A DNA stretch of 13,541 nucleotides from the NCBI GenBank assembly GCA_029856365.1, contig JAHQWW010000103.1:1-13541 (forward strand), written 5' to 3'. Numbering within the stretch: the first letter of the stretch is position 1; every line of letters begins with the position of its first letter. Positions 1-13,541 of the stretch are shown piece after piece. A program made the translations under genes and the position numbers. The notes beneath the pieces were generated by a model, which saw only the letters and a list, made by a program, of their open reading frames with translations, made no database searches and was not told where the DNA came from. The DNA comes from Candidatus Hodarchaeota archaeon (lineage in GTDB: Archaea > Asgardarchaeota > Heimdallarchaeia > Hodarchaeales > Hodarchaeaceae).

Positions 1-1
1 A

Positions 2-895
2 ATGACTGAGGCCTTAGGCCTTGCAGTAATTACTGAACTTCCACTTGTAATAATTAATGTACAGAGAGCAGGTCCTAGTACAGGAATGCCAACAAAACCA
101 GAACAAGCCGATCTATTGCAAGCACTATTTGGTCGAAATGGAGAGTCCCCATTACCAGTGATTGCTCCACAAACACCTGGAGATTGCTTCGAGATTGCTA
201 TCGAAGCAGTGAGACTTGCTACTAAATATATGACACCTGTTATAATCCTTAGTGATGGTTTTGTCGCAAATAACATTGATCCATGGAGAATCCCTGATGT
301 AAATCAATACCAAGTAATAGAAGTTCATCATCCATCAGAGGATATCCTTCAAAATTCTGCAAATTTCTATCCTTACATTCGTAATGAGAATTTAGTCAGG
401 CCATGGGCAATTCCTGGGACTAAGGGGTTAGAATATCGTACTGGGGGGCTTGAGAAGGAGGAGAAAACTGGTAATGTCAGTTATGATCCTTTAAATCATG
501 AAAAAATGGTCAGAATAAGAGCAGAAAAAATCAGAAGGATCGCAAGTGACATTCCACAGCAGAAGATAGAAGGTCCAAAAAACGGTGATTTACTAGTCCT
601 CAGCTGGGGTTCGACATATGGAGCAGCTCATTCAGCGTCGGAAAATATAAGGAAACAGGGTTATAGTGTTGCGAATGCAAATCTGAAATACCTCAATCCT
701 TTTCCTAGTAACTTGAACGATATTCTAGATTCTTATGAAAATATCTTAATTCCTGAGATGAATTTAGGGCAATTACAATTTTTAATTCAAGCACGGTATT
801 CTATAGAAACAATTGGGTTAACAAAAGTACAGGGAAGACCAATCCAAGTGAGAGAGATTCAAAATAAAATTTTGGATGCCTTAGGAGTGAAATAA
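2..895 (+). CDS. korA: 2-oxoacid:ferredoxin oxidoreductase alpha subunit, 5'-truncated by the window edge
   Basis: Motifs ELPLVIINVQRAGPSTGMPTKPEQADL, GRNGESP, TPVIILSD, SWGSTYG and EMNLGQL are typical of the C-terminal half of OFOR alpha; followed after 4 nt by the beta subunit. Substrate specificity cannot be determined. Confidence 0.93.
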   Translation: MTEALGLAVITELPLVIINVQRAGPSTGMPTKPEQADLLQALFGRNGESPLPVIAPQTPGDCFEIAIEAVRLATKYMTPVIILSDGFVANNIDPWRIPDVNQYQVIEVHHPSEDILQNSANFYPYIRNENLVRPWAIPGTKGLEYRTGGLEKEEKTGNVSYDPLNHEKMVRIRAEKIRRIASDIPQQKIEGPKNGDLLVLSWGSTYGAAHSASENIRKQGYSVANANLKYLNPFPSNLNDILDSYENILIPEMNLGQLQFLIQARYSIETIGLTKVQGRPIQVREIQNKILDALGVK

Positions 896-899
896 TACA

Positions 900-1934
900 A
901 TGAAAGGATCGTCCTCAAACCAAAATACAGCTTCTATTTTAGCTCCAAAAGACTTTGCTACAGATCTTGATGTTCGCTGGTGTCCTGGCTGCGGAGATTA
1001 TGGTATCTTGGCTAATATTAAGAAAGTTTTACCAACTTTAGACATACCTAAAGAGAATATTGTTTTCATTAGTGGTATTGGGTGTAGCTCGCGATTTCCT
1101 TATTATATGAATACGTATGGAATGAATACTATTCATGGTAGGGCCCCAGCAATCGCCACTGGACTTAAATGTAGTCGTCCTGACCTTTCAGTCTGGGTAA
1201 TCACTGGAGATGGCGACGGATTGAGCATTGGAGGGAATCACCTAATGCATGCAATGCGGAGAAATGTTGATATCAAGATCCTTCTATTTAACAATCAGAT
1301 TTATGGTTTAACTAAGGGACAATACTCACCAACTTCAATTTTTGGTAAACAAACAAAATCGTCACCAAGAGGTTCAATTGATTATGCTGTCAATCCTGTT
1401 TCATGGGCACTTGGAGCCGAGGCAACATTTATTGCCAGAACTGTTTATTCATACGGAGACCATATGAGAGAGGTTCTTCAACGAGCTGCAAACCATAAGG
1501 GGACAGCTTTTATAGAAATCTATCAGAATTGCTTGATTTTTAATGATGGGGCTTTTAAATACGCCACAGATAAAGAATTACGTTATGATAACATCCTAGA
1601 ACTTAAACATGGAGAACCGATGGTTTTTGGTCGAGATCTGGAAAAAGGTATTTTTCTTCACGGCTTAACACCTAAAGTCATTAAATATAAAGAAGCAGGG
1701 TTTACCCGTGAAGATTTACTTTATCATGATGAATATGCCACAGAACCTACCTTAGCATTCTTTTTATCACGAATGCGGCACCCTAAGTTTCCTGAACCAG
1801 TTGGCATATTTCGAGCAATACAAAAGGAAACATATAATGAGATGTTAGAACAATCAATGAAAGAAGCCAAGGAGGCTCGTGCCAAATCACTCCATGATTT
1901 ACTTTGTGAAGGAGAAACTTGGAATGTTACCTAG
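900..1934 (+). CDS. korB: 2-oxoacid:ferredoxin oxidoreductase beta subunit (TPP-binding)
   Basis: WCPGCGD, SGIGCSSR, HGRAPAIATG, TPP motif GDGDGLSIGGNH...NNQIYGLTKGQYSPT, and QNCLIFN. Confidence 0.95.
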   Translation: MKGSSSNQNTASILAPKDFATDLDVRWCPGCGDYGILANIKKVLPTLDIPKENIVFISGIGCSSRFPYYMNTYGMNTIHGRAPAIATGLKCSRPDLSVWVITGDGDGLSIGGNHLMHAMRRNVDIKILLFNNQIYGLTKGQYSPTSIFGKQTKSSPRGSIDYAVNPVSWALGAEATFIARTVYSYGDHMREVLQRAANHKGTAFIEIYQNCLIFNDGAFKYATDKELRYDNILELKHGEPMVFGRDLEKGIFLHGLTPKVIKYKEAGFTREDLLYHDEYATEPTLAFFLSRMRHPKFPEPVGIFRAIQKETYNEMLEQSMKEAKEARAKSLHDLLCEGETWNVT

Positions 1935-1977
1935 TTTGAAGAAACTAATTGCTAATTTAAATTAAGAGGTAACTTTG

Positions 1978-2814
1978 ATGATAAGATGTGCTGTTTGTGG
2001 ACATGAGAATTTACCTGGATCGCTTTACTGTTCCAATTGTAATAGTGATATTGTTATCGAAGAAAGAAAACCAATGACGGATTCTAGAATCGAAAAAGCA
2101 ATATTAGAGGATTGTCTTGGGGAAGTTGGAGGAGAAGAATCTCTAGCTCTTGAAGTCTCGCCAGATAAACCAGTTAAAGAAGTAGTTGGGTTGATGATTG
2201 ATCATCAAAAATGCTCAGTGGTCGTTATTGGATTAGATAGATCGATAAAAGGGATATTTACAGAACGATCTCTTCTTCGAAGAGTATGCAATGAATCACC
2301 AATAAATTTAGATAAACCAATTCGAGAAGCAATGCTTAAATCGCCTGTTGTTCTCAAAAAGACTGATTCAGTAGCATATGCTCTCCATATGATGGAAGTT
2401 CAAGGATATTCCTATGCAATCATTGAAGATGATCCGATTCGGGTAATCAACATTCGAGATATATTACACTATATAGTTGAGTTACATCCAAGCTTGGGGG
2501 GCTTTGATAAGGTTCTAAATGCTTTTAAAGGGGCTATTCTTAGTAATAAATTATCTGAAGAAGATAAAGAGATTATTCACCACATTGGGAAAAGTAAAGA
2601 ACTTCTTTACAAAGCTTTCACAATAGCTCGCAGAACTAGGAAATTGGCGGAAACTGAAAGAATAAATAGGGAAACTTTCTTGAAAAATTTTATCCCAGCT
2701 GTAAAGGAGATTTCAAATGAAGTTGAGTACTTCTCTCATGATGAATCAGCTATTCTTGGAAGATTAATTAGGTTATTTGAAAAAGAGAGAGATTTTCTTT
2801 TGTCAAATGATTAA
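1978..2814 (+). CDS. Zinc-ribbon + CBS-pair protein with an extra C-terminal helical region
   Basis: N-terminal CAVC-x10-CSNC; CBS motifs VSPDKPVKEVVGLM, GIFTERSLL, DSVAYALHMM, INIRDIL. GAGGT at 1966-1970 favours ATG 1978 over TTG 1975. Confidence 0.82.
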   Translation: MIRCAVCGHENLPGSLYCSNCNSDIVIEERKPMTDSRIEKAILEDCLGEVGGEESLALEVSPDKPVKEVVGLMIDHQKCSVVVIGLDRSIKGIFTERSLLRRVCNESPINLDKPIREAMLKSPVVLKKTDSVAYALHMMEVQGYSYAIIEDDPIRVINIRDILHYIVELHPSLGGFDKVLNAFKGAILSNKLSEEDKEIIHHIGKSKELLYKAFTIARRTRKLAETERINRETFLKNFIPAVKEISNEVEYFSHDESAILGRLIRLFEKERDFLLSND

Positions 2815-2853
2815 TTCTCTCACTTCAATTTGCAGGTTTACCACATGAGAGAA
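2815..2853. terminator. Candidate terminator hairpin between convergent genes
   Basis: Inverted repeat TTCTCTCA (2815-2822) / TGAGAGAA (2846-2853) in the 69-bp gap between convergent stop codons; the loop is long (23 nt). Confidence 0.3.
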
Positions 2854-2883
2854 GTCCTCAAAGCCATTTATGATTAAGTGAAT

Positions 2884-3867
2884 TTAGAGAATTTGTCGTT
2901 TAATCTCTGATTTATCTTTCATATGTTCTTGTTTCCAGTATGGATCGCGAATATAAAGATATGCGCCATGAGCAGCTAGAGCTCCTTGAGCAGCTGCTAC
3001 TGTAGCTAACTGGTAGGGAGTAACAATATCTCCTGCAGCAAAGACTCCTTCAATATTTGTACGTTGAAGTTCATCAGTTTTAAGGAACTTTCCTTGGAAT
3101 TCTAAACCTAAATCCTGAAAAATTTCAGTGTTTGGTGTTAACCCTACTGCGAGGATGACTTTCTCAACGTTAAGTTCTATTTTCTCTCTAGTTTTAACAT
3201 CCTCTAGGATAGCTCCTTCTACTTTAAGTTGCCCAAGAATCTCTTTTATAGTTACATTTGTTAAAATTTCAGCCATTTTTTCCTTTTTTACTAGTTCCAA
3301 GTTTGTCTCTGATGCCCTGAAATCACTCCGACGGTGTGCTAGATATATTTTTTTTGCAATTTTGTTTAAATCTATAACCGCATCAATAGCGGTATCTCCC
3401 CCCCCTATAACTAGTACGCGACGATTGTAAAAGATTTCTGGTTCGATCACATATGGATATACGCCTCTGTCCTTCTTAGAGAGTTTTGTTTCACCAGGGA
3501 TCCCAAGTTCATTCGGTTTCATTCCTGTGGCAATGATGACTGATTTTGCTTGAAAGATTGTACCTTCGGAAGTTTCAACTTCTAAATTCTTACGTATTTT
3601 TGTCACTCGTTCTTTTATGAGATGAACTCCGTGATCCGCAGCTTGTCGAACCCACTCTGAAACGAGATGTTCTGCACGGATACGAGGCGTACCAGGATAA
3701 TTGTAGATCTTCTTTTTTGGATATATAGTACTTAAAAGTCCTCCCCACGTTCCTCCCTCGAAAACTACCGTAGTTAATCCTTTAAGAGAAGAAATAATTC
3801 CAGCAGAAAGCCCTGCTGGGCCACCTCCTACAACAATGACATCAAAATCACCAGATAAACCTACCAA
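2884..3867 (-). CDS. Thioredoxin-reductase-fold NAD(P)/FAD oxidoreductase lacking CxxC (YumC-like ferredoxin/flavodoxin-NADP+ reductase type)
   Basis: FAD motif GGGPAG, ATG motif, NADPH motif GGGDTA plus HRRSDFRA, and RTNIEGVFAAGD. GGLLSTIYPKKKIY resembles YumC. The TrxR CxxC site reads GVYPYVIEP and the protein has no Cys at all. TTG start with AGGTGA SD. Confidence 0.88.
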   Translation of the reverse strand: MVGLSGDFDVIVVGGGPAGLSAGIISSLKGLTTVVFEGGTWGGLLSTIYPKKKIYNYPGTPRIRAEHLVSEWVRQAADHGVHLIKERVTKIRKNLEVETSEGTIFQAKSVIIATGMKPNELGIPGETKLSKKDRGVYPYVIEPEIFYNRRVLVIGGGDTAIDAVIDLNKIAKKIYLAHRRSDFRASETNLELVKKEKMAEILTNVTIKEILGQLKVEGAILEDVKTREKIELNVEKVILAVGLTPNTEIFQDLGLEFQGKFLKTDELQRTNIEGVFAAGDIVTPYQLATVAAAQGALAAHGAYLYIRDPYWKQEHMKDKSEIKRQIL

Positions 3868-3907
3868 AATTCAATCACCTGGATTATAATTATAAAAACA
3901 AATTATA

Positions 3908-5005
3908 TCAATTTAGGTTTAAAATAGATTTTTTAATTTCAAAAGCATGTTGAGACAATCGTTCTTGAGCAAATGTCCCTGACAGCTCCCATATATTTCT
4001 AATCTTCCCTTGGCGATCGATTAGAAAAGTTGTTCTTTTAGCCAATCCAACTTCGTCATTTAAACAACCATATTTGGTTGAAATATCTTTTTCTATGTCT
4101 GTTATAAGTGGAAATGGAAGCTCTTGGTCGTTTCTAAAGGATTGTAAATCAGTAATGTTATCAACCGAGATCCCAATGACTTCTGCATTTAGATTTTTCA
4201 GCTCATTATAAGCATCACGAAATCCTTGTGCTTCAATAATACATCCTGGAGTGTTCGCCTTGGGGTAAAAGAAGAGAACAACATCTTTTTTGTTTCGATA
4301 ATCAGAAAGTCTTATTATTTCACTTCTATCTGTTTCCGCAACAAAGTCAGGAGCAAGATCACCTATTTGCAAAGAACCACTGTGTGTTTCAACTTTTGTT
4401 AGTGATTGAGTCTTAGTTGAATAACTGTCCTTGATTCTTCCCCAGACAGGGAGATTTTTATCCATTTTTAGCATCGTAGGCATGCATAAAGGACAATTCT
4501 CATCATGAGAACTTCCATTAATGGGTGAGGCGACATGAAACCAAGGGTAGATTATACTTGAAAGCAGTTCCTTTTCAAATGCTTGGACTCTTGGATTGTT
4601 CAATCGATCCCAGGGAGTTTCTTGATATTCCTCATCTAATAACCAAGAAATACTTTTGAAGAGGTTATTGACAATTTCCATTGTTTCAGTATTAACATCT
4701 CCCTCCTTAAATGCTGCACAAATAATATTATCTGATTTTGTATAGAAGAATAATAATTTCAAAGACCCAATACTCATACTATGAACTTTAGTGTTTGATT
4801 CAGCGAACATCCCTGGCATTGTGGAGACAGCAGCTAAAAAAGCTGTCAATAATTCGTCTTTTTTTCCTAACAATCCACAAACATTTCCCCAACACTTAGA
4901 ATAAATCGGTTGTCCCGAATCTTGATAGATGATGAGGTATTCTAAGTTAATTCCCCTAGATTGATTCTTTCTTTTAAAAATATTTAGTATGGATTTGAGT
5001 TTCAT
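3908..5005 (-). CDS. Fusion of an N-terminal longin-like domain and a C-terminal BCP/PrxQ peroxiredoxin
   Basis: Residues ~212-365: LQIGDLAPDF, VVLFFYPKANTPGC (PxxxTxxC), VIGISVD, LPFPLITD, RTTFLIDRQGKIR. Residues ~20-155 show a longin-like beta-beta-alpha-beta-beta-beta-alpha-alpha pattern (YLIIYQDSGQPIYSK, DELLTAFLAAVS, VHSMSIGSLKLLF, NIICAAF). The Prx call is strong; the longin call is pattern-based. Confidence 0.85.
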   Translation of the reverse strand: MKLKSILNIFKRKNQSRGINLEYLIIYQDSGQPIYSKCWGNVCGLLGKKDELLTAFLAAVSTMPGMFAESNTKVHSMSIGSLKLLFFYTKSDNIICAAFKEGDVNTETMEIVNNLFKSISWLLDEEYQETPWDRLNNPRVQAFEKELLSSIIYPWFHVASPINGSSHDENCPLCMPTMLKMDKNLPVWGRIKDSYSTKTQSLTKVETHSGSLQIGDLAPDFVAETDRSEIIRLSDYRNKKDVVLFFYPKANTPGCIIEAQGFRDAYNELKNLNAEVIGISVDNITDLQSFRNDQELPFPLITDIEKDISTKYGCLNDEVGLAKRTTFLIDRQGKIRNIWELSGTFAQERLSQHAFEIKKSILNLN

Positions 5006-5080
5006 TTATTCCTCACATAATTTAATATATTCTTATTAATATTATTGGGATTACATTAAAACAATTATTGGGTAATTAGA

Positions 5081-5632
5081 TCAGGAACATGATCTTAAAA
5101 TCATTGGCATGCATATTGGGCAATTATCTTCGTGTTTATCTCCATTATTTGTTAATACAAGATGAAACCAAGGGTGAATAGCATTCTTCAGCAGTTCTTT
5201 TTCAAATGAGCGGACTTTTGGATCGTTTAATCGGTCCCAGGGTGTTTCAGGAAAATCCTCATCTAATAACTGAGAGATATCCTTGAAGAGATTATTTACA
5301 ATTTCCATTGTATTTTTATTTACGTCTCCCTTTGGAAATGCCAAACATATAATATTTTCTGATTCTGTATATGAAAATAACAATTCTAATGATCCAATGC
5401 TCATACTATGGACTTTTTTATCTGATTCAGCAAACATTCTTGGCATTGTGGAAACTGCTGCCAGAAATGCTGTCATTAATTCGTCTTTTTTTCCCAACAT
5501 CCCGCAGACATTACCCCAGCATTTTGCATAGATAGGTTGGCCCGAATTTTGACAGATAATGATATATTCTAAACTAATTTGAGTAGGTTGTTTTTTTCTT
5601 TTGAAGACATCTAATAAAGTATTAAATTTCAT
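5081..5632 (-). CDS. Stand-alone longin-like protein, paralog of the N-terminal domain of 3908-5005
   Basis: Aligns without gaps to residues 1-180 of the downstream fusion (125/180 identical by hand count); retains CWGNVC and HxxNCPxC. Confidence 0.82.
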   Translation of the reverse strand: MKFNTLLDVFKRKKQPTQISLEYIIICQNSGQPIYAKCWGNVCGMLGKKDELMTAFLAAVSTMPRMFAESDKKVHSMSIGSLELLFSYTESENIICLAFPKGDVNKNTMEIVNNLFKDISQLLDEDFPETPWDRLNDPKVRSFEKELLKNAIHPWFHLVLTNNGDKHEDNCPICMPMILRSCS

Positions 5633-5879
5633 TTATTCATCACTTATATCAGAGTCTTTGAATAAAATACATAGTCTTCAAGAAGACATTGATTTGATGA
5701 ATTATAATTTTTTCAATATGAAATTCGTTATCAACTAGACCCATATCAAAAATTAAATGGACTGATTAAATATATTAATCCCAATAATCTTTGATAATAT
5801 AGACTATTTCTTCGCAAATATTATTCTGAATCTCAAAGTCTTGATTTCAGTAAATATCAACAATTAACAAGGTGGAAAT

Positions 5880-6011
5880 TGGGAATGTAGAATGTGCGGA
5901 TATACCTATGATGAGGAAGTCAAAGAACTTCCCTTTGAAGAGCTTCCAGACGATTGGGTTTGTCCTTGGTGTAAAGCTCCAAAAAAATACTTTGTAAGAA
6001 TCAATAACTAG
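5880..6011 (+). CDS. Short-chain rubredoxin reading frame, not in the ORF track; no in-frame start codon before the first Cys, so possibly a pseudogene
   Basis: Translates WECRMCGYTYDEEVKELPFEELPDDWVCPWCKAPKKYFVRINN*, with CxxCGY...FEELPDDWVCPxC. In-frame TAA at 5865-5867; nearby GTG (5872) and TTG (5879) are out of frame. Confidence 0.85.
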   Translation, partial: WECRMCGYTYDEEVKELPFEELPDDWVCPWCKAPKKYFVRINN

Positions 6012-6030
6012 CTAGAAGGATTATTTAACA

Positions 6031-6594
6031 TTATTTTTTGATATATTTATTCATGTAGATGAACTCATCTAAAGGTTTTCGTGTAGGACGTTTTACTTCA
6101 CTTTTTTTTTGATAGTCTTCAAAAAAGTCTGGAATTTTATCTGATTTTTTCCCAACGATTATTAAGGTTATCAGATGCATTTCATCAGGAAGTTCCAAGA
6201 GTTCCTTTACTTTTACTGGATCAAATCCTGCTATTGGATGTGCAACTAAACCTTGATCAGTTAAATGTAGAATCATAAATGCAGTTGCCATTCCTGTATC
6301 AAATAGATAATATTGTCGGTCACTTATTACACAATCCAAATCAATTCTGGAAAATACTGCAATGATCATACTAGCAGCTTTTGCCCATTTATTTCCTTTT
6401 GAAAGACCCTCATTCTGCAATTTGGTGAGTAAGATTTTTTCGAAAACGAAGATATACCTCCATGGTTGTTTATTGAAGCATGAGGGAGCTAATTGAGCTA
6501 TATGTGCGGTTTTTTCGATTAATTCTTTTGTTATTTCGACGGATTCTAATGCTCTATATGCTCTTCTTCTATTAACCACTTCTTCAAATGTCAA
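6031..6594 (-). CDS. Nitroreductase family flavoprotein
   Basis: RRAYR, LAPSCFNKQPWRYIFV, FDTGMATAFMILHLTDQGLVAHPIAGFD and RKPLDEF. Start reassigned to TTG 6594 because GGTGA lies 7 nt upstream; the ORF track starts at 6615. Confidence 0.92.
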   Translation of the reverse strand: MTFEEVVNRRRAYRALESVEITKELIEKTAHIAQLAPSCFNKQPWRYIFVFEKILLTKLQNEGLSKGNKWAKAASMIIAVFSRIDLDCVISDRQYYLFDTGMATAFMILHLTDQGLVAHPIAGFDPVKVKELLELPDEMHLITLIIVGKKSDKIPDFFEDYQKKSEVKRPTRKPLDEFIYMNKYIKK

Positions 6595-6627
6595 TCCATT
6601 ATCACCTTGGCTCAAGGAAAGTATTGA

Positions 6628-6664
6628 AGAAAAAATAGATATAGGAATCTCTTAAAAAGAGATT
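6628..6664 (-). terminator. Hairpin plus T-tract between rubrerythrin and nitroreductase
   Basis: AATCTCTT-AAA-AAGAGATT (6646-6664) immediately after the rubrerythrin stop, followed on the minus strand by a T-rich tract. Confidence 0.45.
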
Positions 6665-6667
6665 TTC

Positions 6668-7171
6668 TTATTCTATCTTAATAAATCTCTCGTGAGAGGC
6701 ACCACAAATGGGGCATTTATCTGGGATCCCATCTTCAATCGTGTAACCACAGACTTCACACACGTAAAGTGGCTTTTCTGGAAGGTCATTACCACTTTCA
6801 ACCGCTTTTAGCGCACGTGAATATAAGTCATGGTGTATTTTCTCTACTTGATTGGCAAAATCAAACGTCCGTTCCGCAGCCTTCCTCCCTTCTTCCTTGG
6901 CGTCCTCCAAGAATTCAGGATACATGTTAGTGAATTCATAATGTTCTCCTTCTATTGATGCTTTAATATTTTTAAGTGTCGTGTTGATTCCACCATAAAC
7001 ACGTAGGTGATTATGAGCATGTACAGTTTCAGCGTGAGCAACTGCACGAAAAAGACGTCCTACCTGAGTAAATCCATCTTTTTCAGCTTTAATTGCGTAT
7101 GCTAGATATTTTCGATTTGCTTGACTTTCACCAGCAAAAGCTGCCATTAAATCTTCTTCTGTTTTTCCCAT
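6668..7171 (-). CDS. rbr: Rubrerythrin
   Basis: AFAGESQANRKY, AETVHAHNH, EGEHYE..MYPEF and VEKIH diiron ligands, plus C-terminal rubredoxin-like CEVCGY...CPICGA. Confidence 0.96.
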   Translation of the reverse strand: MGKTEEDLMAAFAGESQANRKYLAYAIKAEKDGFTQVGRLFRAVAHAETVHAHNHLRVYGGINTTLKNIKASIEGEHYEFTNMYPEFLEDAKEEGRKAAERTFDFANQVEKIHHDLYSRALKAVESGNDLPEKPLYVCEVCGYTIEDGIPDKCPICGASHERFIKIE

Positions 7172-7407
7172 AACTATCAGCTCTAACTTTTCTCACAGAA
7201 ATTGAACCATTTTTCATTTCTTAATCGAAAATGTAAATTTCTGAACAATCTTCGGGAATATATTTTTATTTATTAAGTATGTTCGTCCTTTTTTCGAATT
7301 AGACAACAACAAAAGCAAACCCATTAATATTTACTATAACCAGCCCTTTAGATTTTTTTCCAGCATTCCTTTTAATCATATTATTCCTGTCAAATGAATG
7401 AGTAATA

Positions 7408-8144
7408 ATGTCCCCTACAACTCATTTTGACGATTTAAATGCACTCAAACCTTATATTGATAATAATGGTCTCGTGATTATAATAGTCTGAAAGAAGATA
7501 AATGGGCAGTAGATCAAGTTCAATGTTTGAAAACAGCAGATTTACAATGTATGAATCGTAATGAAGAGTTCGCATTTTGGTTGAATGCTAACAATATCCT
7601 TATTATTAAAGGGGTATATCTAGAGTTAGAACGAAATCCAAAATGGAAGGGGAATGTTTCCCTTTTTAGCAAAATAAGATTCTTTTTCTTAAGGCGATTC
7701 AATGTGGCTGGAAAAAAAAATAACTTACACAATTTCGAAAATAAAATTTTATGAAAACGTTTCAAAGATCCTAGAATTCATTTTTCGATCACTTGTGCCT
7801 CAAAATCGTGTCCCAATTTACCTGATAGGCTTTTCCATGCAGAAACATTAGATAATCATTTAGATTCACTTACTATAAACTTCATTAATGATAAGGATCA
7901 TGTCTTCTTAGATACAGAGAAGGGTATTTTGTATTTAAATACAATATTTAAGTGGTATGCGAAAGATTTTGAAATTTATGGTGGAGTGAAAAAATTCATA
8001 CTATATCATTTACAGGATGTTGGGAAAACACTCATTGAATAATACAAAAGAGCAAGAATTGAATATTTAAAGTATGATTGGTCTATTAATGCCCAAGATG
8101 CTCCTAAAAGAACATTGAAAATTGATGTTATAAGTAAAAACTGA
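7408..8144 (+). pseudogene. DUF547-family pseudogene
   Basis: Reconstructed MSPTTHFDDLNALKPYIDNNGLV/DYNSLK...FAFWLNANN...FENKIL*KRFKDPRIHFSITCASKSCPNL...IFKWYAKDF...LIE*YKRARIEYLKYDWSIN. Disablements: 1-nt frameshift at ~7475, TGA at 7752-7754 and TAA at 8040-8042. Confidence 0.87.
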
Positions 8145-8155
8145 AATAAAGGGAA

Positions 8156-8836
8156 TTACTCGTTGAATGATACTGGTTCATTTACATAGTCTTTCTCGAA
8201 TTTATTCATTATAAGTTCTCCCAAGCGATAAAAAAAATATCCGAGGAAGAAAAAGGACGCCAGAATCATTAGAATCGAGATTAGAGAAAAAATATATGAC
8301 AATTCATTTGATAAAAAGGGTGAATACCCCATCTGACATAAACATGTACTTATCGCAAAACCATCGGTAATGAATCCTAAGGAAGAGGGGTGGATTGGTA
8401 AAAGGTTGGGAAGATCAGCTAACAAGCCAAAGATAAAATAATACCTTCCTATATTGTACGAGATTTCCGATTTCATTCGAAGCAATGAAAAATTACAAAG
8501 AATTGTAAAAATCATTACTGAAACAGATCCAGCAAGCATAACAATTATTGATTGCCAGCAATAAGGAAATTCATTAGTAATTAAGCAAGCACAACAGAAT
8601 TCACCGTCAAATAAATAAAATTCCAAGTGAGGATTCAAAGAAGGTAAAAATAGACTTATTGTAAAGAGATGCCCCAATTCATGAATTAGAGTAAAGGGAA
8701 AATAAAGGAAATTAAAACTTATTACTAGAAGTGGAGATAACAAGGAAAAGATTGGAAGTAGGATTGTGAATATGATCGAGAATAAGATCCTACCTTTTCT
8801 CGCACCTAAAAATGATTCATGTTCTTTTTTTGGCAT
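8156..8836 (-). CDS. M50/site-2-protease-like membrane zinc metalloprotease
   Basis: Highly hydrophobic; TLIHELGH (HExxH), LAGS, and NLLP...TDG third-ligand motif. Confidence 0.72.
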   Translation of the reverse strand: MPKKEHESFLGARKGRILFSIIFTILLPIFSLLSPLLVISFNFLYFPFTLIHELGHLFTISLFLPSLNPHLEFYLFDGEFCCACLITNEFPYCWQSIIVMLAGSVSVMIFTILCNFSLLRMKSEISYNIGRYYFIFGLLADLPNLLPIHPSSLGFITDGFAISTCLCQMGYSPFLSNELSYIFSLISILMILASFFFLGYFFYRLGELIMNKFEKDYVNEPVSFNE

Positions 8837-8900
8837 GATTTCTATGTAACCAAATAAAAATTATCTATTAAATCTTCCGAAAATCAGATCATATAATTGA

Positions 8901-8925
8901 TATATATAAACTTAACAATTGTTAA
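8901..8925 (+). promoter_or_regulatory. TATA box followed by a perfect 14-bp palindrome (candidate operator) upstream of doxX
   Basis: TATATATAAA at 8901-8910, then TTAACAATTGTTAA at 8912-8925, in the gap between divergent genes. Confidence 0.5.
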
Positions 8926-8957
8926 TTAGTATTATCAAACCTATGAAGGGAAAATAA

Positions 8958-9500
8958 TTGAATTCTAAATATGAAAAATATAGTTTTGAACAAATTACTC
9001 TTGGTGTATTAAGAATAGTGATGGGATTTGTGTTTCTATGGCCATTCCTAGATAAGATGTTTGGATTAGGGTTCGCTACGACACCTGAAAACTCGTGGCT
9101 TGCTGGTGCATCTCCTACACAAGGATTCTTAAAATTCTATGGTGTGAATCAAAATAGTCCATTTGCTTTTCTTTTCTCTGACATCTTAGGTGGTACATAT
9201 CAATTAGTGGATATTGCATATATGGGGATGCTATTGTTTGCTGGTATCGGCCTTATGTCTGGGGTTCTTGTAAGACTATCGAGTATTTCTACAATAATCT
9301 TTCTAATCTCAGTATATCTTTCCGAGTGGATTATTACTCCTGCTCAAGGTACGATGGTATTCAATCCTATAATCGATGAACATATCATCTATATTCTTGT
9401 ACTATTCTTGTTCATCATAATACCAGTTGGTAATTACCTTGGCTTAGGTGAAAAATGGTCAAAGCTTTCGTTTGTAGAGAGATATCCAATCTTGAAGTAG
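8958..9500 (+). CDS. DoxX/DoxD-family membrane protein (thiosulfate:quinone oxidoreductase-related)
   Basis: LRIVMGFVFLWPFLDKMFGLGFAT...W..GASPTQGFL, NPIIDEHIIY and GNYLGLG..W; about four TM segments; TTG start. Confidence 0.85.
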   Translation: MNSKYEKYSFEQITLGVLRIVMGFVFLWPFLDKMFGLGFATTPENSWLAGASPTQGFLKFYGVNQNSPFAFLFSDILGGTYQLVDIAYMGMLLFAGIGLMSGVLVRLSSISTIIFLISVYLSEWIITPAQGTMVFNPIIDEHIIYILVLFLFIIIPVGNYLGLGEKWSKLSFVERYPILK

Positions 9501-9556
9501 AGATAAACTCCCCTCTTTATTTTTTTATTCTATATACATATTTTGATCAAAAAGAA

Positions 9557-9949
9557 TTATGGTGTTGATAATTCCTTATTTTTACATTTTATACAAAAGC
9601 CATAAAAATTAGTTTCTGCAGTGTTAATTTTAAAATCTTTCTGATTCTGTATTAATAGCAAAGCATAATCTATTAATTCTTTGGAATTAAAATCTGTAAT
9701 TTTCCCACAAGATTTACAAATAAGATGATGATGAGCTTCTATCTTTGCTTCAAATCTTGAAACTCCCTTCACATTAACTTCCCTAATCAAACCCTCTTCA
9801 GTTAGCACATTTAAGTTTTTGTAAACAGTGGCTTTAGTTATTCTTGGTAAGCTTTTCTTAACTTCTTCAAAGATCTCTTCTACTGTAGGATGATTGAGAT
9901 TGTCCTTGAGAAAATCTAGGATAGAAATTCGCTGATTGGTATATCTTAT
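9557..9949 (-). CDS. perR: Fur-family, PerR-like transcriptional regulator (~130 aa) with apparent ATA start
   Basis: The frame extends 47 codons upstream of the tracked GTG: (I/M)RYTNQRISILDFLKDNLNHPTVEEIFEEVKKSLPRITKATVYKNL. It continues with RFE...HHHLICKSCGKITD and GFCIKC; the Asp in KITD is PerR-like. Confidence 0.88.
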   Translation of the reverse strand: MRYTNQRISILDFLKDNLNHPTVEEIFEEVKKSLPRITKATVYKNLNVLTEEGLIREVNVKGVSRFEAKIEAHHHLICKSCGKITDFNSKELIDYALLLIQNQKDFKINTAETNFYGFCIKCKNKELSTP

Positions 9950-10061
9950 TGTGATCCTTCCTTAAAACATTGTTAGGATATAAATCCGAATTTAACCAAT
10001 ATATTCTACATTCAGTTAAAAAAAATTTTGAATTAAAAAAGAGGAAAAGGGGTAAATGTTT

Positions 10062-10619
10062 CTAGTGAAGAAACTTTGAAACATAAGGACTGTTCACGCC
10101 ATTAGGTCTGAGAAAATGTCCAGAGGGCCCTTTTCCCAAAAATTCTGTGAACCATGCTTCATGCTCAATCTCTTCGTGTAGAATTGCTAAAGCTAAATCA
10201 TAGGTTCTATGATCCTTCCCAACGGTCATATTGCAGATTTCAGTGTATCCTCGGACTGCGCACTGTTCTGCTTTTAGAAGGACTCTCACAATTTCTTTCA
10301 CATCAGTAATATCCTTCGGCAAATACGCAGGCGGACAAGCTGACACATCGTGGAATTCTTTCATATCACCAGGTAATTTTCCACCAAGCTCATAGATCCT
10401 AGGTACCAATGCCTCAAAATGATTTCTATCTTCTATTCTTGCATCTTCAGCAATCTTTTTCAAACCTTCTCCGTCAAATCCAATGAGATTTGTCCGTAAT
10501 ATGGTATAATAATAATATGTCGTTAATTCTGCTGCTGCATTTTTGATCAATAGTTCCAACAATTTATCGACATCTATACCAGCTTTTTCTACCATTTTTC
10601 TAGCTACTTCTGCTGTCAT
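10062..10619 (-). CDS. dpsL: DPS-like protein (DPSL/thioferritin), archaeal type
   Basis: [52 protein letters not shown], Cys pair (SACPPAYLP / AEQCAV), [10 protein letters not shown] and [16 protein letters not shown] 10619 preferred over TTG 10628. Confidence 0.93.
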
Positions 10620-10668
10620 ATTTTTCAAATCCTTTTGTTTTAATATATATTAATTAATAATCAAAAGT

Positions 10669-10717
10669 TTAGTTATTAACTAATATTTATTATTAATAAA
10701 TATCAAATATTATTTGA
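10669..10717. promoter_or_regulatory. Three phased 7-1-7 palindromes (candidate operator array)
   Basis: TTAGTTA-T-TAACTAA, TTTATTA-T-TAATAAA and TCAAATA-T-TATTTGA, centred at 10676, 10693 and 10710, each separated by TA. Confidence 0.6.
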
Positions 10718-10846
10718 GACTATAGTTCCGAAAAAATTAAACTGAATTATAAAAATAGAAGCTCAAAAAGATTTGAATACAACAAAAAAAATATATAAAT
10801 TCAAGTGTGTGATGAAAATTATCTCAATAATAGGAGTCTGTAAAGA

Positions 10847-11326
10847 TTGGGAATAAAAAGTGTTGATCTTGTAAAGGGAAATAAAGAAGAGATAATTGCA
10901 GAGTTGAATAAAGCATACTGTGATGAGTGGTTAGCCTACTTTCAATACCTTAGTTTAGCAACTATCGCAAATGGCAGGGGATCCTTTCAATTTGCAGATG
11001 CAGTGAAAGAAATTGCAGAAGAAGAGCTAGAACACGCTGATGAATTAGCTGAGAGAATTCTTGAGCTGGGAGGTCAGCCAATTGTTATATGGGATGAAGT
11101 CAACCAACATGCAAATTGTAAATATCCAAACACCCTACCAGATGCCAATGATTTGTCCGCTATGGCAGATTTAATAAAAGAGGATGAACGATGTGCCATT
11201 GGAGTCTATAACAAACTCATGGAGTTAACTAAAGACAAAGATTTTCGAACCTACAACCTCATGATGCATATCTTAGAAGAAGAAGTTGTACATGAAAATA
11301 AAATGATGCAATTCCTCGGGGAATAG
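10847..11326 (+). CDS. Ferritin-like protein, bacterioferritin-related / bacterial-type DPSL
   Basis: LNKAYCDEWLAYFQY, EEELEHADELAERILELGG, Cys pair ANCKY / DERCAI, and HILEEEVVHE. TTG start with AGGAG SD; ATATATAA at 10791-10798. Confidence 0.9.
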   Translation: MGIKSVDLVKGNKEEIIAELNKAYCDEWLAYFQYLSLATIANGRGSFQFADAVKEIAEEELEHADELAERILELGGQPIVIWDEVNQHANCKYPNTLPDANDLSAMADLIKEDERCAIGVYNKLMELTKDKDFRTYNLMMHILEEEVVHENKMMQFLGE

Positions 11327-11495
11327 TTTCAATCAGTGTTACTATTTCTTTAACATTCTTTTTTTTCCTAAAACACACTAGTTCTGTGAATATTACTTAC
11401 TTCTAAAAGGAAAGGGAGGAGATTACAAATTTGAGAAGTATTTTAAATGCTATCGGATTCAAAAAAGTGTACTCTTGAGACCTACTAGATGCTGA

Positions 11496-12356
11496 ATGAA
11501 AATGAATCTTCTCTCGTTCTACAACTTAATTCTTTTAACTATTATTCGAATAATTGGTTTGGGTCTTTCTATTGAATTCTTAATCAATCTAAGAAAGAAG
11601 AGATTCATTGCACCTGTTGCGGGCTGGAGTTGCTGGGTAATAGCTGGATTATTACCAATTATTGCCGATAATCTCACCATAGGTGTCATATCTGAAATTC
11701 TCCTTCTTTTAAACGCGATTCTGAGTGCTGAAGGGCTGATGCTTATCTTTATGGGAGTTTTATCGTATTTTCGTTTTGTTCCAGGAAAAATAATGTTTTT
11801 AGTGACTCTATTTTATCTGATATTTCCCCTTGCAGCTTATGGACTATTTGGGGAAACACTCGCATTATCCTCTGCAGTTGCAATGATTTTTGTATCATAT
11901 GTTGTTATATCTTTAATGATAATATTTAAGAGAAAAGAAATCAATAGGACAATAGGAGGAGGGGCTAAATGGGTGTACTTAGCTCTTATCAGTGTTATCT
12001 GTTATTTAATATTGTCATTCATCCTTATGTTTTCAGTAGAGGATTTTTCTTACGGTTTATATTATTCCACAAATATTCCAGCTATAATCAGTAATTATAC
12101 GGTGGGAATTCTACTTACTATCCTTATCATTGTTTTATTCATTCATCTTGAAAGAGGTATCGCATATAGGGACAAAGATCAGCTGAAAGATAAATACTCA
12201 CACAATATTGGAAATATTCTCCAGATTATTATCAGCGCAGCTTCCATAATCGAGATGAGAGGAACGTTGGATGAATCAGAGAAACCTAATATTTACTTAA
12301 TTCAGGAAAAATGTAATGAAGCAGGGGAATTAATTAAAGAGATCAGAGATCTTTGA
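11496..12356 (+). CDS. 7TM membrane protein with a C-terminal HisKA-like (DHp) segment and no HATPase domain
   Basis: Seven hydrophobic segments, then YSHNIGNILQIIISAA (H-box-like) and a second helix ending ELIKEIRDL*. Confidence 0.7.
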   Translation: MKMNLLSFYNLILLTIIRIIGLGLSIEFLINLRKKRFIAPVAGWSCWVIAGLLPIIADNLTIGVISEILLLLNAILSAEGLMLIFMGVLSYFRFVPGKIMFLVTLFYLIFPLAAYGLFGETLALSSAVAMIFVSYVVISLMIIFKRKEINRTIGGGAKWVYLALISVICYLILSFILMFSVEDFSYGLYYSTNIPAIISNYTVGILLTILIIVLFIHLERGIAYRDKDQLKDKYSHNIGNILQIIISAASIIEMRGTLDESEKPNIYLIQEKCNEAGELIKEIRDL

Positions 12357-12953
12357 TTGTTATTTTCCAAACCAAAATCATATTCAATACCTCCTAAGGC
12401 ACCAAAGACGTTAAAATTGAAGTAATCATCTGTAATAGTCTTGTGGAGTAAATTAGTGACATTTTTATCTCAAATATAGCTGTATGGATTTTCGTAAAAC
12501 AATAACAATTGTTTAGAAGTATGATCTACGTATAATAATTAATATAAAGAGTTAATGACATTAATAAATCAAACACATTGGAGAAATTGCTCTAATCACT
12601 ATTTCAAGTTGACATTCAATTACTAATTAGTTTAATAGATCTTAGTAGATCCTTTAATAACCAGAATTCTTAGTGTAATAATAAATTAAATGGTATAATT
12701 ATTAAAATTAATGAATCGTTATCGAGAATCAATATTTGAGAAGAAAGAGCCATTATTAATAGTTAACAATTGAGAAAAAACCACAGGATTGTACAAAAGC
12801 AATTTTACTTTACAATGATTATAACTAAGAAGTAACTATAAAATGAAATCTCATTAGCAAAACAAAAAAGAAAGTTAAAAGCCTTGTCACTAAATTGAAG
12901 CACAACAAAGAATAATATGATAAGAAGTGTATACTTCACTAAGAGGAAAGAAA

Positions 12954-13241
12954 ATGTTAAGAAGCCAACGGAAGCCCATATTGCCACCTCCTCGTGCTGA
13001 ACATGAGTATGTAGTGTCAATACTAACTGAACAGTGTGATGGGTGTGAATTATGTGTGGAATTCTGTCCAACAAACGTATTAGAGATCGATTTGGAAGCA
13101 TATAACTCACGAATGCTACATCCAGTTATTGCTGTTAAGCCTGATGAATGTGTAGGATGTCAGCAATGTGAGAGGATTTGTCCCTCAGTCTCAATCTTTG
13201 TTACTGAAATTCAAATATCACAGGAGGGTATAGATACATGA
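12954..13241 (+). CDS. korD: 2[4Fe-4S] ferredoxin-like OFOR delta subunit
   Basis: CDGCELCVEFCP and CVGCQQCERICP; ATG 12954 after GAGGA; stop overlaps the next start (ATGA). Confidence 0.88.
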   Translation: MLRSQRKPILPPPRAEHEYVVSILTEQCDGCELCVEFCPTNVLEIDLEAYNSRMLHPVIAVKPDECVGCQQCERICPSVSIFVTEIQISQEGIDT

Positions 13242-13541
13242 GTAGTAGTAAAAATGGTAAACTTATTTTAACCACTGGTAATTATGCGGTAGCTGAAGGC
13301 GCGATCGCGGCTGGGTGTAGATTTTTTGGTGGATACCCAATCACTCCTTCTTCAGAAATTGCGCATTACATGTCTAGGCGTCTACCCCAAGTTGGTGGGA
13401 AGTTTATCCAAATGGAGGATGAACTTGCTTCAATAGTTGCTGTTGTTGGTGCTTCTTATGCTGGTGTAAAAGCAATGACTGCAACTTCAGGGCCAGGATT
13501 TTCACTTATGGCTGAAACTGTTGGTCTTGGAGTGATGTTAG
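13238..13541 (+). CDS. korA: Second 2-oxoacid:ferredoxin oxidoreductase alpha subunit, 3'-truncated (not in the ORF track)
   Basis: MSSSKNGKLILTTGNYAVAEGAIAAGCRFFGGYPITPSSEI...FIQMEDELASI...AMTATSGPGFSLMAE; YPITP motif; GGAGG SD upstream. Confidence 0.92.
   Translation, partial: MSSSKNGKLILTTGNYAVAEGAIAAGCRFFGGYPITPSSEIAHYMSRRLPQVGGKFIQMEDELASIVAVVGASYAGVKAMTATSGPGFSLMAETVGLGVML

Follow-up and report, generated by a model that had tools for sequence, protein, structure and literature searches.

A longin–peroxiredoxin fusion encoded beside a free longin and a cysteine-free thioredoxin reductase-like flavoprotein in a Hodarchaeales-type genus

Peroxiredoxins (Prx) fused to thioredoxin-fold partners are already known, and a Prx is tied to a redox module in the Prx–Grx fusion of Haemophilus (PGdx), the AhpC/AhpF pair and the Prx–nitroreductase fusion of Thermotoga. 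The Prx described here is likewise physically or genetically joined to a redox-related module, but whereas the partners in PGdx, AhpF and the Thermotoga protein are Trx-fold CxxC or FMN domains, here the partner is a predicted longin domain whose Cys/His site resembles a metal site. The flavoproteins of known hybrid or dedicated Prx systems, moreover, contain redox-active dithiols, whereas the one encoded next to this fusion lacks any cysteine. Longin folds are used in eukaryotes for the regulation of traffic GTPases and SNAREs, and longins usually function as dimers. A sequence-only reading of this DNA knew of no described system with this architecture, and the papers that we searched contain no account of it; a fusion of longin and peroxiredoxin was not found in that literature, including Tran et al. 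2024 (PMC10933270), which makes no mention of peroxiredoxin. The new element is the coupling of longin to Prx; the flavoprotein belongs to a widespread family with signatures of ferredoxin reductases.

The window analysed is a stretch of 13,541 nucleotides from a Candidatus Hodarchaeota archaeon (GCA_029856365.1, contig JAHQWW010000103.1). Its minus strand carries three open reading frames, 5632..5081, 5005..3908 and 3867..2884, which encode in this order a free longin (Lon, 183 aa), a longin–BCP/PrxQ fusion (LonPrx, 365 aa, P0002) and a TrxR-like flavoprotein (TRL, 327 aa, P0001), in agreement with the earlier description of three co-oriented genes separated by 75 and 40 bp. Operon-like spacing is kept inside the genus. 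The spacer between LonPrx and TRL (3868..3907, minus strand) holds a T-run, a Shine-Dalgarno sequence (AGGTGA) and the A/T-rich TATA-like stretch that had been pointed out before; in two species of the genus it is down to 16-22 nt, again with a Shine-Dalgarno sequence, which makes co-expression plausible, and from this arrangement LonPrx and TRL are probably co-transcribed in the genus. Within the Lon–LonPrx spacer (5006..5080, minus strand), whose mean column identity across six species is 76%, lie a conserved A/T block at about 5020-5047, a Shine-Dalgarno sequence (GTGAGG) and possibly an internal promoter. The region upstream of Lon (5633..5733, minus strand) is also conserved, and gives a phylogenetic footprint across seven species in which the block TGATAACGAATTTCATATTGAAAAAATTATAATTC (5700-5733) contains a TATA-like element and precedes a conserved leader (5633-5668) that includes a Shine-Dalgarno sequence. 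Simple inverted-repeat scans upstream of Lon found no 7-1-7 palindrome resembling those between the Dps-like genes of the same island, and hence no shared operator of that kind.

The Prx domain of LonPrx with its C-terminal extension (residues 214-365; 3908..4366, minus strand) is of the BCP/PrxQ type, scoring 131.3 bits with PF00578 (AhpC/TSA), for which the cut-off is 26, with S. solfataricus Bcp1 (3drn) as its best solved match. With this protein and Burkholderia BCP (5enu) it has in common the AhpC/TSA fold, the PxxxTxxC motif, the conserved Arg and a monomer-sized domain length. The active site, P248..T252..C255 (C255 at 4241-4243, minus strand), conforms to PxxxT/SxxC, and both C255 and the conserved Arg, R324, are invariant in the fusion alignment. 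The sequence-only reading had correctly placed the peroxidatic residue at C255 and a Gln at the resolving position, CP+5; a resolving Cys is absent there in all three fusion lineages (Gln260 here, Arg or Glu in the two others), and by sequence the LonPrx peroxiredoxin is of the 1-Cys type. LonPrx differs from BCP/PrxQ proteins in this missing Cys, in its 180-aa N-terminal longin and linker, in a C-terminal extension conserved among the fusions (IW.L.G.FAQ...H) and in scoring under the NCBIfam equivalog cut-offs (99.7 bits against 140 for PRK09437, the E. coli Bcp/PrxQ level). The coupling of longin and Prx is real and has been kept across deep divergence: the fusion recurs in two other lineages (P0059 and P0065) at 35-37% identity, where C38, C43, H167, C171, C255 and R324 are invariant and C174 and C314 vary, the latter being unconserved outside the genus. 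The N-terminal domain of P0065 falls in another clade, on a long branch, and a single origin of the fusion is not rejected (AU test p=0.18).

Lon (5081..5632, minus strand) is 69% identical to the N-terminal domain of LonPrx (residues 1-180; 4466..5005, minus strand), and the linker that follows that domain (residues 181-213; 4367..4465, minus strand) aligns as a homologue of the basic C-terminal tail (..IW..IK.KY..) of the canonical four-Cys longins. In the tree the two longin domains are sister clades (support 99/96), with P0059 sister to both, and by this topology Lon is a genus-level duplicate of the LonPrx longin domain. The AF2 model of Lon (pLDDT 74, pTM 0.72) has the elements E23-27, E33-38, H42-67, E75-79, E82-88, E94-100, H106-126 and H138-155, that is, the longin order beta-beta-alpha-beta-beta-beta-alpha-alpha with a five-stranded sheet. 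All of the top 20 Foldseek matches are AP sigma, zeta/delta-COP or TRAPP longins, of moderate strength (probability 1.0, E 1e-4 to 1e-3, TM 0.44-0.62, or 0.5-0.62 to the target). The Pfam longin model PF19036 stays below its cut-off of 26.1 on both proteins (18.8 bits for Lon, 14.6 for LonPrx), and a feature search of the ESM Atlas returned only unnamed archaeal clusters and one roadblock/longin cluster at 0.90. The predicted beta2-alpha-beta3-alpha2 topology is common to Lon and the longins of adaptor sigma subunits, zeta-COP, TRAPP (Tca17/TRAPPC2L, sedlin, Bet5) and PF19036 (the first longin of Mon1/Fuz/HPS1), but sequence identity to the known sigma, zeta-COP and TRAPP families is 10-17%. 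No gene for a small GTPase, SNARE or adaptor partner was found in the window; longin homologues of Thor genomes lie near an Arf-like GTPase gene, but inside a collinear block.

Both longin domains contain the motifs reported earlier, CWGNVC (C38, C43) and H167-x3-C171-P-x-C174. The candidate ligands of Lon, on the minus strand, are C38 (5519-5521), C43 (5504-5506), H167 (5132-5134) and C171 (5120-5122), and further cysteines are C174 (5111-5113) and the near-C-terminal C182 (5087-5089); the longin domain of LonPrx has C38, C43, H167, C171 and C174. The Cys/His loop (residues 163-183) is modelled by AF2 with low confidence (pLDDT <50). Members of a wider Asgard longin family, some 180-220 aa long and without Prx, contain exactly four Cys in the arrangement C-x4-C and C-x3-6-C-P, which makes the Cys/His site older than the fusion. 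The third ligand position is Cys in some lineages and His in the genus of the window, G078, P0059 and P0065, with variable spacing, and this exchange fits a metal site better than a redox dithiol. We therefore consider it probable that C38, C43, H167 and C171 form a metal site, most likely for Zn, with Fe or Fe-S also possible. Of the dithiol or metal centre suggested earlier for the longin, the dithiol has His at one ligand position against it. To our knowledge, a C-x4-C ... H/C-x3-6-C-P cluster is no feature of known sigma, zeta-COP, TRAPP or PF19036 longins. All 17 free Lon orthologues end in ...CPxC.P..L..C[S/P], and their extra conserved near-terminal Cys could be a mobile redox thiol.

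TRL (2884..3867, minus strand; TTG start) is assigned by TrxR-family models and alignments, its score with TIGR01292 (TrxR) being 237.5 bits, under the cut-off of 343.45. As had been noticed, it contains no cysteine, with Pro and Ile at the CxxC positions of TrxR in an alignment to 4zn0; 100 of 120 homologue clusters also lack Cys. Its motifs are Y49-P50-x-K52, GVYPYV in place of the TrxR CxxC, H178-R179..R184 for NADPH and a C-terminal R307-x-P309-Y310-W311, and Y49, P50, K52, H178, R179, R184, P309, Y310 and W311 are invariant in the family. TRL scores slightly higher against the archaeal TrxR 4zn0 (175 bits) than against ferredoxin:NADP+ reductases (FNRs; 160 bits). In its YPxKxIY and GVY..V regions no gap is needed for alignment with the TrxR-like FNRs 2zbw and 6gas, whereas true TrxRs require one of three residues. 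TrxR-like FNRs, which have no CXXC, reduce varied acceptors (PMC10294844); for the si-face Tyr of the YPxKxIY segment, the part that Tyr50 plays in the B. subtilis FNR has been described (PMC10526003). TRL resembles these enzymes in the absence of CxxC, the YPxKxIY segment with its si-face Tyr, the HRR..R NADPH site and, by implication, the dimer-type TrxR fold. Unlike the characterised members, it ends in R-x-P-Y-W without the 20-30-aa FAD-covering subdomain, which in those enzymes brings His, Val, Tyr or Phe to the FAD re-face, has a slightly higher overall similarity to archaeal TrxR and belongs to an Asgard-specific clade; its C-terminus is only a short tail with the invariant P309, Y310 and W311, at which the Thor orthologues stop, and which HMMER left unaligned to FNR tails. 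These signatures place TRL in a widespread Asgard branch of the TrxR family whose members almost always lack Cys and which shows traits of TrxR-like ferredoxin/flavodoxin:NADP+ reductases. At E<=1e-90, orthologues are present in 55 of 399 Asgard genomes, nine genus-mates without the longin pair among them, and their neighbours elsewhere are AFOR with ferredoxin, OFOR and Hdr/FlpD-like genes, usually ferredoxin-dependent oxidoreductases.

The island around the locus also carries a Fur/PerR-like gene, Dps-like genes and rubrerythrin, OFOR operons flank the window on both sides, and a ferredoxin is encoded in the window at 12927-13241. Conserved synteny of the three genes, which had been proposed as a check, holds within one collinear genus (g1) and does not extend beyond it. 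Lon and TRL are at most two genes apart in all eight genomes that carry Lon. At the distant fusions P0059 and P0065 neither TRL nor a free longin adjoins, and among 25 loci of distant longin homologues none has TRL or Prx beside it, except G060:C344, where a canonical longin copy is flanked by two stand-alone Prx genes. A search with the family HMM (E<=10) found no longin beside the TRL orthologues of Thor, G065 and Hodarchaeales contigs, and the ~600-aa proteins encoded next to canonical longins do not form a single family. The possibility that TRL is a dedicated Prx reductase, as AhpF is for AhpC, was rejected on the confinement of linkage to g1, its absence at P0059 and P0065 and the presence of TRL in the nine genus-mates that lack the pair. 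A predicted complex of a TRL dimer, two FAD and Lon, computed from our own alignments with no controls, scored 0.00 and counts neither way.

The sequence-only reading had started from a missing dithiol carrier. No thioredoxin is encoded in the window, but on other contigs the same genome has a TrxR paralogue (C36:36899-37789; 345 bits against the cut-off of 343) and at least two thioredoxins, one of them at C36:7055-7363, so that the premise fails at the level of the genome. The best explanation of the whole, to which we give about an even chance, is that the locus belongs to an oxidative-stress island or operon in one Hodarchaeales-type genus and joins two elements that differ in age and range: LonPrx with its metal-site longin, recycled by Trx/TrxR, and TRL, a co-regulated NADP(H) reductase. 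LonPrx would be a 1-Cys BCP/PrxQ thiol peroxidase whose C255 attacks peroxide, with a longin site presumably inherited from the wider Asgard family of free four-Cys longins. Since longins usually work as dimers, Lon may pair with the longin domain of LonPrx, and the longin part would most likely dock or position the peroxidase and possibly respond to it. The C255 sulfenate would then be recycled by the ordinary Trx/TrxR encoded elsewhere in the genome. TRL, for its part, may connect NADP(H) with a one-electron carrier, which could be the ferredoxin of the flanking OFOR operons or the rubredoxin of the island; being probably co-transcribed with LonPrx, it would be co-regulated, yet not a dedicated Prx reductase. 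Against this explanation count the low confidence of the modelled Cys/His loop, the slightly higher score of TRL with archaeal TrxR than with FNRs, a C-terminal tail far shorter than the subdomain of characterised TrxR-like FNRs, and the additional near-terminal Cys of free Lon.

The three-component peroxide reductase originally proposed would instead pass electrons from NADPH through the FAD of TRL to a longin Cys or metal centre, in Lon or the N-terminal domain of LonPrx, and on to C255. Such a chain would suit genes that, wherever the longin pair occurs, lie side by side and probably share a transcript, the promiscuity of TrxR-like FNRs towards protein acceptors (PMC10294844) and C-P and CPxC motifs that are also compatible with an Fe or Fe-S centre. 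It would also suit G060, where Lon and TRL are kept and the Prx fusion is absent, a retention that hints at a relation between Lon and TRL for which our preferred explanation does not account. Yet the linkage is confined to one collinear genus, TRL orthologues are far wider spread and sit in unrelated contexts, neither TRL nor free Lon neighbours the distant fusions, and His at one ligand position rules out a simple dithiol at that pair. We know of no precedent for the reduction of a Prx sulfenate by a one-electron metal centre. With TRL unspecific to the system and a normal Trx/TrxR system present elsewhere in the genome, we regard this chain as very unlikely. A different use of TRL, as an analogue of NADPH:rubredoxin oxidoreductase for the rubredoxin–rubrerythrin pair with the longin genes as unrelated passengers, draws on its lack of Cys and its NADPH-binding residues, and on a span of 3.3 kb that, in the window and five full-island genus-mates, includes rubredoxin, rubrerythrin and a nitroreductase-like gene (the tblastn map shows rubredoxin in all but G071, where it is visible too on separate inspection). 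We consider it decidedly unlikely, given that G065 (CP070760.1) and Thor genomes have TRL without adjoining rubredoxin or rubrerythrin, that G060 keeps TRL with Lon but neither of these two genes, and that known NROR enzymes are of a different branch (E=1.7e-12 for the NorW-type model against 1.4e-70 for the TrxR model).

Prx relays are known from Orp1-Yap1, Tpx1-Pap1 and PRDX2-STAT3, and Zn-thiolate switches from Hsp33 and RsrA. By analogy, the sulfenate of C255 could oxidise a metal-thiolate site, that of the longin domain to which the Prx is tethered, that of free Lon, or both; metal release and a changed longin-mediated protein interaction would then make the module a sensor of H2O2 instead of a bulk scavenger. 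Orp1-Yap1, PRDX2-STAT3, Hsp33 and RsrA serve only as a working analogy, in that a thiol peroxidase hands oxidation to a target Cys; there is no homology, and unlike in those systems the putative target is here covalently fused. The fusion provides the proximity that known relays require, the free paralogue could serve as a diffusible target, and the genes around the locus (Fur/PerR-like, Dps-like and rubrerythrin) would fit a peroxide response. Also in favour, none of the three fusion lineages has a resolving Cys, and the longin Cys/His set does not vary among them; but 1-Cys BCPs without any relay are common, and no output partner was found. The four-Cys site, moreover, predates the fusion and is present in many genomes without any Prx, so that a structural role is the simpler reading, and the relay appears to us possible but doubtful. 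A broader form, in which the Asgard four-Cys/His longins are metal-thiolate switches and the Hodarchaeales fusion is an H2O2 sensor relaying in cis and to the free paralogue, and from there to some process under longin control, for instance the regulation of small GTPases or of membranes, seems to us unlikely.

The fusion offers a biochemical handle on the uncharacterised four-Cys longins found across Asgard archaea, whose metal content, peroxide-dependent oxidation and partners can be assayed. In the metabolism of the Thor and Heimdall groups, the main connection between NADP(H) and ferredoxin has a candidate in the Cys-free TrxR-like family. If the Cys/His site were a redox switch, it would tie the sensing of oxidative stress to regulatory folds of eukaryotic type in the archaea most closely related to eukaryotes, and if the sensor reading were true, the module would be a forerunner, in a prokaryote, of the Prx-based redox signalling of eukaryotes, with a eukaryotic-signature fold as its basis.

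The window is contig C129 of an Asgard MAG with a completeness of 84%, and its protein matches carry the source names Promethearchaeota, Heimdallarchaeota or Hodarchaeales. Its minus strand holds Lon, a free longin of 183 aa (5632-5081), LonPrx, a longin–BCP/PrxQ peroxiredoxin fusion of 365 aa (5005-3908), and TRL, a TrxR-like flavoprotein of 327 aa with a TTG start (3867-2884), with spacers of 75 and 40 bp. Lon matches residues 1-180 of LonPrx at 69% identity, and both contain CWGNVC (C38, C43) and H167-x3-C171-P-x-C174. The peroxiredoxin (Prx) site of the fusion is P248-x3-T252-x2-C255, with Gln260 at the position of the resolving Cys in atypical 2-Cys BCPs, and TRL contains no cysteine. What the sequence-only reading said about the sequence itself is correct throughout. 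The Prx domain scores 131 bits against Pfam AhpC-TSA, LonPrx falls below the NCBIfam equivalog cut-offs, and the best solved relatives are the BCP/PrxQ enzymes Bcp1 of S. solfataricus (3drn) and BCP of Burkholderia (5enu). Judged by its sequence, the domain is a 1-Cys BCP.

For the longin parts, Pfam gave only sub-threshold matches, all to PF19036. An AF2 model built from a 31-sequence alignment (pLDDT 74, pTM 0.72) has the strand and helix order of a longin, and its Foldseek matches are adaptor sigma subunits, zeta-COP and the TRAPP longins Tca17, sedlin and Bet5 (E ~1e-4, TM 0.44-0.62); model confidence is low for the Cys/His loop at the C-terminus (residues 163-183). Nearly all canonical homologues, the Prx-free Asgard longins of 177-223 aa, contain exactly four Cys, two in a C-x4-C motif towards the end of strand 2 and two in C-x3-6-C-P close to the C-terminus. 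C38, C43 and C171 are invariant across the family and P172 nearly so, while the third ligand is Cys in Thor-type and f6 genomes and His in the window's genus, in genome G078 and in both distant fusions. Because such a Cys/His exchange and variable spacing are tolerated by metal sites and impossible for a disulfide pair, we read the cluster as a putative four-ligand metal site.

The fusion recurs in two distant proteins, P0059 (360 aa) and P0065 (341 aa), which have the same longin-plus-AhpC/TSA architecture and are 35-37% identical to LonPrx. All fusions share a C-terminal extension and retain C38, C43, H167, C171, P172, C255 and R324, while C174 and C314 vary; position CP+5 is not a Cys in any of the three lineages. 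In the longin-domain tree, free Lon and the N-domain of LonPrx form sister clades (99/96 support) with P0059 as their joint sister, so free Lon arose at about genus level by duplication of the fused domain. P0065 lies elsewhere on a long branch; the AU test did not reject a single fusion origin (p=0.18). Free Lon has lost the basic tail that survives in LonPrx as a linker, and has gained a Cys one or two residues from its C-terminus (C182 in the window, 5087-5089) that is absent from the fusion and the canonical family; all 17 of 17 free orthologues (P0004-P0020) end ..CP[IV]C.P..L..C[S/P](D). This extra Cys may serve as a mobile thiol or be a site of modification.

The longin family is small, since a profile search of 1.84 billion representatives gave only 165 proteins at E<=0.001. 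Among 399 Asgard genomes, close Lon/LonPrx copies (E<1e-80) occur in only 7-8, all of the window's genus and always as a free-plus-fused pair, except in G060, which has free Lon alone together with a canonical copy; many Thor-type (f31), f6 and f2 genomes carry homologues of 25-34% identity. Within the genus, the pair (window's genome G000, G067, G071, G074-G077) and the canonical four-Cys longin (G061-G064, G068-G070, G073) are distributed almost complementarily. In Thor genomes (L046:7629-13348 of G334 and 11 further loci within L045-L064) the gene order is always an Arf-like GTPase (293 aa), unknown proteins of 186 and 126 aa, a 465-aa coiled-coil protein, a 116-aa unknown, a DUF35/ChsH2 OB-Zn-ribbon protein, an acyl-CoA dehydrogenase and, last, the canonical longin, never with a Prx or TRL beside it. 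A membrane protein of 590-608 aa is convergent to the longin in these loci. In genus-mates G069 and G070 and one f6 genome, an acyl-CoA-synthetase-like gene of 581-629 aa (L059:7633-9378, L060:5387-7132, L052:4842-6731) adjoins the canonical longin, and these neighbours, with the Thor acyl-CoA dehydrogenase, suggest that the canonical longin is repeatedly linked to acyl-CoA metabolism. The genus also has another longin-Prx neighbourhood, in which the two are not fused: in locus L041 (G060:C344, 1-9577), a canonical longin (5966-6499) is flanked by stand-alone Prx genes (2961-3629, 9077-9577), with a rubrerythrin fragment and an acyl-CoA dehydrogenase also nearby.

Linkage of the three genes holds only within the genus. 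The whole 13-kb island (OFOR, CBS, TRL, LonPrx, Lon, rubredoxin, nitroreductase-like, rubrerythrin, two membrane proteins and a second OFOR operon) is collinear in five genus-mates, so their three-gene synteny is no independent evidence. In G060, OFOR-CBS-TRL-Lon runs straight into the second OFOR operon and LonPrx is missing; on the closed chromosome CP070760.1 (G065), TRL occupies the same position but both Lon and LonPrx are absent; and neither TRL nor free Lon lies beside P0065 (two MAGs) or was seen on the short contig of P0059 (2.6 kb). Beside TRL in G071 and G067 lies another pyridine-nucleotide-disulfide-oxidoreductase-type gene (L033:5889-6815, L035:11594-12532), which is ~25% identical to TRL and absent from the window. 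The LonPrx-TRL spacer measures 40 nt in the window and 16 and 22 nt in G075 and G076, respectively, always with a Shine-Dalgarno sequence, which makes co-transcription of LonPrx and TRL probable in this genus. The block TGATAACGAATTTCATATTGAAAAAATTATAATTC (5700-5733, minus) upstream of Lon, with a TATA-like element ~70 nt before the ATG, and the leader 5633-5668 are strongly conserved in seven species and are candidates for either a promoter with operator or an element of the 5'-UTR; the Lon-LonPrx spacer is also conserved (mean column identity 76%) and may hold an internal promoter.

Two other ORFs of the window have questionable starts. The rubredoxin-like ORF at 5873-5993 (+; ..WECRMCGYTYDEE..CPWCKAPKKYF..) has no in-frame start before its first Cys, whereas its orthologues in five genus-mates start M-A-I-W-E-C; a GTG is present in a neighbouring frame, but reading in frame from it would take one more base in the T-run before GGGAATGT, pointing to either a frameshift or an assembly error. 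The Fur/PerR-like ORF at 9557-9808 (-) is only 83 aa long from its GTG start and begins inside the apparent wing of the DNA-binding domain; its start may be miscalled or the gene truncated. Among the five collinear genus-mates, G074 is the only one in which the Fur-like gene and the two Dps-like genes were recovered.

TrxR models are the top-scoring ones for TRL, yet at 237 bits against a cut-off of 343, and archaeal TrxRs (4zn0, 3f8p) and TrxR-like FNRs (2zbw, 6gas) match it almost equally. Two segments favour the FNRs: its G-G-L-L-S-T-I-Y-P-K-K-K-I-Y aligns ungapped to the FNR segment with the si-face Tyr, whereas true TrxRs need a 3-residue gap, and the CxxC stretch is replaced by G-V-Y-P-Y-V, like G-V-Y-Y-A-V of 2zbw. 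TrxR-like FNRs are defined by CXXC loss, and their acceptors are varied (Fd, Fld, NrdI, IsdG; PMC10294844). The Asgard TRL family comprises 120 clusters at >=60% identity, 100 of them without any Cys; Y49, P50, K52, H178, R179, R184 and a terminal R-x-P-Y-W are invariant. Characterised FNRs have a FAD-covering subdomain that is much longer than this tail. Orthologues (E<=1e-90) occur in 55 of the 399 genomes, including 16 of the 21 other genus-mates (17 of 22 with the window's own genome), nine of these without the Lon pair. Elsewhere TRL adjoins AFOR and a 4Fe-4S protein (Thor), OFOR (G065) or Hdr/FlpD-like genes (Hodarchaeales), neighbourhoods that fit an NADP(H):ferredoxin link and not a dedicated Prx reductase. 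This distribution speaks against the proposed place of TRL in a dedicated Prx system; it is probably an old, widespread FNR-type enzyme. In one genus it lies downstream and is likely to be co-expressed.

The dithiol carrier previously thought to be missing is not: on contig C36 the window's genome has a TrxR that passes the curated cut-off (345 bits), and it also encodes a second copy near threshold and at least two thioredoxins, which gives a 1-Cys BCP an ordinary route of recycling. We favour, at about an even chance for the combination, a mechanism in which thioredoxin would recycle the Prx of LonPrx, the longin, with a structural metal site, would serve for docking or pairing, and TRL would work as an FNR-type enzyme. 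A relay of peroxide from the Prx to the longin thiolates would draw on the invariant cysteines that we read as metal ligands, and we consider it rather unlikely. That TRL serves the rubredoxin and rubrerythrin, its island neighbours, overlaps with the favoured mechanism and seems more doubtful still. The electron chain first proposed, from NADPH through the FAD of TRL and the longin Cys to the Prx, is consistent with the gene order of this genus, but given the wider distribution of TRL we regard it as the least probable.

In full-text literature searches, neither a fusion of longin and peroxiredoxin nor a longin with a Cys/metal site was found to be described in archaea, in agreement with the earlier view that the architecture is undescribed, and a survey of Asgard longin, roadblock and GTPase proteins makes no mention of peroxiredoxin (PMC10933270). 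The new element would be a 1-Cys BCP coupled to a longin with a putative metal site and accompanied by a free duplicate of this longin.

Follow-up and report, generated by a model that had tools for sequence, protein, structure and literature searches.

The longin domains of eukaryotic trafficking proteins have a five-stranded sheet, with a single helix packed on one side and two C-terminal helices on the opposite side. Roadblock/LC7 proteins (MglB, LAMTOR2) follow the order alpha-beta-beta-alpha-beta-beta-beta, starting from an N-terminal helix and lacking the longin alpha3. Longin and roadblock domains are eukaryotic-signature proteins, cited for an early trafficking and GTPase-regulation toolkit in the Asgard archaea; to our knowledge, almost none of the archaeal domains of either type has a known function. 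Among peroxiredoxins, hybrid and relay systems include the peroxiredoxin-glutaredoxin fusions, the tethered redox domains of the AhpF type, and the Orp1-Yap1 and Tpx1-Pap1 relays.

The gene described here was found in a stretch of 13,541 nucleotides (the window) from Candidatus Hodarchaeota archaeon (Hodarchaeales; GCA_029856365.1, contig JAHQWW010000103.1, positions 1–13,541). It occupies nucleotides 3908–5005 of the minus strand, where the ORF list and the translation give one unbroken reading frame specifying a 365 amino acid protein, with the stop codon at 3908–3910. A plus-strand reading of the same interval was dropped, its translation being full of stops; the strand was missing from the preliminary description of this DNA. 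Full-length homologs (365–369 aa, 71–90% identity) are present in 13 further clusters from the NCBI, JGI, ENA and Logan assemblies. Counting that of the window, the fusion is carried by fourteen protein clusters from independent assemblies, in one case on a single 4.94-Mb contig. Two far more diverged fused proteins, P0135 (360 aa) and P0167 (341 aa), represent two deeply diverged clades. Since the same junction recurs in independent assemblies, including the 4.94-Mb contig, the fusion is not an assembly chimera, an alternative that had been raised for the junction. A two-domain architecture, in which a longin-fold module is joined to a BCP-type peroxiredoxin, is regarded as highly probable. 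In public databases the genes for the fusion are annotated only as "peroxiredoxin" or "hypothetical protein", and a literature search found no report of a longin-peroxiredoxin fusion.

The protein begins with a basic amphipathic extension (residues 1–19; nucleotides 4949–5005, minus strand) having a low pLDDT and a hydrophobic moment of ~0.55. In alignment A1 this extension is common to the fusion and a free paralogue, and is absent in most family members. It is followed by the longin-fold core (residues 20–155; 4541–4948, minus strand), which includes C38 (4892–4894) and C43 (4877–4879) and was delimited using AF2, VIA-align and Foldseek. Residues 20–158 were modelled by AF2 with high confidence (pLDDT 85.4, 85–88 across models; pTM 0.82), with strands at residues 20–28, 33–38, 75–79, 82–88 and 93–100 and helices at 42–67, 106–126 and 138–155. 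The modelled topology, beta-beta-alpha-beta-beta-beta-alpha-alpha, is that of the longin superfamily.

Structural comparison was undertaken with VIA-align against 48,161 PDB representatives, independently of Foldseek. The top 30 representatives were all longins (Z 7.4–11.6), the leading ones matching with Z 8–11.6 over 105–135 residues. Synbindin (Z 11.6), sedlin (9.9), VAMP7 (9.9) and Sec22 (9.6) were among them, and Lst4 and a Lokiarchaeal longin also lay near the top. Roadblock matches were weaker and shorter (Z 6–7 over ~100 residues), and neither of the folds named beforehand as possible non-longin outcomes, GAF and PAS, occurred within the top 50 matches. The Foldseek search that had been proposed for this domain gave top matches that were all longin or roadblock, with E-values of ~3e-4 to TRAPP, AP-sigma and LAMTOR chains. 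At the sequence level, Fuz_longin_1 (PF19036) was the sole Pfam family to recognise the N domain, with 14.6–16.2 bits for the window protein and 18.8 bits for the free paralogue against a cut-off of 26.1. Matches to PF19036 at E<0.1 were obtained for 24 of the 45 family members (best E-value=1.5e-6) and were sub-threshold to threshold, a single protein, P0123, exceeding the cut-off (27.1 bits vs 26.1). A profile of the family alignment found only chance matches among PDB sequences (E-values of at least 0.08), and the ESM Atlas, which returned archaeal clusters without names and one Roadblock/Fuz_longin_1 cluster at 0.90, added little.

A Roadblock/LC7 identity was rejected, given the two confident C-terminal helices and the weaker, shorter roadblock matches; the N-terminal helix that marks roadblocks was of low confidence in one model, absent from the full-length model and missing in most family members. 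Membership of the tri-longin RabGEFs (Mon1, Ccz1, Fuzzy, HPS1) was also rejected, there being one longin domain only (residues 20–158), with the remainder made up of connector and peroxiredoxin. The predicted topology and the structural matches support a eukaryote-type longin fold for the N-terminal domain, as the preliminary description had called it.

A free 183 amino acid paralogue of this domain is encoded 75 nt upstream of the fusion on the same strand (5081–5632, minus strand). It shows 69% identity to the fused N domain over 180 aa without gaps and is its sister in the tree (support 100); the N-terminal ~180 aa of the fusion are a separate domain, as delineated earlier. The best tree did not group the fused N domains as a single clade, yet their monophyly was not rejected (p-AU 0.39). 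Fused and free copies belong to a small family with a conserved Cys/His site which was seen in this analysis only in Asgard genomes. The family profile also finds longin proteins of ~160 aa in nearly all Asgard genomes, one of which again matches PF19036; these generic Asgard longins possess neither the Cys cluster nor the C-terminal loop. Some free family members end in aromatic/basic tails, which could bind membranes. Two Loki-type ORFs (254–262 aa) considered as redoxin-longin fusions proved to be plain multi-domain longin proteins without the Cys site, and a 219-aa gene upstream of P0167, considered as a free paralogue, is unrelated (hhalign probability 0.2). No Pfam domain was found in a 395-aa ORF of G079 that matches the family profile.

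The C-terminal Cys/His loop of the N domain (residues 156–178; 4472–4540, minus strand) was defined by column counts and contains H157, H167 (4505–4507), C171 (4493–4495) and C174 (4484–4486). Together with C38 and C43, residues of this loop may form a putative metal or thiol site. The pattern is C38-x4-C43...C171, with C38 present in 40 of 42 sequences, C43 in 40 of 41 and C171 in 41 of 42. The fourth ligand position is taken by C165 in 29 sequences and by H167/C174 in the window clade and ~8 others. The columns thus hold four conserved ligand positions, the mark of a Cys4/Cys3His metal-binding module, and many family members have four Cys and no others. That the fourth ligand is C165 in some members and H167/C174 in others suggests that this is a metal site. 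Residues 161–170 of the loop were modelled less surely (pLDDT ~62–68). Cys-Pro dipeptides occur at C171 and often also at C165; we take these to resemble Fe-S ligand motifs, and C171-P-L-C174 to resemble the CPxC motifs of redoxins. The second Cys of the CPxC is missing in most family members. No solved longin with a comparable site is known to us, and a literature search found no paper on a longin combined with a Cys/Zn site. The conserved cluster had been overlooked in the preliminary description.

The two domains are joined by a connector (residues 179–210; 4376–4471, minus strand) recognised from alignment conservation and the AF2 model. It comprises a helix (187–194) of the pattern W-x3-[IL]-x3-Y, which stand-alone members of the family have as well, and then a beta hairpin (198–207) leading to the peroxiredoxin domain. 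This region had been described as an S/T/K-rich linker. The composition is correct (13 of 30 residues in segment 183–212), but the segment is no plain linker, since it is conserved in 17/17 fused proteins and predicted to be ordered (pLDDT 81–89). A conserved, ordered connector and a full-length model with a pTM of 0.72 suggest that the two domains may be held in a fixed arrangement.

Residues 211–365 (3911–4375, minus strand) constitute a BCP/PrxQ-type peroxiredoxin, as had been proposed and as assigned here by Pfam, alignment and tree. The AhpC-TSA domain (PF00578) extends over residues 214–337 (E-value=2e-38; 131 bits vs a cut-off of 26). The P-x3-[TS]-x2-C peroxidatic motif and conserved Arg of the BCP/PrxQ proteins are present, P248, T252, the peroxidatic C255 (4241–4243) and R324 being conserved in 17/17 fusions; the domain appears to be a catalytically intact, working peroxidase. 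Among solved structures it is closest to Sulfolobus Bcp1 (3drn; E-value=6e-26 to 3e-25), and the NCBIfam equivalog cut-off was not reached (99.7 vs 140). The resolving Cys at Cp+5 is absent, position 260 being Q, E, H or R in 17/17 fusions (Q260 in the window protein). A first contrast with unfused proteins of at least 200 aa (31/31 with this Cys, against 0/17 fusions) had pointed to a fusion-specific loss. That claim was withdrawn: only 54 of the 116 closest unfused BCPs, which are of normal length, possess the Cp+5 Cys, so that it is optional in the family and its absence is not specific to the fusion. C314, an extra Cys specific to the window clade, could be the resolving residue there. A tail motif, W-x-L-[ST]-G-x-[FY]-[AV]-Q, precedes the last helix in 16/17 fused and 0/120 unfused proteins. 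The fused peroxiredoxin domains form one clade (SH-aLRT 95) and the fused N domains have diverged to 25–29% identity; the single clade and shared tail motif indicate that the fusion is probably old and was maintained during the divergence of the N domains.

Immediately downstream of the fusion, at a distance of 40 nt and on the same strand, lies the gene for a thioredoxin-reductase-like flavoprotein (2884–3867, minus strand; TIGR01292, 237 bits vs a cut-off of 343), the translation of which contains no Cys. It is a probable operon partner of the fusion, outside the fusion itself. The flavoprotein gene occupies this position in 5/5 other congeneric genomes tested (88–94% identity) and the free paralogue is the next gene upstream in 6/6 genomes of the genus, giving a co-oriented triad with the fusion in the middle. 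As congeneric genomes are kin, this 6/6 synteny is worth roughly one observation; the two partners accompany the fusion in one genus only, and the P0167 clade lacks both. Other neighbours of the fusion are a rubrerythrin, a rubredoxin, a nitroreductase, a Fur/PerR-type regulator and two DPS-like ferritins. The setting, that of an oxidative-stress island, favours a role in defence against oxidative stress over one in GTPase signalling. The same genome encodes a canonical thioredoxin reductase, three thioredoxins and four peroxiredoxins besides the fusion. At 14 loci of stand-alone family members the stress genes of the window were absent nearby, with two exceptions: a peroxiredoxin homolog ~4 kb off (L019) and a weak DPS-like match beside P0127 (L008/L009). 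In another Asgard class the free members neighbour an acyl-CoA dehydrogenase, a DUF35-like protein, a coiled-coil protein and, 4.5 kb away, an Arf-like GTPase. A functional link drawn from this clustering was judged unconvincing, the evidence being a single synteny block among related genera.

The best overall explanation, to which we give somewhat less than an even chance, is a peroxiredoxin redox relay hard-wired onto a longin platform and serving in oxidative-stress defence rather than in bulk detoxification alone. The mechanism favoured, and then only tentatively, is a relay from peroxide to thiol or metal. The Cys/His site would bind Zn or hold an Fe-S/Fe centre, and the fused and free longin copies would pair, as longin domains usually do. 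With the peroxiredoxin domain as peroxide receptor, sulfenylated C255 would be resolved by, or would hand its oxidation to, thiols of the tethered or the partner longin site. That oxidation would switch the state of the longin module, which would be reset by a reductant, either the thioredoxin system of the genome or the neighbouring flavoprotein. The four other peroxiredoxin genes and the canonical thioredoxin/thioredoxin reductase fit an accessory role of the fusion. Against the relay, the missing Cp+5 Cys is not fusion-specific and C314 is a possible resolving residue in the window clade; the triad is limited to one genus; and, since stand-alone members in other lineages lie outside redox neighbourhoods, the Cys site may have no more than a structural role. 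The more specific proposal, that H2O2 toggles the binding state of a metal- or thiol-bearing dimer of fused and free longin copies via the hard-wired peroxiredoxin, is possible and rather doubtful.

An ordinary thioredoxin-dependent BCP peroxidase, in which the longin serves only for structure or oligomerisation and the Cys/His residues make up a structural Zn site, with neither sensing nor relay, is the alternative that survives best, and we regard it as somewhat unlikely. It agrees with the intact catalytic residues and the canonical thioredoxin system, and with the finding that about half of the closest unfused BCPs likewise lack the Cp+5 Cys. The non-redox contexts of the free family, which imply that the Cys site predates any redox role, and the public annotation as simply "peroxiredoxin" are also in its favour. 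Such an enzyme would, however, be a fifth peroxiredoxin gene in the genome, and the fusion has persisted in lineages that are deeply diverged; its connector is conserved and ordered and its tail motif is specific to the fusions, all of which suggests that the two domains work together.

Improbable, in our estimate, is an electron relay in which the Cys4/Cys3His site holds a redox-active Fe, an Fe-S centre or a dithiol and passes electrons from the flavoprotein to the peroxiredoxin, replacing thioredoxin. The operon order of longin, longin-peroxiredoxin and flavoprotein in 6/6 congeneric genomes is in its favour, and the flavoprotein lacks the CxxC required by real thioredoxin reductases. The Cys-Pro dipeptides and C171-P-L-C174, with their presumed likeness to Fe-S ligands and redoxin CPxC motifs, and the lack of a Cp+5 Cys in the peroxiredoxin are further points in favour. 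Set against these, the linkage of flavoprotein and fusion is confined to one genus, and a reductase of this kind would more conventionally be paired with the adjacent rubredoxin and rubrerythrin. Most members of the family are without the second CPxC Cys, and no longin-fold electron carrier is known to us.

The preliminary description had taken the longin for a small-GTPase platform coupling peroxide status to GTPase or membrane signalling, a reading that now appears quite improbable. The longin domains of TRAPP, Mon1-Ccz1 and others do serve as GTPase platforms (PMC10933270). The weak Pfam signal of the N domain is to the Mon1/Fuz longin family, Arf/Ras-like GTPase genes lie ~2–4.5 kb from free members in two contexts, and the possible membrane-binding tails of some free members and the basic amphipathic N-terminus of the window paralogues are in keeping with such a role. 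However, neither the 13.5-kb window nor the syntenic locus of 19 kb from a closed genome contains a gene for a small GTPase, and all the neighbours are redox or oxidative-stress genes. GTPase genes are near the free family in only 2 of ~8 independent contexts, which by a rough estimate, not computed, is about the chance level in GTPase-rich Asgard genomes, and free members directly adjoin metabolic genes (acyl-CoA dehydrogenase, DUF35-like). Longins that do not bind GTPases also exist, among them the SNAREs, the adaptor sigma subunits and SRX. An artefact, whether an assembly chimera or an N domain of GAF, PAS, profilin or roadblock type, is very improbable indeed: the sub-threshold Pfam score of the window protein and the PDB-sequence search empty of real matches would allow it, but the junction is identical in many independent assemblies, the 4.94-Mb contig included, and the confident model of longin topology has longins as its top 30 matches, with roadblocks behind and no GAF or PAS.

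Apparently new here are an Asgard longin family with a conserved Cys/His site and, in the fusion, a connector that is conserved and predicted to be ordered. A longin fold covalently joined to an enzyme of known chemistry, in an oxidative-stress island, offers an assayable handle on one Asgard longin family through metal content, peroxide-dependent disulfides and partner binding. Should the relay be true, the Heimdall group would have a redox switch in which a peroxiredoxin acts on a longin platform, and this would bear on how oxygen tolerance met regulatory complexity in that lineage. A peroxide-switched longin dimer, if real, would be an archaeal case of redox control over a longin-type platform in the closest archaeal relatives of eukaryotes. 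If the relay is false, there is still a corrected annotation for genes labelled "peroxiredoxin" or "hypothetical protein".

The N domain shares its fold with the TRAPP longins (synbindin/TRAPPC4, 2zmv; sedlin/TRAPPC2, 2j3w), the SNAREs VAMP7 and Sec22, and the Lokiarchaeal Roadblock-Longin protein 8yqg (Z 8.8–11.6 over 117–130 residues), but at an identity of just 8–13%, and it adds the Cys/His cluster and the W-x3-L-x3-Y helix. Its partner is an enzyme instead of the SNARE, GTPase or DENN module of known longins. From PF19036, the first longin of Fuzzy, Mon1 and HPS1 and the only Pfam family to match, the window protein differs in its sub-threshold score and in being a single longin rather than a tri-longin; the small Asgard PF19036-like longins differ from it in lacking the Cys cluster and C-terminal loop. 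With BCP/PrxQ proteins such as Sulfolobus solfataricus Bcp1 (3drn) the fusion shares the AhpC-TSA domain, the P-x3-T-x2-C motif and the conserved Arg, whereas it lacks the Cp+5 Cys, has its own tail motif and a 210-residue N-terminal extension, and falls below the NCBIfam equivalog cut-off. The hybrid and relay peroxiredoxins, in which the peroxidase is tethered to, or oxidises, a second Cys-bearing module, may provide a functional analogy for the proposed relay; in the present protein the place of the thioredoxin-fold domain or transcription factor is taken by a longin fold.

The gene at positions 3908–5005 on the minus strand of the window is a single open frame of 365 codons, as seen in the ORF listing and its translation; a plus-strand reading of the interval was rejected because of its many stops. 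The product carries an AhpC/TSA domain at residues 214–337 (Pfam; E 2e-38). It has whole-length matches in 13 other 90%-identity clusters (361–369 aa, 71–90% identity) from assemblies (NCBI, JGI, ENA and Logan) that bear the labels Heimdall, Hod or Promethearchaeota, and one full-length homolog sits on the single 4.94-Mb contig CP070695.1. An exhaustive HMMER search with residues 1–185 (1.8 billion representatives; E<=1e-3) recovered only 53 clusters, the majority stand-alone proteins of 175–240 aa. Among them were two further AhpC/TSA fusions, P0135 (360 aa) and P0167 (341 aa), the N domains of which are only 25–29% identical to that of the window protein. Given these full-length homologs and divergent fusions, the joining of an N-terminal domain to a peroxiredoxin, proposed in the preliminary description, is real and conserved, and not an assembly chimera.

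The N domain gave a weak, sub-threshold Pfam match to Fuz_longin_1 at residues 23–87. This model matched 24 of 45 members of the family (Cys/His-bearing relatives of the N domain, found in these searches only in Asgard genomes) at E<0.1, with a best E of 1.5e-6, and one member exceeded its gathering score. The family profile also picks up ordinary longins of ~160 aa, at weaker E-values, in 375 of 399 Asgard genomes. The AlphaFold2 model of the domain, built from the 45-sequence family alignment (mean pLDDT 85.4, pTM 0.82), has the longin order of elements: strand, strand, helix, three strands and two helices. Significant Foldseek matches in the PDB were exclusively longin or roadblock proteins, including TRAPP subunits, adaptor sigma subunits, zeta-COP, LAMTOR, SRX and Mon1-Ccz1. 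A second structural search of 48,161 PDB representatives, independent of Foldseek, placed only longins in the top ranks: synbindin (best, Z 11.6), TRAPP subunits and sedlin (~10), VAMP7 (9.9), Sec22 (9.6), Lst4 (9.6) and a lokiarchaeal Roadblock-Longin protein (8.8). Roadblocks (MglB, LAMTOR, Asgard roadblocks) scored Z 6–7 at most, with ~100 residues aligned; the top 50 contained no fold of the GAF, PAS or profilin type. On model topology, structural ranking and Pfam signal, the initial longin call stands, and the N domain is predicted to be a longin fold. Asgard longins fused to GTPases, DENN or NPRL2-type modules and two-component domains are already known (10.1101/2020.10.19.343400; PMC10933270); these papers and the full-text literature searched say nothing of a longin fused to a peroxiredoxin, or of a longin with a Cys/metal site. 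Public records name these genes "peroxiredoxin" or "hypothetical protein".

In the family alignment, columns for C38, C43 and C171 are occupied by cysteine in 40/42, 40/41 and 41/42 sequences, respectively. The fourth ligand is C165 in 29 sequences (C-x5-C), and members without it have H167 and/or C174 instead (H-x3-C-x2-C), a form found in the window fusion, its free paralog, P0122, P0123, P0128, P0129, P0135 and P0145. Many members have exactly four cysteines, all at site positions. Since the fourth ligand moves while the other three are fixed, the cysteines are unlikely to be there by chance, and the pattern points to a putative metal site (for Zn, Fe or an Fe-S cluster) or, at the least, to a thiol cluster with a function.

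Residues 183–212 had been described as a ~30-aa S/T/K-rich linker. The composition holds (13/30), but the segment is no plain linker: it is conserved in all 17 fused proteins and is predicted to be ordered in the full-length model (pLDDT 88.4, pTM 0.72). A helix at 187–194 carries a W-x3-[IL]-x3-Y motif, present also in stand-alone family members, and the hairpin that follows runs into the Prx fold. Stand-alone members P0131, P0133, P0136–P0138, P0144, P0147 and P0154 have, after the W-x3-L-x3-Y helix, an aromatic/basic tail of 20–30 residues, its place being occupied by the Prx domain in fusions. The tails have too little hydrophobicity for a transmembrane segment (maximum KD15 <=1.7) and look like peripheral membrane-binding helices.

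A 183-aa free paralog (5081–5632, minus strand), 75 nt upstream of the fusion, is 69% identical, without gaps, to the N-terminal 180 residues of the latter. Both begin with a basic amphipathic 19-residue extension (4949–5005 and 5576–5632, minus strand; hydrophobic moment ~0.55; low model confidence), which most of the family do not have and which may serve as a helix for binding membranes or a partner.

Among solved structures, the C-terminal half is closest to BCP/PrxQ peroxiredoxins, e.g. Sulfolobus Bcp1 (3drn), in agreement with the preliminary assignment. P248, T252, C255 and R324 are kept in 17/17 fusions, and the BCP resolving Cys at Cp+5 is present in 0/17. This Cys occurs in all 31 longer unfused homologs; its absence was rejected as fusion-specific because only 54 of 116 unfused BCPs of normal length, the control set, have it. 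The window clade possesses an extra C314, which the other two fused clades do not. Of the 17 fused proteins, 16 carry a W-x-L-[ST]-G-x-[FY]-[AV]-Q motif ahead of the last helix, against 0/120 unfused ones. The maximum-likelihood tree unites the fused Prx domains in a single clade (SH-aLRT 95). The N-domain tree is poorly resolved; fused N domains are not grouped there, a grouping that is not rejected (p-AU 0.39), and the free paralog branches as sister of the fused N domain (support 100). Most simply, a single old fusion would have been kept through deep divergence, and a duplication in the window's genus would later have given the free copy. The genome also encodes a canonical TrxR (345 bits; elsewhere, on contig C36), three thioredoxins and four other AhpC/TSA proteins, and the fused Prx is therefore probably accessory rather than the sole peroxidase of the cell. 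That it is a plain peroxidase, the longin being a structural Zn-bearing appendage, is only a little less likely than the relay favored below; the intact catalytic residues are compatible with this reading, and the conserved, ordered connector suggests instead that both domains act jointly.

Stand-alone members have other neighbors: across 14 loci of other lineages, hardly any of the stress genes of the window lie nearby, the exceptions being one Prx homolog ~4 kb away and one weak DPS-like match. In one other Asgard class, stand-alone Cys4-longin genes come after those for an acyl-CoA dehydrogenase and a DUF35-like protein; an Arf-like GTPase fusion is encoded 4.5 kb upstream. At L013:1576–7552 (plus strand; syntenic in L012, L014, L015, L017, L020, L022 and L023) the Cys4-longin gene is the last of a co-oriented array specifying a 293-aa protein with an Arf-like GTPase domain at its C-terminus, two proteins of ~120 aa that lack annotation, a coiled-coil protein of 484 aa, a DUF35/ChsH2-like Zn-ribbon-OB protein and the acyl-CoA dehydrogenase. 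The gene for P0127, a Heimdall-type stand-alone member, has a DUF302 gene as a flanking neighbor and overlaps an unannotated 282-aa gene at the latter's start. A pair of adjacent genes for Arf/Ras-like small GTPases is found 2 kb away on the opposite strand (L008:8564–9812, minus). A 395-aa ORF in genome G079 (L024:910–2097, plus) matches the Cys4-longin profile over positions 9–189, whereas Pfam recognizes no domain in the other ~200 residues, which may represent another fusion partner for the family.

On the minus strand of the window, the free longin is followed after 75 nt by longin-Prx and, after a further 40 nt, by a 327-aa TrxR-like flavoprotein (2884–3867) with zero cysteines and a TIGR01292 score of 237 bits against a 343-bit cut-off; for this protein a ferredoxin/rubredoxin-type NAD(P)H oxidoreductase is a likelier identity than a TrxR. 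Its gene directly follows the fusion in 6/6 congeneric genomes (88–94% identity). The three genes occur together in all six genomes of the genus with the fusion, which, being close kin, amount to roughly one observation; the divergent fusion P0167 has neither the free paralog nor the flavoprotein beside it. Surrounding genes specify a nitroreductase, rubredoxin, rubrerythrin, Fur/PerR-type regulator, two DPS-like ferritins, DoxX and two 2-oxoacid:ferredoxin oxidoreductase operons, and the closed-looking 4.94-Mb contig carries this block too. The canonical-start ORF of the Fur/PerR-type gene (9557–9935, minus strand) spans only the C-terminal 83 aa; upstream in-frame codons encode the winged-helix part with no ATG/GTG/TTG after the preceding stop, so that the gene may be miscalled or begin at a non-canonical codon; an obvious frameshift is not indicated. 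The rubredoxin-like frame (5864–6011, plus strand) has both Cys pairs and no canonical start codon before the first; a 46-aa rubredoxin is called at the corresponding place in the syntenic locus L007. An electron relay from the Cys-free flavoprotein through a redox-active center in the longin domain would fit the gene order in this genus, is not matched at P0167, and seems improbable. Least likely of these functional readings is the initial proposal, here taken as a longin GTPase platform, that the fusion couples peroxide sensing to GTPase or membrane-associated signaling. It found no contextual support: neither the window nor the syntenic 19-kb locus has a GTPase gene.

The analyses thus show a real and conserved fusion, in an oxidative-stress island, between a longin-fold domain with a four-ligand Cys/His site and a catalytically intact BCP-type Prx without the Cp+5 Cys. 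We tentatively favor a relay, in which the Prx domain would act as the peroxide receptor; sulfenylated C255 would be resolved by the thiol/metal site, or hand its oxidation on to it, either in the tethered longin or in the latter's free partner; and oxidation there would switch the state of the longin module. Relays from a peroxidase to its target are known from Orp1-Yap1-like systems, and tethered redox domains from hybrid peroxiredoxins; both would be functional analogs of the proposed transfer from Prx to longin site.
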